This document shows, piece after piece, positions 1 through 64,000 of a stretch of 64,000 nucleotides of DNA. The notes under the pieces were generated by a model. It had not been told where the DNA came from. It saw nothing but the letters and a program-made list of their open reading frames with translations, and searched no databases. The translations under genes and the position numbers were made by a program. The number at the start of each line of letters is the position of its first letter. Position 1 is the first letter of the stretch. This DNA comes from Oscillospiraceae bacterium. GTDB taxonomy: Bacteria > Bacillota > Clostridia > Oscillospirales > JAAYXM01. Where the stretch lies: positions 439-64,438 of the forward strand of contig JAFSIZ010000050.1 of NCBI GenBank assembly GCA_017439555.1, written 5' to 3'.

Positions 1-90
1 AACTATATCTATCGAGCGGATGCTTTTACCGCTCTTTGAAAGAACCAGAATTGTTTCGAGATACATTTCGCCGGATTCCTGCAAATGCAT
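1..90 (-). CDS. DtxR/MntR-family metal-dependent transcriptional regulator, N-terminal part (runs off window start)
   Basis: Not in the ORF track. Reverse strand from ATG at 90 (RBS-like GGGGG) reads MHLQESGEMYLETILVLSKSGKSIRSIDIV, the typical ESGEMYLETI..RSID start of clostridial DtxR/MntR proteins. Confidence 0.8.
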   Translation of the reverse strand, partial: MHLQESGEMYLETILVLSKSGKSIRSIDIV

Positions 91-171
91 TTGGCGGCCC
101 CCTTAAACTATTGTTATTATAAGGATAACATATTTCGCGTTTTTTTTCAAGTGCAGCGCGCAAATGCCGCC

Positions 172-202
172 AAAAGGCTTCTGCTTATCGCAGAAGCCTT
201 TT
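172..202. terminator. Intrinsic terminator downstream of ytvI
   Basis: AAAAGGCTTCTGC-TTATC-GCAGAAGCCTTTT inverted repeat with A/T tails just after the ytvI stop. Confidence 0.8.
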
Positions 203-204
203 GA

Positions 205-1287
205 TTATTCTTCGGTTTTAGGTGTGCGCTTTAAAAAATCAAAATAGCCCCATTCATAGAATTGCTTTATAAGAGCTATCGGAATCGGCATGAACATACC
301 GATGATGCCGAACATTTTGAGCCCGACATACATTGATATCAATGTGACGAGTGGATGCAGACCAATGTGTTTGCCGACGATTTTCGGCTCTAAAATATTT
401 CTGACAATGAGAACGACTATATAGATTACGATAAGACCTATAGCAAGGACATAGTTCTGCATACACAGCGCGACAATTGCCCAGGGGCCGAGCACCCAGC
501 CTGTGCCGAGAATCGGCATCGCATCGATAAGCGCGATGACAGCGGCGAGGAGAATTGCGCCCGGCACACGGAGCACTGCAAGCCCGATGGCAAGCTCAAC
601 AAAGGTGATGCTTATAAGAACGAGCAGGGCGCGGAGATAGCTGACGAGAGTGGTAGACACCTGCTCGCGCGTCTGGCGATAGCGGAGCCTCCATTTCATA
701 GGCGTTATGTCGGCGAGCTTTCTGCGGAGAAGCCTATAATCGCAGGCGAGAAAATATGTCGAGACAATGGCAGCTATGACAAAAAGGATTATCGAGGGGA
801 GTGCAGTTGCAAGGTTGGTCGCAGAGGTAATCATCGGCCCGATAAGATTCTGCAGCGCAGATACGAGATCAGAAAGCCAGGCCTCAACATTGCTGTAGAT
901 AAAGTCCTGTGTTTCGAGCGGAAGGCGGGAAAGGACATTCACAAAGGTGTCATTGAGCTTTGCAACGACAGCGTTTATATTGAGCGCACGCAGATGCTCG
1001 AATATATCAACCAGCCCGTTGACGACGGCGGAGGCGACAAAATAGAAAACTGTGCAGATTATGCCATAGAACAAAACTGTGAGAAGCCCTGCCGCAAGCG
1101 GCCGCGGAAAGCGGAGCTTTTCTTTCAGAAAATCTGTCGGTTTTTCGATTATCTTTGAAGCGACAAATGCGATAATAAACGGGGCGAACCACTTCAGAGC
1201 ATATTTAAAAACAAGCCACACAGCGAGAGCGCCGAGCGCAATATAGAGAAGTGTGAGAAAAAAACGGACGTGCTTGCTGTATTGCAT
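205..1287 (-). CDS. ytvI: Sporulation integral membrane protein YtvI (AI-2E transporter family)
   Basis: 360 aa, multiple TM segments, PFIIAF N-terminus, DAMPILGTG and RNILEPKIVGKHIGLHPL motifs. Confidence 0.9.
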   Translation of the reverse strand: MQYSKHVRFFLTLLYIALGALAVWLVFKYALKWFAPFIIAFVASKIIEKPTDFLKEKLRFPRPLAAGLLTVLFYGIICTVFYFVASAVVNGLVDIFEHLRALNINAVVAKLNDTFVNVLSRLPLETQDFIYSNVEAWLSDLVSALQNLIGPMITSATNLATALPSIILFVIAAIVSTYFLACDYRLLRRKLADITPMKWRLRYRQTREQVSTTLVSYLRALLVLISITFVELAIGLAVLRVPGAILLAAVIALIDAMPILGTGWVLGPWAIVALCMQNYVLAIGLIVIYIVVLIVRNILEPKIVGKHIGLHPLVTLISMYVGLKMFGIIGMFMPIPIALIKQFYEWGYFDFLKRTPKTEE

Positions 1288-1410
1288 AAGCTGTCACCTG
1301 CCTTATCATAGTAATTCTTCATTATTATATATCATTTTTTTCTCAAATAAAAGGCTTTTTTTGGCATAATGATGAAAATTTAAAAAAACTTTAAAACTTT
1401 GAAATTTCGC

Positions 1411-1439
1411 TTGAATCTTAATTCGAAGTGTGGTATGAT
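1411..1439 (+). promoter_or_regulatory. SigA-type promoter of the ACT-hom-lysC operon
   Basis: TTGAAT-17 bp-TATGAT with TG extended -10. Confidence 0.6.
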
Positions 1440-1485
1440 AATATCCGCACTGCAAAAACAAATGACCGTGAGAGGGGGATATTCC

Positions 1486-1929
1486 TTGCAGGACAATCAC
1501 AAGTATTACATTGTCGAGGATTCGGCTTTGCCCGAAGTGCTTATACGCACTGTCAAGGCAAAGGAATTGCTTTCTCAGGGGCGTGCAAAAACGGTGAACG
1601 AGGCGGCGACGCTTGCGGGGATAAGCAGAAGTGCTTTTTACAAGTATAAAGATCTTATCTCTCCGTTTAATGATATGTCGCTCGGCCATATTATAACATT
1701 CAGTATGCTTCTGCGCGATGAGCCGGGTGTGCTGTCGGGCATTCTCGGTCACTTCGCAGCAAGCGGTGCCAATATTCTTACAATATATCAGACTATTCCG
1801 AGCGGAGGTCAGGCGCCGGTGACGATATCGGCAGAAACCATGGGAATGACAACGAAGATGGACAGCTTCATCGAGCGTGCAATGCAGCTTGAAGGTGTTA
1901 TTTCGTTCGGTCCGCTTGCAGGTCAATAA
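1486..1929 (+). CDS. thrR: ACT-domain transcriptional regulator (ThrR/PheB, UPF0735 type)
   Basis: ALPEV..KAKELL..GISRSAFYKYKD HTH followed by an ACT domain (DEPGVLSGIL, ANILTI.QTIP); start moved to TTG 1486 behind GAGGGGG; directly upstream of hom. Confidence 0.8.
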   Translation: MQDNHKYYIVEDSALPEVLIRTVKAKELLSQGRAKTVNEAATLAGISRSAFYKYKDLISPFNDMSLGHIITFSMLLRDEPGVLSGILGHFAASGANILTIYQTIPSGGQAPVTISAETMGMTTKMDSFIERAMQLEGVISFGPLAGQ

Positions 1930-1946
1930 GAAAGGAGATAAATATT

Positions 1947-3161
1947 ATGAAAAAGATTGCTGTTTTGGGCTACGGCACAGTCGGCTCAGGTGTTGTTGAT
2001 CTTTTTGAGATAAACGCAGATTCCATCGCGAAGAATGCAGGAGAGGCTATCGAGGTAAAATATATTGTCGATATCCGCGATTTCTCAAACGACAAAAACG
2101 CCGCAAAGTTTGTAAAGGATTTTGCAATCATTGAAAACGATCCGGAGGTTTCCGTTGTTGTTGAAACAATAGGCGGAACAAACCCGGCATATGATTTCAC
2201 AAAGCGTGCGCTTCTTGCAGGTAAGAGCGTTGTAACGTCAAATAAAGAGCTCGTTGCAAAGCACGGAGCTGAATTCCTTGCAATTGCAAAGGAAAAGAAC
2301 GTAAACTATCTCTTCGAGGCATCCGTCGGCGGCGGTATTCCCGTTCTCCGCCCGATAGCTCAGTGCCTTGCGGCAAATAAGATCGATGAGATCTATGGCA
2401 TCCTCAACGGAACGACAAACTATATCCTCACCCGTATGATAAAAGCAGGACTTACCTTTGAAAAGGCGCTTTCCGAAGCTCAGGAAATGGGCTATGCAGA
2501 GCGCGACCCGAGCGCAGATATCGAAGGTCACGATGCTTGCCGCAAGATATGCATTCTTGCCTCTCTTGCATTTGGAAAACATATCTATCCCGAATACATC
2601 AAGGCAGAGGGCATAACAAAGGTAACTCTTGATGATGTTCGCCTTGCAGGCAAAGCCGATATGGTTATCCGCCTTCTCGGAAGAACAAAGCTTGCGTCTG
2701 ACGGCAGAGTTTATGCTTATGTCGGTCCGCACCTTGTGAGAAAATCATCTCCGATTGCCTCTGTTGAAGATGTTTTCAACGGCATTATGGTTCACGGCAA
2801 TATGGTCGGCGATACAATGTTCTATGGCCCGGGTGCAGGAAAATACCCGACAGCGAGCGCAGTTTCCGCAGACGTTATCGATGCTGTAATTCATTCCGAA
2901 AAGCGCCGCGATATCGGCTGGGAAGATGCAGGAGCAGAGGCTGTTGCTGATATGTCGGAATTTGTTTCGAAATATTATGTCCGCATAGAGGGCGAGAGCG
3001 CAAGGAGTGCTGCAACCCAGAGCTTCAAAAACATTGAATTTATCGATGATAAGGACGCTGTTGCGTTCATCACGGATGAGCTCACTGAGGCAGAGTTTGA
3101 AAAAAATCTCGCAGCTCTTTCGGAAAGAAGCGAGGTTCTGTCACGCATGCGCGTGCTGTGA
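1947..3161 (+). CDS. hom: Homoserine dehydrogenase
   Basis: GYGTVGSG Rossmann motif, VVTSNKE, FEASVGGGIP, GILNGTTNYIL, GYAERDP. Confidence 0.95.
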   Translation: MKKIAVLGYGTVGSGVVDLFEINADSIAKNAGEAIEVKYIVDIRDFSNDKNAAKFVKDFAIIENDPEVSVVVETIGGTNPAYDFTKRALLAGKSVVTSNKELVAKHGAEFLAIAKEKNVNYLFEASVGGGIPVLRPIAQCLAANKIDEIYGILNGTTNYILTRMIKAGLTFEKALSEAQEMGYAERDPSADIEGHDACRKICILASLAFGKHIYPEYIKAEGITKVTLDDVRLAGKADMVIRLLGRTKLASDGRVYAYVGPHLVRKSSPIASVEDVFNGIMVHGNMVGDTMFYGPGAGKYPTASAVSADVIDAVIHSEKRRDIGWEDAGAEAVADMSEFVSKYYVRIEGESARSAATQSFKNIEFIDDKDAVAFITDELTEAEFEKNLAALSERSEVLSRMRVL

Positions 3162-3203
3162 TAATATAATACAGTAGAAAAATCCGGAAAGGAAGAATTA
3201 TAA

Positions 3204-4406
3204 ATGAGTCTTATAGTACAGAAATTCGGCGGCTCATCTGTTGCAGATACCGAGCGTGTGTTCAATGTTGCGGATATCGTAACAAGCACATATGCTGCAG
3301 GCAACGATGTTGTCGTTGTCGTATCAGCTCAGGGCGATACGACTGATGACCTTATCGAAAAGGCTAAGGCCATCAACCCCAATCCATCCAAGCGCGAGAT
3401 GGACGTTCTCCTCGCAAACGGCGAGCAGATTTCAATGTCGCTTCTTGCGATGGCGATTGAAAAGCTTGGCTACCCTGTAATTTCTCTCACAGGCTGGCAG
3501 GCAGGTATTCATACAGGTATGAATTATGGTGCAGCACGTATCAAGAAGATTGAGACCGAGCGCTTGAAGCTTGAGATTTCAAAGCGCAGAATCGTTATCG
3601 TTGCAGGCTTCCAGGGCATCAACAAGTTTGACGATGTGACAACTCTCGGCCGCGGCGGCTCTGACACAACCGCCGTTGCTCTTGCCGCGGCTCTCGGCGC
3701 GGATCTCTGCCAGATTTACACAGACGTTGATGGCGTCTATACAGCGGATCCGAGAAAGATACCGACGGCAAAGAAGCTTGATGAAATTACTTATGACGAA
3801 ATGCTTGAGCTTGCATCTCTCGGTGCACAGGTTCTTCACAACCGCTCTGTTGAGATGGGCAAGCGCTTTAACGTTGATATGGAGGTTATCTCCAGCTTTA
3901 CCCGTAATCCGGGCACAAAAATTAAGGAGGCACATAAAGTGGAAAAAATGAATGTTAGCGGCGTAGCACGCGATATGGATGTAGCTCAGATTTCTCTTGT
4001 AAACATGGAGGATGCTCCGGGCATCGCATATAAGGTATTTTCGACTCTTGCAAACAAGGGTGTAAACGTTGATATCATCCTTCAGTCAACAGGCAGAAAC
4101 AACGGCAAGGATATCGCATTCACAGTTCCGAGCTCAGCTCTTGACCTTGCAAAGAAGGTTCTTGAAGAGAATAAGGAAAGCATCGGCTTTGAGTCTATCG
4201 CAGTAAGAGAAGACCTCTGCAAGCTCTCAATCGTCGGTGCAGGTATGGTAAATAACCCGGGCGTTGCTGCAATGATGTTTGAAGCACTCGCAGCAGCAAA
4301 CGTAAACATCGATATGATTTCCACAAGCGAAATCAAGGTTTCCGTTCTCATCCAGAAGGAAGATTCCGAGCGTGCAATGCGTGCAGTACATGATAAGTTC
4401 TTTTAA
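3204..4406 (+). CDS. lysC: Aspartate kinase
   Basis: VQKFGGSSV, TTLGRGGSDTTA, YTDVDGVYTADPR, two C-terminal ACT domains. Confidence 0.95.
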   Translation: MSLIVQKFGGSSVADTERVFNVADIVTSTYAAGNDVVVVVSAQGDTTDDLIEKAKAINPNPSKREMDVLLANGEQISMSLLAMAIEKLGYPVISLTGWQAGIHTGMNYGAARIKKIETERLKLEISKRRIVIVAGFQGINKFDDVTTLGRGGSDTTAVALAAALGADLCQIYTDVDGVYTADPRKIPTAKKLDEITYDEMLELASLGAQVLHNRSVEMGKRFNVDMEVISSFTRNPGTKIKEAHKVEKMNVSGVARDMDVAQISLVNMEDAPGIAYKVFSTLANKGVNVDIILQSTGRNNGKDIAFTVPSSALDLAKKVLEENKESIGFESIAVREDLCKLSIVGAGMVNNPGVAAMMFEALAAANVNIDMISTSEIKVSVLIQKEDSERAMRAVHDKFF

Positions 4407-4417
4407 TAGGTAAAACC

Positions 4418-4456
4418 AAAAAGCTCGCAGAGATGAGAAATCTCTGCGAGCTTTTT
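4418..4456 (+). terminator. Intrinsic terminator of the lysC operon
   Basis: AAAAAGCTCGCAGAGA...TCTCTGCGAGCTTTTT hairpin with T tail. Confidence 0.85.
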
Positions 4457-4460
4457 ATAT

Positions 4461-4508
4461 ATAATCCCCCACTGTGTTGAATTTAGCTTCACCGCAGTGG
4501 GGGATTAT
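4461..4508 (-). terminator. Stem-loop at the 3' end of the XRE gene
   Basis: ATAATCCCCCACTG...CAGTGGGGGATTAT inverted repeat overlapping the XRE stop. Confidence 0.6.
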
Positions 4509-4747
4509 ATTATCTCCTGCTCAAGACTGTCAAAATCATCAGTGGAAAAGAACTCACCCAATGTGATTTCAAGCCCGTCGCAGAATTTTTTGATTGTGCG
4601 GATGGAAATGTCACGGCGGCTCTTGTCCATCATGCTGTACGCAGTTGAGGGAGTTACTCCCGAAACGTTTGCAAGCTCGTTGATTTTCATATTCCGCTCG
4701 TTACAAAGCTCCACAAATCTGCGAACAATTAAGTCTTTGATATCCAT
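4505..4747 (-). CDS. XRE-family HTH transcriptional regulator
   Basis: INELANVSGVTPSTAYS..TIKKFCDGLEITLGEFF; likely start ATG 4747 behind GAGGTG (ORF track extends it to 4759). Confidence 0.85.
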   Translation of the reverse strand: MDIKDLIVRRFVELCNERNMKINELANVSGVTPSTAYSMMDKSRRDISIRTIKKFCDGLEITLGEFFSTDDFDSLEQEII

Positions 4748-4782
4748 AAAGTTCATCACCTCAAGGATATTTTAAAATGTTT

Positions 4783-4831
4783 TACGCAATGCGTATACGC
4801 GCTTGCGTATATTTGGGGATTGTGGTAGAAT
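4783..4831 (+). promoter_or_regulatory. Promoter of the LRR gene, overlapped by tandem TACGC..GCGTA palindromes (candidate XRE operator)
   Basis: TACGCAATGCGTA (4783-4795) and TACGCGCTTGCGTA (4796-4809); TTGCGT-17 bp-TAGAAT at 4803-4831. Confidence 0.55.
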
Positions 4832-4867
4832 TAAATAGAAATACATTAAGCGGAGGAGAATTGTAAA

Positions 4868-7795
4868 ATGAAAAAGAGGATTTTATCGCTGATACTTTGC
4901 TTTATAATGGCGTTGTTGCTTTTGCCGACAGCGGTATTCGCAGAAGAGTCGGAAGTTACAATCGTAGCAAGTGGCACTTGTGGAACAAACCTTACATGGA
5001 AACTTGATGATGAAGGAACACTCACCATCTCCGGCACAGGCGCGATGAAGGATTATTCATATTCATCTTCATCTACTGCACCGTGGCATTCAAACAAAGG
5101 TAGCATCAAAAGTGTTGTTATAGAGCACGGAGTAACAAGCATTGGGAACTATGCGTTTTACAATTGCACAAACCTTGCGAGCATAACAATCCCAGACGAA
5201 GTAGCGAGCATCGGTGTCAGTGCGTTTTTTGGTTGCAGAAGCCTCACAAGTATAGCAATCCCAGACGAAGTAACGAGCATCGGTGTCAGGGCGTTTTTTG
5301 GTTGTAAAAGTCTTCCAAGCGTAGAAATCCCTAATAGCGTAACGAGCATTGGAGAAGGTGCATTTGAGGGGTGCGAAAGCCTTGAAAGAATAACAATTCC
5401 GAATAGTGTTACAAGTATTGGATATGGTGCATTTTCTGATTGTACAAGTCTTCCAAGCATAGAAATCCCTAATAGCGTAACGAGCATCGGAAACTCTGTG
5501 TTTCGCGGTTGCACTGCTCTTGAAAACATAACAGTTGACAAAGATAATGCAGAGTATTGTACTGAAGATGGCATATTATTTAACAAAGCAAAAACAACTC
5601 TTGTTACATACCCCGCGAACAAAGCAAAAACAAGTTATGTAATCCCAGACAGCATAACAAGTATCGGTGACTGGGCTTTTAACGGATGTACAAGCCTCAC
5701 AAGCATAACAATCCCGGACAGCGTGACAAGCATTGGAATCGGTGCGCTTGAGGGGTGCGAAAGCCTTGCGAGCATAACAATCCCAGACGAAGTAACGAGC
5801 ATCGATGTCAGGGCGTTTTTTGGTTGTAAAAGCCTAACAAGTATAGCAATCCCAGATGGCGTAACGAGCATCGGTGGAGGGACGTTTATGTGGTGCAGCA
5901 GTCTCACAAGCGTAACAATCCCGGACAGCGTAACAAGTATTGCGGAAAGTGCGTTTTTTGGTTGCAGAAGCCTCACGAGCATAACGATACCGGACAGCGT
6001 AACGAGCATCGGAGACGATGCGTTTGGGTATTGCAGAAGCCTCACGAGCGTAACAATCCCGGACAGCGTAACGAGCATCGGAAACTATGCGTTTTACAAT
6101 TGCACAAACCTCGTTATATATGGTTTTGCAGGTTCATATGCTCAAAGCTACGCAAAGACAAATGATATAGCATTCGAGCTTATTCAGGTGCCGGTAACGG
6201 GAGTGTCGCTTGATAAGAAAACCCTCTCGCTCTATACGGGCGAGAGTGCAACGCTTACAGCAATGATAGCACCGAGCAATGCAACAAACATAAATGTTTT
6301 TTGGTCAAGCACGAATGAGACTGCGGTTACTGTAAGCGAAGGAACACTTACGGCGAATGCGGCGGGAACTGCAATCATAACGGCGCGAACAGAGGATGGA
6401 AACAAGGTGGCAACCTGCGTGGTGACAGTTACAGACCGGATTGTGGTTGCGACACTTACACTTGATAAATCCGTTTTGGATATCAAGAGCGGTAACAGCG
6501 AAAAACTCAATGTAATCTTTAATCCCGAATATACAACAGACAAAACCGTGACTTGGTTGAGTTTGGACGAAAGCATAGCAACGGTTGATGAAAACGGTGT
6601 TGTAAAAGGAATCGGAGAAGGTAGTACAACAATTATTGTTATGAGCAATTCTGGTAACAAATCGGCAAGCTGTACTGTAAATGTAACGGAGCCTATCACC
6701 TATTCCTTCGGGCAGTCTGTGCAGATAGGTCTTATTGAGCCGTGGTTTTTAAAGGCAAATGCCCGCGTTTACACAGTTGAAAATCCGATAAATATTGATT
6801 ATTCAACACTTGTTGATTACGGAGCATACTTTATCCGCAAAAGCGAGCTTTCGGATAAAAACGCAACGCAGGATACTCTCGCCGTTGAGGACATAATCAA
6901 CGACTCTGATACCGTCAAGTATTCAAAGTCGGCGGGAACTGCAACGGTTGACGGAAGCTACATCACGGCAAGCTACGACAAAGGGCTTTATACCTATGAA
7001 ATGTCGGATTCAATATTCGTTCTCTTCTATATAGAGGATGAAAGCGGAATGAGCTATGCGCCAATCCGTGAGCGGAATATGAAAGAGCTTTTGGAGAAAA
7101 GAAAGAATGATACAGAAAATTTCGAAAATGTTCTTGAGCGAAATGTATATACCGCGATGGATAAGCTTGAGCTTAATATCGGAGTATACAGAGCGCAGTT
7201 TGATGAAATAGACGAGCTGCCCGTTATGAGCGCACCGCGGCTTTCGGATTATGTCGCGGAAAATGGTGCGTTCGAAGAAGAGACCGCAAAGAGCTATAGC
7301 TTTGGAAATTCCGTTCAGATAATTCTCGTCGAGCCGTGGGGACTTAAATTCAATGCGCGAGTATATAATGGTGCAAATCCAACCAACATAAACTACGGAA
7401 GCATTGAAGAATATGGCGCAATCGTTTATTACGACACTGAAGGAAATGCTGAGTCGATGACTGCGGAAGAGCTCAGAACAAAGAGCGATGCCTATGTGTT
7501 CAGTAGCAAGAACGGCGATGCGACGATTGACGGAAGCTATATCACTGCTCTTTATAACAAAGGTATATACACATATCAGCTTGACAGCAATGCATACGTA
7601 ATGTTCTATGTCAAGGATGAAAACGGATATCACTACGGTGATGTCAAGGTGAGAAATGCCTATGAGCTTGCAAAGGTAAGAGCACAGGACACAACGGGCA
7701 ATTTCGGAGAACAGGAAAAGCAAGTATATCTTGATATGGTCGAGATGTATGAAGCCGTCAAGGCATACAGAGACGATTATTTTGCAAATAACTGA
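4868..7795 (+). CDS. Secreted BspA-type leucine-rich repeat (LRR_5) protein with two Big_2 Ig-like domains and a duplicated C-terminal domain
   Basis: Signal peptide; GTCGTNLTWKLD..GTLTISGTG cap; about 13 IPDSVTSIGxxAFxGCxSL repeats; VTGVSLDK/VTWLSLDESIATVD Big_2 motifs; two YSFGxSVQIxLxEPW domains. Confidence 0.9.
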   Translation: MKKRILSLILCFIMALLLLPTAVFAEESEVTIVASGTCGTNLTWKLDDEGTLTISGTGAMKDYSYSSSSTAPWHSNKGSIKSVVIEHGVTSIGNYAFYNCTNLASITIPDEVASIGVSAFFGCRSLTSIAIPDEVTSIGVRAFFGCKSLPSVEIPNSVTSIGEGAFEGCESLERITIPNSVTSIGYGAFSDCTSLPSIEIPNSVTSIGNSVFRGCTALENITVDKDNAEYCTEDGILFNKAKTTLVTYPANKAKTSYVIPDSITSIGDWAFNGCTSLTSITIPDSVTSIGIGALEGCESLASITIPDEVTSIDVRAFFGCKSLTSIAIPDGVTSIGGGTFMWCSSLTSVTIPDSVTSIAESAFFGCRSLTSITIPDSVTSIGDDAFGYCRSLTSVTIPDSVTSIGNYAFYNCTNLVIYGFAGSYAQSYAKTNDIAFELIQVPVTGVSLDKKTLSLYTGESATLTAMIAPSNATNINVFWSSTNETAVTVSEGTLTANAAGTAIITARTEDGNKVATCVVTVTDRIVVATLTLDKSVLDIKSGNSEKLNVIFNPEYTTDKTVTWLSLDESIATVDENGVVKGIGEGSTTIIVMSNSGNKSASCTVNVTEPITYSFGQSVQIGLIEPWFLKANARVYTVENPINIDYSTLVDYGAYFIRKSELSDKNATQDTLAVEDIINDSDTVKYSKSAGTATVDGSYITASYDKGLYTYEMSDSIFVLFYIEDESGMSYAPIRERNMKELLEKRKNDTENFENVLERNVYTAMDKLELNIGVYRAQFDEIDELPVMSAPRLSDYVAENGAFEEETAKSYSFGNSVQIILVEPWGLKFNARVYNGANPTNINYGSIEEYGAIVYYDTEGNAESMTAEELRTKSDAYVFSSKNGDATIDGSYITALYNKGIYTYQLDSNAYVMFYVKDENGYHYGDVKVRNAYELAKVRAQDTTGNFGEQEKQVYLDMVEMYEAVKAYRDDYFANN
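5110..6111 (+). repeat. Tandem ~69-bp LRR-encoding repeats
   Basis: Recurrent ACAATCCC(A/G)GAC...GTAAC(A/G)AGCAT units; some near-identical, e.g. AACTATGCGTTTTACAATTGCACAAACCT at ~5146 and ~6083. Confidence 0.85.
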
Positions 7796-7820
7796 AAAAT
7801 AAAGAAAGGAGAGACGGAAA

Positions 7821-7952
7821 ATGAAGTATGAAACACCCAAAATGCAGGTGATTGAGATTTCTGCAACCGATGTCATTAAGACAAGCGGAAGCGGAACCAC
7901 AGGCGGCGATGCCACAGGTAATGTTGGCGGCGGTGGAAACTTAGAGGACTAA
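7821..7952 (+). CDS. 43-aa small peptide with YxxP leader-like motif and Gly-rich tail (lasso/RiPP-precursor-like)
   Basis: Below the ORF-track cutoff; RBS AAAGGAG; MKYETPKMQVIEISATDVIKTSGSGTTGGDATGNVGGGGNLED; lies between the LRR gene stop and a terminator. Confidence 0.75.
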   Translation: MKYETPKMQVIEISATDVIKTSGSGTTGGDATGNVGGGGNLED

Positions 7953-7965
7953 TCCGAGAAACAGT

Positions 7966-7998
7966 AAAAGAGCTATGGCATCTTGCCATAGCTCTTTT
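7966..7998. terminator. Bidirectional intrinsic terminator between the peptide gene and thiN
   Basis: AAAAGAGCTATGGCA-TCT-TGCCATAGCTCTTTT. Confidence 0.85.
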
Positions 7999-8622
7999 CT
8001 ATTTCCGTATTTTTATCAGCAGTGCTCTTCCTTCTTTGACAGATACCTCGGAAAGCTTTCCGGGGAGCGGTTCATTGCTTATTCCATATTGGTATTCGAC
8101 GCTGATTTCCGCGTTCTCAAGCGGGAATTTGGCGTTTTTTTCATACACACCGCGACAGGTGCCGTCTATGTTCAGAAGAGAAAAGTATGGGTAAGAATCG
8201 TCGATATATTTTGTTTCCGAATCGAGGATTTCCATTTCCGAATAATCGTCAATGATTTTTCCGCGAAGCCCTTTTGAATGAAGCATAAGAAGAATAGAAA
8301 CATTGCCAAGTGTGTGGTCGAGTCTTCCTCCGCATACGCCGATGAGGAGAAAATCGGAAAAGCCGCGCCTGATTGCCTCCTTGACAGCAAAGACCGTGTC
8401 CGTATCGTCTTTTTCGCGGGGGAGTGTGATCGTCTCGGTGTCGGTATCGGGGGCAGGATGAGAATCAAAATCCCCGACGATAAGATTTGCAGGGATATTC
8501 AAAGCCGCCTGATGACGGAGACCGCAATCGCAGAAAATGTTGAAATCATTTTCTTTGAGATATTTGCGGATTGCATCATAATTTTCGATCACGGCACCGC
8601 CGATAATCACACATCTGCTCAT
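7999..8622 (-). CDS. thiN: Thiamine diphosphokinase
   Basis: CDCGL, IVGDFDS, EKDDTDT, GGRLDHTLGN, YGISNE motifs. Confidence 0.92.
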   Translation of the reverse strand: MSRCVIIGGAVIENYDAIRKYLKENDFNIFCDCGLRHQAALNIPANLIVGDFDSHPAPDTDTETITLPREKDDTDTVFAVKEAIRRGFSDFLLIGVCGGRLDHTLGNVSILLMLHSKGLRGKIIDDYSEMEILDSETKYIDDSYPYFSLLNIDGTCRGVYEKNAKFPLENAEISVEYQYGISNEPLPGKLSEVSVKEGRALLIKIRK

Positions 8623-9791
8623 TTTTTGAAACTTCCTTTGATTTTATTTACCGCGACACACATCGCAACGGTTATAATCATATCGGGCAAGGTGCTGCCG
8701 ATTACGATGTCAATATGCATAAGTGCGCGGTATATGATAAAGCCGATAAGCCATATAACGAGGTTTGAAATATTGAATTTTCCGCTTTCGCCATTCTTTT
8801 TCAGAATAAAGAAGTCTGCAATCTGAACAGCGATCATCGGCGCGAATACTGAGCCGATAAAATAGAGAAAGCCGGTTATATCATAGAGAGGAAGAAAGAT
8901 TGCGGCGCATATACCGATTGCTGTTGTTCCGACAGCGAACCATTTGCCGCTGATTTTCGAAAACAGTGATTCGCTCGATACACCGGCAGAATATGCGTCA
9001 AGAAAAGTGGTTGTGACTGTGGAAAATACAATAATGAGAAGCCCTGCCGTTCCGAGGCCTGCCTTGAGCATAATGGCGGCGATGTCGCTCTCACCTGTGA
9101 ATATTGCCGCGCTCATTCCGATGATATACATCCAGCAGCTTACAGCTCCGTAGGTAATTGCGCTTGCGGCCGTTGCACGGACAGGGGACTGTGCATCTCT
9201 TGTGTAGTCGGAAATGAGAGGAAGCCAGGAGAGCGGCATTGCAACCGAGAGCTCAACAGCGGCATCAAAGCTGATTGCTTCTCCTGTGAGATTGCCTGCA
9301 CTGTTGCTTGTGAAGATAACAAAGCTTAAGACCAATGTGAGGACAAAAAGCGCTGACATGGAAAGTGTGTTAAGTCCTCTGAGATTTTTTATACCGACCA
9401 GAATCCAGAGGATAATAAGCGCACCGATAATTATGCACCAAAGCCGGTTGCCGATATTGAGAACTGAGTTTGCCGCAACTGCTCCGTCATATATCATAAT
9501 GGACGTCCAGCCGACGAGCTGAAGAATGTTCAGAATTGAGAACAGAAAACCGCCTTGTGTGCCGAAGCTCAGCTTCACGGTTTCCATAGAGCTTTTGCGC
9601 GTTCTGCCGCCTATAAGACCTGCGGCAAAAAGAAGCGCCACACCGATTATATGTCCTATTATAATCGCAAAAAGCCCTTTTGTAAAGCCGAGTGGGGCGA
9701 AATATGTACCGGTGAGAATCTCGGCGATTGAGACCGCCGCACCAAACCAGATAAGCCCGTTTTCAAAAACGGAAGTGCCTTTTTCAGTCAT
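8619..9791 (-). CDS. cytX: Hydroxymethylpyrimidine transporter CytX (NCS1 family)
   Basis: IWFGAAVSIAEILTG, LQLVGWT, AMPLSWLPLISDYTR; thi operon context. Confidence 0.9.
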   Translation of the reverse strand: MTEKGTSVFENGLIWFGAAVSIAEILTGTYFAPLGFTKGLFAIIIGHIIGVALLFAAGLIGGRTRKSSMETVKLSFGTQGGFLFSILNILQLVGWTSIMIYDGAVAANSVLNIGNRLWCIIIGALIILWILVGIKNLRGLNTLSMSALFVLTLVLSFVIFTSNSAGNLTGEAISFDAAVELSVAMPLSWLPLISDYTRDAQSPVRATAASAITYGAVSCWMYIIGMSAAIFTGESDIAAIMLKAGLGTAGLLIIVFSTVTTTFLDAYSAGVSSESLFSKISGKWFAVGTTAIGICAAIFLPLYDITGFLYFIGSVFAPMIAVQIADFFILKKNGESGKFNISNLVIWLIGFIIYRALMHIDIVIGSTLPDMIITVAMCVAVNKIKGSFKK

Positions 9792-10598
9792 TTATTCCGC
9801 CTCCTTTGCATATTCGCCCTGAAGAGAAAAAGCGTGATTTAAGGGCCCTGGGCCGTGCCCGAGATCAAGCATGGCGGAAAGACAGCCGGATATGTAATCC
9901 TTTGCGCGTTGTATGGATGAAGGAATGTCAAATCCCTTTGCGAGGTTTGCAGCTATTGCTGAGGAGAGCGTGCAGCCTGTGCCGTGGGTGTTAGGATTGT
10001 CTATGCGTTGGGACCTGAACCAGAGTGCAGAGCCGCCTGAAAATAAAAGATCGTTTGCGTCGTTTATGCTGTGGCCTCCTTTTAATAGGATGGCAGCTCC
10101 GCATAAGGCGTTTATTTTTTTTGCCGCAACGAGCATATCACTTTCGTTTCTGATGCTCATATCGGAAAGTATTTCGGCTTCGGGAATGTTTGGAGTGATA
10201 AGCGTTGCGAGGGGCAGGAGCTTTTGCGTGAGCGCGGCTGTTGAGTTTTCCTGCAGCAGCCTTGAGCCGCTTGTCGATACCATAACCGGGTCAAGAACAA
10301 TGTTTTTGGCATTGTAGCGGTGCAGACACCCGGCGATAACCCCGATAAGCTCTGTGGAGGATACCATACCGATTTTGACGGCATCGGGGAATATATCCCC
10401 GAAGACTGCGTCGAGCTGTTTTTCAAGGAAATCGGGAGTAACCTCGCAGATTTCCGTAACGCCGGTTGTGTTCTGTGCTGTGAGTGCGCATATTGCGCTC
10501 ATAGCATAAACACCGTTCATCGTCATCGTCTTGATGTCCGCTTGAATGCCGGCGCCTCCGCAGGAATCACTTCCTGCAATTGTTAATGCTGTTTTCAT
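9792..10598 (-). CDS. thiD: HMP/HMP-P kinase
   Basis: LTIAGSDSCGGAGIQAD, TPNIPEAE, NTHGTGCTLSSA; ATG 10598 behind AAAGGAG. Confidence 0.95.
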   Translation of the reverse strand: MKTALTIAGSDSCGGAGIQADIKTMTMNGVYAMSAICALTAQNTTGVTEICEVTPDFLEKQLDAVFGDIFPDAVKIGMVSSTELIGVIAGCLHRYNAKNIVLDPVMVSTSGSRLLQENSTAALTQKLLPLATLITPNIPEAEILSDMSIRNESDMLVAAKKINALCGAAILLKGGHSINDANDLLFSGGSALWFRSQRIDNPNTHGTGCTLSSAIAANLAKGFDIPSSIQRAKDYISGCLSAMLDLGHGPGPLNHAFSLQGEYAKEAE

Positions 10599-10693
10599 AA
10601 TTTTTTCTCCTTTCGTTTTCAGCACTAATTTTGTATAGCGGCAGAGAGTGGTGCCCCCGGTCTGTCGCTTTTATGTGTAAACGCATTTTGCGA

Positions 10694-11323
10694 TTACAGT
10701 TTCTCTGCTGTTGCCTTGAGCTCCTGTGCGGCAAGAGCGGGATCGTCTGCTTTCATTATCGCAGATACGGCGCAGATGCCCGATATTCCGATGCCGCGTA
10801 AAATATTGATGTTATCCTTGTTGAGTCCGCCGATTGCATTGACGGGAATCGGCACAGCGCGGCAGATTGCATCCAGTGTATCTGTGGAGGTGAGAACGGT
10901 TCTGACTTTTGTTGTCGTCGGGTAAATTGCGCCGACACCGAGATAATCCGCACCTTGCTGATATGCCTCAAGTGCTTGCGGCACTGTCTTTGCCGTTGCT
11001 CCGATTATAATATCGTCGCCAAGAATTCTTCGGGCAAGGTCTATGGGCATATCGCTCTGACCGAGATGCACGCCTTCTGCTCCTGCAGCCAGCGCGACAT
11101 CGATTCTGTCATCAATGATGAGCGGAACGTTATATTTCCTTGTCAGCGTGTGGACTTTTTCTGCAAGCGCGAGATATTCTCTCGTGCTCTTGTCCTTTTC
11201 GCGGAGCTGAAGAAGCGTCACGCCGCCGATGAGCGCGGCCTCAACTCTTCTTAAAAATTCTTCTTCTGAAAATCCTGTGCTGTCTGTTATAAAATATAGG
11301 CTTGTATCAAAGGTTTTCAACAT
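10694..11323 (-). CDS. thiE: Thiamine-phosphate synthase
   Basis: LYFITD, LQLREK, IIDDRID, GVHLGQSD, GADYLGVGAIYPTTTK. Confidence 0.95.
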   Translation of the reverse strand: MLKTFDTSLYFITDSTGFSEEEFLRRVEAALIGGVTLLQLREKDKSTREYLALAEKVHTLTRKYNVPLIIDDRIDVALAAGAEGVHLGQSDMPIDLARRILGDDIIIGATAKTVPQALEAYQQGADYLGVGAIYPTTTKVRTVLTSTDTLDAICRAVPIPVNAIGGLNKDNINILRGIGISGICAVSAIMKADDPALAAQELKATAEKL

Positions 11324-12101
11324 CAATCTCCTCCATTTTCATATATTTTTCAAGCTCGGCAGGCGTAAGCGTTGAGAGCTTGTCCATAAGCTTTGCGGAA
11401 AACGTACCGCAGCCAAGCTCCGATTCGGAAAGCTCTCCGCAAATTCCGAGAAAAGCGCAGGCGTGAGCCGCGGCGGTGATGCTTTGCGATTCTGTGAGAA
11501 AACACGCGACAGCCGCGCCGAGCATACACCCCGAGCCTGTGATTTTACCGAGCTGCATACAGCCGTTGCTGATATGTATCATTCTCTTTCCGTCGGTTAC
11601 GATATCGGTTTTTCCGCTTGCGAGGATGATGCAGTTGTGTTTGCGGCTAAGCTTTATTGCACAGGTGCTTATTTCCGGGACGGTGAGAGAAGAGTCTGCA
11701 TCCACGCCGACCCCGAGATATTCAGCATCATACAGCGCTTTTATTTCGGAATAATTGCCCTTCAGGACTGTCGGCGTGTGTGTTTTTAAAAAATCATATA
11801 CAAAGCCTCGGCGAAGGGAGGAGCAGGCAACTCCGACTGCATCGAGGACAATGGGAATGCTGCTGTGCGCGGCCTCATCCGCTGCAAGCGGAATGGACTC
11901 CATTCTCGCATCTGTGATATTGCCGAGGTTGAGGAGAAGGGAGGCAGAGGTGCGCGTTATTTCACGCACCTCCGCCGGATGCTCCGCCATTATAGGGCGG
12001 CATCCGATTGCAAGAATAAGATTTGCACACTGGTTTATCGATATCGGGTTTGTTATGCAATGGATAAGAGGTTTTCTTTGTCTGATAATTTCATGAATCA
12101 T
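11307..12101 (-). CDS. thiM: Hydroxyethylthiazole kinase
   Basis: PLIHCITNPIS, PIMAEH, LDAVGV, KGNYSEI, ITGSGCMLG. Confidence 0.93.
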   Translation of the reverse strand: MIHEIIRQRKPLIHCITNPISINQCANLILAIGCRPIMAEHPAEVREITRTSASLLLNLGNITDARMESIPLAADEAAHSSIPIVLDAVGVACSSLRRGFVYDFLKTHTPTVLKGNYSEIKALYDAEYLGVGVDADSSLTVPEISTCAIKLSRKHNCIILASGKTDIVTDGKRMIHISNGCMQLGKITGSGCMLGAAVACFLTESQSITAAAHACAFLGICGELSESELGCGTFSAKLMDKLSTLTPAELEKYMKMEEIDVENL

Positions 12102-12615
12102 AGCTTTTTGTTCCTAACTTTTCCTGAAATTCTGAAAGTTTTCCGTTTCGTGTGAGGGCTTTGAGCAGAAGGTAAGCGATGCTTCCTCCGATGAGCGTGC
12201 CGCCAATGAAGGACGGGACATAAAACAGCCAGGTGAGCCCCTCCTTGCCCCAGAAATATGTCATAACGGGATATGAGAGGATTGCGCCGATGATTCCTGT
12301 GCCGATAATCTCGCCAATAACAGCGAAAATGAGCTTGCCGCGAGAGAGTCTGTATAGCACACCGGAGAGAAAGGCTCCGAATATGGCACCTGTCAGCGCG
12401 ATTGGCGGAATGCCCATCAGCACCATTCTTATTATGCCTATAAGAAGTGCGCACAGAAGCGAATACCACGGCCCGAGAAGTACGGCACACACGATGTTTA
12501 TGAGGTGGGCCATCGGGCACATTCCCTCAACACGCAATATCGGCGATATGACAACGCCGAGCGCCACAAGCACCGAAAGCACAATCATCTTCAAAAATTT
12601 CCTTGAGTTGTTCAT
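12091..12615 (-). CDS. thiW: ECF transporter S component ThiW (thiazole)
   Basis: PMAHLINIVCAVLLGPWY, GEIIGTGIIGA; hydrophobic; first gene of the thi operon. Confidence 0.9.
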   Translation of the reverse strand: MNNSRKFLKMIVLSVLVALGVVISPILRVEGMCPMAHLINIVCAVLLGPWYSLLCALLIGIIRMVLMGIPPIALTGAIFGAFLSGVLYRLSRGKLIFAVIGEIIGTGIIGAILSYPVMTYFWGKEGLTWLFYVPSFIGGTLIGGSIAYLLLKALTRNGKLSEFQEKLGTKSYDS

Positions 12616-12626
12616 TTGTTTTTCCT

Positions 12627-12754
12627 CGTTTCATAATTTAAATACGAAGTCAATGAAACGGCTTCGCTCGGTCGGAACTCAAAAGCTCCCTCTCACCCCG
12701 AAACACGGGTTCCCTCGCAACAGTATACGGACGTCAAGCGCTCCCTTGCCGCCC
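12627..12754 (-). ncRNA. Second structured leader RNA: truncated TPP-like aptamer (P2/P3/UGAGA/P3a only) with flanking hairpins
   Basis: Sense strand UUGC-GA-GG-GAA-CCCG(uguuu)CGGG-G-UGAGA-G-GGAGC(uuuuga)GUUCC-GA-CC-GA-GCGA; 5' hairpin GGGCGGCAAG/CUUGACGUCC; 3' hairpin CGUUUCAU/AUGAAACG next to the thiW RBS. Confidence 0.55.
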
Positions 12755-12782
12755 GGTAAATACGCCTCCTTTCGTGTGAAAT

Positions 12783-12816
12783 AAAAAACGGACAGTCCCG
12801 ATAAGGACTATCCGTT
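12783..12816 (-). terminator. Riboswitch-controlled intrinsic terminator
   Basis: Sense AACGGATAGTCC-TTATCG-GGACTGTCCGTT-TTTT just downstream of the TPP aptamer. Confidence 0.85.
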
Positions 12817-12833
12817 ATAAACTGAGCTCAATA

Positions 12834-12920
12834 TGACTTCCTACGTTGGCATTATCCAAATCAGGTTTAAGGGTCGAAGCTCAATTACTTCCTCTCAGCC
12901 TGAAAACAAGCTCCCCTGTA
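12834..12920 (-). ncRNA. TPP riboswitch aptamer
   Basis: Sense GGGGAGCUUG..CAGGCUGAGAGGAAG..CUUCGACCCUUAAACCUGAUUUGGAUAAUGCCAACGUAGGAAG matches the THI-box consensus; upstream of the thi operon. Confidence 0.95.
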
Positions 12921-12936
12921 TTTAATTGTCGAGGAT

Positions 12937-12965
12937 ATTATAATACCGTTTTTGTGAAAATGCAA
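12937..12965 (-). promoter_or_regulatory. SigA-type promoter of the thi operon
   Basis: TTGCAT-17 bp-TATAAT on the minus strand just upstream of the aptamer. Confidence 0.7.
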
Positions 12966-13041
12966 GAGGAATTTTGAATATTTTCAAAGGTCGGGCAATA
13001 TACTTTATTGAAATTCGAAAAACGAAAAGGAGAGAGATGGA

Positions 13042-14580
13042 ATGGAGCTGGGACTTGAAAAGCGGAGAACCGGGAGATATACAGAGCAGTTTTCGGGCGG
13101 CGCGGTTTATGAAGAAAATACAGAGATGATAGTGCCGGATAATAGCCCCGATGTCCTGAGAATAATCAAAGGATGCGCAAATGTGTTTTTAAAGGACAAG
13201 AGCTCCCGCGATGGCAAAACGGACATAAGCGGTATGGTGAAAGGCGCGGTGCTCTATGTCGCGGAAGGGGAGCGTGGATTGCGCAAGCTCGATATATCAA
13301 TGCCGTTTGCATATGTGCTTGACACCCCGGGCGTCACGCCTGATTCAAAGCTCGTGGTTGTCGCGAAGCTGCGCTCGATTGACGTGCGCGAAATAAATCC
13401 GCGCAAGATATCCGTAAGAGCAGGCATCGACGTAGCAGTGCGCGCATATGGCGAGGTGGAGCTTGAGCTGTGCGCGGATGTGAACGATGCGGATAAATAC
13501 GGTGTGTGCGTGAGAAAGACTGTTGTTTCGACATATAGCCCGATAAATCTCAGGGAAAAGAGCTTCATCGTCAGTGATGATATAGAGCTTTCGTCGAAGG
13601 AATGTGATATGGCGCAGATTCTTGTGTGTGATGCGGCTCTTGTGCCCGGTGATACGAAGATAATCGGCAATAAAGCGATAGTCAAGGGCAATGCCGGGAT
13701 TACCTACATATACGCGCTTGAGGACGGTGAGATCGCGTGCGGAGAATATGAGCTTCCGTTTTCACAGATAATTGATATTGACGGAATGGACGAATCAAAC
13801 GACCTGCGCATCGCGCTCAATGTAACGGGAATAGAGCTTGATCCGCAATACGATGCTTCTGGCAAGGCACGCTATATGACGGCGAGCATAGCTGCGACAG
13901 CTGTCGCCGAGGTGTTTGAGCTGACGGATATCGAATCTGTCAACGATGTCTACAGCACAAAATATGAGCTTTCCGTCGCCAGCCGCGATGTAAGCTGCAA
14001 GAGGCTTTGCGACAGAAAGGAAAAGCGCGTCGCGGTAAATGAAACAGTTGAGACGGGAATGGGAATCAAACAGGTGCTTGATGCGTCCGTAAATCTGATG
14101 CCGTGCACGCGCCGCCGCGAAGAAGGTGGCGAGGTGCTCGGATGCGATGCCGCAATTTCTGTAACGTATATAGGTGAGGACGATGGTGTATACAGCGCAA
14201 CGCGCCGCACTGCGGCAATATGTCCGCTTCCGTTGAATTCAAACCTTTGCTATGACGTCAGAAGTGAGGTGCGCGGCAAGAGCTTTTCCGTCGGCGCAGG
14301 CAACGAAATAAATGTACGCTTCTTCACGGATTTTGACATCACCGAAACCGAAGAAATCGCAGTGCCGGCCATTTTGTCGATAGAAGCAGATCCCGAGCGC
14401 GAACGCCGTGACCGCGACACGCCGAGCGTGATCGTCAAGCGGCTTGATTCCGATTGCGATATATGGAGTCTTGCAAAGGAGTATGCGACAACTGTTGAGG
14501 AGATAAAGCTTGCAAATGATATAACAGAGGACATAACACTCTCCTGCGGAAGAATGGTGCTCATTCCGCGGAAGAGATAA
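13042..14580 (+). CDS. sipL: Spore coat morphogenetic protein SipL-like (SPOCS/DUF3794 domains + C-terminal LysM)
   Basis: EMIVPDNSPDV, REINPRKI, KIIGNKAIVKG, LPFSQIIDI, DVYST; C-terminal IWSLAKEYATTVEEIKLAN LysM. Confidence 0.8.
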   Translation: MELGLEKRRTGRYTEQFSGGAVYEENTEMIVPDNSPDVLRIIKGCANVFLKDKSSRDGKTDISGMVKGAVLYVAEGERGLRKLDISMPFAYVLDTPGVTPDSKLVVVAKLRSIDVREINPRKISVRAGIDVAVRAYGEVELELCADVNDADKYGVCVRKTVVSTYSPINLREKSFIVSDDIELSSKECDMAQILVCDAALVPGDTKIIGNKAIVKGNAGITYIYALEDGEIACGEYELPFSQIIDIDGMDESNDLRIALNVTGIELDPQYDASGKARYMTASIAATAVAEVFELTDIESVNDVYSTKYELSVASRDVSCKRLCDRKEKRVAVNETVETGMGIKQVLDASVNLMPCTRRREEGGEVLGCDAAISVTYIGEDDGVYSATRRTAAICPLPLNSNLCYDVRSEVRGKSFSVGAGNEINVRFFTDFDITETEEIAVPAILSIEADPERERRDRDTPSVIVKRLDSDCDIWSLAKEYATTVEEIKLANDITEDITLSCGRMVLIPRKR

Positions 14581-14607
14581 CCGGAGACGGGGGCTTTGCT
14601 CCCGTCT

Positions 14608-14665
14608 CAGCGTGTCGAAGAACCTGAGTATGCGTTAAGCAAACATCGGGTTCTTCGACAGTCTG
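14608..14665. mobile_element. 58-bp miniature inverted-repeat element with the same ends as the MITE at 48331
   Basis: CAGCGTGTCGAAGAA...TTCTTCGACAGTCTG, wedged between hairpins at 14584-14608 and 14668-14692. Confidence 0.6.
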
Positions 14666-14740
14666 AAAGCGAAGGGAAATTTCCCTTCGCTTCGTTTTCA
14701 TATATACTGTCCTTTTTATTCTGTTGTCAAAATACCCACG

Positions 14741-14757
14741 GCAGTGCCGTGGGTATT
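14741..14757 (-). terminator. Stem-loop after the solute-binding protein gene (3' arm region; full hairpin 14731-14757)
   Basis: AATACCCACGGC-AGT-GCCGTGGGTATT. Confidence 0.55.
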
Positions 14758-14771
14758 GCTATTTCAGAATT

Positions 14772-16352
14772 TTACCAAATAACGTCGCTCTTCATAAGAG
14801 AATCATAACGCTCTGTGTAGATTTCGAGGAGACGGTCAACGCCCATATCCTTGACTGTTTCAACAAATGAATCCCAGTTTTCCATCGGCTCCTGACCGAG
14901 GATGAACTTGCTCATCATTTCTTCAGCATAACGGTTGATTGCAGAATAGAGGTCGCCGCGCTCTGTTGCAACATCCTCGGGGAAGTCGAGAACGTTGAAC
15001 GGATTTATACGCTCAGACTGGAACGGACGGCAGAACTCGCCGTTGATGCCCTGCTCTTCTGAATAGAGAGCCTCGTTTGCTTCTGTTTCAACAACCTGAT
15101 AGAGACCGGGTGTACCCATACCGAGGTCGCCATAGGGGCTTCCGAATTCGTCAACAAGCCATTTCTTTTCGCCGTCAACGACTTCATAGGTAACGCCTTC
15201 CTTGCCCCAGCTCTGGAACTCGATGCCTTCGGGTGAATACATCCAGTCGAGAAGCTTGAGCGAGTTGTTTATGCCGACTTCGTCGCCCGTGTTGCAGACC
15301 ATATAACCTGCAAGCTCATAGGACTGGTTGCCAATCTGGTTGAGCCCCTTGCCATTTGTTGCCTTCGGCGGCATCATGGATGCCCATGTATAATCGGGGT
15401 TGTTCTTGCGTGCAGGAACGTTGAAGTGGTCGATGCGGAGGAGGTATTCAAGCATCATAAAGCCGCGGTCGGTATTTACGAGCTCTTCCCAGCTGAGTGC
15501 GGGGATTGTGAGGAAGTTCGGGGGAACGAGCTGTTCCGCAACCATCTTGCGGAAGAATTCGACCATTTCCTTTGCTTCCGGCTCAACGATACCGTAGTGC
15601 CATGTGTTGTCGTTATAGTCATAATACGGGTTGAGTGCGAAGTGCTCCTTCCACATCGGGCCCATAAGGTTCATATTTGAGAAGCCTGAGCGCATGCAGA
15701 GCGGATAGGAATCGGGATAGAGCTCCTTGAGCTTCTTTGCGACCTCATAGAGCTCGTCTGTTGTTTCGGGAGTCTTGAGACCGTGTTTTTCGAATATGTC
15801 CTTGCGGTACATCCAGGTTCTTGTGTTACCGACAGTCTGGATACCATAGTTCGGCGGAGCATAGATGTTGCCGTCGCCGCTTATGCGGAGAATCATATTG
15901 TCAGCGCGCTCGCCTGCAGGGAGGCCTTCCCAGAATGCCTTATAGTTCGGCATCTTGTCGATGTTTTCCGAGATGGAAACGAGTGCGCCGTCAGGGCCAT
16001 AGGTGCTGCCTGCGTCCTTTGCCGAGATGAGGAACATCATATCCGGGAGATCGTCCGGGGATGTCATCATAAGCGGAAGCTTTGTTGCCATATCTGTCGA
16101 AGGAACAGCAAGAACATCGAAGGTTGCGCCTGTTGCTTCTGAGAAGAGCTTCCACATCGGCAAGTTTTCGTCATACGGCCAGCTTGCGTGTGAGTCAACA
16201 ACAAGTCTCAGCTCTGTGCCTGCAGGGAAGAGCTTGCCGTCGCCTGCGACAGTGTCGTCTTCGGGTTCGTTGCCTGTGGTGGGGGCTGTGCAGGCTGCGA
16301 GCGCGAAAATCATAACTGCTGCAAGAAGAAGTGCGGTGAGTTTCTTTTTCAT
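14772..16352 (-). CDS. Carbohydrate ABC transporter solute-binding lipoprotein (LplA-like, family 1)
   Basis: Lipobox FALAAC; YRKDIFEKHGLKTPETTDELYEVAKKLKE, LDWMYSPEG, WGKEGVTY, KFILGQEPMENWDSFV. Confidence 0.88.
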   Translation of the reverse strand: MKKKLTALLLAAVMIFALAACTAPTTGNEPEDDTVAGDGKLFPAGTELRLVVDSHASWPYDENLPMWKLFSEATGATFDVLAVPSTDMATKLPLMMTSPDDLPDMMFLISAKDAGSTYGPDGALVSISENIDKMPNYKAFWEGLPAGERADNMILRISGDGNIYAPPNYGIQTVGNTRTWMYRKDIFEKHGLKTPETTDELYEVAKKLKELYPDSYPLCMRSGFSNMNLMGPMWKEHFALNPYYDYNDNTWHYGIVEPEAKEMVEFFRKMVAEQLVPPNFLTIPALSWEELVNTDRGFMMLEYLLRIDHFNVPARKNNPDYTWASMMPPKATNGKGLNQIGNQSYELAGYMVCNTGDEVGINNSLKLLDWMYSPEGIEFQSWGKEGVTYEVVDGEKKWLVDEFGSPYGDLGMGTPGLYQVVETEANEALYSEEQGINGEFCRPFQSERINPFNVLDFPEDVATERGDLYSAINRYAEEMMSKFILGQEPMENWDSFVETVKDMGVDRLLEIYTERYDSLMKSDVIW

Positions 16353-16378
16353 TGTAATCTTCCTTTCTCTGTTTTCCT

Positions 16379-17743
16379 TTATCTATTTTCGATGCGCGTT
16401 ATCGCATCGTAATAGCCTTTTTTATAAAGCTCGTCGACTCCGGGCTTATATTCGCCCTTGAGGCGGTATTCATCGATAGAGCGTCCGCCTGCCTCATATC
16501 CGCCCTCGCTTATCATCTTGTCGCTCGGAACATATGCGATTGCATCGTTATAGCCAAAGCAGAGAAGCTGTTTTTCGGGGAAGGCCTCGCGGAGAACGGA
16601 GGCGATGTTGATTCCGGGCTCACCGCCCATTGAGAATATGTAGAAATCGGGGTTGATGCGAACAACTCCGCAGTTGAGCGGCAGTGCATCGGGAAGCGCA
16701 TCATAATTATCAAGCACATAATCTGCGCGCGCCCAATGGAACTGTCTGATGTTTTTACCGGTATTGTTGAGATCGCCCGGGATCGCCGCAAAATGAGCAT
16801 CGGCAGATTCTGCATAGTTGAGCTTTGCGTCGAGATAATACTGAGGGGGATTCGGCTCGAGCGGAAGCTCGATTTTGAATACCTCTGAGCCGAGCTTTAC
16901 GGGAAGTGTCTGCCAATCGCCGGAGATAAGGTGGTTTTTGATGCGCTGGACCATAGAGAGCGCGACCTCATCACAGTCATCATAGCTGATGCCGGAGAAG
17001 CGCAGCGCAGCTGTTGCGCCTATTCTGAGCTTTGCATCAGAGCCAAAGCCCTGGAAGAAGAGCGCCGTTGTGCCATAGAATTCGCTCTCGACGCGCTGGC
17101 AGAGCCTGCCCGGATATTCCGAGGAGAGAACACTATAGGCACCGAGGTTTGAAGGATGGCAGGCAAAGTTCATTGCGAGTGCGCGCATTTTGCCCTGTTC
17201 ATCCTCAAGCTTTAAGAGATAGAGATTCTTGTCGCATTCGCCGTCAGGGCTCGGCTTGAAATCGATAATGCCGTTGAGCGGAAGCCTGCGGCTGATATTC
17301 CACTCACCCTTGATGCTCGCATATTTGAGCGTGCCGCTCCTCATGCTGACAAGAGCGCGATCGATGGACGCTTTTGCGCGATCAATGAGGAATTCCTCAT
17401 ATTCATCAGTATACCAGGTGAAATCATAGCCCTTGACAGCAGGCCCGAAATGTGTGTGTGTATAGCTGACATGGAGATTGCTTTCGGAAATGCCGTATTT
17501 TTCGTTTATATATTTCCGAAGCGCGTTCGGCAGGCTGTCATCGTGGAATAAAAGATCAAAGCCCATAAGGATGACTGTTTCACCGTCAGCATCGCGTAGC
17601 GCAAGTGTTCTGACATAAAGGTCATCGTGGATGTCTGTGAACGGAACACCGAACATTGAGGCAAAGCCTATCATCGTCGCCGGGATGCATGGAGTGATAA
17701 TATCCTTTGCCGCGCCGAAGGTGAGCTTGTTGTATGTGCTCAT
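16379..17743 (-). CDS. Neutral/alkaline ceramidase-like Zn amidohydrolase (paralog 1, divergent)
   Basis: DIITP, HDDLYVR, THTHFGP, NFACHPS, SSEYPG, GGYEA motifs. Confidence 0.8.
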   Translation of the reverse strand: MSTYNKLTFGAAKDIITPCIPATMIGFASMFGVPFTDIHDDLYVRTLALRDADGETVILMGFDLLFHDDSLPNALRKYINEKYGISESNLHVSYTHTHFGPAVKGYDFTWYTDEYEEFLIDRAKASIDRALVSMRSGTLKYASIKGEWNISRRLPLNGIIDFKPSPDGECDKNLYLLKLEDEQGKMRALAMNFACHPSNLGAYSVLSSEYPGRLCQRVESEFYGTTALFFQGFGSDAKLRIGATAALRFSGISYDDCDEVALSMVQRIKNHLISGDWQTLPVKLGSEVFKIELPLEPNPPQYYLDAKLNYAESADAHFAAIPGDLNNTGKNIRQFHWARADYVLDNYDALPDALPLNCGVVRINPDFYIFSMGGEPGINIASVLREAFPEKQLLCFGYNDAIAYVPSDKMISEGGYEAGGRSIDEYRLKGEYKPGVDELYKKGYYDAITRIENR

Positions 17744-17901
17744 ATGAAAACTCCTTTCGTGGTTACATTTAAATTATATAACAAATATTTCGTTTAGTAT
17801 AGTGCAAATTCTGCCAAATTTCAATAGTTGCAGTTTTTATTGGACAAATGCCCGGGGATACGCTATAATATAAATAAATCAGATTCAGGGGAGGTGACGC
17901 A

Positions 17902-18768
17902 GTGGGCAGAGTGTTGTTTTATGAAAACGACTATCCGATAAAGGTGCACACAAGCCGTGCAAGAAGCGTGGACAGGCTGCATATGCACAATGTGCTTCAG
18001 CTGTTCTGCGTGAAAGAAGGCGTGTGTATTCATGATATCTTCGGTAACGCAGGGAAAATGACACCGGGTGAGATATCCATTGCGCCGCCATATAATGCTC
18101 ATAGAATAGATGGGCGCGAGGCTGAATATGAAATGTTCGGAATGGACGCCGATTGCAGCTTTTTCAAGCTGTCGAGGCAGTTCCGTCCGTGGAATTTCTT
18201 TGATTCGTGCATAATGCCGCTCTGCGATGCCGTGTCCGAGCGCGGTCACGTGTTCCGCCCACGCAAAAATGTGGCTGATGAGGTGTTTGGGCTATATAGC
18301 GAGATAAAGACACTCAGCTCGGCGCGTGAAAGCGAAAAGCTTCCTGCTATATATGGAAAAACCATAGAGCTTATGACGCTCATTGCAACGGAATATTCAG
18401 CGCGTGAGGGAGGTATGGGCAAAGCGAGAACGGCTACAAACTGTGAGCCGATGCACGAGGTCTTCAAATATATACATAAAAACTTCCGCAACGAAATAAG
18501 CGCTGAAGAGATTGCGAAAGAAGCAATGATTTCGGAACGCTCGCTTTATCGTCTGTTTGAAGAGAGCATGAACACAACTCTGCATCGCTATATTCAGGCT
18601 CTGCGGCTTGAGTATTCAAAAGAGCTTCTGCGCGATACCGACAGGACGGTGAGGGATATTGCCGATGAATCGGGGTTCGTATATCTCGCAAATTTCCATC
18701 GCTATTTCCGAAGTCAGATGGGGATTTCGCCGAGCGAATACCGCGACAGCTTCCGCGAATTCAAATAA
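17902..18768 (+). CDS. AraC-family transcriptional regulator (cupin + HTH)
   Basis: LHMH cupin motif; C-terminal IADESGFVYLANFHRYFRSQMGISPSEYR. Confidence 0.9.
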   Translation: MGRVLFYENDYPIKVHTSRARSVDRLHMHNVLQLFCVKEGVCIHDIFGNAGKMTPGEISIAPPYNAHRIDGREAEYEMFGMDADCSFFKLSRQFRPWNFFDSCIMPLCDAVSERGHVFRPRKNVADEVFGLYSEIKTLSSARESEKLPAIYGKTIELMTLIATEYSAREGGMGKARTATNCEPMHEVFKYIHKNFRNEISAEEIAKEAMISERSLYRLFEESMNTTLHRYIQALRLEYSKELLRDTDRTVRDIADESGFVYLANFHRYFRSQMGISPSEYRDSFREFK

Positions 18769-18802
18769 AACGGTCTGTAAACTGATGTTACAGACCGTTT
18801 TT
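18767..18802. terminator. Bidirectional intrinsic terminator
   Basis: AAAACGGTCTGTAA-ACTGATG-TTACAGACCGTTTT between convergent genes. Confidence 0.85.
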
Positions 18803-18822
18803 CATATTAAATTGAACTTATA

Positions 18823-19869
18823 TTAAAGGTCGAGCTTGAGGTCGCCTTCTTTTATCCAGCCGATCTTTCTGAAGAAGAGGCCGAGAAGCCAGCAGATGAT
18901 GGCAGGCAGAACAAAATGGACAAGAAGCATACCGAGCCACTGATATGCACCGATTGAGATGCCGTCTGCCACCCAACCTGTATATGTGCCGATCTGGCCG
19001 ACGAGACCGCAGGTGCCCATACCCGAGGAGACAGGTGCGCCATTCATTTCAAGCTTGAATATGCAGGTCGATATCGGGCCGACGATGGCGGAGGTGAGAA
19101 TCGGCGCCGCCCAGATTTTCGGGTTTTTGACGATGTTTCCCATCTGGAGCATACTCGTGCCGAGACCTTGTGCGAGAAGGCCGCCCCATTTGTTTTCGCG
19201 GAAGCTCATAACCGCAAAGCCGACCATCTGTGCGCAACAGCCTGCGAGAGCTGCGCCGCCTGCAAGTCCTGTGAGAGAGAGGCCGGCGCAGATAGCTGCG
19301 CTTGAAATCGGAAGTGTGAGTGCGATGCCGACGATGACTGAGACGAGGATGCCCATCCAAAACGGCTGAAGCGTCGTTGCGAGCATTATGAGCTCACCGA
19401 CATATTTCGCGGCGATGCCTATCGGCTCAGCGATGACGAGCGCAGCGCCTATGCCGGAGCATATTGTCACGATGGGGGTGACGAGGATATCGAGCTTCGT
19501 TTCCTTGCTGACAGCCTTGCCGAGCTCGGACGCGATGATTGTGATTATGAGGACTGCAAACGCACCGCCTGCGCCGCCGAGTTCATTTGCTGCGATGCCG
19601 ACAGACGTCAGCGAGAAGAGGACGAGCGGAGGGCATTTGAGCGCATATCCGATGGCAACTGCCATAGCGGCGCCCTGTGCGCCTTTTGCATATGTACCGA
19701 TGGTGTTGAGAATCTCAATTCCGAGCTGTTGACCGATGGTAGAGATAATTGTGCCGATGAGAAGCGAGGCGAAGAGACCTTGGGCCATTGCTCCGAGGGC
19801 ATCGATGAAATAGCGTTTGAGTGAGAATTCGATGTCTTTGCGTTGCAGGAATGCTTTGAACTTATTCAA
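18823..19869 (-). CDS. PfoR-like membrane protein (PTS EIIC_2 family)
   Basis: IDALGAMAQGLFASLLIGTI, LTLPISSAA, GLGTSMLQMGNI, SGMGTCGLVG; TTG start. Confidence 0.85.
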   Translation of the reverse strand: MNKFKAFLQRKDIEFSLKRYFIDALGAMAQGLFASLLIGTIISTIGQQLGIEILNTIGTYAKGAQGAAMAVAIGYALKCPPLVLFSLTSVGIAANELGGAGGAFAVLIITIIASELGKAVSKETKLDILVTPIVTICSGIGAALVIAEPIGIAAKYVGELIMLATTLQPFWMGILVSVIVGIALTLPISSAAICAGLSLTGLAGGAALAGCCAQMVGFAVMSFRENKWGGLLAQGLGTSMLQMGNIVKNPKIWAAPILTSAIVGPISTCIFKLEMNGAPVSSGMGTCGLVGQIGTYTGWVADGISIGAYQWLGMLLVHFVLPAIICWLLGLFFRKIGWIKEGDLKLDL

Positions 19870-20044
19870 AGAAATCAGCTCCAGTCATATTAATTTATGT
19901 GCTTCGGTTTAAAAAATATTTTAGCACAAATGATGTAAATGTCAAATGGCGGAAGTTACAAAATCCTCTTGCGTTTTTTGCGTTCTTTTTGTAATATTAT
20001 ATATAGTCGAATATGAAAATTGCAATATATATAAAATAATGCGG

Positions 20045-20100
20045 TTTTTGTATAAGATTTTATGGAGACAAAATCCGGGCGTTGTGTTAAAATGTAGCTG
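20045..20100 (+). promoter_or_regulatory. Operator/promoter copy 1 (duplicated at 22275)
   Basis: TTTTTGTATAAGATTTTATGGAGACAAA...TGTGTTAAAATGTAGCTG; weak -35 GAGACA, extended -10 TGnTAAAAT. Confidence 0.65.
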
Positions 20101-20127
20101 AAATAAAGCAAAAAGAGAGGTATTGCT

Positions 20128-22191
20128 ATGAATGAAATTATAAGAGAAATGAACAATAATACCTGGGCAGAAGGTATAACCTGGTATTGGTATAACGATG
20201 CCGAGATTTTTGAATATACAGATGAGGACTTTGATCGCAAGGCGAAGGAGCTTGCCGAACGTGGCGTAACGATGGTGCTGACTTTCAGTCTGACACACTT
20301 CCGGCTCGGCTTCTATCCCTATTGGAAGGAAATAAACGCGTGCATCGCAAAAATCGTCAAGTCCTGCCATAAATACGGAATCCGCGTTGTTGAGCATTCC
20401 AGCGCACACCTCACGCATTATCTGCGCACGAAGCTTGGCTGGACACGCTTGCTTGAGGACTTTGCCTCCTTTGGCCACGGTGATGTTGATATAAACAACT
20501 GGGTGAAAATGTTTGAGTTTCTCACCGCAGACCTCACAATCGAGGGGAAGAATCTCGAAAGCCTCGTTCAGATAGACGGAAGAACAGGAAAACCGGCAGA
20601 AAATGTCTATGGTGCATATTCGATGTGCTTCAATAACCCCGACTACCGCGAGATATACTTCAACTATATGAAGGATGTTGTCGCAACCGGTATCGACGGA
20701 ATTATGAACGACGATGTTCAGTGGTTCGGAGACCGCAATTCCTGCACCTGTGAGCATTGCAGAAAGCTCTTCCGCGAGGAGACGGGCTATGAGATTCCTG
20801 GACCCGATGAATGGGACGGCTTTTTTGACAACTATGATAATCCTGCGTATGTTGAGTGGAAAAAATTTAAATTCAGAAGCACAAACAGATTCTACCGTGA
20901 CCTTACAAAGCACTATGAATCTCTCGGAGCAAAGCTTCTCCGCCCGAACTACTGCTCGGATATCTTAAAGCACAATCCGACCTGTTATTCATTTGACCGT
21001 TGCTGCGATATGTGGGACTATATCTTCCAGGAAAACTGCTTCTCTGCAGTTATCAAGCAGTCATATCTCGATTTTCAGACAGAGGCAGTCCATCGCTATG
21101 CCGCAGGTCAGAGAACGGGTGCGCCGTCAATGTCGATGTTCTATCCCAACCGTGCGGATAATGCATATTTCGGTTGGGCGCTTGCACGTTCATGGGGGCA
21201 GCTCTATACAGGAACGTTCGAGGGCTTTGATATAACTCACTTTGAAAAGCCATACCGCGATTTTGAAAGCGAAAATATCCGCTTCTACACAGCTCCGAAG
21301 AAGCTTTCGGATGTAAGCTTCTATCTCTCGCTCAAAACACGTGACTTTGTTTCGGCTGACGCTTTCCCGCGCTACATGAGCAAGATGATGGCAGGAATAC
21401 AGTCTGCATATATGTCTAATCTCGGAGTTGATATGGTGTTTGAGGAGGATACGCTCGATGAGCTTTCAAAGCGCGGAGTGATCGTCGCATCCCATGTCGT
21501 TATGATAAGTGACGAGGAGCTTTCGCGTCTTTCGGAATATGTAAAGCTCGGCGGAAAGCTTGTTATCCTCGGCGACTTTGCTGAGTTTGACGAAAAGCGC
21601 TCGAAGCGCGATATAAAGGACGTTGAAAAGCTTCTCGGAGCAGCTCTTGAAACAGACAAGGCGGTAAAGCTCGGGGCAGGCGAGATATTCCGCTCGGGCT
21701 TTGTAAGCGTTGAGGATGAATATCAGCCCACAATCTGGGAGAGGCGTCACAGTGCTTGCGAGGAGGATGTCGAAATGATTCCGTCAAAGCGAGCGCTTCA
21801 ACGCGCAGGAACGGGCAAGGTGCTCTGCGATGCAGTAAAAGATCCGAAGGTAAAAATTACCTGCGAAAATAATGATGTTATCGTAACCGCATTTGAGGTC
21901 GAAGGTGCACTTGCAATCCACCTTATGAATCTTGCCGATACAATTATTGATGAGCCCACACCCGTATCTCACGACGATATAATCACAAACTTCACGGAAA
22001 ACGGCGTGAAGGTTCCGGAGATAAAGCTTTCGGTAAGTATTCCCAAAGCCCTTTCCACATCACGTGCTTTCCTTCGCACACCCGAGCGGAATGAGGAGCT
22101 TTCCCTTGATATTTGCGCAAACGGCGGCAAGGCAGAGATCACGGTGCCTGCAGATGTTTTTTCGGGCTATGCACTTGTTGTGGTGGAATAG
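20128..22191 (+). CDS. Cytoplasmic glycoside hydrolase-like protein (GH42/GHL-like TIM barrel with CxCxxC site and trimerisation-like domain)
   Basis: CFNNPDYREIY, GIDGIMNDD, CTCEHCRKLF, LSEYVKLGGKLVILG; no signal peptide. Confidence 0.6.
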   Translation: MNEIIREMNNNTWAEGITWYWYNDAEIFEYTDEDFDRKAKELAERGVTMVLTFSLTHFRLGFYPYWKEINACIAKIVKSCHKYGIRVVEHSSAHLTHYLRTKLGWTRLLEDFASFGHGDVDINNWVKMFEFLTADLTIEGKNLESLVQIDGRTGKPAENVYGAYSMCFNNPDYREIYFNYMKDVVATGIDGIMNDDVQWFGDRNSCTCEHCRKLFREETGYEIPGPDEWDGFFDNYDNPAYVEWKKFKFRSTNRFYRDLTKHYESLGAKLLRPNYCSDILKHNPTCYSFDRCCDMWDYIFQENCFSAVIKQSYLDFQTEAVHRYAAGQRTGAPSMSMFYPNRADNAYFGWALARSWGQLYTGTFEGFDITHFEKPYRDFESENIRFYTAPKKLSDVSFYLSLKTRDFVSADAFPRYMSKMMAGIQSAYMSNLGVDMVFEEDTLDELSKRGVIVASHVVMISDEELSRLSEYVKLGGKLVILGDFAEFDEKRSKRDIKDVEKLLGAALETDKAVKLGAGEIFRSGFVSVEDEYQPTIWERRHSACEEDVEMIPSKRALQRAGTGKVLCDAVKDPKVKITCENNDVIVTAFEVEGALAIHLMNLADTIIDEPTPVSHDDIITNFTENGVKVPEIKLSVSIPKALSTSRAFLRTPERNEELSLDICANGGKAEITVPADVFSGYALVVVE

Positions 22192-22274
22192 CTGCAGTTG
22201 CCTTATAATTGAATGGTTTCCGTGGGCAGAATTCTGCTCTGCTCACGGAGATTTATCTGTATAATATTTTACAA

Positions 22275-22331
22275 TTTTTGTATAAGATTTTACGGAGACA
22301 AATATAATAGTCGTGTGCTAAAATGTAACTG
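22275..22331 (+). promoter_or_regulatory. Operator/promoter copy 2, upstream of the AraC gene
   Basis: TTTTTGTATAAGATTTTACGGAGACAAA...TGTGCTAAAATGTAACTG, near-identical to 20045-20100. Confidence 0.65.
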
Positions 22332-22361
22332 TAAAAATATTTTAAATTTCTGTTACAAATT

Positions 22362-23261
22362 GTGGTGAAATTTATGGATAGAACAATTTATAAAAGAAAC
22401 GACGTAATAAATTTTTTCACAATAGAGAAATTTGCTTTTTTCAATGAAAACAACTTTGATTTCACGCTTCCTTATCCTATGGAGAGACATGATTTTTTTG
22501 AGCTGCAATATATGCGCAAGGGAAGCCGTGTAAGTGTTATCAATGGAAAAGCGCAGACGATAAGTAAAGGGCAGCTTATGATTGTTCCGCCAAACGTTCC
22601 GCATATGCTGACGGAATGTTCGGAGGATGCAAGCTGTTTCCTTGTCGGGTTTACGGTTTTTCGATCAAATGAGCTTCGGGCATTGAGCTCAAAGCCTATT
22701 GAGCTTTCGGAGGATGACAGAAAAAGCTTTGAAACGCTGTTTGAAGACGGCGTTCAGTATTTCACACAGCTGTCACTTGAGATTCCCGACCGCGGAAGCA
22801 GATTCAGCTCAGGGGTATCGCGCGGAAAGATTCAGGCAATCAAGAACAGGGTTGAGATATTCTTCATAAAGCTTATCGAGTCGCAGCTTGAAACTCTCCC
22901 CGATGAGGACTTTATCCCGAAAAGGTTTTCTGTTGCAGAAGCGGTGCTTGAATATCTCAAAGCTCACATAACCGACAGGGTAACGCTTTCTCAGATTTCC
23001 GATTCAATGTCGCTCAGTGTTCCGTATATATGCCGCGAATTTCGCAAGGAATATGAAGCGACGATAATCGACTATCTTCTCGATATGAAGATTGAGCGTT
23101 CAAAACAGCTTATAGAGGAAACATCGCTGAACTTCACGCAGATTGCGGAATATCTTTCGTTTGAATCCGAGAGCCACTTTTCCAAAACCTTCTCAAAGCG
23201 TGTGGGAATGACTCCGGGGACGTATTTAAAGCGCATAAGAAACGCGGAAAAGCAAAAATGA
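22362..23261 (+). CDS. AraC-family transcriptional regulator
   Basis: ERHDFFELQY cupin; IAEYLSFESESHFSKTFSKRVGMTP HTH; true start may be ATG 22374. Confidence 0.9.
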   Translation: MVKFMDRTIYKRNDVINFFTIEKFAFFNENNFDFTLPYPMERHDFFELQYMRKGSRVSVINGKAQTISKGQLMIVPPNVPHMLTECSEDASCFLVGFTVFRSNELRALSSKPIELSEDDRKSFETLFEDGVQYFTQLSLEIPDRGSRFSSGVSRGKIQAIKNRVEIFFIKLIESQLETLPDEDFIPKRFSVAEAVLEYLKAHITDRVTLSQISDSMSLSVPYICREFRKEYEATIIDYLLDMKIERSKQLIEETSLNFTQIAEYLSFESESHFSKTFSKRVGMTPGTYLKRIRNAEKQK

Positions 23262-23268
23262 GGTAGAT

Positions 23269-23916
23269 ATGAAGGTTTTTGATTTAACACAAAGAATTTC
23301 TGAGGGGATGCCCGTATATCCGGGAACGGAAGAGGCAAAGCTTTTGCCTGCAAATACATATGAAAAAGACGGATTCCGCGAAACGCTCCTTTCGATGACC
23401 ACCCACACGGGAACGCATATGGATCCGCCGGCACATCTTTTCCCGGAGCTTAAAACACTTGATTCGTTTGACGCAGAACACTTTGTCGGACGCGGTGCGG
23501 TTATCGATTGCCGGGAGTTGGGGCGTGGCGGAATAATCACAATGGAGCATATAAACCGCGAAAGAGCCGCGTGTGACGAGGCTGATTTCATTCTGTTCTG
23601 CACGGGCTGGAGCAGATATTGGTGCTCACCCGAATATTTCGGAGAATATCCCGTTATAGATGCCGAGGTTGCGGACTACATAATAAAAACGGGCAAAAAG
23701 GGAATAGGCTTTGACACAATCGGGCTTGACCCGATATCGGATGCGAATCTCACACTGCACAAGCGCATACTCGGTGAGAACAGAACCGTTATAATAGAAA
23801 ATCTCACAAATCTTGAAAAGCTCATCGGGAAAAGCTTTACGCTGTGCGCCTTTCCGCTGAACATCGAGAATGCAGACGGCTCTCCCATAAGGGCGATGGC
23901 AATGTGTGAGGAATAA
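23269..23916 (+). CDS. Cyclase-family metal-dependent hydrolase (kynurenine formamidase-like)
   Basis: DLTQ, MPVYPG, THTGTHMDPPAH, IIENLTNL, DGSPIRA. Confidence 0.9.
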   Translation: MKVFDLTQRISEGMPVYPGTEEAKLLPANTYEKDGFRETLLSMTTHTGTHMDPPAHLFPELKTLDSFDAEHFVGRGAVIDCRELGRGGIITMEHINRERAACDEADFILFCTGWSRYWCSPEYFGEYPVIDAEVADYIIKTGKKGIGFDTIGLDPISDANLTLHKRILGENRTVIIENLTNLEKLIGKSFTLCAFPLNIENADGSPIRAMAMCEE

Positions 23917-23988
23917 ACTGCGGTATCAAAAGCTCACAAAGAGCGTTGATATAGATAAAACAGGTATATTAAATAAGGAGGAAACAAA

Positions 23989-26556
23989 ATGAGAAAAGTA
24001 TTATCATTCATCCTTGTCTGCGCGATGCTCGTAGGTCTTATGCCGATGACATTTGCACAAGATGCTGTAAGAGGCGAAAACGAATGGGTGTTCACGAGAG
24101 CATCCCACGGAAAGGCAGCGGATACTTTGGCCTATGACCTCACAAATAAGGTTACGGCTTTCCCTATGGACGAGACGGTAACTTCCGTTTCCGACAAGTG
24201 GGAGTTTGTAAATCAGGTCGGTGGTTCGGGATACAATATCATGTCGGGCTACTTCCATTTCTATGGAACAAGCTCTGATGTTCCCAATTTCTCAAATCCG
24301 CGCTCGTTTGTCTTCGAGCTTGAAACGGATCTTAACGGAACAGTTTCTCCGTCCATAACGGTTTCTAAAAATTCTGACGGTGCAAAATGGGAAATCTATC
24401 TCATCGAGAAGCCCGCAAATTCCGAGGCGTGGCATTGCAACACTGCGGTTTCGGGAAGAGATTACGGAAACCTCGGCAATATCGGTGCATTGACAAAAAC
24501 GATTGACACAAAATACCGTCTCGGCGTTATTGATGCTTATTCCGCATCGGCAAAGGTTGAGACAGATATCTTCCCTGAAATAACGGTCAAGCCCGGTCGC
24601 TATTATCTTGTCGGTATAGCAAACGGTGCACACGAGAGCTGGGGAAAGAAATATCAGATGATAGACCTTGTCTCCTTCAAGATGAAGAATCGCGCGCTTT
24701 CGGATGCAGTACGCTATAACTACAACATCTCCTCGGATGCATTGGCATCAACTGCAATCTCCGAATATGGAAACAACCACACGAAAAATGGTGCGATAGA
24801 TAATGGAGAGCTTATTTACATAAGCTGGGAGCTCCTCGACCCGTCTAAGCACGTCGCTCTTGACCTTACAAAAACCGATGGCTACAGACTCTATCCGAGA
24901 CAGACAACATTCAACACAAGCCTTTCATTGCACGATGCGGGTGTATATAACGAATTTAAGCTTGTCTGGGATGCGGAGAAAGAAAATCCCGTATATTCAT
25001 ATAATTCCGAAAGCATTGCAGACAGAATGCATTATATGATAAAACTCAATGTTCCCGTCGGCGGAAAATACAATCTTGCTCTTTTGAACAGATATACTCA
25101 GAAGAGCTTCGATTATCAGGAGGACGGAAGCAACTCCGATTATCGCGTCGGAAATCTGAACTATATGCCGTGTGGCGCGGCGACGACAGTATATGTTATA
25201 AACGCAACTGAAGCAGGTGCAATTAAATTCTCAAATACATGGTATTATAACGGTAACAGAGAAAGTGCGGCGCAGTTTGATTCGCGCCTTACCGATGCTA
25301 ACCGCCTCGGCATATATAAATCAGGTGTCCTTGCAGCAGACAATAACACTCCTGCAGTAACAAAGTTTGACAAGACACTTGATCTTGCGGCAGGCGAATA
25401 CTATGTCCTCTTTGACCTCGATAAGAATAGCTATAATGAGCAGAAGTCATATTGGACAAGAACATCGGGAAGCGTTAAATGGTTCTCTCAGTATTTTGTC
25501 ATTTCGGGAATTCAGCTTACACCGATTGATGAAACAGACTATGATTCTGTTAATGACGCCTACGATGCAATCGTAAACGTAAACCCCGGAAATGCAACAG
25601 AAGAAAGTGTCGGAAGCACAATTTCAAACGTAAAACTTCTCTGTGAAGCAGACGACAGCACGATTGATGCAAAAGAAGTTAATACAGGCTCAAAAATTAC
25701 CTGCACAGCTCCTGAAAAGAGCGGCTACACGTTCCTTTATTGGGCTCAGGGCATCGGTGAGTATAAAAAGATCGTTTCCTATACAAAGGAGCTTGATGTA
25801 AAGGCTGAGAAAGGCGCAATGTGGCTTACAGCGGTATATGCTGATGACTCTGCGTCAAAGACCGATGTTGTTTTCTACAACGCAAACGGTGATGAGCTTT
25901 CGCGCAGCCAATATAATGAAGGCGATGCGATTGTGCTCAGAGACCTTCCGAGTATGGCAGGCTTTGAGAGTGCAAGCGGCTGGACTCTTGATACAGACGG
26001 CAAGACTTATGTCTCGAGCGATGAGGTTGCAGCATCCGGCAAGCTTATGCGCTTTGTTGCGGCATATCCCGAGACTCCGACGGAAACCTATGATATCACG
26101 GTAGTCGGCGGAACGGCGGATAAGGAAAGCGCAACCTATGGCGAGACCGTGACGGTAAGCACAACGATTCGTGAGAACCAAAACGGCGCAAAGCTCTTCA
26201 ACTATTGGATGCGTGACGGAGAGATCGTAAGCTTTGATCTTTCCTACAGCTTCAAGGTATGGAAGGATACGGAGGTAACGGCGGTCTATAAAGACTATGT
26301 GCCTGCGGCAGAGGCTGTACGCAAGATCATTCTCGGAACGAGAACGGTTGGAACAGACACTGCGATTGTTGCAGAGTTTATCGGCGTTGATAACGCTGTT
26401 GAAAAGGGAATTCTTTTCGGAACCGATCTTGACAATGCAACTCATAAGGTTGCGATGTCAGAGAACGGCGATGCTTTCACAGTCATCGACGATGTAACGG
26501 GCGATGGCATCGGATATGCAATCCTCGCGAACGGAAAAGTAATCTACAGCAAGTAA
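23989..26556 (+). CDS. Secreted 855-aa protein with two CBM-like beta-sandwich modules and C-terminal divergent InlB-B/Flg_new-like repeats
   Basis: Signal peptide; modules shared with the downstream giant protein; APEKSGYTFLYW and FNYW..DGEIVS..SYSF repeats. Confidence 0.7.
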   Translation: MRKVLSFILVCAMLVGLMPMTFAQDAVRGENEWVFTRASHGKAADTLAYDLTNKVTAFPMDETVTSVSDKWEFVNQVGGSGYNIMSGYFHFYGTSSDVPNFSNPRSFVFELETDLNGTVSPSITVSKNSDGAKWEIYLIEKPANSEAWHCNTAVSGRDYGNLGNIGALTKTIDTKYRLGVIDAYSASAKVETDIFPEITVKPGRYYLVGIANGAHESWGKKYQMIDLVSFKMKNRALSDAVRYNYNISSDALASTAISEYGNNHTKNGAIDNGELIYISWELLDPSKHVALDLTKTDGYRLYPRQTTFNTSLSLHDAGVYNEFKLVWDAEKENPVYSYNSESIADRMHYMIKLNVPVGGKYNLALLNRYTQKSFDYQEDGSNSDYRVGNLNYMPCGAATTVYVINATEAGAIKFSNTWYYNGNRESAAQFDSRLTDANRLGIYKSGVLAADNNTPAVTKFDKTLDLAAGEYYVLFDLDKNSYNEQKSYWTRTSGSVKWFSQYFVISGIQLTPIDETDYDSVNDAYDAIVNVNPGNATEESVGSTISNVKLLCEADDSTIDAKEVNTGSKITCTAPEKSGYTFLYWAQGIGEYKKIVSYTKELDVKAEKGAMWLTAVYADDSASKTDVVFYNANGDELSRSQYNEGDAIVLRDLPSMAGFESASGWTLDTDGKTYVSSDEVAASGKLMRFVAAYPETPTETYDITVVGGTADKESATYGETVTVSTTIRENQNGAKLFNYWMRDGEIVSFDLSYSFKVWKDTEVTAVYKDYVPAAEAVRKIILGTRTVGTDTAIVAEFIGVDNAVEKGILFGTDLDNATHKVAMSENGDAFTVIDDVTGDGIGYAILANGKVIYSK

Positions 26557-26609
26557 AAAACAACAGGGCGAGAGAAATTTCGCCCTGAAAGTCCCAAAGG
26601 AGGAAGCTT

Positions 26610-29600
26610 ATGAAAAAGCGTATATTATCACTTTTACTCGCAATCTGCATGACGGTGTCTTTGATTCCGAGCATTTCTGCCGAAGTAGTAGCAGATGACA
26701 CTCGAGAAACACTTACATATCTCATAAACAGCGATTCTTTCGCAGTTGCTTATAACGACCTGAGATATGTTGATGCACACATTGCATATGATGACGGTTG
26801 GCTTGCAACAACTCCGAATATGGATACAGGTATGAACTTTGTTACCTGTATTTCATGGAAAAAGCAGCTCACCAAAAAGTATGACGGTAGCGGAATTGTC
26901 ACCTGCGACCCATACACGGTGCTTGATCTTAATAAGACGTCACCTTATCAGATTGAAAACCATATCCACAACGGACCTTCTGTTGGAATGAACATGGATA
27001 ACTACGCACTTTATGCAACACTCAAGTCGAGTTATTACGGAAAGGCAAATCCTGCAGATCGTCCGTATCTTGCAGTAAGAATCAGTGTTCCTGCAGCGGG
27101 AAAATATAGAATCGCAACCTGGTCAAAATACAGCCAGATAGCAGGTTATGGCAACACTAAATACGGCTCTGCAATGAAGGTTTACTTTGGTAAAGCTCCC
27201 GCAGACCCCGATTCATCGGTAACAAACCTCAAGGAATATGTAAGCTCAAATATCAATGCAAATCTCGGAAGCTATAATTTTATCGGTTGGCACGACACTT
27301 CAAATGACGGTTCCGCAACCCCGGGCGAATATATAGCATTTGAGCCGAAGGAAACAGATTCCGATATCATCGAGGTTCCGTCTGCAGGCGAATACTATAT
27401 TGTATTTATGGCAGACAGTGACAGTCTCACACGAAATCCGAATAAAAACAGCGACTCATATCAGACTCAATGGTTTGCGCTTTCGGGAATCAAGCTCTCT
27501 CCGGTAAAAGATAAGCCGGAGGCTCCCGTTGTCCCCGAAGAGCCGAGTTATCCCGAGGATGAAGCGGCGCCGACCAATACTGACGATAAATATGTATTCA
27601 ATGCCGCATCTCATAATTACTACGCATTGACAAACACCTTCTTCGCCGAGAACGGCGGCTACAGCTCCTGCATCACCCTTGCGGATACAAACACAAAAAT
27701 ATCAAGCAGATGGGCAGTTGTCAACCAGGCATCAGGCTCTGACAACAAGCTTGATATAAATAACTATCATTGGACGGTAAACGTTCCCGATACTGCAACT
27801 CCTGATTATAACGGAACGGCAGGCACTGTAAGAACGGTTGTCTTTGAGCTCCGCACAACGAAAGAAGGCTCATTCACGCCTACACTTACGTTCCAGACAG
27901 AGAATTCGGGCGCAAAATACGATGTATATCTCATAGAAAAGCCTGAAATTCCGTGGCAGGCAAACGTATATGTTCCTTATGGAGATGCGGCAATAAGAAA
28001 CAACGTCGCGGCGCTCCCTGCATCTGCAAAGATAGGAAACTTTGATGCATATGGCTCGGGTGAGTCAAAGACAGTAACCTTTGATAAGGTTAGCGTCAAA
28101 GCAAAGAGCAACTATTATCTTATCTTCAATCTCAACGGTGCAAATGCAAAGTGGAAACGTGACATTCATTCAACAAAAAGCAGATATTTTGCGACTCTCA
28201 AGCCGCAGTCTTTCGCTTTTGCATCTTCTGCACAGACTCCGGAGCCTATAGTGTACGAAATCAATCCTTCCTCATATAACACAGAGGTTCAGGATAAATA
28301 TTTCAAGCTTCAGGCATCAACTGCTTCTGTTCAGGGTGATTTGATTGACAACTGTGAGCTTCCCTATGTAACCTGGAGAACAAAGCTTTCGGGTGTCGCT
28401 CCTCTTGTTGACCTTTCAAAGACAGAAGGCTATGAGCTTCTCGGAAGAGTTTCTCTTGATAACAGCCCTGCGGTTAACGCAAAAGGATACCAGACTCAGA
28501 TTAGAATTGCGAGCGATGCGGCCGGAAACTATTATGAAAATCCGAACTATGCCGCTCATCCGTGGACAGGTGTCAGAATCAATGTGCCGCGTGGCGGAAG
28601 ATATAAGCTTTCAATCAAAAATGCCTATACTTTCGATGATCCGGTTGTCAAGGGCGTTGTAAGCCTCGGAACACAGAAGAACGGCGCGGTCAAAGGTGAG
28701 TTTGACAAGGGCGCTGTTGCAAAGGTATATTTCGGAAACAATCTCCTTTCGGTAACAAACACAAGCAGCGGAACTGTCAATGAAGAAGCAAAAATCGGAG
28801 ACCTTATTGCAGTTTCCGATGTTGTCGGCTTCTATGATGTCAACAAGCTTGCAACAGACGAAAATACTCCATATATAACGGATGTCGGTTACATCGATGT
28901 TCCGAAGGCAGGCGAGTATTATGTTCTTTTCGATATAGATAAGGATTCAATCGAAAAGAATCCCAAGTGCTGGTACAGAAGCAGCGCAGATTTCCAGATG
29001 TTCCTCCTCTCGGGAATCACGCTCACTCCCGTTGCAGAGGATGAGGTAAGTAACCTCCGCGTTGACCTTACCGGAACAAACCATCTTATCACGGACAGCT
29101 CAAAGCCGAGTACATGGTCTACTTATGGTTGGGAGCTTGTTCCCGGAAAGACTGCTGATGTTGTCGGCAGAAGGCTCGGAGGAGCGCTTCCCAATAAGCT
29201 TGTTCAGATATTCCTCCAGCTCCAGAACTATGGCGGTCTCTGGAAGGATTCTCCTGCAAGCCAGGCTACCATGTTCACATTCACAAAGTATTTCCCCAAG
29301 GCAGGCTACTACAGCATTGAGACTCTCGGATATAAGGTCTCAATAGCAAGTGATGCCGCAATATACGTAAACGGCGAATATGTCGGCGACTATAACTATT
29401 ATGAGGCTGATGCAAGCTATGCTATCGGCGAAAGAAAGGCTCTCAACACAATCTATATCCCCGAAGGCGATGTTGAAATTTCTCTCCGTAACCGTGTAAA
29501 GAACCACAGCTACGGTCTCTTCTATCCGATGTGGATGGAATTTTCTCCGTCGGAAAAGCCTGCAATCGAAAAGGTGGAACACGATCTTGAAGGCCGTAAG

Positions 29601-32600
29601 GTTGTTGTCGGAACAACGGAAAGCGTTTCCGCAAAGGTTCTTATGAGCGACGGAAGATACCAAGGTTTCGGCCTTGCGGATAATGGCTCTGCCGATGCAA
29701 AGAATACAATCACGGTGACATCGCTTGATGAAAGCATAGCTTCTGTCTCAAATGTCACATATGCGGTTCCGGAAACCGAAAGTGATATTCTGATTGATCT
29801 GTCGGCAAACAAGGTAGGGCAGACGAGCCTTAAGGTTGCGGTCACGATAGACGGACTTGAAACCTACACGGAAACCATCCCCGTTAAGATCCTCCCCGTT
29901 CCCGAAATCGAAAAAGTCGAGTTTGAGGCGGAAAAGGATGAACTTCCCGCAACAAGAACCTCCAAGACCTCGTATAAGCTCATAAGCAATATCGGCGAGG
30001 AATGGACAGAGGAGACGGAAATCACCTATGAAAGCGATGATACGGCTGTTGCGGAAGTATCTGCAGACGGCGTGATAACAGGTGTTTCGGAAGGTGTTGC
30101 TGTGATAACGATCAAGGCAACATCAAAAGGAAAGACTGTTACCGCTTCCGTTACGGTTGAAGTTTTGCCTGAACCCGTCCTTGAAACACTCGTTCTTTCG
30201 TCGGATAAGGTTGTCCTTCTTCCCGGAGATTCGGCACAGGTATCTGTTGAGGGTTCGATGAGCGATCAGATTGCGGCGGATATGAGCAAGTATACGATAA
30301 AGTATAAGAGCTCAAATCCTGCGGCTGCAACCGTTGATGAAGCTACAGGTGCGATTACGGCGCTTGCGGCAGGTATGACTGTTATCAGCGTTGAAGCAAA
30401 GAACGAAGATGATGTCAAGGTTGTCGGAAAGACCAATATCACGGTTTATGATTCATACCCCAGCTTCACGGTTGATATAACAGATGCAGAGTTTCAGGGC
30501 GGAACTTGTCCTGCACCTCTCAAGACAAACGGCTATAAGATTGTCTATGAAGAATCCGACACAACCTACTGGAGACCCTGGAAACTTGAAGATACAGGTC
30601 TTATGGTTGCATATATCGGTGTCAACGGCGGTGCGTGGCCTGCAACTTCAAAGATTTCAAACAATGCAATAACGCTTCTTGTTGACGTGCCTTATGAAAA
30701 CGACTTCAACATAAAGCTTCACGGCGGAAAGTGGTACGCCGGCGGAGTATTCTCCGTGTTCATTGATGATCAGTATCTCGGAGATTATAATTTCTATGAT
30801 CCGGCAATCGAGCGTATGACAGATGCCGGTGAAAAATCCATGAATACTGTTCACCTCACTGCAGGAGAGCATAAAATCTCCTTCAGAACAAGAATCAAAT
30901 ACCGCTACAACTCCATGGTAACCCTCGGCACAATCAAGTTTGACCCCGTTGCGGCTTCAGGAACAACATATAAGCAGATGTCTTATGAAATTCCGTCGGA
31001 AATTGCAATCGGCGAAAAGATTGAAGCAAGCGTGTTTGCTGAGATGACAGACGGAAGCGCTCTCCATTTCGGTATCAAAAACGACGGAAGCGCAGATACG
31101 GAGAATTCCGCAAGTGCTGTGTCTCTCAATTCCGATCTTCTTTCGGTTTCGGATTTCACAAGCTACACGATCGGTAAGACAGGAAAGCTTCCCTTCACAT
31201 TGACGGGTGTCAAAGCAGGCGATGCTGAGATAAAGCTTGGCGTTAATGTCGGCGGCGTTCCTGCAGAAGAGATTGTCAAAGTTAAGGTTGTGAATGACCC
31301 GATAGCATCCGTTAAGGCAGGAACTGTTGCAGAGGAAGTCTTCCTCGGCGATATTGCAGTTCTCGAAGGCGAAGTAAAGCTTGCAAGCGGAAGAATTCTC
31401 GGAAAAGACAACACGAACATAACCTATAAATCTTCCGATGAAAGCGTCGCAACGGTTTCGGGAAATCTTCTCACAACCGTAGCACTCGGAAAAACAACAA
31501 TTACCGCAACCGCTGTCTTCAACGGCGTTGAGAAGTCCTGCGACTTTATAGTCGAAGTTCTTCCCGAGGGTATGACGGATATCACCGTCACGAGCGGCGG
31601 AAGCCCGAGAATCCGTCTTACGGATGATGAAAGCGATAAATATCCGCTCTTTGTCAATGCTACAACGAATCTCGGAAACGAGCTTGATCTTTCCGATGCC
31701 GAAATAACGGCAGTTGCCCTCACTCCAGAGATTGCGGAGATGAGCTGGGAATGCTATCCCGTTCTCAACGGAACGTTTGATAACTATATCCGTCCCGTAA
31801 GCGAGGGAACGGCAAAGTTTGAAGTCACCGTCAAGGTTGACGGAAGAATAAGAACAAAGGTTGTCGAGCTTCCGGTAGTCAAGGCAAAAACCGAAGCAAG
31901 CCTTATGACAGAAGAAAAGCGCGATATTGTAAGAGAGAATATTTCGAAATACAGCTGGGCAAAGTCATCGGCTCAGGCGTATATCGACAGAGCGGACAAA
32001 TATGTTGCTCACCTTGATGAAATATATGCGCTCATCGCATCTCAGGAAGTTCCCAGAAGCTTTGCGGTAGGTGGGGAAGGCGACCCTGCAATGTATTACT
32101 GCCGCTATTGCGGAGAAAACCTCCAGCTTGAATACGGCGGCACGCCTTGGGTACACGATTCAATCAACAAACCCTGGAAGATTCAGTGCCCTGATTGTAA
32201 GAACTATTTCCCGACAAATGACTTCGAAAGCTTTTATAAGCTCGGTCTCAACGAATACGGCGAATTTATCTATCAGGATGCTCTTGCAAGACACGCAGAG
32301 CTTTTCGGAAATCCCGAAGCAACACCGGGCTCGAGAGAGTTCTATGGCTATGGTAAGGGTTATCTCAGAAATGAGCTCTACGGAAATCTTGAAAATGTCG
32401 AAACGCTCAACTGCGGACAGGGACTCCGCCCGGGTGAGAGCGCAGAGACGTGGGGCGTTGATGACGGTTATGGTTATGTGCCCTATGACGAAAACGGAGA
32501 GCCGTATAAATCCGGAACGGTTGTAGAGCGCCACACCTATATTGCAGAATTTATGCACTATGGCGTATACGGCCAGCTCAAGGCAAACGACAACGGCTCG

Positions 32601-35600
32601 GTATATTATGAGGCAGTAAGAAACTGCTCCTATGCATATTTCTACACGGGAGACAAGAAATACGGAAGAGTCGCGGCTGTTCTTATCGACAGACTTGCAG
32701 ATTTTTATCCCGGATTTGATATCTCTGTGTTCGGAGACAATGTCTGGAACTCGGACGGCGGCTCGAACAAGGGAAAACGCCTCGGATGTATCTGGGAATG
32801 CAGTATCATCGACACCGATACAGTCGGCTATGATATGGTATTTGACCTCTATGACGATCCGCAGGTCATAAAGATGATTCAGGAAAAGAAGGCGCAATAC
32901 GGAAGCCGCTATTCCAAACAGACCGGCGCACAGATTCGCCAGAACATCGAGGATAACCTCATAAGAACAGTTCTTCAAGAAGTTCGCAACCGCAAGATTT
33001 TCGGCAACTTCGGTATGTCACAGAGCTCAACTGCAAATGCGGCAATTATTCTCGATTCCTTCCCCGAAACGGCAGAGTGGATAGACTATCTCCTCGCCCC
33101 GGGCTGGGTAAACGCAGTTCCCGTTATCGGCGGCGGTGTTGACGAAGTTCTCATCGAAAAGATTTGTGCGGACGGACACAGTAACGAAGCCTCAGACTAT
33201 GGTCTTCTCTGGATGAGCGGTATGCGCCAGGTCGCAGATGCTCTTTCCGAATATAAGAAATATGAAGCGGCAAACCTCAATGCCCATCCGAAATATCAGC
33301 AGATGTATTATGCTCTCATTCCGCTCTATGCGGCAAAGAGCTATTCGCCGCAGATAGGTGACGGCGGAAACACTGCCGACCTCTCGCATTGGCTCACCTA
33401 CGGAACAGCGACAACTGCATATAAGATCACGGGAGACAAGGTGTTTGCTCAGCTTGCATATATGCTCAACGGCAATTCCACACAGAACCTTCGTTATGGA
33501 ATAACCGAGAAGGATCCTGAGCGTCTTGCAAAAGAAATTCAGGAAATTGTGGATAAGTACGGAACGGTTTCTCTTGATTCCGATATCCAGACAGGCTTCG
33601 GTTATGCAATTCTCCGCGACGGTCATTATTTTGACGGCACGGTTACAAACGAAACGGCATCCGAAACAACGAGAAACGTGTGGATGTATTTCGGAAGCAA
33701 CGGCGGTCACGGCCATAAGGATTCCTTGAACCTCGGTATGACGGCATTCGGTCTCAACTTCCTGCCCGAGCTCGGATATCCGGAGAACACGGGAAGTGAT
33801 CCGAACCGCGTACAGTGGGTAAACAACACGATTTCCCATAACACGGTTGTTGTCAATGAAAAGAGACAGGATGAGGAAGTCGAAGTTCGCGGCAAAGTCA
33901 AGCATTTTGACGATGCAGGTCAGGTTCAGGTTCTTGATGTTGAGAGAAATGAAGTATACCCGGATGCGGATATTTATCGCAGAAGCGTTGTTATGATAAA
34001 TATCGACGACGCAAATTCCTATTATGTCGACTTGTTCCGTGTACTCGGCGGTGATAGCCATATCTACAGCTTCCATGCACAGAGTAACGAAATTGCGGAA
34101 ACTGCAGGTCTCGAGCTTATTCCGCAGGTAGATGAGAACGGAAACTATAAGGGAACATATGCGGGAATTGACAGTGAATACGGAAATGACCCGAAGACGA
34201 ATCCGAATTCATGGAATTATGAGACTATGTACCCGATGGGCTATACGTGGCTTGAAAATGTAGACCGCGATGAAAATCCGGATGAGAAGTTTGAGATTGA
34301 CTTCGCAATCAAGGATTTCACCAAAGCAATCAAGGATTCAAAGAATCTTCGTCTCAGAATGACGATGCTCAACGGCGCAAACATCCGCGACGGCGCAACT
34401 TCAAATGTTGCAATAATGGACGGTTATGCTCCGCGTATGGCACAGAACAAGAATATCGATAAGCTCAAATATGTCCTTATTGAAAACGAAAATAAGGACG
34501 GAGCTCTTGACACGGTATTCACAACGGTTCTCGAACCGTATAAGGGAGAAAGAACGATCAAGTCAGTTGAAGAGCTTGAAACCGAGATTGCAAGCGGCAA
34601 GGAAAAGAAGAAAGATGCTTCCCGAGCAGTCAAGGTCACACTTGCAAGCGGCAGGGTTGACTATATCTTCTATGCAACAAACAATGCAGTTACCTACAAG
34701 GTAACCGATGGCGAACTTGAGCTTTCCTTCCGCGGATTTGTCGGCGTATATTCCCTCAGCAATGGAAATAACACATATAAATATGTCATCGACGGCGATA
34801 TCATCGGTGAAGCTGTGGAGACAAAGGCTGCAATTGTCGGAACTGTCAGAAACTTCACAAAAGAGCTTTCTGCAGAAAATACGATAGAGATTTCAACGGA
34901 AGAAGCAGTAAGCGATGAAGAGCTCGCATCTCTTGCAAACCGCGTTGTTATCATCGACAATGAGTCGGGAATGCGCGACGGAGCATATAAGATTCTCTCC
35001 GCAGAGCGCAACGGCGAAAACATCGTTCTCAACACGGGCAGAGTATCGATGATAAGAAAGTATGTCGATATGTACAAGCCGGAGCTTGGCTATGTATATA
35101 CAATAGCTGCAGGTCAGGAAGTAACTATTCCGTTGTCGATGAGTGATGACCACGCACCTGTATTCGATGCTGTTGCGGATAATCTTTCGACGAGTGCCGG
35201 AAGCGTTATAAGTGTAGACCTCAATGCGGTAAGTGATATCGAAGGTGTAGATGTAAGCTACAGTGAGGAAAGCTTGCCGAGAGGTGCAACTATAGACGAA
35301 AACACAGGTGTGCTCACATGGAAGCCGACAGCTTCGCAGGTTGGTAACAACCATATTGCAGTAAACGCAACCGATTCAGACGGCAGACGCAGCACAGTTC
35401 ACTTCATAATTGCTGTCTATGGTTCAACAACAGGTGCAGGCTCACAGACACCGAGTGCACCTTCGACTCCGAGTGAGCCTTCAACCCCGTCAATACCCTC
35501 AACACCGAGCACTCCGGGTGGTTCCGGCGGTGCAGGCGGCGGTGGCGGCGGTGGAGCTGCTCCGGCTCCGTCAACACCGTCAGACGACAAGACGGATGTA

Positions 35601-36203
35601 GGGACCGATCTCCCGGGCGGTCCGTCAAATGACGACGGCACAACCTCAGGTGATGATGCAAAAGTGCGTTTTGTTGACCTTGGCGCTCACGCATGGGCGG
35701 CAGATGCAATCAATGCTCTTGCTGATGAAGGAATAATAAAGGGCACAAGCGAGAACACATTCTCACCTGCTGCAAACATCACGAGAGCTGACTTTGCGCT
35801 TCTCCTTGTCCGCGCTTTCAAATTGACAAGCGAGAATACAGAGAACTTCGCAGATGTAGCGGCTTCCGACTACTTTGCAGCTGAGCTTGCGATTGCAAGA
35901 AATACAGGTATTGTAAACGGCATTGGCGATAATAAGTTTGCGCCGAGAAATACAATCACACGTCAGGATATGATGACGATTGTATACAGAGCACTCACGG
36001 CACTTGAGGTTGAACTTGAGACGGGGGATGTTGTATATCCTGATTTTGAAGCTGTTGCAGAATATGCAAAGGATTCAGTCAAGGCGCTCATTGCAAGCGG
36101 CCTTGTAAACGGAAAGAGCGGCAAGATTGCTCCGACTGATTACACAACACGCGCTGAAGTCGCAGTTCTCATAAAGAGAATTCTCGTCTATACACAGAGA
36201 TAG
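26610..36203 (+). CDS. 3197-aa SLH-anchored multimodular protein with heparinase II/III-like polysaccharide lyase domain
   Basis: Signal peptide; CBM-like modules; several Big_2 domains (YESDDTAVAEVSADG, YKSSNPAAATVD); GHGHKD..PELGYP..ISHNTVVVN Hepar_II_III motif; He_PIG-like LPRGATIDENTGVLTWKP; PST/G linker; three SLH repeats (ITRADF, ITRQDM, TTRAEV). Confidence 0.85.
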   Translation: MKKRILSLLLAICMTVSLIPSISAEVVADDTRETLTYLINSDSFAVAYNDLRYVDAHIAYDDGWLATTPNMDTGMNFVTCISWKKQLTKKYDGSGIVTCDPYTVLDLNKTSPYQIENHIHNGPSVGMNMDNYALYATLKSSYYGKANPADRPYLAVRISVPAAGKYRIATWSKYSQIAGYGNTKYGSAMKVYFGKAPADPDSSVTNLKEYVSSNINANLGSYNFIGWHDTSNDGSATPGEYIAFEPKETDSDIIEVPSAGEYYIVFMADSDSLTRNPNKNSDSYQTQWFALSGIKLSPVKDKPEAPVVPEEPSYPEDEAAPTNTDDKYVFNAASHNYYALTNTFFAENGGYSSCITLADTNTKISSRWAVVNQASGSDNKLDINNYHWTVNVPDTATPDYNGTAGTVRTVVFELRTTKEGSFTPTLTFQTENSGAKYDVYLIEKPEIPWQANVYVPYGDAAIRNNVAALPASAKIGNFDAYGSGESKTVTFDKVSVKAKSNYYLIFNLNGANAKWKRDIHSTKSRYFATLKPQSFAFASSAQTPEPIVYEINPSSYNTEVQDKYFKLQASTASVQGDLIDNCELPYVTWRTKLSGVAPLVDLSKTEGYELLGRVSLDNSPAVNAKGYQTQIRIASDAAGNYYENPNYAAHPWTGVRINVPRGGRYKLSIKNAYTFDDPVVKGVVSLGTQKNGAVKGEFDKGAVAKVYFGNNLLSVTNTSSGTVNEEAKIGDLIAVSDVVGFYDVNKLATDENTPYITDVGYIDVPKAGEYYVLFDIDKDSIEKNPKCWYRSSADFQMFLLSGITLTPVAEDEVSNLRVDLTGTNHLITDSSKPSTWSTYGWELVPGKTADVVGRRLGGALPNKLVQIFLQLQNYGGLWKDSPASQATMFTFTKYFPKAGYYSIETLGYKVSIASDAAIYVNGEYVGDYNYYEADASYAIGERKALNTIYIPEGDVEISLRNRVKNHSYGLFYPMWMEFSPSEKPAIEKVEHDLEGRKVVVGTTESVSAKVLMSDGRYQGFGLADNGSADAKNTITVTSLDESIASVSNVTYAVPETESDILIDLSANKVGQTSLKVAVTIDGLETYTETIPVKILPVPEIEKVEFEAEKDELPATRTSKTSYKLISNIGEEWTEETEITYESDDTAVAEVSADGVITGVSEGVAVITIKATSKGKTVTASVTVEVLPEPVLETLVLSSDKVVLLPGDSAQVSVEGSMSDQIAADMSKYTIKYKSSNPAAATVDEATGAITALAAGMTVISVEAKNEDDVKVVGKTNITVYDSYPSFTVDITDAEFQGGTCPAPLKTNGYKIVYEESDTTYWRPWKLEDTGLMVAYIGVNGGAWPATSKISNNAITLLVDVPYENDFNIKLHGGKWYAGGVFSVFIDDQYLGDYNFYDPAIERMTDAGEKSMNTVHLTAGEHKISFRTRIKYRYNSMVTLGTIKFDPVAASGTTYKQMSYEIPSEIAIGEKIEASVFAEMTDGSALHFGIKNDGSADTENSASAVSLNSDLLSVSDFTSYTIGKTGKLPFTLTGVKAGDAEIKLGVNVGGVPAEEIVKVKVVNDPIASVKAGTVAEEVFLGDIAVLEGEVKLASGRILGKDNTNITYKSSDESVATVSGNLLTTVALGKTTITATAVFNGVEKSCDFIVEVLPEGMTDITVTSGGSPRIRLTDDESDKYPLFVNATTNLGNELDLSDAEITAVALTPEIAEMSWECYPVLNGTFDNYIRPVSEGTAKFEVTVKVDGRIRTKVVELPVVKAKTEASLMTEEKRDIVRENISKYSWAKSSAQAYIDRADKYVAHLDEIYALIASQEVPRSFAVGGEGDPAMYYCRYCGENLQLEYGGTPWVHDSINKPWKIQCPDCKNYFPTNDFESFYKLGLNEYGEFIYQDALARHAELFGNPEATPGSREFYGYGKGYLRNELYGNLENVETLNCGQGLRPGESAETWGVDDGYGYVPYDENGEPYKSGTVVERHTYIAEFMHYGVYGQLKANDNGSVYYEAVRNCSYAYFYTGDKKYGRVAAVLIDRLADFYPGFDISVFGDNVWNSDGGSNKGKRLGCIWECSIIDTDTVGYDMVFDLYDDPQVIKMIQEKKAQYGSRYSKQTGAQIRQNIEDNLIRTVLQEVRNRKIFGNFGMSQSSTANAAIILDSFPETAEWIDYLLAPGWVNAVPVIGGGVDEVLIEKICADGHSNEASDYGLLWMSGMRQVADALSEYKKYEAANLNAHPKYQQMYYALIPLYAAKSYSPQIGDGGNTADLSHWLTYGTATTAYKITGDKVFAQLAYMLNGNSTQNLRYGITEKDPERLAKEIQEIVDKYGTVSLDSDIQTGFGYAILRDGHYFDGTVTNETASETTRNVWMYFGSNGGHGHKDSLNLGMTAFGLNFLPELGYPENTGSDPNRVQWVNNTISHNTVVVNEKRQDEEVEVRGKVKHFDDAGQVQVLDVERNEVYPDADIYRRSVVMINIDDANSYYVDLFRVLGGDSHIYSFHAQSNEIAETAGLELIPQVDENGNYKGTYAGIDSEYGNDPKTNPNSWNYETMYPMGYTWLENVDRDENPDEKFEIDFAIKDFTKAIKDSKNLRLRMTMLNGANIRDGATSNVAIMDGYAPRMAQNKNIDKLKYVLIENENKDGALDTVFTTVLEPYKGERTIKSVEELETEIASGKEKKKDASRAVKVTLASGRVDYIFYATNNAVTYKVTDGELELSFRGFVGVYSLSNGNNTYKYVIDGDIIGEAVETKAAIVGTVRNFTKELSAENTIEISTEEAVSDEELASLANRVVIIDNESGMRDGAYKILSAERNGENIVLNTGRVSMIRKYVDMYKPELGYVYTIAAGQEVTIPLSMSDDHAPVFDAVADNLSTSAGSVISVDLNAVSDIEGVDVSYSEESLPRGATIDENTGVLTWKPTASQVGNNHIAVNATDSDGRRSTVHFIIAVYGSTTGAGSQTPSAPSTPSEPSTPSIPSTPSTPGGSGGAGGGGGGGAAPAPSTPSDDKTDVGTDLPGGPSNDDGTTSGDDAKVRFVDLGAHAWAADAINALADEGIIKGTSENTFSPAANITRADFALLLVRAFKLTSENTENFADVAASDYFAAELAIARNTGIVNGIGDNKFAPRNTITRQDMMTIVYRALTALEVELETGDVVYPDFEAVAEYAKDSVKALIASGLVNGKSGKIAPTDYTTRAEVAVLIKRILVYTQR
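35598..35624 (+). repeat. GTAG-type REP-like palindrome in frame inside the linker of the giant protein
   Basis: GTAG-GGACCG-ATCTCCCGGG-CGGTCC-G, translated as VGTDLPGGP. Confidence 0.55.
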
Positions 36204-36205
36204 CC

Positions 36206-36239
36206 AAAAACCGTTCGGGTTTTTCCCGAACGGTTTTTT
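36206..36239 (+). terminator. Intrinsic terminator
   Basis: AAAAACCGTTCGGG-TTTTT-CCCGAACGGTTTTTT. Confidence 0.88.
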
Positions 36240-36309
36240 ATATTTCAAGAAAGATGGGAAATTACAAATGTAATTTATATGTTTTTATCTATATGGAAGC
36301 TACATTCGA

Positions 36310-36428
36310 TTGACAAAAACGGCAAATAGCTATATAATAAAAACGAAAGCAAAAGAAAGTGAAACGAAAACAATCGGCAAATTTCACAACGGCTTTCGAT
36401 TGAAGATAACACAGCAATGTGATATTAT
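36310..36428 (+). promoter_or_regulatory. Tandem SigA-type promoters of the FGGY/amidase operon
   Basis: Perfect TTGACA-17-TATAAT (36310-36338) and TTGAAG-17-TATTAT (36400-36428), each preceded by TTCGA. Confidence 0.7.
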
Positions 36429-36468
36429 GAAATCTCACAGCTATTTTAATGAAAACAGAGGGAAGAAT

Positions 36469-37872
36469 ATGGCTTTTTATCTTGCGATAGACTTGGGCAC
36501 AACGGGATGCCGAAGCATTTTATTTGATGATTCGCTGGAGATTGTGTCATCGTCATATGAAGAATATGGGCTGATAACGCTTCGCGAGGGCTGGGTTGAA
36601 CAGGACGCTGAGCTTTGGTGGAGCCTGACTGTCAAGACCTCGAAGAAGGCGATATGCGATGCAAAGGTTTCACCTTCGGAAGTGAAGGGAATATCGATAA
36701 GCTCACAGGGCATAACGATAGTTCCGGTGGATAAGAATTTCAGTGCCATATACAATGCAATCAGCTGGCTTGATCTGCGCGCAGAAAAGGAGACACTGCA
36801 GATTGATTCCGATTTCGGAGAGACTGAAATCTTCGAGCACACAGGCAAGTCGGTAAATGCTGCATATACGCTGCCGAAGCTTTTGTGGATAAAGGAAAAC
36901 CTTCCGGAAATCTGGAGCTCTGCAGAAAAGTTCCTTATGCCGATGGATTTTCTCCTTGCAAAGCTTACGGGTAAGTGTGTGACAGACCACAGTATGGCGT
37001 CAGGAACGCTTCTGTATGATATTGAAAAACGTTGCTGGAGCAAAAGGCTGCTTGACCATTATGAGATTGACGAGAATAAGCTTCCGGAAATCAGATGGAG
37101 CGGCGAATGTGTCGGCAAGGTACTTCCTTCGGTTGCGCAGGAGCTTGGCGTCAGTGAGGATTGCGTTGTTGCGGTCGGTGCGCAGGATCAGAAGTGTGCG
37201 GCTCTCGGTGCAGGGCTTCGCAATGGCACGATGACGATTTCTCTCGGCACTGCGGCAGCTGTCACAAAGCTCTGGACTGAGGTCAATACCAAGGAAAACA
37301 AAAGTGTTGGCTGGTGCGGTTATACAGAACAGGGAACATGGGTCACGGAAGGCGTTGTCAGCACAGCGGGAACCTGTCTTCGCTGGGTGCGCGATATGAT
37401 GTTCCGCGGCGAGGAATACAGCGTTATAGATGATGAGGCAATGCAGGCAAAGCTGCGCGGAAGCTCGCTCCTTTTTTACCCATATCTCGGTGAGGATGCC
37501 TGCTTCTATGGCGCAAGCCTTGCGACGGAACGAGGTGATTTTGCTCTGGCGGTAATGCAGGGAGTAGCTTTTGAAATACGCAAGCTTCTTGAAAAGATGG
37601 AGGCAGATAAAGGGATAGACAGGCTTGTTATGTTCGGCGGCGGCGCAAAGGGCGATTTGTGGTGTCAGATGATTTCGGATATAACGCAAAAAGAGCTTGT
37701 TGTTCCGACGACGGCAGAAGCTGCAGGTGCAGGAGCTGCAATGCTTGCGGCACGCGCGGCCGGAAGTGAGCTGGCTCCGCTTGCGGCGGCAAAGAAATTC
37801 ACGCCGCAGGAAAACTGCGATGAAAAGTATGAAAAATACATATCGTTAGAAAGAAAAATTTGGGAGAGATAA
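36469..37872 (+). CDS. FGGY-family carbohydrate kinase
   Basis: LAIDLGTTG, GWVEQD, ISSQG, AISWLDLR, PKLLWIKE, GAQDQ, ISLGT, GGGAKGDLWCQ; start ATG 36469 behind GAGGG. Confidence 0.9.
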   Translation: MAFYLAIDLGTTGCRSILFDDSLEIVSSSYEEYGLITLREGWVEQDAELWWSLTVKTSKKAICDAKVSPSEVKGISISSQGITIVPVDKNFSAIYNAISWLDLRAEKETLQIDSDFGETEIFEHTGKSVNAAYTLPKLLWIKENLPEIWSSAEKFLMPMDFLLAKLTGKCVTDHSMASGTLLYDIEKRCWSKRLLDHYEIDENKLPEIRWSGECVGKVLPSVAQELGVSEDCVVAVGAQDQKCAALGAGLRNGTMTISLGTAAAVTKLWTEVNTKENKSVGWCGYTEQGTWVTEGVVSTAGTCLRWVRDMMFRGEEYSVIDDEAMQAKLRGSSLLFYPYLGEDACFYGASLATERGDFALAVMQGVAFEIRKLLEKMEADKGIDRLVMFGGGAKGDLWCQMISDITQKELVVPTTAEAAGAGAAMLAARAAGSELAPLAAAKKFTPQENCDEKYEKYISLERKIWER

Positions 37873-37874
37873 AA

Positions 37875-39161
37875 GTGGTATCTTCACAGAATATATATAA
37901 AGACATCTATCATCTTACAGAAACGATAGGTACAAGAATTGCAGGAACGAAGCAGGAACGCGAGGCTGCTGAATACCTGCAGAAGCGCTTCCTTGAATAT
38001 GCTCCGTCGTGTGTGATTGAAGAATTTCAGACGATGGTGCGCGATGTCAAGGATGAAAAGCTTGAGGTGTATGTTGGCGGCGAATGGAAGAGGATCAACG
38101 CAAAGCTTTTCAATATGTCAACGACAACAGAAGGCAAAGATGTTGAAGCAGAGATTGTTTTCTTTGATGGACACACAGACTATCAGAGGGCAGATATTTC
38201 CCACATAACAGGCAAGGCTGTTGTCCATTTCGGTTTCATACCGAACGAAGAGGCGTTTTGCCGCCTTCTTGAAGCAAAGCCCGCTTTTATGATGATGGTT
38301 GACACGCGATATACAAGCGAACTTCCGATAGCAAACAGCTTCTTGCCGGCATATGTCGAAAAACACGGCGCGGTAACTGCTGTTGATGTCGCGTTCTATG
38401 ATGCTTGGGCTTTCCTCAAGGCAGGGGCAACAAGGGCGAGACTCAATGTTTCCGGCGGTACATATAAAGGCGTTTCGCAGAATGTCATTGCTGAGATTCC
38501 GGGCACAGACCCGGATGCTCCATGCATTTATGCAGGCGGACATATAGATTCCGTGGCAGGAAGCTCGGGCGCAGATGATAACGCTGTCGGCTGTGCGATA
38601 ATCGTTGAGCTTGCGCGGCTTCTGTCTCAGAAGCCACATAGGCATACAATCAGGCTTATAGCATATGGCTCTGAGGAGCAGCTTTCGGTCGGAAGTGCGA
38701 TGTATGTAAAACGCCATCGTGAGGAGATTGAGAAAAAAGGTGCATTTATGTGCAACTTTGATTCCTGTTCATCTGCTATCGGCTGGAACCGTTTTGTCAT
38801 AAATGCAAACGCAGCGCTTCGCGAGAAGATGAAAAGTGTATATAACGGCGAGGACATATATTATGTCGAGTTCACACAGCCCGATCCGTGTAACGATCTG
38901 TTTCCGTTCACGGTGTGCGGCGTGCCGGGTGTAACGCTTATGCGCAACAACTGTGAAGTCGGAAAGTTCTATCATCATCGCCCTGATAACAACCTTGAAA
39001 ATATTTCGTGCGATATTGCGGCAAAGCTTGCAAAAGCCTCGGCGAAGCTCATTGAAGAGCTCGCGGACGGCGACGATACAAGAGAATTATATACAGTGGA
39101 TAAGGCTATGTGCGCTGCTGTTGACAGCCTTTGGCTGGAAAACTACGGCGGCTGGGAATAA
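37875..39161 (+). CDS. M28-family metallo-amidohydrolase/peptidase with PA-like insert, cytoplasmic
   Basis: GGHIDSV, GADDNAVG, GSEEQ, NFD, YHHRPDN Zn ligands; probable GTG start at 37875. Confidence 0.85.
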   Translation: MVSSQNIYKDIYHLTETIGTRIAGTKQEREAAEYLQKRFLEYAPSCVIEEFQTMVRDVKDEKLEVYVGGEWKRINAKLFNMSTTTEGKDVEAEIVFFDGHTDYQRADISHITGKAVVHFGFIPNEEAFCRLLEAKPAFMMMVDTRYTSELPIANSFLPAYVEKHGAVTAVDVAFYDAWAFLKAGATRARLNVSGGTYKGVSQNVIAEIPGTDPDAPCIYAGGHIDSVAGSSGADDNAVGCAIIVELARLLSQKPHRHTIRLIAYGSEEQLSVGSAMYVKRHREEIEKKGAFMCNFDSCSSAIGWNRFVINANAALREKMKSVYNGEDIYYVEFTQPDPCNDLFPFTVCGVPGVTLMRNNCEVGKFYHHRPDNNLENISCDIAAKLAKASAKLIEELADGDDTRELYTVDKAMCAAVDSLWLENYGGWE

Positions 39162-39180
39162 AAATTATTAAGAGAGGAAG

Positions 39181-40521
39181 ATGAATATGTTAAGAGCAGG
39201 TATGGCCCGTGCGGATATCACACCGCCGAAGGGGCTTGAGCTTGCGGGATACCCTCATTATCCGAGATATAATGAAGGTGCCCACGATCCGCTTATGGCG
39301 GCTTGTATGTATATTGAAAACGAAGATGCAAAAATTGCGATGGTAACCCTCGATTTGCTTTTCTTCTCCAAAAAGCATACGACTGAGGTGCGTCGCCGCG
39401 TAGAGGCAGAGTGCGGCATCCCGGGAAAGAATGTTATGATCAGCTGTTCACACACCCATTCAGGTCCGTGGGCTTCGGGAAGGCTTGATATCGAAAGCCT
39501 TGAAGCAGGAAAAGAGCAGCCGAAGGAATATGTCGAAGATCTCATTTCAAAGATAGTCTCGATTATAAAGGAAGCAAAAGAGGGTGCTTTCCCGGCATCG
39601 TTCGGTGCAGGAGTTGCTCTCTGTGGCGCTGAATCAGGTGTCGGTGGCAACCGCCGCATTCCGGGTGGCCCCCATGATCCGCTCGTCAGCGTTATGGCTG
39701 TCAAGGATGCAGAGGATAAGATCCGCGGTATTTTTGTCAACTATACGCTTCATCCGACATTCATTCACGAATGGAGCAACGTCTGCACAGCAGATTATCC
39801 TTGCTATCTCAGAATGCAGCTTGAAGAGCTTGAACCGGGCGTTATCGTCGGATTTGCACAGGGCGCATCGGGCAATCAGTCCTCGCGCTACTATCGCCAG
39901 GGCGAGAGCTATGATGAGGCAGAGCGCGTAGGCCGCATTCTCGGCCGTGCCGCTCATTCCGTTCTTGCGAAGATGGAATGGACAAACGATATGCCGATAG
40001 CTGTCGCAAATTCTGAGCTTCCGTTTGAGCTTCGCGATTTCGGAACAGAAGAGGAGCTTATGGAAAAGGTTGCTCATGATGAAGCAGTCTATAAAGAGCT
40101 CTATGCAAAATACGGTGACTCAACAAACCGTGAGGAATATTATCTCTGGCAGAATGCAAACCTCAAGCTTCTCGGCTCTGAGGATCAGCTCGGCTATATC
40201 AGAATGCAGAAAAAGGGCATCAAGATCGAGCTTCTGGATGATGAAGGCCCGATGGAGATCCAGATTATAAAGCTTGGCGGAACTTGCGTTGTCGGTATTC
40301 AGGGAGAGGCATTTGTCGAATTTGCGCTCTATGTAAAGGCGATGGCAGGATTTGGTATGGTCGTGTTCAACGAGCTTACAAACGGCGTTCTTCCGGGCTA
40401 TCTCTACACACCGGAATCTCTTGTAACAGGCGGATATGAAACAGATACATCAATGCTTGGCGAAAACTTCGGTAAGCATATGGTGGAAAAAGTTCTTGAA
40501 ACTATTGAAGAGGTGAAGTAA
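39181..40521 (+). CDS. Neutral/alkaline ceramidase-like Zn amidohydrolase (paralog 2)
   Basis: DITPP, GAHDPL, CSHTHSGP, NYTLHPT, TADYP, QGASGNQS, GGYE. Confidence 0.85.
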   Translation: MNMLRAGMARADITPPKGLELAGYPHYPRYNEGAHDPLMAACMYIENEDAKIAMVTLDLLFFSKKHTTEVRRRVEAECGIPGKNVMISCSHTHSGPWASGRLDIESLEAGKEQPKEYVEDLISKIVSIIKEAKEGAFPASFGAGVALCGAESGVGGNRRIPGGPHDPLVSVMAVKDAEDKIRGIFVNYTLHPTFIHEWSNVCTADYPCYLRMQLEELEPGVIVGFAQGASGNQSSRYYRQGESYDEAERVGRILGRAAHSVLAKMEWTNDMPIAVANSELPFELRDFGTEEELMEKVAHDEAVYKELYAKYGDSTNREEYYLWQNANLKLLGSEDQLGYIRMQKKGIKIELLDDEGPMEIQIIKLGGTCVVGIQGEAFVEFALYVKAMAGFGMVVFNELTNGVLPGYLYTPESLVTGGYETDTSMLGENFGKHMVEKVLETIEEVK

Positions 40522-40522
40522 T

Positions 40523-41671
40523 ATGGTATGTATTAAAAATGCTAAGGTAGTGCTTGAAGGCGGAATCATATGGGACGGTGTTGTTCTCGTTGACGGCGAC
40601 AGAATTGTTGCAGCAGGCGAGGCAGGCGCGGTTGAAATCCCTGCAGGAGCAGAGATTGTTGATGCAAACGGCGCATATGTAGGCCCCGGCTTTGTTGATA
40701 TCCATGTCCACGGCGGAAACGGATATTCCTTCAATAAGGATCCTTATGAAGCGGCAGAGCATTTTCTCGCACACGGCGAAACCACAATTCTCGGAACATT
40801 CTATTTCGATCTCGGAAGAGACGAATACATAGCTGCAGCAGAGCGCGTGCGTGAAGCGATGAATCGCGGCGGCGCAGGTGATGCTCTTGCAGGTATCTAT
40901 ATGGAAGGCCCGTATATGAACCCGAAATACGGATCAAACCCCCAGGGTAACAAGTGGAAGGGCGACATCTGTGCGGAAGACTATGAAGCGATAGTAGACA
41001 GCTTTGGCGATATCGTCCGTATGTGGGCTATTGCGCCTGAGCGTGAAGGCCTCGTTCCCTTTATGCAATATGTAAAGAAAGTGAATCCTGAAGCAGGCTT
41101 CGCTTTCGGTCACTGTGAAGCAAACGCTGAGGAAATCAGAAAAGTCAAGAAATACGGCCTCATAACACAGACACATTGTATGGATGCAACAAACAGCGTC
41201 TCAAAATGGTTTGGCGTCCGCGGCAACGGCCCTGATGAGACTTGTCTTGCTGATCCGGAAATTTATGCAGAGCTTATTTCCGATTCACTTGGTGTTCACG
41301 TCAATTCCGATAACCAGCGCCTTATCCTAAAGGCTAAAGGTGTTGACCGCGTTGTCCTCATTTCCGACAGCGTTGTCAGTGATGAAAAGGCGCCGGACGA
41401 TCTTGCACACGTTAAGGACCTCGTTTTCGATTCAAACGGCTGGCTTGGCGGAAGCAAGCTCACAATGGATGCTGCCTGCCGCAACATTATGCATCATACA
41501 AACTGCGGTATCGCACAGGCGTTCCTGATGGCATCTCGCAATCCTGCAAAGGTTCTCGGAATGTATGATGAGATCGGCTCGATCGAAGAAGGCAAGCGCG
41601 CAAACCTTGTTTTCGTTGACGATATGTTCAATGTCAAAAAGGTTATGCTGAACGGAAAGTTCGTCGGATAA
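40523..41671 (+). CDS. nagA: N-acetylhexosamine-phosphate deacetylase-like amidohydrolase (NagA family, divergent)
   Basis: PGFVDIHVHGG, EGPY, IAPE, GH, TH, ISD, NPAK, GSIEEGKRANLV. Confidence 0.8.
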   Translation: MVCIKNAKVVLEGGIIWDGVVLVDGDRIVAAGEAGAVEIPAGAEIVDANGAYVGPGFVDIHVHGGNGYSFNKDPYEAAEHFLAHGETTILGTFYFDLGRDEYIAAAERVREAMNRGGAGDALAGIYMEGPYMNPKYGSNPQGNKWKGDICAEDYEAIVDSFGDIVRMWAIAPEREGLVPFMQYVKKVNPEAGFAFGHCEANAEEIRKVKKYGLITQTHCMDATNSVSKWFGVRGNGPDETCLADPEIYAELISDSLGVHVNSDNQRLILKAKGVDRVVLISDSVVSDEKAPDDLAHVKDLVFDSNGWLGGSKLTMDAACRNIMHHTNCGIAQAFLMASRNPAKVLGMYDEIGSIEEGKRANLVFVDDMFNVKKVMLNGKFVG

Positions 41672-41683
41672 CGGAGGTAAGCG

Positions 41684-43021
41684 ATGTTAAAGGCTGGAAT
41701 GTCGAAAAGAGATATCACACCGCCTCTCGGCATCGGGCTTACGGGGTATCCCCATTATCCGAGACCGAACACAGGCGCACATGACCCGCTTTGGGCGGCT
41801 TGTATGTATGTGAGCGACGGCAATTGCGAAGCTGCGCTTGTAACGCTTGATATTCTCTATTATTCAAAAAAACACGTTGCTGAAATCCGCAGGAGAGTAG
41901 AGGAAGAGTGTGGTATTCCCGGAAGAAATATAATGATAAGCTGTTCACACACTCATTCCGCACCTCTTTGCTATACGCCGTTCACTATGGACGACCTCGA
42001 GGGCGGAGATTCCGGTCAGCCGAGGGAATATGTACAATTTACAATCAAAGCAATTACTGAGGCGATTGAAGAGGCGAAAGCAAATGCGTTTCCGGCAAAG
42101 TTTGGCGCAGATGTTGCGATGTGCGGCGCTGAATCAGGTGTCGGAGGAAACAGGCGCATACCGGGAGGCCCCCACGATCCTCTTGTCAGTGTAATGGCTG
42201 TTAAAGATATGGATGACAAAATCCGCGGTGTATATGTCAACTATTCGTTGCACCCGACTTTTATCCACGAATGGAGCACGCTTTGCACTGCTGACTATCC
42301 GTATTATACACGCCTTGAGATCGAAGAAAATGAAGGTAATCCTGTTGTTTGCTTTGCTCAGGGCGCATCGGGCAACCAATCGAGCCGCTACTACAGAAAC
42401 GGTGAAAGCTATGACGAAGCTGAACGTGTCGGAAGAGCGATAGGTAAGGCGGCAAGACTTGCGCTCTCGAAAATGGATTGGAAATCAGAGCTCTCGATTG
42501 ATGTGGTAAGCGAAGATATTCCGTTCGAAATCCGTGATTTCGGAACCATTGAAGAGCTTGAAGAAAAGTGCGCCCGTGATACAGCGGTCTACGAAGAGCT
42601 TTATGCAAAATACGGCAATTCGACAAACCGCGATGAATATTATCTCTGGCAGAACGCAAATCTCAAACATCTCGGCTCAGAAAATCAGCTTGCCTTTGTC
42701 AAGTTCATTTCCAAAGGCGGAAAGGTTCCTGCGTTTGAGGAAGAAGCACCTGCTGAGATTCAGATCATCAGAATCGGCGATGCTTGCATTGTCGGTGCAC
42801 AGGGCGAGATATTCATTGAGTATGCGCTGTATATAAAGGCAATGGCAGGATTTAAGACAGTTGTATTCAATGAGCTTGCAAACGGTATCCTTGCAGGTTA
42901 CCTTTACACACCGGAATCGCTTGTAACCGGAGGTTATGAAACAGACACCTCAATGATGGCGGCAAGCTTCGGTAAATCCATGGTAGATAAAGCCTTAGAG
43001 CTTATAGAAAAAGTAAAATAA
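41684..43021 (+). CDS. Neutral/alkaline ceramidase-like Zn amidohydrolase (paralog 3)
   Basis: Same motifs as paralog 2 (CSHTHSAP, NYSLHPT, QGASGNQS, GGYE). Confidence 0.85.
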   Translation: MLKAGMSKRDITPPLGIGLTGYPHYPRPNTGAHDPLWAACMYVSDGNCEAALVTLDILYYSKKHVAEIRRRVEEECGIPGRNIMISCSHTHSAPLCYTPFTMDDLEGGDSGQPREYVQFTIKAITEAIEEAKANAFPAKFGADVAMCGAESGVGGNRRIPGGPHDPLVSVMAVKDMDDKIRGVYVNYSLHPTFIHEWSTLCTADYPYYTRLEIEENEGNPVVCFAQGASGNQSSRYYRNGESYDEAERVGRAIGKAARLALSKMDWKSELSIDVVSEDIPFEIRDFGTIEELEEKCARDTAVYEELYAKYGNSTNRDEYYLWQNANLKHLGSENQLAFVKFISKGGKVPAFEEEAPAEIQIIRIGDACIVGAQGEIFIEYALYIKAMAGFKTVVFNELANGILAGYLYTPESLVTGGYETDTSMMAASFGKSMVDKALELIEKVK

Positions 43022-43039
43022 AGAAAGAGGGAAAATGTA

Positions 43040-43990
43040 ATGAGCTTCAAAGAAACTTTCAGTCACGATTTTTACCCATTCAAGGATCAGGCGGAAATTG
43101 ACCGTGTGCGCAAGATAACCTATGAGGATATCATTGCTATGGGAGGCAAGCATCCGACAGCGAAGAGCGCAAGCGTAAACGTTGTCCGCGGAGATATGGT
43201 TGAGACAATCATGATTTCCGATATGGTCAGCAGAATTGTCGCATCAGACCGCGAGGATAAGCTTTGCGTTATGATTATGTGCAATCCCTGCCCGACATAT
43301 GCAAAGGTTGCATATATGCTCCAGGAAATGAAGGTAAACTGCCGCAACGTAAAGTTCTATATGATGGACGAGTGGGCAGACGAGGATGGAAACATCGCTC
43401 CGCTTTCCTATAAGGCAGGCTTCGGCTATGCATTCAACAAGTTTATGATTTCAAACCTTGCAGGTCTTGGTTTCCGTGAAGAGAACTTCATCTATCACAG
43501 CAACAAGACAACACCTGACTTCTCAAAGATGCTTGAGCAGGACGGCGAGGCAGATATCGTATATTCAGGTCCGGGCTGGCCGGGACATCTCGCATTCATC
43601 GACCCGGTTGAAGATTGGTATAAGCCGACGATGGAAGAATATCTCGAGCAGGGCGCAAAGGTTGCAACACTCCATCCGCTCACAATCGCACAGAATTCTC
43701 TCCATGGTGGATTCGGTCTCTCCGGCGATATTTCAAAGGTACCGCCGAAGGGCGCAATGATGGGTCCGCGCGATGCTATGAAGGCAAAGAATGTTCTCGA
43801 CATCCATTCGATAACAACAGCCGGCTCACAGGTTTCCTGGCAGCGCCTCACATCACGTCTCTGCGTATTCGGAAAGCCTGCACAGGAAGTTCCGGCATCC
43901 ATTCTCCAGCTTCGTGACAAGCCGACACGCATCATCTTCAGCGAAGTCGCAGCTGCCACAATAAAGGATGAGGAAATCTTCCAGTATTAA
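43040..43990 (+). CDS. Divergent glucosamine-6-phosphate deaminase/isomerase-like protein (NagB fold)
   Basis: FYMMDEW (cf. FNMDEY) and GPGWPGHLAFIDP (cf. GIGxNGHIAFNEP), VPASILQL. Confidence 0.7.
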   Translation: MSFKETFSHDFYPFKDQAEIDRVRKITYEDIIAMGGKHPTAKSASVNVVRGDMVETIMISDMVSRIVASDREDKLCVMIMCNPCPTYAKVAYMLQEMKVNCRNVKFYMMDEWADEDGNIAPLSYKAGFGYAFNKFMISNLAGLGFREENFIYHSNKTTPDFSKMLEQDGEADIVYSGPGWPGHLAFIDPVEDWYKPTMEEYLEQGAKVATLHPLTIAQNSLHGGFGLSGDISKVPPKGAMMGPRDAMKAKNVLDIHSITTAGSQVSWQRLTSRLCVFGKPAQEVPASILQLRDKPTRIIFSEVAAATIKDEEIFQY

Positions 43991-44009
43991 TTCGGAGGTT
44001 CTGACGGCA

Positions 44010-44615
44010 ATGATAAAGAATGAAGCGATAGAAGCCGCTCTTGCAGCATATGACATAGAGGCGGAATGTATCCGCGACATGAAGTCGTATGTTGACGTTG
44101 AGCAGTTTAAAAAAGCAGTTGAGCTTCTTTGCAATGCACCGAGAATCGGTGCAGCCGGAAGCGGACATTCAGGCATTATATGTCAGCATTTCGCACATCT
44201 TATGTGCTGCATCGAGCGCCCTGCGAGATTCATATCTCCGGCAGAGGCAGTCCACGGTGCGACAGGATTTTTGCAGAAGGGCGATGTGATGGTATTTGCA
44301 TCGCGCGGCGGCAAGACAAAAGAGCTTTTGCCGATAGTTGATATCTGCAAGGCAAAGGGTGTGTCGATAATAACCGTAACGGAGAATATGGAATCTCCGC
44401 TTGCAGAGGCGGCTGACGTTGTCATCAAGCAATATGTCAACCGCGAAACCGACAAGTGGAACGCTCAGGGAACAACGAGCACAACAGCACTTTGTATGAT
44501 TTTCCATGCATTGCAGGCTGCTATGATTGAGCAGACCGGTTATCAGGCAGAGCAGTTTGCTCTTATCCATCCGGGCGGAGCTGTCGGCGAGCGCCTGAAC
44601 AATAAAGCGTTATAA
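44010..44615 (+). CDS. SIS-domain sugar-phosphate isomerase (KpsF/GutQ-like, no CBS domains)
   Basis: GSGHSG, EAVHG, ASRGGKTKEL, SPLAEAAD, TTSTT, HPGGAVG; start ATG 44010 behind GGAGG. Confidence 0.85.
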   Translation: MIKNEAIEAALAAYDIEAECIRDMKSYVDVEQFKKAVELLCNAPRIGAAGSGHSGIICQHFAHLMCCIERPARFISPAEAVHGATGFLQKGDVMVFASRGGKTKELLPIVDICKAKGVSIITVTENMESPLAEAADVVIKQYVNRETDKWNAQGTTSTTALCMIFHALQAAMIEQTGYQAEQFALIHPGGAVGERLNNKAL

Positions 44616-44645
44616 TTAAAAATCCAGAAAGTGAGTGAATGAAAA

Positions 44646-45344
44646 ATGGCAAATTGCAAGATTAAAGCTCCGTTTTTCGAAATCGGACCGAAGTCCTATC
44701 TCTTCGGTGACGAAATTCTTGAGCTTGCCCTTGCGGCGGATAAGGCATCAGAGAAATATGATGTTGACATCATTTTCACCTGCCCTGTAGTTGATATCCG
44801 CAGAGTAGCGGAGGCAACAAAGCGCATCCATGTATTTGCACCGCATATGGACCCGATCGTTCCGGGCCGCGGACTTGCAGACATTCTTCCTGAATCTCTT
44901 GTTGCGGCAGGTGCAGAGGGCGTTATGCTCAATCACGTTGAAAAGCCGCTCGAGTTTGAGGTTCTTGCCGATACAATAAAGCGTGCAGACGAAGTCGGTC
45001 TTACAACGATTGTATGTGCAGATTCAATGGCCGATGCATCGAAGATTGCAGAGCTTCATCCCGATATCATCGTTGCAGAGCCGTCTGAGCTTATCGGCAC
45101 AGGCGTCAGCGTAGGTCCTGAGTATGTCGCTGCAGCAACGGAATCTGTCAAGAAGGTTGATGAAAACATCCTCGTTCTCACAGCTGCAGGCATCGCAGGC
45201 GGAGAGGATGTATACAACACAATGATCGCCGGTGCTGATGCAACGGGATCTTCGTCAGGCGTGGCCAAGGCAGCAGACCGCCCGGCAATGGTCGATGAAA
45301 TGATCGCCGCTTGCCGCAAGGCCTGGGACGAAAAACATTCTTAA
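44646..45344 (+). CDS. Triosephosphate isomerase-like protein (short, archaeal-type)
   Basis: PKSY (catalytic K), LNHVEK (catalytic H), AEPSELIGTG (catalytic E), AAGI; 232 aa. Confidence 0.8.
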   Translation: MANCKIKAPFFEIGPKSYLFGDEILELALAADKASEKYDVDIIFTCPVVDIRRVAEATKRIHVFAPHMDPIVPGRGLADILPESLVAAGAEGVMLNHVEKPLEFEVLADTIKRADEVGLTTIVCADSMADASKIAELHPDIIVAEPSELIGTGVSVGPEYVAAATESVKKVDENILVLTAAGIAGGEDVYNTMIAGADATGSSSGVAKAADRPAMVDEMIAACRKAWDEKHS

Positions 45345-45379
45345 GTCAATATTTTTTAAAATATAAGGAGGAAACAAAA

Positions 45380-46000
45380 ATGGAATTCAAAGTTTATCAG
45401 AAAGAGTTAGAGCTCCAGTCAAGAGGCTGGATCCCGACTTTCCACGATGTCTCCAAGGAGATCATGGAAATCGTTAAGGCATCAGGTGTCAAGAACGGCA
45501 CAGTATGCATCGCATCTCACCACACAACCTGCTCGGTTATGATTCAGGAATGCTCACACGACCTCGATTCTTTCGACCTCGAGTATCTCCAGCATGACCT
45601 TCTCGACATCATGCGCAAGCTCATCCCGGATTATACAAACGAGGGTGACTACCGCCATCCGGGTCCGCTCCACGCACAGTTCGGCCGCTATGTAAACGAG
45701 CCTGGTAACTACACATCAATGAACACAGACGGTCATCTTCGCTCCGTATTCTTCGGCAGAAGCGAGACAATGACAATCAAAGACGGTGTTCTTGATGGCG
45801 GTGAGTTCGCTCACATCTATTTCATCGACTGGGATCACGTTCGTGCACGCCGTCGCCAGCTTAATGTAACCGTTATGGGTACAACTGACGAGGTTGAAGA
45901 TCGCAAGTGGAACGGCGGCGAGGTTATCGACACTCTCCGCAAGTTCACACCTGACGAAAAGGCATATGACGAGCGCTACGACCTCCAGCTCAAGAGATAA
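45380..46000 (+). CDS. yjbQ: YjbQ/UPF0047-family protein
   Basis: SGVKNG, HHTTCS..QE, YRH, NTDGHLRS, IYFIDWD..R; start ATG 45380 behind AAGGAGG. Confidence 0.8.
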   Translation: MEFKVYQKELELQSRGWIPTFHDVSKEIMEIVKASGVKNGTVCIASHHTTCSVMIQECSHDLDSFDLEYLQHDLLDIMRKLIPDYTNEGDYRHPGPLHAQFGRYVNEPGNYTSMNTDGHLRSVFFGRSETMTIKDGVLDGGEFAHIYFIDWDHVRARRRQLNVTVMGTTDEVEDRKWNGGEVIDTLRKFTPDEKAYDERYDLQLKR

Positions 46001-46014
46001 TAAAAAATGTCCTC

Positions 46015-46044
46015 AAAACAGCTTCCTGAAAAGGAAGCTGTTTT
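46015..46044 (+). terminator. Intrinsic terminator closing the 9-gene operon
   Basis: AAAACAGCTTCCT-GAAA-AGGAAGCTGTTTT. Confidence 0.85.
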
Positions 46045-46135
46045 CCTGCTTTTAAACGCTTTAATGTCTTGCGATTTTTCTTATAAAATGGTATACTTAA
46101 TATATAAAACAAAGTAAGAAAAGGAGAAAGACAGA

Positions 46136-48289
46136 ATGTCTTATGCAGCCATAATCGCGGAGGAATTTTCCGTCCGCGAGGAATATGTAAACAACATAAT
46201 TGCTCTGCTTGACGAGGGCAATACGATTCCGTTCATCGCGCGCTACAGAAAGGAAATGCACGGCACGATGGACGATCAGCTCATACGTCAGATAGCTGAT
46301 AAGCTTGAATATCTCAGAAACCTTGATGCGCGCCGCGAGGAAGTGCGCTCTCTCATTGATGCTCAGGGCAATCTTACAGAAGAGATAGGTGCGGCTCTCG
46401 ATGCGGCGGCAACGCTTGCTGAGATTGACGACATATACCGCCCGTTCCGCCCGAAGCGAAAAACACGTGCCTCTGTTGCTCGCGAAAAGGGGCTTGAGCC
46501 TCTCGCAGAGGCGATTATGCAATCGCAGCAGACAGCTGAAGACCCGGAAACAATGGCAGCGGAATATGTCGATGCCGAAAAGGGCGTTGAAGATGTTGCG
46601 GCGGCAATCGCAGGAGCGCAGGATATCATTGCCGAAAACGTATCGGATGATGCCGAGGTAAGAAAGCGTGTCCGCAACCTTGTTCGATTCCATGGCATCG
46701 TTACCTCATCTGCGGCAAAGGAAGAAGAGGAAGAGGAGAGCGTTTATGCAACCTATTATCAGTTCTCTCAGCCCGTTGAAAAGCTTGTCGGTCATCGCGT
46801 GCTTGCTCTTAACCGTGGCGAGAAGGAGGGCTTTCTGAAGGTGTCTGTGGACACAGACCCGACACGTCCGCTCAACTCTATCCGTTCGCTTTACGTGCAG
46901 GGAACATCTGCCTGTGCGGCTGTTGTTCAGGCGGCCTGTGAGGATGCATATACAAGGCTCATCTATCCTTCAATCGAGAGGGAAATACGCGCAGAGCTCA
47001 CAGAGGCTGCGGCTGAGGATGCAATAAAGCTGTTTGGTGTAAACCTTCGCCAGCTTCTTATGGCTCCGCCCGTAAAGGGGAAGATTGCGATCGGTCTTGA
47101 CCCCGGCTATCGAACAGGCTGTAAGCTTGCCGTGGTTGACCCGACGGGCAAGGTGCTCGATACATCTGTCATTTATCCGACCCACGGCGCGGCTCAGGAA
47201 TCGCGCTCGGCGGAGATATTGAAAGACAAAATAAAGCGCTGGGGTGTTGAGGTTATTGCAATCGGCAACGGCACAGCTTCTAAGGAAACAGAGCTTTTCT
47301 GCGCAAAGGTTCTGCGTGAAATTCCTGAAAAGGTCGCATATATGGTTGTTTCGGAGGCAGGCGCATCGGTATATTCAGCTTCAAAGCTTGCGGCAGAGGA
47401 GATGCCTGATTTCGACCTCACGCTTCGCTCCGCGGTGTCAATTGCAAGAAGACTGCAGGATCCGCTTGCAGAGCTTGTCAAAATAGAGCCGAAGGCTATA
47501 GGCGTCGGTCAGTATCAACACGATATGCCCCAGAAACGCCTTGAGGGCGCGCTTGACGGCGTTGTTGAAGATTGTGTAAACAGCGTAGGCGCTGATGTGA
47601 ATACGGCATCTGCAGCTCTGCTCAGCCATATTTCCGGTCTCACATCGACAGTATGCAAGAACATTGTTGCATATCGCGAGGAAAACGGAAGCTTCACTTC
47701 GCGTTCTGAGCTCAAAAAAGTTCCGAAGCTCGGTGCAAAGGCGTTTGAGCAGTGTGCAGGCTTTTTGCGCGTGCCGGGAAGTGCCAACTTCCTCGACAAC
47801 ACAGGTGTTCACCCTGAAAGCTATAAAGCTGCAGAGGGGCTTTTGAAGCATTTCGGCATAGATAAGAAGGATTTTGCAAAGGCAGGAGCTTTGCTTTCCG
47901 AGAAGGCGACAGAGGAAAGCCTGTCTGCGCTTGCAGAGGAGCTCGGAATCGGTGTTCCGACTTTGCAGGACATTCTGCGCGAGCTCGCAAAACCGGGGCG
48001 CGATCCGCGTGATGAGCTGCCGCCGCCGCTTCTGCGCGAGGATGTGCTCGATATGAAGGATCTCAAAGAGGGGATGATTCTTCAGGGCACAGTCAGAAAT
48101 GTTATAGATTTCGGCGCATTTGTCGATATCGGTGTGCATCAGGACGGGCTCGTTCACATTTCGCAGATAAGCGAGAAGTTTATCCGTCATCCGTCAGATG
48201 TTCTCAAAGTGGGTGATGTTGTCAAGGTCAAAATACTTGGTGTGGACCTTGCGAAAAAGCGAATCAGCCTCACGATGAAGGAAGCATAA
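46136..48289 (+). CDS. tex: Tex-family transcription accessory protein
   Basis: TIPFIARYRKE, LDPGYRTGCK, AIGNGTASKET, SIARRLQDPLAELVKI, GVGQYQHD, C-terminal S1 domain. Confidence 0.95.
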   Translation: MSYAAIIAEEFSVREEYVNNIIALLDEGNTIPFIARYRKEMHGTMDDQLIRQIADKLEYLRNLDARREEVRSLIDAQGNLTEEIGAALDAAATLAEIDDIYRPFRPKRKTRASVAREKGLEPLAEAIMQSQQTAEDPETMAAEYVDAEKGVEDVAAAIAGAQDIIAENVSDDAEVRKRVRNLVRFHGIVTSSAAKEEEEEESVYATYYQFSQPVEKLVGHRVLALNRGEKEGFLKVSVDTDPTRPLNSIRSLYVQGTSACAAVVQAACEDAYTRLIYPSIEREIRAELTEAAAEDAIKLFGVNLRQLLMAPPVKGKIAIGLDPGYRTGCKLAVVDPTGKVLDTSVIYPTHGAAQESRSAEILKDKIKRWGVEVIAIGNGTASKETELFCAKVLREIPEKVAYMVVSEAGASVYSASKLAAEEMPDFDLTLRSAVSIARRLQDPLAELVKIEPKAIGVGQYQHDMPQKRLEGALDGVVEDCVNSVGADVNTASAALLSHISGLTSTVCKNIVAYREENGSFTSRSELKKVPKLGAKAFEQCAGFLRVPGSANFLDNTGVHPESYKAAEGLLKHFGIDKKDFAKAGALLSEKATEESLSALAEELGIGVPTLQDILRELAKPGRDPRDELPPPLLREDVLDMKDLKEGMILQGTVRNVIDFGAFVDIGVHQDGLVHISQISEKFIRHPSDVLKVGDVVKVKILGVDLAKKRISLTMKEA

Positions 48290-48330
48290 AAGATATAGAA
48301 GAAAAACTGCAATGGCTTGTCCATTGCAGT

Positions 48331-48585
48331 CAGACTGTCGAAAAAGGCATGAGACCGCAAGCAGAGAAAATATATTGTAGGGGCGGATATTATCCGCCCG
48401 CAACTTTTGCGTTTGAATTAAAGTTTGACAAAATCCCTTGAAACATCGAGTTTCAAGGGATTTTCCGCTTGTTTTGCCCGAATGTCACCTCTCGGAGTAT
48501 TCATATACACCTTCGAGTTCCATTCTGCCAATCTCACGTCTTTTTGGACAGCCCGTCAGCGTGTCGAAAGTTTTTCGACACGCTG
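48331..48585. mobile_element. 255-bp MITE inserted in the tex/sigG terminator with a 24-bp target-site duplication
   Basis: Terminal IRs CAGACTGTCGAAAAA / TTTTTCGACACGCTG (13/15 match); direct repeats CTGCAATGGCTTGTCCATTGCAGT at 48307-48330 and 48586-48609; no transposase. Confidence 0.8.
48377..48400 (+). repeat. GTAG-type REP-like palindrome inside the MITE
   Basis: GTAG-GGGCGGATA-T-TATCCGCCC-G. Confidence 0.65.
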
Positions 48586-48617
48586 CTGCAATGGCTTGTC
48601 CATTGCAGTTTTTTTGT

Positions 48618-49394
48618 TCAGAGCTGTTTTTTTATACGGTCAATGGCGCTCTTTTCAAGGCGTGACACCTGTGCCTGACTGATTCCAATCTCCCCGGCTA
48701 CCTCGGTTTGAGTCTTGCCGTCGAAAAAACGCAGTGATAGAATGTGGCGCTCACGCTCGTTGAGATGTGAGATTGCCTCTTTGAGAGCTATGCGCTCAAG
48801 CCAGTTTTCGTCTGTGTTCTTGTTGTCGCCGACCTGATCCATAACGCAGATTGTGTCGCCGCCTGAATCTGAATAAACAGGCTCATAGAGTGAAACGGGC
48901 TCCATAATGCCGTCGAGTGCAAATACGATATCCTCGCGCTTCATATCCATCGCCTTTGCGATTTCGTCAACGCTCGGTTCGCGCTGAGTTTCGTTCATAA
49001 GCCTTTCTTTTGTCTGCAGTGCGCGATAAGCCGTGTCACGCATGGAGCGCGAAACGCGTATTGCGCTGTTGTCGCGCAGGTAGCGGCGTATTTCGCCGAT
49101 TACCATCGGAACGGCATAGGTGCTGAGGCGAAGACCGAGCGTTATGTCAAAGTTGTCTATTGCCTTGATGAGCCCGACGCATCCGACCTGAAAAAGATCA
49201 TCAACAGCCTCTCCGCGGTTTGCGAATCTCTGGATAACGCTCAGAACGAGTCTCAGATTACCTGAGATAAGCTCGTCTCTTGCGGAAACATCTCCCGCCC
49301 GATATTTCTTGAGGAGCTCATAGGTTTCGTTGCTCGACAAAACCTTGAGCTTTGATGTGTTCACACCGCATATTTCGACTTTTCCGTGTATCAA
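48618..49394 (-). CDS. sigG: Sporulation sigma factor SigG
   Basis: KVEICGVNTSKL, DDLFQVGCVGLIKAIDNFD, KTQTEVA.EIGISQAQVSRLEK; TTG start 49394 behind GGGAGG. Confidence 0.95.
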   Translation of the reverse strand: MIHGKVEICGVNTSKLKVLSSNETYELLKKYRAGDVSARDELISGNLRLVLSVIQRFANRGEAVDDLFQVGCVGLIKAIDNFDITLGLRLSTYAVPMVIGEIRRYLRDNSAIRVSRSMRDTAYRALQTKERLMNETQREPSVDEIAKAMDMKREDIVFALDGIMEPVSLYEPVYSDSGGDTICVMDQVGDNKNTDENWLERIALKEAISHLNERERHILSLRFFDGKTQTEVAGEIGISQAQVSRLEKSAIDRIKKQL

Positions 49395-49427
49395 ATGTAA
49401 AACCTCCCAAAGCAATAAGACTATTAT

Positions 49428-49457
49428 CATTATTGCCTCGGGAGTTTTTTTTAATAC
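49428..49457 (-). promoter_or_regulatory. SigF/SigG-type promoter of sigG
   Basis: Minus strand GTATT-15 bp-GGCAATAATG resembles the sigma-F consensus. Confidence 0.65.
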
Positions 49458-49496
49458 GGTATAAAAACTTTAATATCGGGCACTTGTGCTTATATT

Positions 49497-50204
49497 TTAA
49501 AGAAGCCGCATTATTTCATTTTTGAGCCGCGTGATTATGCGCTTTTCAAGCCTTGATATGTAAGACTGCGAAATGCCGAGAATATCTGCGACCTCCTTCT
49601 GCGTTTTTTCACTTTCGCCATAAAGCCCAAAACGCATTTTGATTATTGTGCGCTCTTTTTCCGGCAGCGAGTCAAGTGCGTTGAGAAGCAGCTCCCGATC
49701 TGTTTCGTCCTCTATCGGGCGGATGACACTGTCAGGCTCCGTTCCGAGAATGTCGGAAAGCAAAAGCTCGTTTCCGTCCCAATCCGTGTTGAGCGGCTCA
49801 TCAAAAGAGATTTCTGTTTTCTGTGCTGAGGACTTGCGCAGATACATAAGTATTTCGTTCTCGATACAGCGGGATGCATAGGTTGCGAGCTTTATTTTCT
49901 TTTCCGGCTTATAGGTGTTGATCGCCTTGATGAGCCCTATCGTGCCGATTGAAACAAGATCCTCGATCCCGATGCCTGTGTTTTCAAAACGCTTGGCGAT
50001 ATAGACGACCAGCCTCAGGTTGTGCTCTGTGAGCGTCTTTCTGACGTTTTCCGTATCAATTTCAAGGCGTGCCATAAGATATTCCTCCTCTTCGGGGGAA
50101 AGCGGTGGAGGAAGCGTGTCGTTTCCGCAGATATACATTACAGAGGAAGGGGAAATAATTCCGATACGGGCGAGCAGTTTAAAAATCGTAAGCTTGAATT
50201 TCAT
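49497..50204 (-). CDS. sigE: Sporulation sigma factor SigE (pro-form)
   Basis: [59 protein letters not shown]. Confidence 0.95.
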
Positions 50205-50215
50205 ATATATACCTC

Positions 50216-51061
50216 CTAAATAAGGGCGTTGTATGCGTTGCCGTCCGATATTGCAAACGGGCTTATGGCGACAAGAGTGCTCTCGCTTACCTTTCCGTTG
50301 ACGGTTATTTTCTCAGGAGTGAAGGCGAGCATAAGAGAAAACGGAACGCCGACTGTTTTATATGGAAGAAGCCTGAATTGACCTTGCGGAGAAAGGCGGT
50401 CGAGCAGTGTCGGATATGCGTCCTTTGGCGTAAGGTCAAGCAGAGTCTGAACTGAGGGGGAAAGGAGAGAGCGTATGCAATCATAGTTTGCGATGACGAC
50501 AGCTGTATTATCCTTTGGATTGCGAAGAGAATTTCCGGTATCGTGGAGCGCGGAAAGCTCTGCCGAATGTCCGTTTGCAAAGATGGAAACCTTGCTGATT
50601 TTTCGCTCAGCGCGGGCTGCACCTCTTCGGAATACGAGCGTGAGAAGCGCATATGCCGCAAAGGTTGAAGACAGAAGAGGCAGGGCTGATATATGTATAT
50701 AATATATGCCGTTGTGAATTTCAATAAAGCGCCCGAGCCCGGCGAGTGAAGCGATGAAAACCGCACCTGCAAAAATAAGTGATATGCCAAAGAAGAGAAG
50801 CAGAGTTTTCAGGTGAGACTTAAAGCCGAATGCTGCAAGAAGCATAAGTGAAGAAATGCCGAGCTTAACAAAAAAGGATGTCAACACCTCAAGCTGTGGA
50901 ATAAAAACCGCGACTCCATATACAGCGCCGATAAACGCGCCTGAAAGCAGGCGTCTCCTTCGCAGAGGCAGAGCGCTTATTTGCGCAGTTGCGAATAATA
51001 TGAGATAGTTGATAATAAAATTTATGAGAAAGAGCACATCGGGATAGATTGTCTTTGTCAC
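50216..51061 (-). CDS. spoIIGA: Pro-sigmaE processing aspartic protease
   Basis: [14 protein letters not shown]-terminus, DTGNSL catalytic motif, RLLPYKTVG; GTG start 51061 (the ORF-track extension to 51331 is spurious). Confidence 0.9.
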
Positions 51062-51164
51062 ACACGGCTCACCGCCTTTCGCGAATATTATTCTACAGGA
51101 TGCTGCGTGTGAAAAAATGTCTAAAGCTGTTAAGTGCCCAAAATTTTGCAGAGGTGAGGTTTTG

Positions 51165-51518
51165 ATGAAAATGAAAAACAGAGTGCTTTTGTTGCTTATG
51201 GTGATTGCTGCAGTATGCGTTTTTTCGGCGTGTGAAATAGCAAAGCCGCCTGCGGCGGAAATCAAAATGCGTGCGGAACGTGAGCGGATTATATCGCTTC
51301 TTGAAAAGGATGTCGAGAAAATTGCGCCCATAAAGCCTTTTTTGCGCCTTCTCCCGGAAGAGGTGGAAATAGTGTGCAGACTTGAATATACGGGTGATGA
51401 AAACGCTTGTATAAGGGTTTCTGAGGTACTTGTAAACGGAAACAGAATTCCTGATGAAATTTTGCGGAATATAAGCGAAAATTACCTTGATTTTAGCTGT
51501 TCTTTAGTCTATAATTAG
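51165..51518 (+). CDS. Small hypothetical lipoprotein
   Basis: RBS GAGGTG; signal peptide with lipobox-like VFSAC. Confidence 0.55.
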
Positions 51519-51541
51519 ACACAAAGAAAGGATGTTTACAA

Positions 51542-53788
51542 ATGGTTTCTGTAATTAAAAACGGCGTTTATTTAAAAGACGGTTGCTTGCTCTCAATGAA
51601 GGATGCAAGCGTGCTCGGGCTTGATGCTCCGAGCGAAGCAAAGAAGAAAACTATGGCATATTCCATATTGAAGGAGCATAACACCTCCGACACTATGGAA
51701 AACCTCAGAATCAAATTCGATGCAATGGCATCACACGACATTACATATGTCGGAATTATCCAGACTGCGCGCGCATCGGGGCTTGAGAAGTTTCCGTTGC
51801 CCTATGTGCTCACAAACTGCCACAACAGCCTCTGCGCTGTCGGCGGCACAATAAACGAGGACGACCATATCTTCGGCCTTTCCGCAGCAAAGAAATATGG
51901 CGGTGAATTTGTGCCTGCACATCAGGCGGTTATCCATCAATATATGCGTGAGCGCTATGCCGGCTGCGGCAAGATGATTCTCGCATCCGACTCCCACACA
52001 CGCTATGGTGCTCTCGGCTCAATCTCAATCGGCGAGGGCGGCCCTGAGCTTGCGCGTCAGCTTCTTTCAAAGACATATAATATCGCATATCCGGAGGTTG
52101 TCTGTGTATATCTCGAAGGTGCTCCGCGTCCCGGCGTCGGCCCGCAGGATATTGCGATTGCAATAATCGGCGCAGTATTCAAGGATGGCGCAGTAAAGAA
52201 CAAGATTATGGAATTTGTCGGCCCGGGCATTGCAAACCTGAGCATGGATTTCAGAAACGGCATAGATGTTATGACGACAGAGACCTCGTGCCTCTCGTCC
52301 ATCTGGGAAACTGACAGGACAACGTGTGAGTTCCTCACAGTTCACGGAAGACCGGAGGATTATAAGCCGCTTCATCCGGGCGCCGGTGCATATTATGATT
52401 GCGCTGTGCGTGTCGATCTCTCTGAGATTGAGCCGATGATCGCGCTTCCGTTCCACCCGTCAAATGCATTCAGAATTTCCGAGCTCAAGAAAAACCTCGG
52501 CGATATTCTCGCTCAGTGTGACCGCGATGCAAAGGAAATGCTCGGCATTGATGACAAGAAGGTATCACTTCTCAATAAAATCCGAAATGGCAAGCTCTAT
52601 GTTGATCAGGGCTTTGTCGGCGGTTGCTCCGGCGGTCTGTTCCAGAATATCCATAGAGTGCGCGATATCTTAAAGGGCAATACGACCGGTGACGGCGCAT
52701 TCTGGCTCTCGGTTTATCCGGCAAGCACTCCGATGTCTATGGAGCTTATGCGCGACGGAACTCTTGCAGACCTGACGGCATCGGGCGTCAGCATCCGTTC
52801 CTGCTTCTGCGGTCCGTGCTTTGGCGCGGGCGATGTTCCTGCAAACGGTGCGCTTTCAATACGCCACGCAACGCGCAACTTCCCGAACCGCGAAGGCTCA
52901 AAGCCGGGCGATGGGCAGATATCATATGTTGCGCTTATGGATGCGCGTTCAATTGCCGCAACAGCGGCAAACGGCGGCGAGCTGACAAGCGCATTTGAGC
53001 TTGAAAATATTCCGCAGGATCCGCAGGATGAAAAGTATGCATATGATGCAACTCCATATAAGAGCCGTATCTACTATGGCGTTGGCAATCCTCAGCCTCA
53101 GGAGGAATTGAAGTTCGGACCGAATATCGCAGACTGGCCGAAGATGATAGGAATGACAGATAACCTCCTCATATCTGTTGCAAGCGCGATTTACGATCCT
53201 GTCACAACAACGGACGAGCTTATCCCGTCGGGTGAGACATCTTCCTACCGTTCAAATCCGATAAAGCTTGCATCCTTTGCACTTTCAAGAAAGGATCCCG
53301 AGTATGTCGGGCGTGCAAAGGCTGTCTATGCAGCAGAGCTTGCGCGCCGCGAAGGAGACAAGAACGCATTTGATATGTTTGCAATCGACGGTATCGATCT
53401 TTCAAAGACCTCTGTCGGCACGGCTGTCTTTGCGCTCAAGCCCGGTGACGGCTCTGCGCGTGAGCAGGCAGCTTCCTGCCAGAGGGTTCTCGGCGGCGTT
53501 GCAAACATCGCAAGAGAATATGCAACAAAGCGTTATCGTTCAAATGTTGTAAACTGGGGAATGCTTCCGTTCATCCTCGACGATGCTGACAACAGCGGAA
53601 TCGAAGCAGGCGACCTCATCTATATCGAGGGCATCCGCGATATTCTTCTCGGCGACGGCGAAGAGGTCAAGGCAAGCCTCATAAAGAGTGGTGATAAGAA
53701 GGATATTACACTCCGGCTCCCGGCACTCACACGAGAAGAGCGCGATATCATCCTCGCAGGATGTCTTATTAATTTCTATTCAAAATAA
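51542..53788 (+). CDS. Aconitase-family hydratase (YbhJ-like clostridial aconitase)
   Basis: [34 protein letters not shown] Fe-S cysteines, [28 protein letters not shown]. Confidence 0.9.
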
Positions 53789-53810
53789 GATTCACCTAAG
53801 ACATAGCGAA

Positions 53811-53842
53811 AAAACTGACCTCGGATTTTCGGGGTCAGTTTT
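53811..53842 (+). terminator. Intrinsic terminator
   Basis: AAAACTGACCTCG-GATTTT-CGGGGTCAGTTTT. Confidence 0.7.
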
Positions 53843-53968
53843 GCTTTTTGTCGGCTTTTGATACAGATAAGTCATTGGAATATCAGGCGATTTTCCGGAA
53901 AGAGCATTGCTATAAAACTTTCTCCGTGATATAATTATCTCGAAATCAAAACAAGGAGAACTTTCAAG

Positions 53969-55846
53969 ATGATTGTCAATAAGGAATGTAATATAAATAT
54001 AGTAATTCCGGAGAATGCGACTGAGCGCGAAATATTTGCGGCAGAAGAGCTTCGTAAGTATATCAAAAAAATCTGCGGTGCAGAGCTCGGAATTACGACA
54101 GAGACAAAGAAAAATAATGTGATTGCAATCGGCGGACCTGAGCGGAACGCGGTAACGGCAAAATACATATCCGAAGCTGAATTTGATAAAGCTGTCCCGG
54201 GGCCTGAGGGGATTTTCATAAAATCCTATGAAGATTGCATTATCCTTGCAGGAAGCACCAAAAAGGTCAATGAATTTGAACGCGGAACGGTATATGCAGT
54301 GTATGAGTTTCTTGAAAGATTTCTCGGCTGCTCTCTTGCGGCATACACAAAGGCTGATGTAGCAGGCGGAGAGCTCATTCCCGAAACGGATAGCATCGAG
54401 CTTGGGGATATTTTCTATGCAAAAGCATCCTCGGATATTCCCTACAGAGCAGCGGTTGCTCAGTATTCGGTACACGGCGTCGGCGCGGAATATGAGCTTG
54501 ACCATGCATTTCTTGACTGGCTTTCAAAAAACAGATATAACTACATCTACACCTGGAACAAGGTGTATGAAAACTTCAAGACAAACGGAATGCTTGATGA
54601 GTGCAAAAAGCGCGGCATTCTCTTCAAGGTCGGCCATCACGATGCAATAGATACGCTTCTTCCGCAGCGCGGAAACAAGTATTTTTCCGAGCATTATTTT
54701 GAAACACATCCCGATTACTATAAAATGAACGAGGACGGAAGCCGCTTTGAGATGGTGGATGATTGGGGGCAGATGGTTCTCTGCTCGAGAAATGAGGCTA
54801 TGATTGAGGAGATTTCAAAGAATCTTATTTCGTGGTTCTCAAAGAATCCCCAGGTAAAGAGCTTTGCTCTTCTCAACAAGGACGGCACAGCACCTCAGTG
54901 TTGCTGCGAGAAGTGCAAGGGATATTCAAAGGCTGAAAACTATGTGTATATGATAAACGAGATCGCAAAGAGATTGAAAAAAGCGCATCCCGATGTAACT
55001 CTCAATATGATGTCATACACAGACCTCTGGAATCCGCCCGAGAATGTATCGCTTGAGGATAACGTCTCCGTCACGGAAGCCACCTGGCACATTTCAGGGC
55101 TTCGCACAATCGGAAAGCCTGACGGTTCCTGCCTTGCAGGCACGTTCTATGAGGAAAATCTTCTCAAATGGAAGGCAATCGGCGCATCCGTCACATATTA
55201 TGATTATTTCATGGGCGTATACCCCGGAAGACAGAGATATGTCCCTATGGCAGATGAGATGCAGGCAATGTGCAAAAGATTCATCGAAATGGGAATTGAC
55301 GGAACCGAAACGCAGATAGAGGTATATAACCACTGGAACAATATCTTCAATTTCTATTCTTATGGAAGATGTGCCTATGATACTGAAAATTCGCTTGAGA
55401 AAAACCTCGGCCTTTTCTGCCGCATCTTCGGCAAGGGTGCCGAATATATAGCAGGTAATATCCGATATGCGGAATGCATTCTTGACGGACAGAGTGAGAT
55501 AATGCGCGCAGGCATATATCTTATGGAGCATATCGACAAGGAGCGTATGTATAAAGGCTTTGAAGATGCTCTTGAAGCTGCGGAAACTCCGACGGCGCGC
55601 AATAACGTACGCCTTATGCGTATGGCGTTCCGCTATTCGGATATCGAATGCAGAGAGGAGTATGAAGCTGATGAGTCGGGCTACAGAGACCTCAAGCATT
55701 ATGACATCCCCGAGCGCGGAGAGCTTTTGTATATGCAGAAGCACTTTGATACATATGTAAGCCGCAAGGGCTACGGTATTATGATTCCTGTAGAGGGCGA
55801 GGACAACGGCTTTACACCGACAGACAGCTGGTATGATTTTGAATAA
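53969..55846 (+). CDS. DUF4838-like protein with GH67/GH20-type N-terminal domain (putative glycosidase)
   Basis: AAEELRKYIKKI, EGIFIK, GTVYAVYEFLERFLGC, HPDYY, CCCEKC, SYT; no signal peptide. Confidence 0.7.
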   Translation: MIVNKECNINIVIPENATEREIFAAEELRKYIKKICGAELGITTETKKNNVIAIGGPERNAVTAKYISEAEFDKAVPGPEGIFIKSYEDCIILAGSTKKVNEFERGTVYAVYEFLERFLGCSLAAYTKADVAGGELIPETDSIELGDIFYAKASSDIPYRAAVAQYSVHGVGAEYELDHAFLDWLSKNRYNYIYTWNKVYENFKTNGMLDECKKRGILFKVGHHDAIDTLLPQRGNKYFSEHYFETHPDYYKMNEDGSRFEMVDDWGQMVLCSRNEAMIEEISKNLISWFSKNPQVKSFALLNKDGTAPQCCCEKCKGYSKAENYVYMINEIAKRLKKAHPDVTLNMMSYTDLWNPPENVSLEDNVSVTEATWHISGLRTIGKPDGSCLAGTFYEENLLKWKAIGASVTYYDYFMGVYPGRQRYVPMADEMQAMCKRFIEMGIDGTETQIEVYNHWNNIFNFYSYGRCAYDTENSLEKNLGLFCRIFGKGAEYIAGNIRYAECILDGQSEIMRAGIYLMEHIDKERMYKGFEDALEAAETPTARNNVRLMRMAFRYSDIECREEYEADESGYRDLKHYDIPERGELLYMQKHFDTYVSRKGYGIMIPVEGEDNGFTPTDSWYDFE

Positions 55847-55904
55847 AAACGTATTTCGCAACCAAACACAAGGCGACAACTCTGCTTTGTTGGCATAAAA
55901 CAAT

Positions 55905-55937
55905 AAAAACGCTGAACTTTTCGTTCAGCGTTTTTTT
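55905..55937. terminator. Bidirectional terminator overlapping the LacI stop
   Basis: AAAAACGCTGAAC-TTTTC-GTTCAGCGTTTTT. Confidence 0.8.
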
Positions 55938-56893
55938 ATCTCTGTTGATTTCCTGAATATGACTTCGGGCAGTACGGTAATCCGCTTTTCCGATATTGTG
56001 CCGGAAAGATATTCCATAATAGCGTCTGCTGTTTCGTTGCAGACCTTATCAAGATGCGTGTTTATGCTTGAGAGCGGAGGATTCAAATATCCCGAGCCGC
56101 CGATATCGTTCATTCCCATAACGGCAATATCTTCGGGAACTCTCAGGCCGTGCTCGCAAATACAGCTTATTGCGCCCGTTGCCATATGATCATAGGCACA
56201 GATAATGGCACGCGGATATTTTCCGTTTTCAAAAAATTTTTCCATCGCATCAAAGCCGCCTTCCTCAAAACGGAGATCGGTCACGCTTATGAGTAAGCTA
56301 TCCGTTTTGCCGAGCTTTTCTTCGATTACACCGCACACCATTGCAAGCTTTGTGTCGGTGTTGGTTTCTCCGATAAAGCCGATGTCAGTGACTCCGTTTT
56401 CAACAAAATAGTCAACTGCTTCACGAATGCACGGAATAAAATTACTTGTAACAGAAATTACGCCGCTGTTGTATGCCGAGTCGATTGTTGCGACCGGAAT
56501 TTCCATATCCTCGGCGACCTTTGTTTTTCCGTTTATGATGATAATACCGTCAACGCTTGTGTAGCGGTTGTAATATTCAAGAAGCTCTGCCTCCGTTGAT
56601 TCGGAAAAGTCTGTTGAGGCGACACATATTTCACAGTTGTATTCCGAAAGTCTCTTTTGAATGAAGTAGAGTGCGACGGAATAGTAGCGGCTGCGAAATT
56701 CGGGGCAGATAACCGCAATGACGAGCTTTGGGTATTTTGCTTTATAGAATTTTTTGAAGCACCCGAGTTTCTTTGCTGCCTCGAATATCATCTCACGCGT
56801 TTCGGGATTTACTTCACTGCTCATCGAAAACGCCTTTGAAACAGTCGAGACTGAAACGTGTGTGAGCTTTGCAAGCTTACTTAATGTTATCAT
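55925..56893 (-). CDS. LacI-family transcriptional regulator
   Basis: TLSKLAKLTHVSVSTVSKAF HTH; AIICAYDHMA, LRVPEDIAVMG, PPLSSI; ATG 56893. Confidence 0.9.
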   Translation of the reverse strand: MITLSKLAKLTHVSVSTVSKAFSMSSEVNPETREMIFEAAKKLGCFKKFYKAKYPKLVIAVICPEFRSRYYSVALYFIQKRLSEYNCEICVASTDFSESTEAELLEYYNRYTSVDGIIIINGKTKVAEDMEIPVATIDSAYNSGVISVTSNFIPCIREAVDYFVENGVTDIGFIGETNTDTKLAMVCGVIEEKLGKTDSLLISVTDLRFEEGGFDAMEKFFENGKYPRAIICAYDHMATGAISCICEHGLRVPEDIAVMGMNDIGGSGYLNPPLSSINTHLDKVCNETADAIMEYLSGTISEKRITVLPEVIFRKSTEIKKR

Positions 56894-56952
56894 TCGCTTC
56901 ACCGCCTTGATTAAATTATATAACATAACAATAAAACTTTCAATGCAGGTCA

Positions 56953-56971
56953 AATCGAAAAATTTTCGATT
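56953..56971. promoter_or_regulatory. Palindromic candidate operator between the divergent LacI and ceramidase-like genes
   Basis: AATCGAAAA-A-TTTTCGATT, about 10 bp upstream of TTGACT-16-TATAAT. Confidence 0.55.
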
Positions 56972-57039
56972 CGTTTTTGGTTGACTTGTCGGCTGTATCA
57001 GATATAATGAAGGCAGACAGAAAAGAAAGGATGATATTT

Positions 57040-58377
57040 ATGTTGAAAGCAGGTATGTCAAAGCGCGATATAACACCGCCGCTCGGTTTGCCGCTCGTCG
57101 GATATCCGCATTATACAAGAGCAAACGAGGGAGCACACGATCCGCTCCTGTCATCGGTTATGTATATCTCAAACGGTGAGTGTGAAACAGTTCTTGTCAC
57201 GCTCGATGTCCTCATTTTCTCAAAGAGACACGTTGCCGAAATCCGCAGACGCGTTGAGAAGGAATGTGGAATTCCGGGTAAGAATATTATGATAAGCTGT
57301 ACGCATACCCATTCGGGCCCACTTACATTCTCTCCGTGGGATCTTGAAAGTATCGTATCGGGGAACACAGACCAGCCGTGGGAATATATTGAAGATGTTA
57401 TCTCAAAGACAACAGAAGCCATTGTTGAAGCTAAGAAAAATGCATTTGCGGCATCGTTTACCTCAGGTGCAGCAATGTGTGGAGCAGAGTCGGGCGTTGG
57501 CGGAAACCGCCGCATCCCGGGTGGACCTCACGATCCGTTTGTCGGCGTGCTTGCAGTAAAGGACGAAACGGGAAGGGTGCGCGGTATGTATGTAAACTAT
57601 GCCCTTCATCCGACGTTTATCCACGAATGGAGCAACGTCTGCACATCTGACTATCCATATTATGTAAGGCTCGAGCTCGAGGAGCAGGAGAAGGATATTG
57701 TTGTCTGCTTCGGTCAGGGTGCATCGGGCAACCAGTCAAGCCGCTATTATCGCAACGGCGAAAGCTATGATGAGGCAGAGCGCGTCGGGCGTGCAATCGG
57801 CCGTGCAGCGCATACAGTGCTTGACAATGCAGAGTGGAAGACAGATATGCCGATAAAGGTTGTAAGCGAGGAAATTGAGTTCGTTATCCGCGAGTTTGCG
57901 TCAGTTGAAGAGCTTGAGGCACAGTGTGCACACGATACTGCGGTATATAAAGAGCTCTATGCAAAATACGGCGATTCCGAAAACCGTGATGAATATCTGC
58001 TCTGGCAGAATGCAAACCTCAAATGCCTCGGTTCGGAAAATCAGCTGCAGTATGCAAAGCTCAGAATGCAGGGTATCAGAATACCTGTTGTCGAGGAAGA
58101 AAACCCTGCAGAAATTCAGGTTATCCGTCTCGGAGATGCCTGCGTTGTCGGTGTTCCGGGTGAAAATTTTGTTGAATATGCTCTCTATATAAAGGCGATG
58201 GCAGGCTTTAAAACCGTTATTTACAACGAGCTTGCAAACGGTGCGCTTGCAGGATATCTTTGCACACCCGAATCGATGGTGCTCGGTGGCTATGAAACAG
58301 ACACCTCGTGGATGGATGTGCAATATGGAAAAAATATGGTCAACAAGGCAATCGAGCTTATTGAAAACGTGAAGTAA
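57040..58377 (+). CDS. Neutral/alkaline ceramidase-like Zn amidohydrolase (paralog 4)
   Basis: MLKAGMSKRDITPP, CTHTHSGP, NYALHPT, QGASGNQS, GGYE; start ATG 57040. Confidence 0.85.
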   Translation: MLKAGMSKRDITPPLGLPLVGYPHYTRANEGAHDPLLSSVMYISNGECETVLVTLDVLIFSKRHVAEIRRRVEKECGIPGKNIMISCTHTHSGPLTFSPWDLESIVSGNTDQPWEYIEDVISKTTEAIVEAKKNAFAASFTSGAAMCGAESGVGGNRRIPGGPHDPFVGVLAVKDETGRVRGMYVNYALHPTFIHEWSNVCTSDYPYYVRLELEEQEKDIVVCFGQGASGNQSSRYYRNGESYDEAERVGRAIGRAAHTVLDNAEWKTDMPIKVVSEEIEFVIREFASVEELEAQCAHDTAVYKELYAKYGDSENRDEYLLWQNANLKCLGSENQLQYAKLRMQGIRIPVVEEENPAEIQVIRLGDACVVGVPGENFVEYALYIKAMAGFKTVIYNELANGALAGYLCTPESMVLGGYETDTSWMDVQYGKNMVNKAIELIENVK

Positions 58378-58384
58378 AAGATGA

Positions 58385-58423
58385 AAGCACCCCTTTGAAA
58401 CTTAATGTTTCAAGGGGGTGCTT
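58385..58423 (+). terminator. Stem-loop terminator
   Basis: AAGCACCCCTTTGAAAC-TTAAT-GTTTCAAGGGGGTGCTT. Confidence 0.7.
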
Positions 58424-58563
58424 GCTTTGAGCGAAGGAGGGGGCAGAAATGTTCTGAGAAGTATATTGCTTGCGGAAATCAGCAAAATTTCATAAGTTTA
58501 TATTGAGATTGACTCTGTTGTCCGGATAAATATTGTGGTATAATAAAAAAGAGGTGGCTTTTT

Positions 58564-59424
58564 ATGAAGATTGGAACAATGATAAAATATGGAAACAGCG
58601 CGGATAAAACAGTATCAATAACAGAGATCGAGCGCAAGTTCCGCGAGCTTTCCGAATGTGGGATAGATAATTGTCAGCTTTGCAGCTGGGCGCCTGTGTT
58701 GTGGACGGATGAAAACGCAGAAAAAATAAACGGCTTTTCGGAAAAATATAATGTAAAAATATCATCCTTCTGGTGCGGATGGGAAGGGCCGATGAGATGG
58801 GATTTTTATGAAGGTCAATATTCGCTCGGACTTGTTGCTCCGGAATACCGCGAAATGAGAATTAAAAACCTCTGTGACGGTGCGGATTTTGCAAAGAAGC
58901 TCGGGGTTGTGGATGTTGCAACACATATGGGCTTCATTCCTGAAAATCCTTATGACGCAAATTTTGTGCCGATGTGCATAGCAATACGCACTGTTGCAGA
59001 GCATCTTGAAAAGAATGGGCAGTTTCTTCTGTTTGAAACAGGGCAGGAAACTCCGGTAACGATGCTGAGATGCTTTGAGACTGTCGGCTGCGACAATCTC
59101 GGCGTAAATCTTGATACTGCAAATCTTATTCTCTATGGAAAGGCAAATCCTGTCGATGCGCTCGATGTGTTTGGTAAATATGTTCGTGCAATTCATGCAA
59201 AAGACGGATTTTATCCGACGAACGGACATGATCTTGGCCGTCAGGTCCGCATAGGGGAGGGGAAAGTCGATTTTCATGGCGTTTTAAAAGGATTACACAA
59301 GCTCGGTTATAACGGATATGTGACTATTGAACACGAAATAGACGGTGACAACGAAAAAGAGGCGATACTCGCTGCGCGTGATTATCTTGAAAAGATTATA
59401 GCTGATGTCTGCGGAGAAAAATAA
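58564..59424 (+). CDS. Sugar-phosphate isomerase/epimerase (xylose isomerase-like TIM barrel)
   Basis: THMGFIP, FETGQE, NLDTANL, HAKDG, GEGKVDF, GYNGYVTIEHE. Confidence 0.88.
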   Translation: MKIGTMIKYGNSADKTVSITEIERKFRELSECGIDNCQLCSWAPVLWTDENAEKINGFSEKYNVKISSFWCGWEGPMRWDFYEGQYSLGLVAPEYREMRIKNLCDGADFAKKLGVVDVATHMGFIPENPYDANFVPMCIAIRTVAEHLEKNGQFLLFETGQETPVTMLRCFETVGCDNLGVNLDTANLILYGKANPVDALDVFGKYVRAIHAKDGFYPTNGHDLGRQVRIGEGKVDFHGVLKGLHKLGYNGYVTIEHEIDGDNEKEAILAARDYLEKIIADVCGEK

Positions 59425-59489
59425 GATGCTTAAAGTTATAATCGCAAGAGCTGGAGATAGTTATCGACATAGTGAAAGGCTTTGATAAA

Positions 59490-59715
59490 AAACGGCAACC
59501 GATTTTGCAATTTCGATGAGACCGCAGACAGCGATTGCAGCTGCGGAGGAGTCATAGTAGACGGGCTCTTCGGGTGCGCGGAGTTGCAAGCATATCACCT
59601 GTTTCCGGATCAAACTCAACGATAAGGTTTGAAGAGCCGTCAACGCGGATAAAGCTCTTTGCAACGGTGTCTGCGTGTGACTCTGCAATCTGTGCAAAAC
59701 GAGGGCCATCCTGCA
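59490..59715 (-). pseudogene. Relic of a GH88 unsaturated glucuronyl hydrolase (two fused, out-of-frame fragments)
   Basis: Fragments PRFAQIAESHADTVAKSFIRVDGSSNLIVEFDPETG and RAPEEPVYYDSSAAAIAVCGLIEIAKSV match separated GH88 motifs; no start, large internal deletion. Confidence 0.75.
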
Positions 59716-59754
59716 CGGATGTCTTATTAATTTCTATTCAAACAATTAAAACGA

Positions 59755-59845
59755 TAAAAAACGCTGAACGAAAACGTTCAGCGTTTTTTATCGTTGTTGA
59801 TTTTTCGAATATGACATCGGGTAGTGTTGTAATGTGTTTTTTCAA
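59755..59845 (-). pseudogene. Relic 3' end plus terminator of a LacI paralog
   Basis: KHITTLPDVIFEKSTTIK versus KRITVLPEVIFRKSTEIK of the LacI gene at 55925; same AAAAACGCTGAAC..GTTCAGCGTTTTT hairpin. Confidence 0.7.
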
Positions 59846-59850
59846 CAGAG

Positions 59851-60789
59851 TTATTTCAGTTGTTGTTTCTGACTTGAAGTCGGTGTGTATTCAATGGGGG
59901 GATGCGTAGCTCTTTCGGGGGATGTAAAAATATCAATGCAAAATTTTGAGGGGGAAACACCAAAATGTCTTGTGAAAAGCCGTGTGAGATTTGTGCGATC
60001 TCCAAGACCGCAAAGCTTTGCAACATTGTCAAGGAGTATTTTTGAATGATGTTGGCTTAAAAGCAGGTTGCGCACGGCTGTAAGTCTGCGGGAAAGCAGA
60101 TATTGAGAAAAGGTGAGATTTGTTATTTCTTTAAAATGTGTGGTGAAAGTGCTGCGAGACATTCCGGCTATTGGGCAAACACTATCTATTGTGAGCTTTT
60201 TTTGATAGTTGAAATCTATACAATTCACAGATCTTTTTATTGCGCGAACGCGCTCTAAAACAGCTTGTCTGTTATACTCGACACGCTCTTTTGTGCATAG
60301 CAACGTGAAAATCTTACCTAACAATACAGCAGTTTTTTTCGGAGACAGATTTTCTTTTTTTGAGAATTCAACGGTTAACCCCTCAAAGAGAGCTTTTGCA
60401 TCATCCTTTTCACTCTCTTTGAAATTATAAATCTGAGGAATGGCGTAATTCTCAAAATAAGAGAGTCTTCCGCAGTATGGGAAAAAACTATATCCATTAT
60501 CCGACATAAAGTTATCAATAAAAGAAATAAAGATAACAATCGGAGTGTCATCTGATTGGGAAAGATCCGTTATGTGATCGATAAAGGGGAGAATGACGGA
60601 ACAGGAATCGGGCTCCTGAATATATTTTTTGCCGTTGATTGTATGATGAAGAGTACCTGACTTAACATAGCATAGTTGGATGTGATCATGCATATGCAGA
60701 TAGGCCTTTGCTCGCTGATATTGTGTTGAAATTCTTATGGGTAGATTCTCGAAATGCTGCGTAGACACAATAGGAGGAACAATCTTCAT
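59851..60789 (-). CDS. AraC-family transcriptional regulator
   Basis: LHMHDHIQLCY cupin; AGMSRSTFTTHFK, VAKLCGLGDRTNLTRLFTRHFGVSP. Confidence 0.85.
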   Translation of the reverse strand: MKIVPPIVSTQHFENLPIRISTQYQRAKAYLHMHDHIQLCYVKSGTLHHTINGKKYIQEPDSCSVILPFIDHITDLSQSDDTPIVIFISFIDNFMSDNGYSFFPYCGRLSYFENYAIPQIYNFKESEKDDAKALFEGLTVEFSKKENLSPKKTAVLLGKIFTLLCTKERVEYNRQAVLERVRAIKRSVNCIDFNYQKKLTIDSVCPIAGMSRSTFTTHFKEITNLTFSQYLLSRRLTAVRNLLLSQHHSKILLDNVAKLCGLGDRTNLTRLFTRHFGVSPSKFCIDIFTSPERATHPPIEYTPTSSQKQQLK

Positions 60790-60974
60790 AAATCAGAGTT
60801 CACCTCAATTTCGGAAAGCGATTATTGAATAAATTATATCATTGTGTACAAGCCCTGTCAAATGAAAAAATCATTCGATTTGCAACGTTTTTTTCTTGTC
60901 TTACTTAAAAATGATATTGTATACTTGTCATAGACAATATATATACTGGAAGTATAAGATTGGAGGAAAAATAA

Positions 60975-63900
60975 ATGAAGAAGATATTGTCGCTTATTCT
61001 TGTATTGGTGCTTGTTGTCGGCATGATACCGGATATTATCCCAAATGTTTCTGCGGCATCAGGGAGCGTAACATATACATTTACATATACAGCTCGCTCT
61101 GATGCCGGCAGGTCGACAACTCTTGAAGCGGCGGACGGAACATGGAGTTCTGTATACAAGCAGTTTCCGGTAAACCCTGCAAATCCGGGCGAAAACTGGG
61201 CATATCTCGGATCTGGTGTCGGAAGAGCTGTAAAACCCGGAACAGCGTATGTTCAGATCGCCAGATATGTAGGTACAAACAGATGGTACGCCGATGAGTG
61301 GACAGCATTCAAAATAAAGGTTCCCGAAACGGGGAAATATATACTTTCAAAAGCGACAGGTTTTGCGTATTCAAACGGTTCGCAGGATCTTGGCATATAT
61401 CTCGTTCCGCTTGATGAGACGTATTCAAATCTTTTTCAAGAAGGGAATACATCAACCTACGGAACTATATCTGATGGAGAGTATCGCAAGGGACACAAGA
61501 CGTTTACTCAGCTTGGAATTCCCGAAAACACAAAAATAGGTTTTACAACAGATCTCAGAGCATCCTCTTCTACCTATGATTGTGAACTAGGATTAACCGA
61601 TACCACTGTGCGTGAATTGGAGTCAGGCGTAGAGTATGCGCTTGTTTTGAGAACAACGACGGCAGGCGCACAGACTATTACGAGCTTGACATTTGATTAC
61701 GAAAAGGAAGAAACGAAGCTTACAGATATTGAAGTAAGTTTCGGCGATGAGGTGATTGTCGGAACGAAACTTGAACCTGAAATAATCTGGAAAAGCGGAG
61801 AAAATGTGATTGAAAATGCTTCCGGTGAAGTATCGCTTGAAATTATTGAAAATGAAAGCGATGCCCTTATTGATGCGGGAAGCGGAAGTATTTATGCGAG
61901 AGGCGAAGGAAGTGCGATTGTGCAGGTTACCGGAACTCTCAATGGAGTATCTGTGTCGGTAAATGCAGAGGTGACTGTCACAAAGGGCATAGCCTATTCC
62001 GGCGTGGATCAGCAATATTTATTTTATCTGAATGCATATCCGGGACTATCTGCTGTTGGTTTCAAAGCATCTGAGATAAACGAAGAAACCTTCACAAGCG
62101 GATGTGCTTGCCTTGAATACAATGATAGCCGCCCATGGGCTTTTGTTGCGGCGAAAGCTTCAAGACCGGATAATAGCGGAGTGTATTTCAAGCTTTATGC
62201 AAAATATCTGGATCTTTCAGCAAGAATCGGGGAGTGGGCAGCTTTCAAGGTCAAAGTGCCTGCACCGGGAAAGTATATGGTGGACGTCGGCGGCTATACA
62301 TATGCCTCAGGCGGAAAGGCCAATATATATATGCTTCCGTATGAAGAGAGTATGAGTTTTTCCGAAATTTCCGCAAATATTGACAGCTATATATCAGAGG
62401 ACAATTACATAGCTTCGGCAGACTTTAACGGAACCGTCACGGATTCCGTGGTGCAGAAAGCAGTCGGTTCTTTTGTCGCTGCGGATAATCTCGACTATAG
62501 CAAAGGATATGCAGATTATCTGATGGTAGTAACAACAAATCGCAGTGATATAAAATCGAGTGCATATGCAGTGTTGCTTCATTCTGTAAGCCTTATAGGA
62601 AGCGGAGGGATAGACGAGTTAGATATTACAATGTCTGATACGGAGATCGGAATCGGAGAGAGCACAGTCGTAGAGAATGTATCAGCGTTTTATCCCGGTG
62701 GCGGAAAGATGAATCTTGAGGATGCATTTATAAGGCACAGCATATCCAATGGAGCTTCGGATATACTTGAGATTTCGGAAGATGGCAAAACCTTTACGGC
62801 CATCGGAGAAGGGACTGCAGAGATTGAAACACTTGTCATCGCTGAAGGAAGCGTAGCTTCTGAGAAAACAACGATTACTGTTGATGACAGCCAGGGGGTT
62901 ATGAATGCATTCCTTTATGGCGAGGATGAGGTATATGTCGGAGAGGAATTGGCTCTTGCAACCGGAATTGAGCTCAACAACAGAAAACTTGTTGACATCG
63001 GAGAGGTTGTTCGATACGATGTTGTAAGTCAGTCTGAGGAAGGTGTGCTGATTCTTTCTGAAGACGAAAAGAAAGTTGTTGCAGAAAAGAGCGGAACAGC
63101 ACAACTGAGAGCGGAGATTAGCGTAAGAGGAAAGCTTATCTATACAGATACAATAACAGTAAATGTTGTCGAATCAAAGCTTGCCTATAGCTCATACCCA
63201 ACAGATTTCTCGATAGATCTGCGTCAGGGTACATATAGCGGAGATGCTTTTTCGACGCTTCCTGAAATAACTGAATACAGTGAACATCGCAATTGGATAT
63301 ATCACGACTTTACTAATCCGAATCCTCAATATAAAGTGATAGAGCTTCCTGCGAAGACAGCAAAGTATTCATATATACTGTGGTCATCAGCTACCGCGGA
63401 AGGGTATCTTGCGTTCAAGGTAATCTTCCCTGCTGCAGGCAAATATGTTGCGGAATCATATGGATATTGCAGAGACAGAACTCCAAATATTGAAATGTAT
63501 GTAATTCCGGCAACTGATGAAAACGCTGCAGCATTAGGCGAGCTGATTGTTAAAGATAATGAGTTTTATGCAGGAAGTGCGGAGCACTATCGCAGCACGG
63601 CAATGTTCTTTGAAAAGAATACATTTGATGGATTTGCCGATATAAAGGAAGCCGGAGAATATTTTGTGGTATTCAAGTGTGTTCCGGGAATAGCATATCA
63701 GTTGAATCCGGGGCAAGGTGAAGCATGGTATAACCTCAGTGTGAATTTTAAAAACACAAGTATTATGAGCTCAGTAGAGCTTGTTGCGGAAAAGAAGAAA
63801 ATTGAGGTAGGAGAAAATATTTCTCTTGATGTCAAGTGCTGTGATGCTGAAGGAAACGAAATTGATGCCTCTAATCTTATTACCGTAAGCTATAGTTCTG

Positions 63901-64000
63901 AGAATGAATCGGTGGCAACAGTTGACAAGAATGGAAAAGTCACCGGTATAAGCGACGGAGTTGCAACGATAGTTGCTACAGCTACTGTAGGGGAGGTAAC
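60975..64000 (+). CDS. Large secreted multimodular protein with CBM-like and Big_2 domains, partial (runs off window end)
   Basis: Absent from the ORF track because no stop is reached; RBS GGAGG; MKKILSLILVLVLVVGMIP signal peptide; WTAFKIKVPETGKY, WAAFKVKVPAPGKY, LAFKVIFPAAGKY modules; ends in frame in Big_2 (YSSENESVATVDKNGKVTGISDG). Confidence 0.85.
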   Translation, partial: MKKILSLILVLVLVVGMIPDIIPNVSAASGSVTYTFTYTARSDAGRSTTLEAADGTWSSVYKQFPVNPANPGENWAYLGSGVGRAVKPGTAYVQIARYVGTNRWYADEWTAFKIKVPETGKYILSKATGFAYSNGSQDLGIYLVPLDETYSNLFQEGNTSTYGTISDGEYRKGHKTFTQLGIPENTKIGFTTDLRASSSTYDCELGLTDTTVRELESGVEYALVLRTTTAGAQTITSLTFDYEKEETKLTDIEVSFGDEVIVGTKLEPEIIWKSGENVIENASGEVSLEIIENESDALIDAGSGSIYARGEGSAIVQVTGTLNGVSVSVNAEVTVTKGIAYSGVDQQYLFYLNAYPGLSAVGFKASEINEETFTSGCACLEYNDSRPWAFVAAKASRPDNSGVYFKLYAKYLDLSARIGEWAAFKVKVPAPGKYMVDVGGYTYASGGKANIYMLPYEESMSFSEISANIDSYISEDNYIASADFNGTVTDSVVQKAVGSFVAADNLDYSKGYADYLMVVTTNRSDIKSSAYAVLLHSVSLIGSGGIDELDITMSDTEIGIGESTVVENVSAFYPGGGKMNLEDAFIRHSISNGASDILEISEDGKTFTAIGEGTAEIETLVIAEGSVASEKTTITVDDSQGVMNAFLYGEDEVYVGEELALATGIELNNRKLVDIGEVVRYDVVSQSEEGVLILSEDEKKVVAEKSGTAQLRAEISVRGKLIYTDTITVNVVESKLAYSSYPTDFSIDLRQGTYSGDAFSTLPEITEYSEHRNWIYHDFTNPNPQYKVIELPAKTAKYSYILWSSATAEGYLAFKVIFPAAGKYVAESYGYCRDRTPNIEMYVIPATDENAAALGELIVKDNEFYAGSAEHYRSTAMFFEKNTFDGFADIKEAGEYFVVFKCVPGIAYQLNPGQGEAWYNLSVNFKNTSIMSSVELVAEKKKIEVGENISLDVKCCDAEGNEIDASNLITVSYSSENESVATVDKNGKVTGISDGVATIVATATVGEV

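Follow-up and report, generated by a model that had tools for sequence, protein, structure and literature searches.

A 43-codon open reading frame (ORF) lying directly behind a surface-protein gene is likely to encode a RiPP precursor of the LPP type (lppA-like), from a clostridial branch of that family and matured in trans. The ORF is found in a stretch of 64,000 nucleotides of DNA from an Oscillospiraceae bacterium (hereafter, the window), and its product is probably a small, processed and phosphorylated peptide. New here is the arrangement of the genes: the precursor genes are coupled to surface-protein genes and split from the enzymes, and this coupling hints at what LPP-type peptides are for.

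Among known systems, the linear polyphosphorylated peptides (LPPs) of Bacillota, described in 2026 in Bacilli, come closest (Popov et al., Nat Commun 2026, PMC13381572; all comparisons with LPPs below refer to that report). As described there, LPP precursors are 35-200 aa long, with the leader YxxPxVLxHQxIxFETxxS and variable C-termini, and the set comprises an HprK-like kinase (LppK), a discrete RRE (LppB), an SpI-like peptidase (LppS), an exporter (LppD) and a nucleotidyltransferase (LppN), the genes being expressed as lppA-K-B-S-D-N. LppK adds several phosphates to core Ser3, which lies 18 residues past the Tyr, and LppS (triad S29/H68/D93) cuts after T-1 only with LppB presenting the leader. 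In their Discussion the authors describe the biological role of LPPs as unknown. Orphan precursors, action in trans, surface proteins and Clostridia all go unmentioned in the main text of the report; among the entries of its Supplementary Data 1 are a small number of peptidases from Clostridia, placed in minor network clusters outside the cluster studied (PMC13381572).

The first-pass annotation of this DNA had described the 43-aa ORF with its ribosome-binding site, a 25-nt gap to the gene before it and a terminator behind it, and the window sequence bears out every one of these features (Table 1). The gap runs from the stop codon of a gene for a 975-aa protein to the ATG of the peptide gene, and T-runs flank the terminator hairpin on both sides. 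The 975-aa protein has a signal-peptide-like N-terminus and Pfam matches to LRR_5 (E 6.9e-123) and Big_2 (E 4.7e-26). The peptide itself gave no match in Pfam or NCBIfam, and we found no mention of the motif DVITTS in the full-text literature. So short an ORF, absent from family libraries and from the RNA sequencing runs looked through, could be a chance reading frame in the intergenic tail, with no product. However, it has 1314 relatives with invariant residues, a leader of fixed length, a conserved ribosome-binding site and a fixed genomic position; at the level of sequence conservation the chance explanation is refuted, and we give it next to no probability. The same conservation confirms, far above chance, the 43-codon ORF as a real gene.

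Table 1. Positions of the peptide gene, of its neighbours in the window and of the candidate maturation genes on other contigs
Feature	Contig	Position	Strand	Remarks
Surface-protein gene, 975 aa	window	4868-7795	+	signal peptide, BspA-type LRR_5, 2 Big_2, C-terminal module
Module A, last 368 aa (residues 608-975) of the 975-aa protein	window	6689-7792	+	two repeats, each a beta-sandwich then long helices
Shine-Dalgarno of peptide gene, GAAAGGAGAG (AAAGGAGAG at about 7805-7813)	window	7804-7813	+	from the sequence; GGAG-type in 6/6 close loci
Peptide ORF, 43 aa, product MKYETPKMQVIEISATDVIKTSGSGTTGGDATGNVGGGGNLED	window	7821-7952	+	ATG at 7821; read from the window sequence
Leader, residues 1-22, MKYETPKMQVIEISATDVIKTS	window	7821-7886	+	YxxP RRE-binding motif, conserved DVIxTS end
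Tail/core, residues 23-43, GSGTTGGDATGNVGGGGNLED	window	7887-7949	+	subfamily motif (I/L)TGG...GN.GGGG..ED
Stop codon TAA	window	7950-7952	+	from the sequence
Hairpin terminator common to the peptide gene and the convergent gene 7999-8622	window	7966-7998		15-bp stem, 6 GC pairs
PqqD (RRE) gene	C108	11881-12165		sole PqqD gene of the genome
Signal-peptidase-like protease gene, 149 aa	C108	12165-12611		overlaps the RRE gene
HprK-like kinase homologue	C98	13775-14473		

In the genome, which is 84% complete and consists of 200 contigs (2.68 Mb), a motif scan followed by an HMM search of all ORFs detected seven paralogs, the window peptide included, at E values of 1e-20 to 7e-23, the next match being at E 2.9. 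The profile of the seven, compared with 1.84 billion proteins, matched 1314 cluster representatives at E <= 1e-3. Among the 150 matches listed of these 1314, the lengths are 32-77 aa, with the one exception of a 1211-aa protein. The relatives have a common leader, MK(K)YxxPx[ML]x[IV]I..x..DVIxTS, in which S22 is invariant and conservation reaches 90% or more at Y3, P6, D17, V18, I19 and T21 (94 aligned relatives); the spacing from Y to S is 20 residues in 143 of the 150 matches listed. The tails differ. They are G/D/E/N/T-rich and, in the 150 matches listed, 8-54 residues long, with 25% G and many D, E, N, T, S and P. In close loci, over 15 pairs, the codon differences in the leader were 78 synonymous and 111 non-synonymous.

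Like those of LPPs, these precursors begin with a YxxP leader and vary strongly towards the C-terminus. Of the LPP consensus, they match only Y, P, the final S and the hydrophobic positions. The conserved Ser lies 19 residues past the Tyr rather than 18 as in LppA, the leader ends in DVIxTS rather than FETxxS, the precursors measure 31-77 aa, their much shorter cores having about 8-54 residues compared with 45 in LppA, and the hosts are Clostridia rather than Bacilli. The genomic setting differs as well: whereas the LPP precursor was described from a capsule locus, those found here lie directly behind secreted-protein genes, and the seven precursors are dispersed and unlinked from the kinase and from the RRE-protease pair, which are themselves unlinked.

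The window has no PqqD gene, in line with the first-pass statement that it holds no RRE; the only PqqD match of the genome sits on contig C108 (PF05402, E 4.7e-15 / 1.7e-15). The protein encoded there has its strongest matches among RRE models of lasso peptides (NF033530, E 1.9e-9; TfuB1, E 3e-5), and its gene is overlapped by that of a signal-peptidase-like Ser/His/Asp protease of 149 aa. The family of this protease has at least 2480 clusters, from Oscillospiraceae and Lachnospiraceae MAGs, with the source name 'hypothetical protein'; one form of it is fused to PqqD. Its invariant elements are G-x-S-M-x-P, the H in LHR, GDN and D90, with S25/H64/D90 as the putative triad, whose spacing of 39/26 compares with that of S29/H68/D93 in LppS. 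Pfam gave no match to the 149-aa protein, and a PDB sequence search returned only chance matches (E 0.36 or worse). Its AF2 model (pLDDT 87.8), in contrast, had LexA, UmuD, SpsB, SipA (4n31) and human signal peptidase as top folds (E from 2e-3, prob 1.00). A homologue at another locus (L118) matched the archaeal-type signal peptidase I model TIGR02228 at 1.5e-9 (37.9 bits, below the 51.85 cut-off) and SipW at 6e-5, also below cut-off. From the modelled fold, the 149-aa protein is predicted to be a leader peptidase of the S24/S26 fold group.

ER/archaeal-type signal-peptidase homologues dedicated to surface proteins are known elsewhere, namely SipA of the pili of Streptococcus pyogenes and, in Bacillus subtilis, SipW with TasA/TapA. 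SipW is membrane-bound, and what it cuts are the Sec signal peptides carried by the surface proteins themselves. The enzyme considered here, however, has no N-terminal membrane anchor and is paired with an RRE, and its substrate would be a small peptide and not the neighbouring protein.

The third candidate enzyme is an HprK-like kinase homologue on contig C98, which matches the alignment of cluster-linked kinases (see below) at E 6.6e-80 and the Pfam model Hpr_kinase_C at E 4.4e-5 (23.5 bits, below the 33.3 cut-off). A G-x-G-K-S-T-H P-loop is invariant in eight aligned cluster-linked kinase homologues. The NCBIfam and Pfam scores of kinase, RRE and protease are all under the curated cut-offs. 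Judged by description, a discrete PqqD-type RRE acting in trans may correspond to LppB, the soluble archaeal/SipW-type Ser/His/Asp peptidase adjoining it to LppS, and the HprK-like kinase, found with no lasso cyclase, to LppK. The seven precursors, the kinase and the RRE-protease pair occupy nine places on eight contigs, two precursors sharing contig C41, and none of the precursors lies near the kinase or the pair. Since the enzymes are on other contigs, the link between enzymes and peptides within this genome is one of co-occurrence.

We therefore looked at co-occurrence across genomes. Among 41 relatives, the peptide was found in 25 and the RRE-protease pair in 27: both in 23, neither in 12, the pair only in four and the peptide only in two (G007 and G008, each 87% complete). 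In 300 class-level genomes, the peptide was present in 41, the protease in 108 and the kinase in 110. The protease was detected in 40 of the 41 peptide genomes (G203 being the exception) and the kinase in all 41, while 68 genomes had the protease with no detected peptide. The kinase matches are of two types: a full-length one of about 235 aa, and one found in ORFs of about 290-400 aa, in which the match begins only at about model position 32-77 (mostly 55-77). The full-length type occurs in 53 genomes, with the peptide in 38 and absent in 15; only three of the 247 other genomes have the peptide. As related genomes are not independent, Fisher values for this co-occurrence are overstated. The peptide-positive genomes span 19 taxonomic families, however, and across families the pattern is clear.

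In eight genomes of the class sample the peptide gene lies on the same strand as the protease gene and within about 2 kb of it. The fullest of these clusters, L118, reads 732-aa secreted protein - peptide - HprK-like protein - PqqD - protease - MsbA-like ABC - NTP_transf_5 (E 3.9e-50), an order identical to A-K-B-S-D-N of the LPP genes. In L119 and L120 a 1738/1750-aa protein is followed by peptide, kinase, PqqD and protease; L121 has a 525-aa protein, peptide, a 142-aa protein, kinase, PqqD, protease and ABC; and L117 is like L121, with a lipoprotein replacing the 142-aa protein and no ABC gene after the protease. L115 and L116 have kinase and protease with no PqqD between them (in genomes G224 and G329 PqqD is absent between the two genes), and in L114 the peptide is followed by the protease. 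Counterparts of the LPP exporter and nucleotidyltransferase are thus seen as the MsbA-like ABC and NTP_transf_5 in L118 and as the ABC in L121; NTP_transf_5 was not found in the 84% complete genome of the window. The first-pass suggestion of an orphan RiPP matured in trans is therefore well supported, with the amendment that the chemistry would be of LPP type and not lasso, as it is the LPP enzyme set that co-occurs with the peptide and clusters with it elsewhere.

That suggestion had been made for a lasso peptide: a cyclase and B proteins encoded elsewhere would close a Gly1-Asp8 macrolactam after cleavage behind T-S. The residues it pointed to are all present in the window copy, with YxxPx(hydrophobic) at Y3 and P6, the Thr at -2 (T21, two residues before G23), Gly at core position 1 (G23) and Asp at position 8 of the tail counted from G23 (D30). 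The best scores of the PqqD protein against lasso RRE models also agree with it. The YxxP leader, however, is an RRE-binding motif that lasso peptides and LPPs have in common, and the lasso rules for the core fail across the family. Among the 150 matches listed, the first tail residue is G in 64 and one of G/A/S/C in 82 (P in 12, N in 14, D in 11), and D/E occur at positions 7-9 in 83, which is chance (49% expected by composition); the window tail has no bulky plug residue. Counted back from G23, Y is at -20 and P at -17 in the window peptide; in canonical lasso leaders Y is at -17 and P at -14.

Nor do the enzymes fit. Of the lasso B/C or RRE genes that the first-pass annotation proposed to search for, the genome, at 84% completeness, yielded the one RRE on C108 and no B2 above cut-off (Transglut_core3, PF13471: best E 0.047, in a frame with stops); matches to the cyclase model Asn_synthase (PF00733) were partial, of PP-loop type and reached no wider than model positions 16-133 of 354, and the RRE had no such match beside it. 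The eight linked clusters have no cyclase-size gene between peptide and protease. Lasso clusters can combine a [Y/W]xxP leader bound by a discrete RRE with an HprK-like tailoring kinase (PMC13381572), and it is the phosphorylated, paeninodin-type lasso peptides of Bacillota that the YxxP leader, discrete RRE and HprK-like kinase found here especially recall. The linked clusters, in contrast, have neither macrolactam synthetase nor B2 cysteine protease, and the leader peptidase is predicted to have the S24/S26 fold. On these sequence comparisons, the lasso explanation is largely refuted, and we regard it as very unlikely.

The same leader might also be recognised by a radical SAM/SPASM maturase, the peptide being its ranthipeptide- or sactipeptide-like substrate. 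Genome G038 offers a precedent of this kind: a peptide whose leader is weakly related (E 5e-5) and whose tail is rich in Cys stands there in front of genes for a radical SAM/SPASM maturase (TIGR04463, E 2.9e-37), PqqD, an HprK-like protein and an ABC transporter. Cysteine, however, is missing from the tails of the window peptide and its six paralogs and occurs anywhere in the tail in only seven of the 150 matches listed, and the other eight linked clusters are free of radical SAM genes, which makes this explanation slightly less probable still than the lasso one.

Maturation of LPP type could proceed as follows. The peptide gene would be co-transcribed with the surface-protein gene across the 25-nt gap. 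The YxxP leader of the product would be bound by the single discrete PqqD-type RRE, and the HprK-like kinase would phosphorylate, where leader and core meet, a conserved residue bearing a hydroxyl group, for which the invariant S22 and the nearly invariant T21 are candidates. The RRE would then present the junction to the soluble protease, and the leader would be removed somewhere within D17-S22; T-1 of LppA falls opposite V18 when the two peptides are aligned on Tyr and opposite I19 when they are aligned on Ser. The short, acidic, Gly-rich product would finally leave the cell.

The second theme of the first-pass annotation was a two-gene module of surface protein and YxxP peptide, and the genome search for small YxxP ORFs and their upstream genes that it proposed gave a uniform answer: all seven precursor copies lie directly 3' of a surface-protein gene. 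Of 26 loci, from the genome of the window and from related ones, nearly all have the peptide gene behind a gene for a signal-peptide protein, at -8 to +25 nt, one subfamily lying 98-211 nt downstream of lipoproteins of about 330 aa. Among 29 loci from as many class-level genomes, 27 have a large ORF whose end precedes the peptide gene by -11 to +51 nt. Signal-peptide-like N-termini were seen in 27 of 34 upstream ORFs (of the other seven, six are truncated at the edge of the locus and one encodes a release factor). The upstream proteins are varied, with LRR_5, Big_2, cohesin, Flg_new, heparinase II/III, GDSL lipase and MBG among them. By their C-termini they comprise groups A (five), B (11) and D (five), lipoproteins (five), two DUF975-type membrane proteins and six singles. 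Hhalign found no relation among groups A, B and D (probabilities 7.1, 0.8 and 0.3), so there is no single common 'receptor' domain.

The window protein carries module A at its C-terminus. Module A is 64-80% identical among five proteins, each with the peptide gene next, while the rest of these proteins is unrelated in two (cohesin, Flg_new) and 26-33% identical or unmatched in two LRR_5 proteins; within this genome, module A and the peptide gene travel together. The module occurs in 37 clusters, on many N-terminal architectures. In species-representative genomes, relatives of at least 39% identity are followed by the peptide, at 16-25 nt, in six of seven evaluable loci (L136 being the exception), whereas three distant relatives (27-29% identity) have no peptide following. 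The tails of the module A-linked peptide subfamily are themselves conserved, with G36, G39 and D43 invariant in 21 members. Pfam has no family match to module A; its AF2 model (pLDDT 92.3) consists of two beta-sandwich-plus-helix units, which in a fold search gave generic tandem Ig/FnIII-like matches only, with TM about 0.2.

Structure prediction of the peptide with the C-terminal domain of the surface protein, another check proposed in the first pass, gave module A and the unmodified peptide an ipSAE of 0.60 (runs 0.62, 0.60 and 0.60), compared with 0.01 for the best control; the pLDDT of the partner did not fall below 52, and the runs had 66% or more of their contacts in common. In calibration of the tool, 116 of 157 solved complexes and two of 215 mismatched pairs reached the mark, and only 18 of the 157 solved complexes, as well as both passing mismatches, scored 0.60 or under, counts that hold here only roughly as we used our own alignments. 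The predicted complex thus supports direct partnership weakly, raising its odds modestly. Covariation between tails and C-terminal domains, looked for beyond close paralogs, was rejected as proof of binding: the tails in group B are unrelated, and co-duplication explains the covariation.

In one form of such a partnership, the unmodified 43-mer would itself be the partner, adding beta-strands to the Ig-like module or helping the neighbour to fold or be secreted. Its near-constant position right after secreted-protein genes, the co-inheritance of module A with its own peptide subfamily and the predicted complex, weak as its support is, would all be accommodated. The 43-mer, however, has no signal peptide and, unprocessed, would remain in the cytoplasm while its neighbour is exported. 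Its conserved part, moreover, is an RRE-type leader that is the same across three unrelated groups of C-terminal domains, and a leader that stays the same whatever the upstream protein fits one common recognition machine and not each neighbour. The peptide family is also nearly confined to genomes with kinase and protease, and the pair of surface protein and peptide is kept inside full enzyme clusters. We consider this form improbable, if less so than a lasso peptide. The two-gene module is thus real and conserved, as the first-pass annotation proposed, but it had been offered as an alternative to RiPP maturation, which it is not, because it is kept in clusters with the full enzyme set; binding between its members is weakly supported by modelling.

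With LPP-type maturation, it is the processed peptide that may be the dedicated partner of module A, a proposal that we hold tentatively and as somewhat short of an even chance. Its wider form is more doubtful: LPP-type peptides in general would be dedicated partners of surface proteins, with every precursor sharing a transcript with a secreted protein and the processed, phosphorylated acidic peptide binding a C-terminal Ig-like-plus-helix module outside the cell, and one kinase-RRE-protease set would serve many such pairs. If it held, the peptide might tether the surface protein to the envelope or switch it. This would be the first biological role for a RiPP family whose role is stated to be unknown (PMC13381572), and a new way to equip Gram-positive surface proteins without LPXTG or another known anchor.

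Several consequences follow for LPPs in general. LPP-type machinery is widespread in gut Clostridia: of the 300 sampled genomes, 108 have the protease and 110 have the kinase. It is separable from its substrates, and one set can serve many dispersed precursors, so that genome mining which requires a precursor beside its enzymes would miss most members of the family. The precursors are tied to secreted surface proteins, among them adhesin-like LRR, Ig-like, cohesin and glycan-degrading ones. What LPPs are for thereby becomes a testable question, namely whether the processed peptide binds, anchors or regulates its neighbour.

Some resemblance was also noted to the SynChlorMet system. The best NCBIfam match of the kinase-like protein was ScmC (TIGR04249), at E 1.5e-5 to 3.3e-3 in six of the seven cluster-linked homologues scanned, and the RRE matched ScmD (TIGR04248) weakly. 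All these scores, however, are far under cut-off, and ScmE/F radical SAM genes are absent, save for the different maturase in G038; the full-text matches listed for SynChlorMet/ScmC were only unrelated uses of the acronym. In the genome of the window, the kinase gene on C98 lies downstream of two genes that, as read without a family search, are larB- and larC-like.

Two types of HprK-like protein were found in the class sample (300 class-level genomes). The first, of ~235 aa, accompanies the peptide family in 38 of the 53 genomes that encode it. In the second, of ~290-400 aa, the match to the model starts only at about position 32-77, mostly 55-77; most genomes with this type also have the protease, and it is almost never found together with these peptides. 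The substrate of the longer type is presumably some other precursor family, so far undetected.

An HprK-like protein also occurs at locus L078: a precursor-like peptide gene is followed there by one for a radical SAM/SPASM maturase (match to TIGR04463, E 2.9e-37), then PqqD, with the HprK-like gene and that of an ABC transporter behind them. The leader of this peptide, FxDAEVEVV..EDIVTAS, is weakly related to the leader of the family (E 5e-5), and the tail is Cys-rich. The surface protein encoded ahead of it has a C-terminus resembling that of group B, so L078 is a hybrid, combining radical-SAM parts with LPP-type parts.

Coordinates of the surface protein of the window, of neighbours of the processing genes in the source genome (G000) and of the hybrid locus
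Feature	Location	Strand	Content or basis
Surface protein	window, 4868-7795		C-terminal end ...AYRDDYFANN
ORF directly 3' of the kinase homologue	G000:C98:14492-15079		195 aa
Genes ahead of the RRE-protease pair	G000:C108:1294-11878		3043-aa surface protein and 444-aa ceramidase-like protein
Hybrid locus L078	G038:C52, 6348-9181	minus	radical-SAM and LPP-type parts

In the source genome, the ORF next to the kinase homologue matched the protease profile marginally (E 0.013), probably by chance. The match of the ceramidase-like gene to Ceramidase_alk (E 2.5e-6) was below the cut-off.

The loci L044-L049 (genomes G012, G011 and G007) feature a peptide subfamily with a conserved tail, ..GFLSLFSGGTTSMSSDRGMNLTSYRID, located -1 to 14 nt from an upstream gene for a ~400-aa secreted protein. 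Downstream, four of the six loci have a gene for a ~2260-aa surface protein, whose place is taken in L047 by a 458-aa gene. The L048 peptide belongs to subfamily A, which goes with the C-terminal module of the window's surface protein; at its C-terminal end, that protein has neither a visible LPXTG motif nor a visible membrane segment. Another subfamily, KLEIVT..DVITTS..F.SLF..SGIEDGG.ASL (L005, L043, L052, L053 and L055), lies 98-211 nt behind mutually homologous ~330-aa lipoproteins, and may be transcribed separately. In some genomes the precursor family is present in more than ten copies (13 matches in G223, 11 in G023), and one contig (G289:C42, locus L098) holds two in tandem.

Follow-up and report, generated by a model that had tools for sequence, protein, structure and literature searches.

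TPP riboswitches make up the most widespread riboswitch class, and in their aptamers the arm carrying the UGAGA motif is the pyrimidine sensor, the P4/P5 arm being the pyrophosphate sensor. Tandem TPP-TPP riboswitches place two thiamin-type sensors in series, as would the leader described here; in the TPP-TPP tandems encountered in this work (L192–L194 and L123) both copies score 61–72 bits with Rfam, whereas our element fails the TPP model. A further arrangement, the tandem of a TPP riboswitch and an HMP-PP riboswitch (thiS motif), is described in two papers: one such tandem was demonstrated upstream of C. lundense thiW (PMC6478431), and 131 TPP/HMP-PP tandems are given in Table 2 of a second paper, the text of which gives 28 examples (PMC9481103). 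There, as in our locus, the second sensor lies after a complete TPP riboswitch with its terminator and before thiazole-branch genes. The HMP-PP aptamer is a small terminator-embedded hairpin acting as a transcriptional ON switch; in contrast, the element described here combines a TPP-like arm with an additional hairpin (X) and, in the window, lacks its own terminator; its site of action would be the ribosome-binding site, where it would probably turn translation OFF. PMC9481103 also states, citing unpublished findings, that some RNAs classed as TPP riboswitches prefer thiamin or TMP, and these variants may or may not include our element. In the openly accessible literature that we searched, we found no description of the element.

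The window, a 64,000-nucleotide stretch of contig JAFSIZ010000050.1 from an Oscillospiraceae bacterium, carries on its minus strand a thiamin salvage operon in the order thiW-thiM-thiE-thiD-permease-thiamin pyrophosphokinase, as assigned by Pfam families; thiW (12091–12615, start codon at 12615; PF09512, E-value 2.6e-48) is followed by genes for hydroxyethylthiazole kinase, TMP synthase, HMP(-P) kinase, a cytosine/purine-type permease and thiamin pyrophosphokinase. Upstream lies a canonical TPP riboswitch aptamer (12821–12927, minus strand), matched by Rfam RF00059 over its full length with 68.5 bits against a cut-off of 54.3, and this is the sole Rfam family at threshold in the whole window. 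Its intrinsic terminator (12787–12816, minus strand) was identified by a terminator scan as a 13-bp stem and T-run, the U-run extending to ~12780. Between the TPP riboswitch with its terminator and thiW there remains a leader of ~165 nt, in which an earlier note, made from the letters of the stretch, had placed a second TPP-like element; every pairing it named is present on the minus strand, and the two-input control it envisaged is plausible since the element sits behind a complete TPP riboswitch with terminator. A terminator scan of 12780–12615 identified none between the TPP terminator and thiW, and no internal promoter was found in the window's element. The second TPP riboswitch of the same genome precedes a thiamin transporter gene (PF09515) and is not accompanied by a second element; there are no further TPP riboswitches in this genome. 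The four sequencing runs that are recorded as RNA, or were taken to be RNA, each contained 4% of the words sampled.

Reading 5' to 3' on the minus strand, the leader begins immediately 3' of the terminator with Box5 (12765–12773), a Shine-Dalgarno (SD)-like purine box (GAAAGGAGG) that has no start codon behind it and in which 6 of 9 positions are invariant in 14 family members. It is followed by hairpin X (12728–12755), in which an outer stem of 6 bp is separated by a purine-purine mismatch from an inner stem of 4 bp that is capped by the loop GGAGCG (12744–12739), and by the segment S5 (UUGCGA, 12715–12720), which comprises the 5' strand of a stem P1 and a junction GA; S5 was delimited from the two alignments described below (A1 and A2), and its GCGA is kept across the class. 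The TPP-like pyrimidine-sensor arm (12670–12714), defined by a sub-threshold TPP alignment and by covariation, contains P2 (GG 12714–12713 with CC 12671–12670), P3 (CCCG 12709–12706 with CGGG 12700–12697, closed by the invariant loop UGUUU), the T-loop UGAGA (12695–12691) and P3a (GGAGCU 12689–12684 with AGUUCC 12679–12674). In the window the proposed closing stem P1 would pair UUGC (12720–12717) with GCGA (12667–12664) across tandem G.A oppositions. Box A (GCGAAG, 12662–12667), recognized by its covariation with box B, contains this P1 3' strand and is at the same time an SD-like partner of B (CUUCGU, 12644–12649), an anti-SD box able to pair with either A or the thiW ribosome-binding site (ACGAGG, 12624–12629; hereafter SD). 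An 8-bp hairpin at the ribosome-binding site, formed by CGUUUCAU (12660–12653) with AUGAAACG (12634–12627), had also been singled out in the earlier note, and this feature turned out to be private to the window, its 5' arm falling in a gapped, variable part of the family alignment.

With permissive thresholds the Rfam TPP model aligned to 12726–12606 of the element with 12.4 bits and an E-value of 6.1. Model positions 11–57, i.e., P2, P3, UGAGA and P3a, align with the window's element, which in place of P4/P5 (26 model positions) has 38 unrelated bases, so that the claim of a retained UGAGA pyrimidine pocket combined with a missing P4/P5 arm holds in the alignment itself. A search of 12560–12830 at E-values of 10 or less returned only this TPP match and a terminator-like match to sbrA, from 4227 families among which the thiS motif is possibly not included. 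The TPP score of 12.4 bits against the required 54.3, together with the lack of a match to any other family in that search, bears out the suggestion that the element is not covered by an existing family. At the TPP gathering score the element itself was never called in the loci of 34 relatives that were scanned, and in a typical relative (L096) there was no sense-strand Rfam match at E-values of 10 or less. The ~165-nt leader is thus not covered by any Rfam 15 family. When folded singly the window's element was no better than its shuffles (z 0.07), and the case for a conserved structure therefore rests on cross-genome comparison.

A BLAST search with the 175-nt leader against 60 relatives identified matches in 13 other genomes with E-values of 3.3e-8 or lower. 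A covariance model (R1) built from an alignment of 14 leaders (A1) scored 130–166 bits in 14 of 32 family genomes, the window's own included, and everything else in these 32 genomes, ordinary TPP aptamers among it, scored 34 bits or less. When R1 was run on 151 genomes of the order it identified the window's own genome, one congener, a genuine member from a different family (L063) at 76.7 bits, and a false match at 40.9 bits (L064), which proved to be an ordinary TPP aptamer and was rejected. A pattern scan with a 25-letter degenerate core pattern and one genome per species yielded at least 119 stretches, from which 80 loci were taken; among the matches listed, 79 of these 80 were the same element as judged by eye, with R1 scores of 42.6–144.5 bits in those 79. 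The remaining locus, L144, was judged by eye to be a chance match inside unrelated sequence and gave no R1 match. Based on record titles, the carriers among the pattern matches listed included Oscillospiraceae, Ruminococcus, Faecalibacterium prausnitzii, Gemmiger, Flavonifractor, Intestinimonas, Lachnospiraceae, Mediterraneibacter, Veillonella, Dialister, Faecalibacillus, Floccifex, Hathewaya and Clostridium oceanicum, and the matches listed thus extend to Veillonellaceae and Erysipelotrichales. A second model (R2), built from 76 distinct cores and applied to an even sample of 150 other genomes of the class, scored 72.9–96.2 bits in seven of them (~5%) and gave nothing between 40.2 and 72.9 bits; six intermediate matches (35.3–40.2 bits) were ordinary TPP aptamers by Rfam, several of them in TPP-TPP tandems. 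The element is thus a separable family.

The structure of the core was examined in a MAFFT alignment of 76 rows (A2), in which ten pairs were counted for hairpin X, two for P2, four for P3 and five for P3a; loci with insertions between X and S5 (L065, L082, L091, L109, L118), with no clear X (L069, L140), at a contig end (L108, L141) or with a variant X loop (L115) were left out. In A2, 95.4% of cells pair compared with 78.0% in shuffles, 17 of the 21 pairs show changes on both sides, and the covariation score of 0.551 (shuffles 0.207) was reached by none of 500 shuffles, with partners slid by 1–3 columns giving 0.157 or less. Both-side changes were found in 9 of 10 pairs of hairpin X (76 sequences), the letters G, A, G and C of its loop being invariant, in three of four pairs of P3, the first of which covaries (G-C in 46 sequences, C-G in 27, U-A in 3), and in all five pairs of P3a; P2 is invariant in A2 and so uninformative on structure. 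Among the further invariant single-stranded letters of A2 are UGAGA with the G preceding it, GGGAA before P3, and the P3 loop UGUU(U/C). Within the narrower A1 alignment the invariant blocks are Box5, the X loop GGAGCG, GCGA, GGGAAC, UGUUU, GGUGAGAG, ACCG and the ribosome-binding site, and RNAalifold on A1 gave 28 pairs, of which 18 still pair through both-side changes. Hairpin X with its invariant GAGC-containing loop is thus part of the conserved core, and the element is more than the half aptamer that the earlier note had seen in it. By eye, GAGC in the X loop is complementary to GUUY in the P3 loop, and a kissing contact between them is conceivable; since both loops are invariant, it would leave no covariation.

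Compared with TPP riboswitches (RF00059), the element shares the P2-P3-UGAGA-P3a arm, with similarity at the level of individual letters, thiamin genes downstream and, in most relatives, a predicted three-way junction with P1; it differs in having no P4/P5, in its invariant P3 loop (UGUUY) and the extra G before UGAGA, in the conserved hairpin X that is added upstream of P1, and in a third arm that is variable, with insertions of ~220 nt, and sometimes missing. In comparison with the TPP aptamers of the same loci there is also an A.G opposition in place of the base pair beside the T-loop, and P2 has only two G-C pairs, followed by G.A/A.G or U.G.

The predicted three-way junction arises from letters before GCGA that pair, in most relatives, with a distal segment beyond the variable arm. 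These P1 helices are as long as 12 bp, with outer pairs that vary between genomes. A contiguous P1 anchored at GCG with a score of at least 7 was found in 30 of 78 real sequences, compared with 3.7% when the downstream part was shuffled and 7.4% with non-cognate downstream parts, and at a score of at least 9 in 15 of 78 compared with 0.6% and 1.4%, respectively. The arm between P2 and the P1 3' strand has no conserved sequence and none of the TPP P4/P5 letters; its length ranges from 0 to ~236 nt, with insertions of 219–236 nt in L124 and L074 and with the arm absent in some forms. The window's family has a reduced form, in which the P1 3' strand GCGA follows directly after P2. Here 89.3% of the P1 cells in A1 pair, and P1 taken jointly with B:SD reaches 87.9% compared with 65.9% or less when slid, with shuffles equal to the observed value and no both-side changes. 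The predicted P1 therefore covaries across the class and is compatible, and no more, in the window's own family, where it is the stem (UUGC/GCGA) that the earlier note described as an extension of P2.

Downstream of the core, the pairing A:B is present in 92.9% of cells in A1, with both-side changes at four of six pairs and a covariation score of 0.452 (shuffles 0.231) that none of 500 shuffles reached. B is also complementary to the thiW ribosome-binding site, and the conserved platform is the triple of A (GCGAAG), B (CUUCGU) and SD (ACGAGG). Because A overlaps the P1 3' strand, P1 and A:B would be mutually exclusive. Larger forms show this three-part arrangement again: in 31 sequences with a clear P1, the best partner of the aptamer 3' part overlapped the best partner of the SD region in 26, and the pairing energy of the aptamer 3' part averaged -16.1 kcal/mol with cognate sequence compared with -11.8 kcal/mol for non-cognate and -10.3 kcal/mol for shuffled sequence. 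The partner boxes were seen by eye to shift together between genomes. In short forms the P1 3' strand is itself placed at the start site, as judged by eye: it contains the start codon in L068 and adjoins the SD in L085, L097 and L069. With the core arms forced, the window folds at -44.4 kcal/mol with P1 and B:SD compared with -38.4 kcal/mol with A:B, and its best forced fold also has a helix over the start codon. Calculated SD accessibility did not discriminate between a forced and a blocked aptamer (33 of 48 unchanged, nine more paired and six less paired).

The purine box upstream is harder to place. A regex identified a similar SD-like box 5' of hairpin X in 50 of 77 loci, and a search for a leader peptide behind Box5 identified no conserved start codon. 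A long-range helix (P0) between the sequence preceding X and that following P1 had a modest advantage with cognate partners (-23.5 vs. -19.0 kcal/mol) and may be regarded as a possibility, and the sequence just after Box5 paired with the box after P1 at -17.3 kcal/mol compared with -14.1 kcal/mol, the cognate being in the top three in 10 of 32. Purine and pyrimidine boxes pair promiscuously, which makes it possible to read the element as an ON switch in which Box5 captures the anti-SD when the aptamer folds. Box5 might accordingly serve as part of an outer closing helix, as an anti-SD decoy, which would favor such an ON switch, or as a stabilizer that binds the ribosome in the manner of STAB-SD; presumably its letters resemble those of STAB-SD. 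According to PMC4113751, the STAB-SD of Bacillus thuringiensis cry3A is likewise an SD-like leader box that does not start translation, and Box5 looks alike.

The gene context of the element is narrow. A downstream ORF was called in 79 of 86 contexts, comprising 64 ThiW-type N-termini (of three subtypes), three ThiM and 12 odd or mis-called ORFs, and Pfam searches of 10 representatives identified ThiW in eight (including L069, L079 and L132 of the odd group), ThiM in L114 and ThiF in L084, where a short thiS-like ORF, seen by eye, precedes it. Among the loci of the class sample ThiW lies downstream in six of seven, the seventh (L190) not having been parsed. The element precedes ThiW almost always, and otherwise ThiM or thiS-thiF. 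It lies directly behind a TPP aptamer in 56 of 79 loci (54 identified by regex, plus L107 and L133 by Rfam), with a T-run between aptamer and element in 49 of the 54 regex loci, and in five loci (L079, L090, L100, L123, L136) the TPP aptamer is 1.3–3.7 kb upstream. There was no Rfam TPP match in the locus examined in 15 of 79 cases; the upstream sequence of L085 was too short to place a TPP aptamer, and two further loci were not counted as tandems, L065 having its only TPP match downstream of the element and L073 on the opposite strand. In L071 a promoter-like sequence (TTGAGG, 17 nt, TATACT) lies, by eye, immediately before hairpin X, which suggests that the element can stand alone.

Taken together, we consider it somewhat probable that these 165 nt are an independent second cis-regulatory sensor, a variant riboswitch derived from a TPP aptamer, that would turn translation OFF in series with the TPP switch. 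The ligand-binding core would consist of the pyrimidine-sensor arm (P2-P3-UGAGA-P3a) and the new upstream hairpin X, P4/P5 having been lost, and the element would be carried only by transcripts that escape the TPP-dependent terminator. Occupation of the core would allow the closing stem P1 (UUGC:GCGA in the window) to form; P1 formation would release the pyrimidine box B (CUUCGU), and free B would pair with the thiW ribosome-binding site (ACGAGG) and turn translation OFF. With the core empty, A (GCGAAG) would pair with B, leaving the site free and translation ON. The TPP switch and the element would thus exert OFF/OFF control, which would amount to a NOR gate if their ligands differ. The OFF direction, which we derive from the anatomy of the platform, is likely; against it, the second sensor known from this position before thiW, namely the HMP-PP riboswitch, turns expression ON (PMC6478431).

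As to what the core might bind, we would look first to a thiamin-family compound (thiamin, TMP or TPP), its aminopyrimidine being read without the pyrophosphate helix, with HMP-PP and HET-P as live alternatives. The letters that we take to contact the aminopyrimidine in TPP aptamers are all kept in the element; since all pocket letters are kept, a compound with an HMP ring is favored, and the OFF layout in turn favors a product (thiamin, TMP or TPP) or HET-P. The restriction to the thiazole branch, together with the precedent of the tandem TPP/HMP-PP before thiW (PMC6478431), favors HMP-PP or HET-P, and an end-product ligand would leave unexplained both this restriction and the absence of the element before thiT. 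Weighing these points, a ligand of the thiamin/TMP/TPP type is our tentative first choice and one of the HMP type is possible, whereas a HET-P-type ligand seems rather unlikely and some other ligand, or none, unlikelier still.

One alternative is that the element is an ON switch for HMP-PP (or HMP-P or HMP), a further structural class with the role of the thiS motif, in which hairpin X would provide a phosphate site at a shorter distance from the pocket than is open to P4/P5; translation of thiW would then be confined to conditions of low TPP in which the pyrimidine half awaits its thiazole. The element has the position and genes of a tandem TPP/HMP-PP arrangement, lying after a TPP riboswitch with terminator and before thiW, thiM or thiS, it keeps every letter of the UGAGA pocket, and it is limited to thiazole-branch genes, being absent before thiT in the window's genome; the SD-like Box5 could moreover capture the anti-SD on aptamer closure, as the pairing energies given above would allow. 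However, the three-box layout, and the short forms that put the P1 3' strand on or beside the start site, are the layout of an OFF switch, and Box5 is nearly invariant whereas B varies with A in the family, in addition to Box5 occurring in only 50 of the 77 loci, and on balance we find such an ON switch unlikely. Alternatively, the element could turn translation OFF in response to HET-P (or HET), the thiazole product. Such feedback on thiazole import and phosphorylation, in which the T-loop pocket would be re-used to hold the thiazole ring while the phosphate would be bound by hairpin X, would agree with the OFF architecture, with the association solely with ThiW, ThiM and thiS-thiF, and with pocket surroundings unlike those of TPP aptamers (the extra G before UGAGA and the A.G in place of the G-C pair below it). 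On the other hand, the letters taken to contact the aminopyrimidine are all kept, and we know of no precedent for thiazole recognition by a TPP-type fold, which makes this a quite improbable explanation. We know of no HET-P riboswitch, and none turned up in the literature searched.

Two further explanations dispense with a small-molecule ligand altogether. The leader could be a structured module that stabilizes or processes the mRNA, with Box5 set against a 5' exonuclease, or it could be a protein-binding site; Box5 is indeed a strong SD-like box that has no start codon, and SD-like 5' stabilizers that block RNase J1 are known in Bacillus (PMC4113751), but stability alone leaves unexplained the T-loop pocket, the invariant X and P3 loops, the covarying P1 and the anti-SD logic, and we accord this idea a low probability. 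That the element is a decaying, functionless duplicate of the upstream TPP aptamer, the outcome against which the earlier note had proposed examining homologs, is scarcely credible. The 5' half of the upstream aptamer matches the element with 85–88% identity over 29–34 nt in six relatives (BLAST), consistent with an origin by duplication. However, the homologs proved conserved and covarying, with compensatory changes across many families, the element occurs without any TPP aptamer in 15 loci, and our own models score it at 42.6–166 bits, true TPP aptamers reaching 40.9 bits or less.

Returning to a second riboswitch acting in series with the TPP switch, a bolder proposal, which we hold with slightly less than even confidence, is that the element represents a riboswitch class of its own, sensing a metabolite of the thiamin pathway that is not TPP (HET-P, thiamin/TMP or HMP-PP). 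In this class the pyrimidine-sensor helix of TPP aptamers would have been joined to a hairpin X that replaces the pyrophosphate arm; coupled to the TPP switch, it would constitute a natural gate with two inputs that controls thiazole uptake in Faecalibacterium prausnitzii and in about one in 20 of the sampled Clostridia genomes. Should the ligand be something other than TPP, the element would add a sensed metabolite and a natural logic gate, both of them new. At present, pipelines based on Rfam leave these ~165-nt leaders unlabelled. If a common derivative of the TPP aptamer keeps one pocket and swaps the other, it would show how aptamers evolve new specificity, and the element would add a second control point on the salvage of thiamin precursors in abundant gut anaerobes.

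At the start site of thiW in the window, two extra pairings were identified that are private to this sequence. One is an 8-bp hairpin (12660-12653 with 12634-12627), which the earlier note had singled out beside the thiW ribosome-binding site, and the other is a 6-bp helix over the AUG (12657-12652 with 12616-12611) that appears in the best constrained fold. Neither pairing was conserved in the family alignment, which comprises the 14 leaders used to build R1, our covariance model of the new element. Divergent from the thiamin operon, at 13042-14580 on the plus strand, is a gene for a 512 residue SipL/SPOCS-domain protein (PF12673).

Among the relatives, the variable arm that joins P2 to the 3' strand of P1 contains insertions of 236 nt at locus L074 and 219 nt at locus L124, and in both a 9-bp P1 is retained on either side of the inserted sequence. 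At a further locus, L188, the thiW start as called lies 321 nt past the core, with ~250 nt of additional sequence separating the aptamer from this start.

The TPP aptamers were arranged in several ways. In L142 (170-620, plus strand), inspection of the printed sequence by eye suggested a run of three sensors in a single leader, i.e., a TPP aptamer, the new element (the R1 match at 309-466) and a further TPP-like aptamer, the last of these having CUGAGA and a P4/P5-like 3' half. TPP-TPP tandems of the ordinary kind were found in other Clostridia (L192, L193, L194 and L123), each copy scoring 61–72 bits against Rfam, and in L123 the new element follows 1.5 kb downstream of the tandem. In L012 of genome G031 (1652-2140, minus strand), the leader alignment showed an upstream TPP aptamer that is seemingly split, with a ~230-nt insertion separating its 5' half from the P4/P5 half; no TPP aptamer was called by Rfam at this locus.

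Rfam searches also identified other RNA families at two loci with the new element. At L077, where no TPP aptamer was called, a Gut-1 RNA (RF01706; 155-238, minus strand, 54.2 bits) is directly upstream of the new element (276-363, plus strand), on the other strand. A RAGATH-18 RNA (RF03064; 2871-2935, minus strand, 73 bits) shares locus L141 with a tandem of the TPP aptamer and the new element.

In the window's own genome, the region L002 (contig C171: 3-1611, minus strand) has a second TPP riboswitch, which precedes a gene for a YuaJ-type thiamin transporter; the genes that follow encode DUF2752 and TM2/zinc-ribbon proteins.
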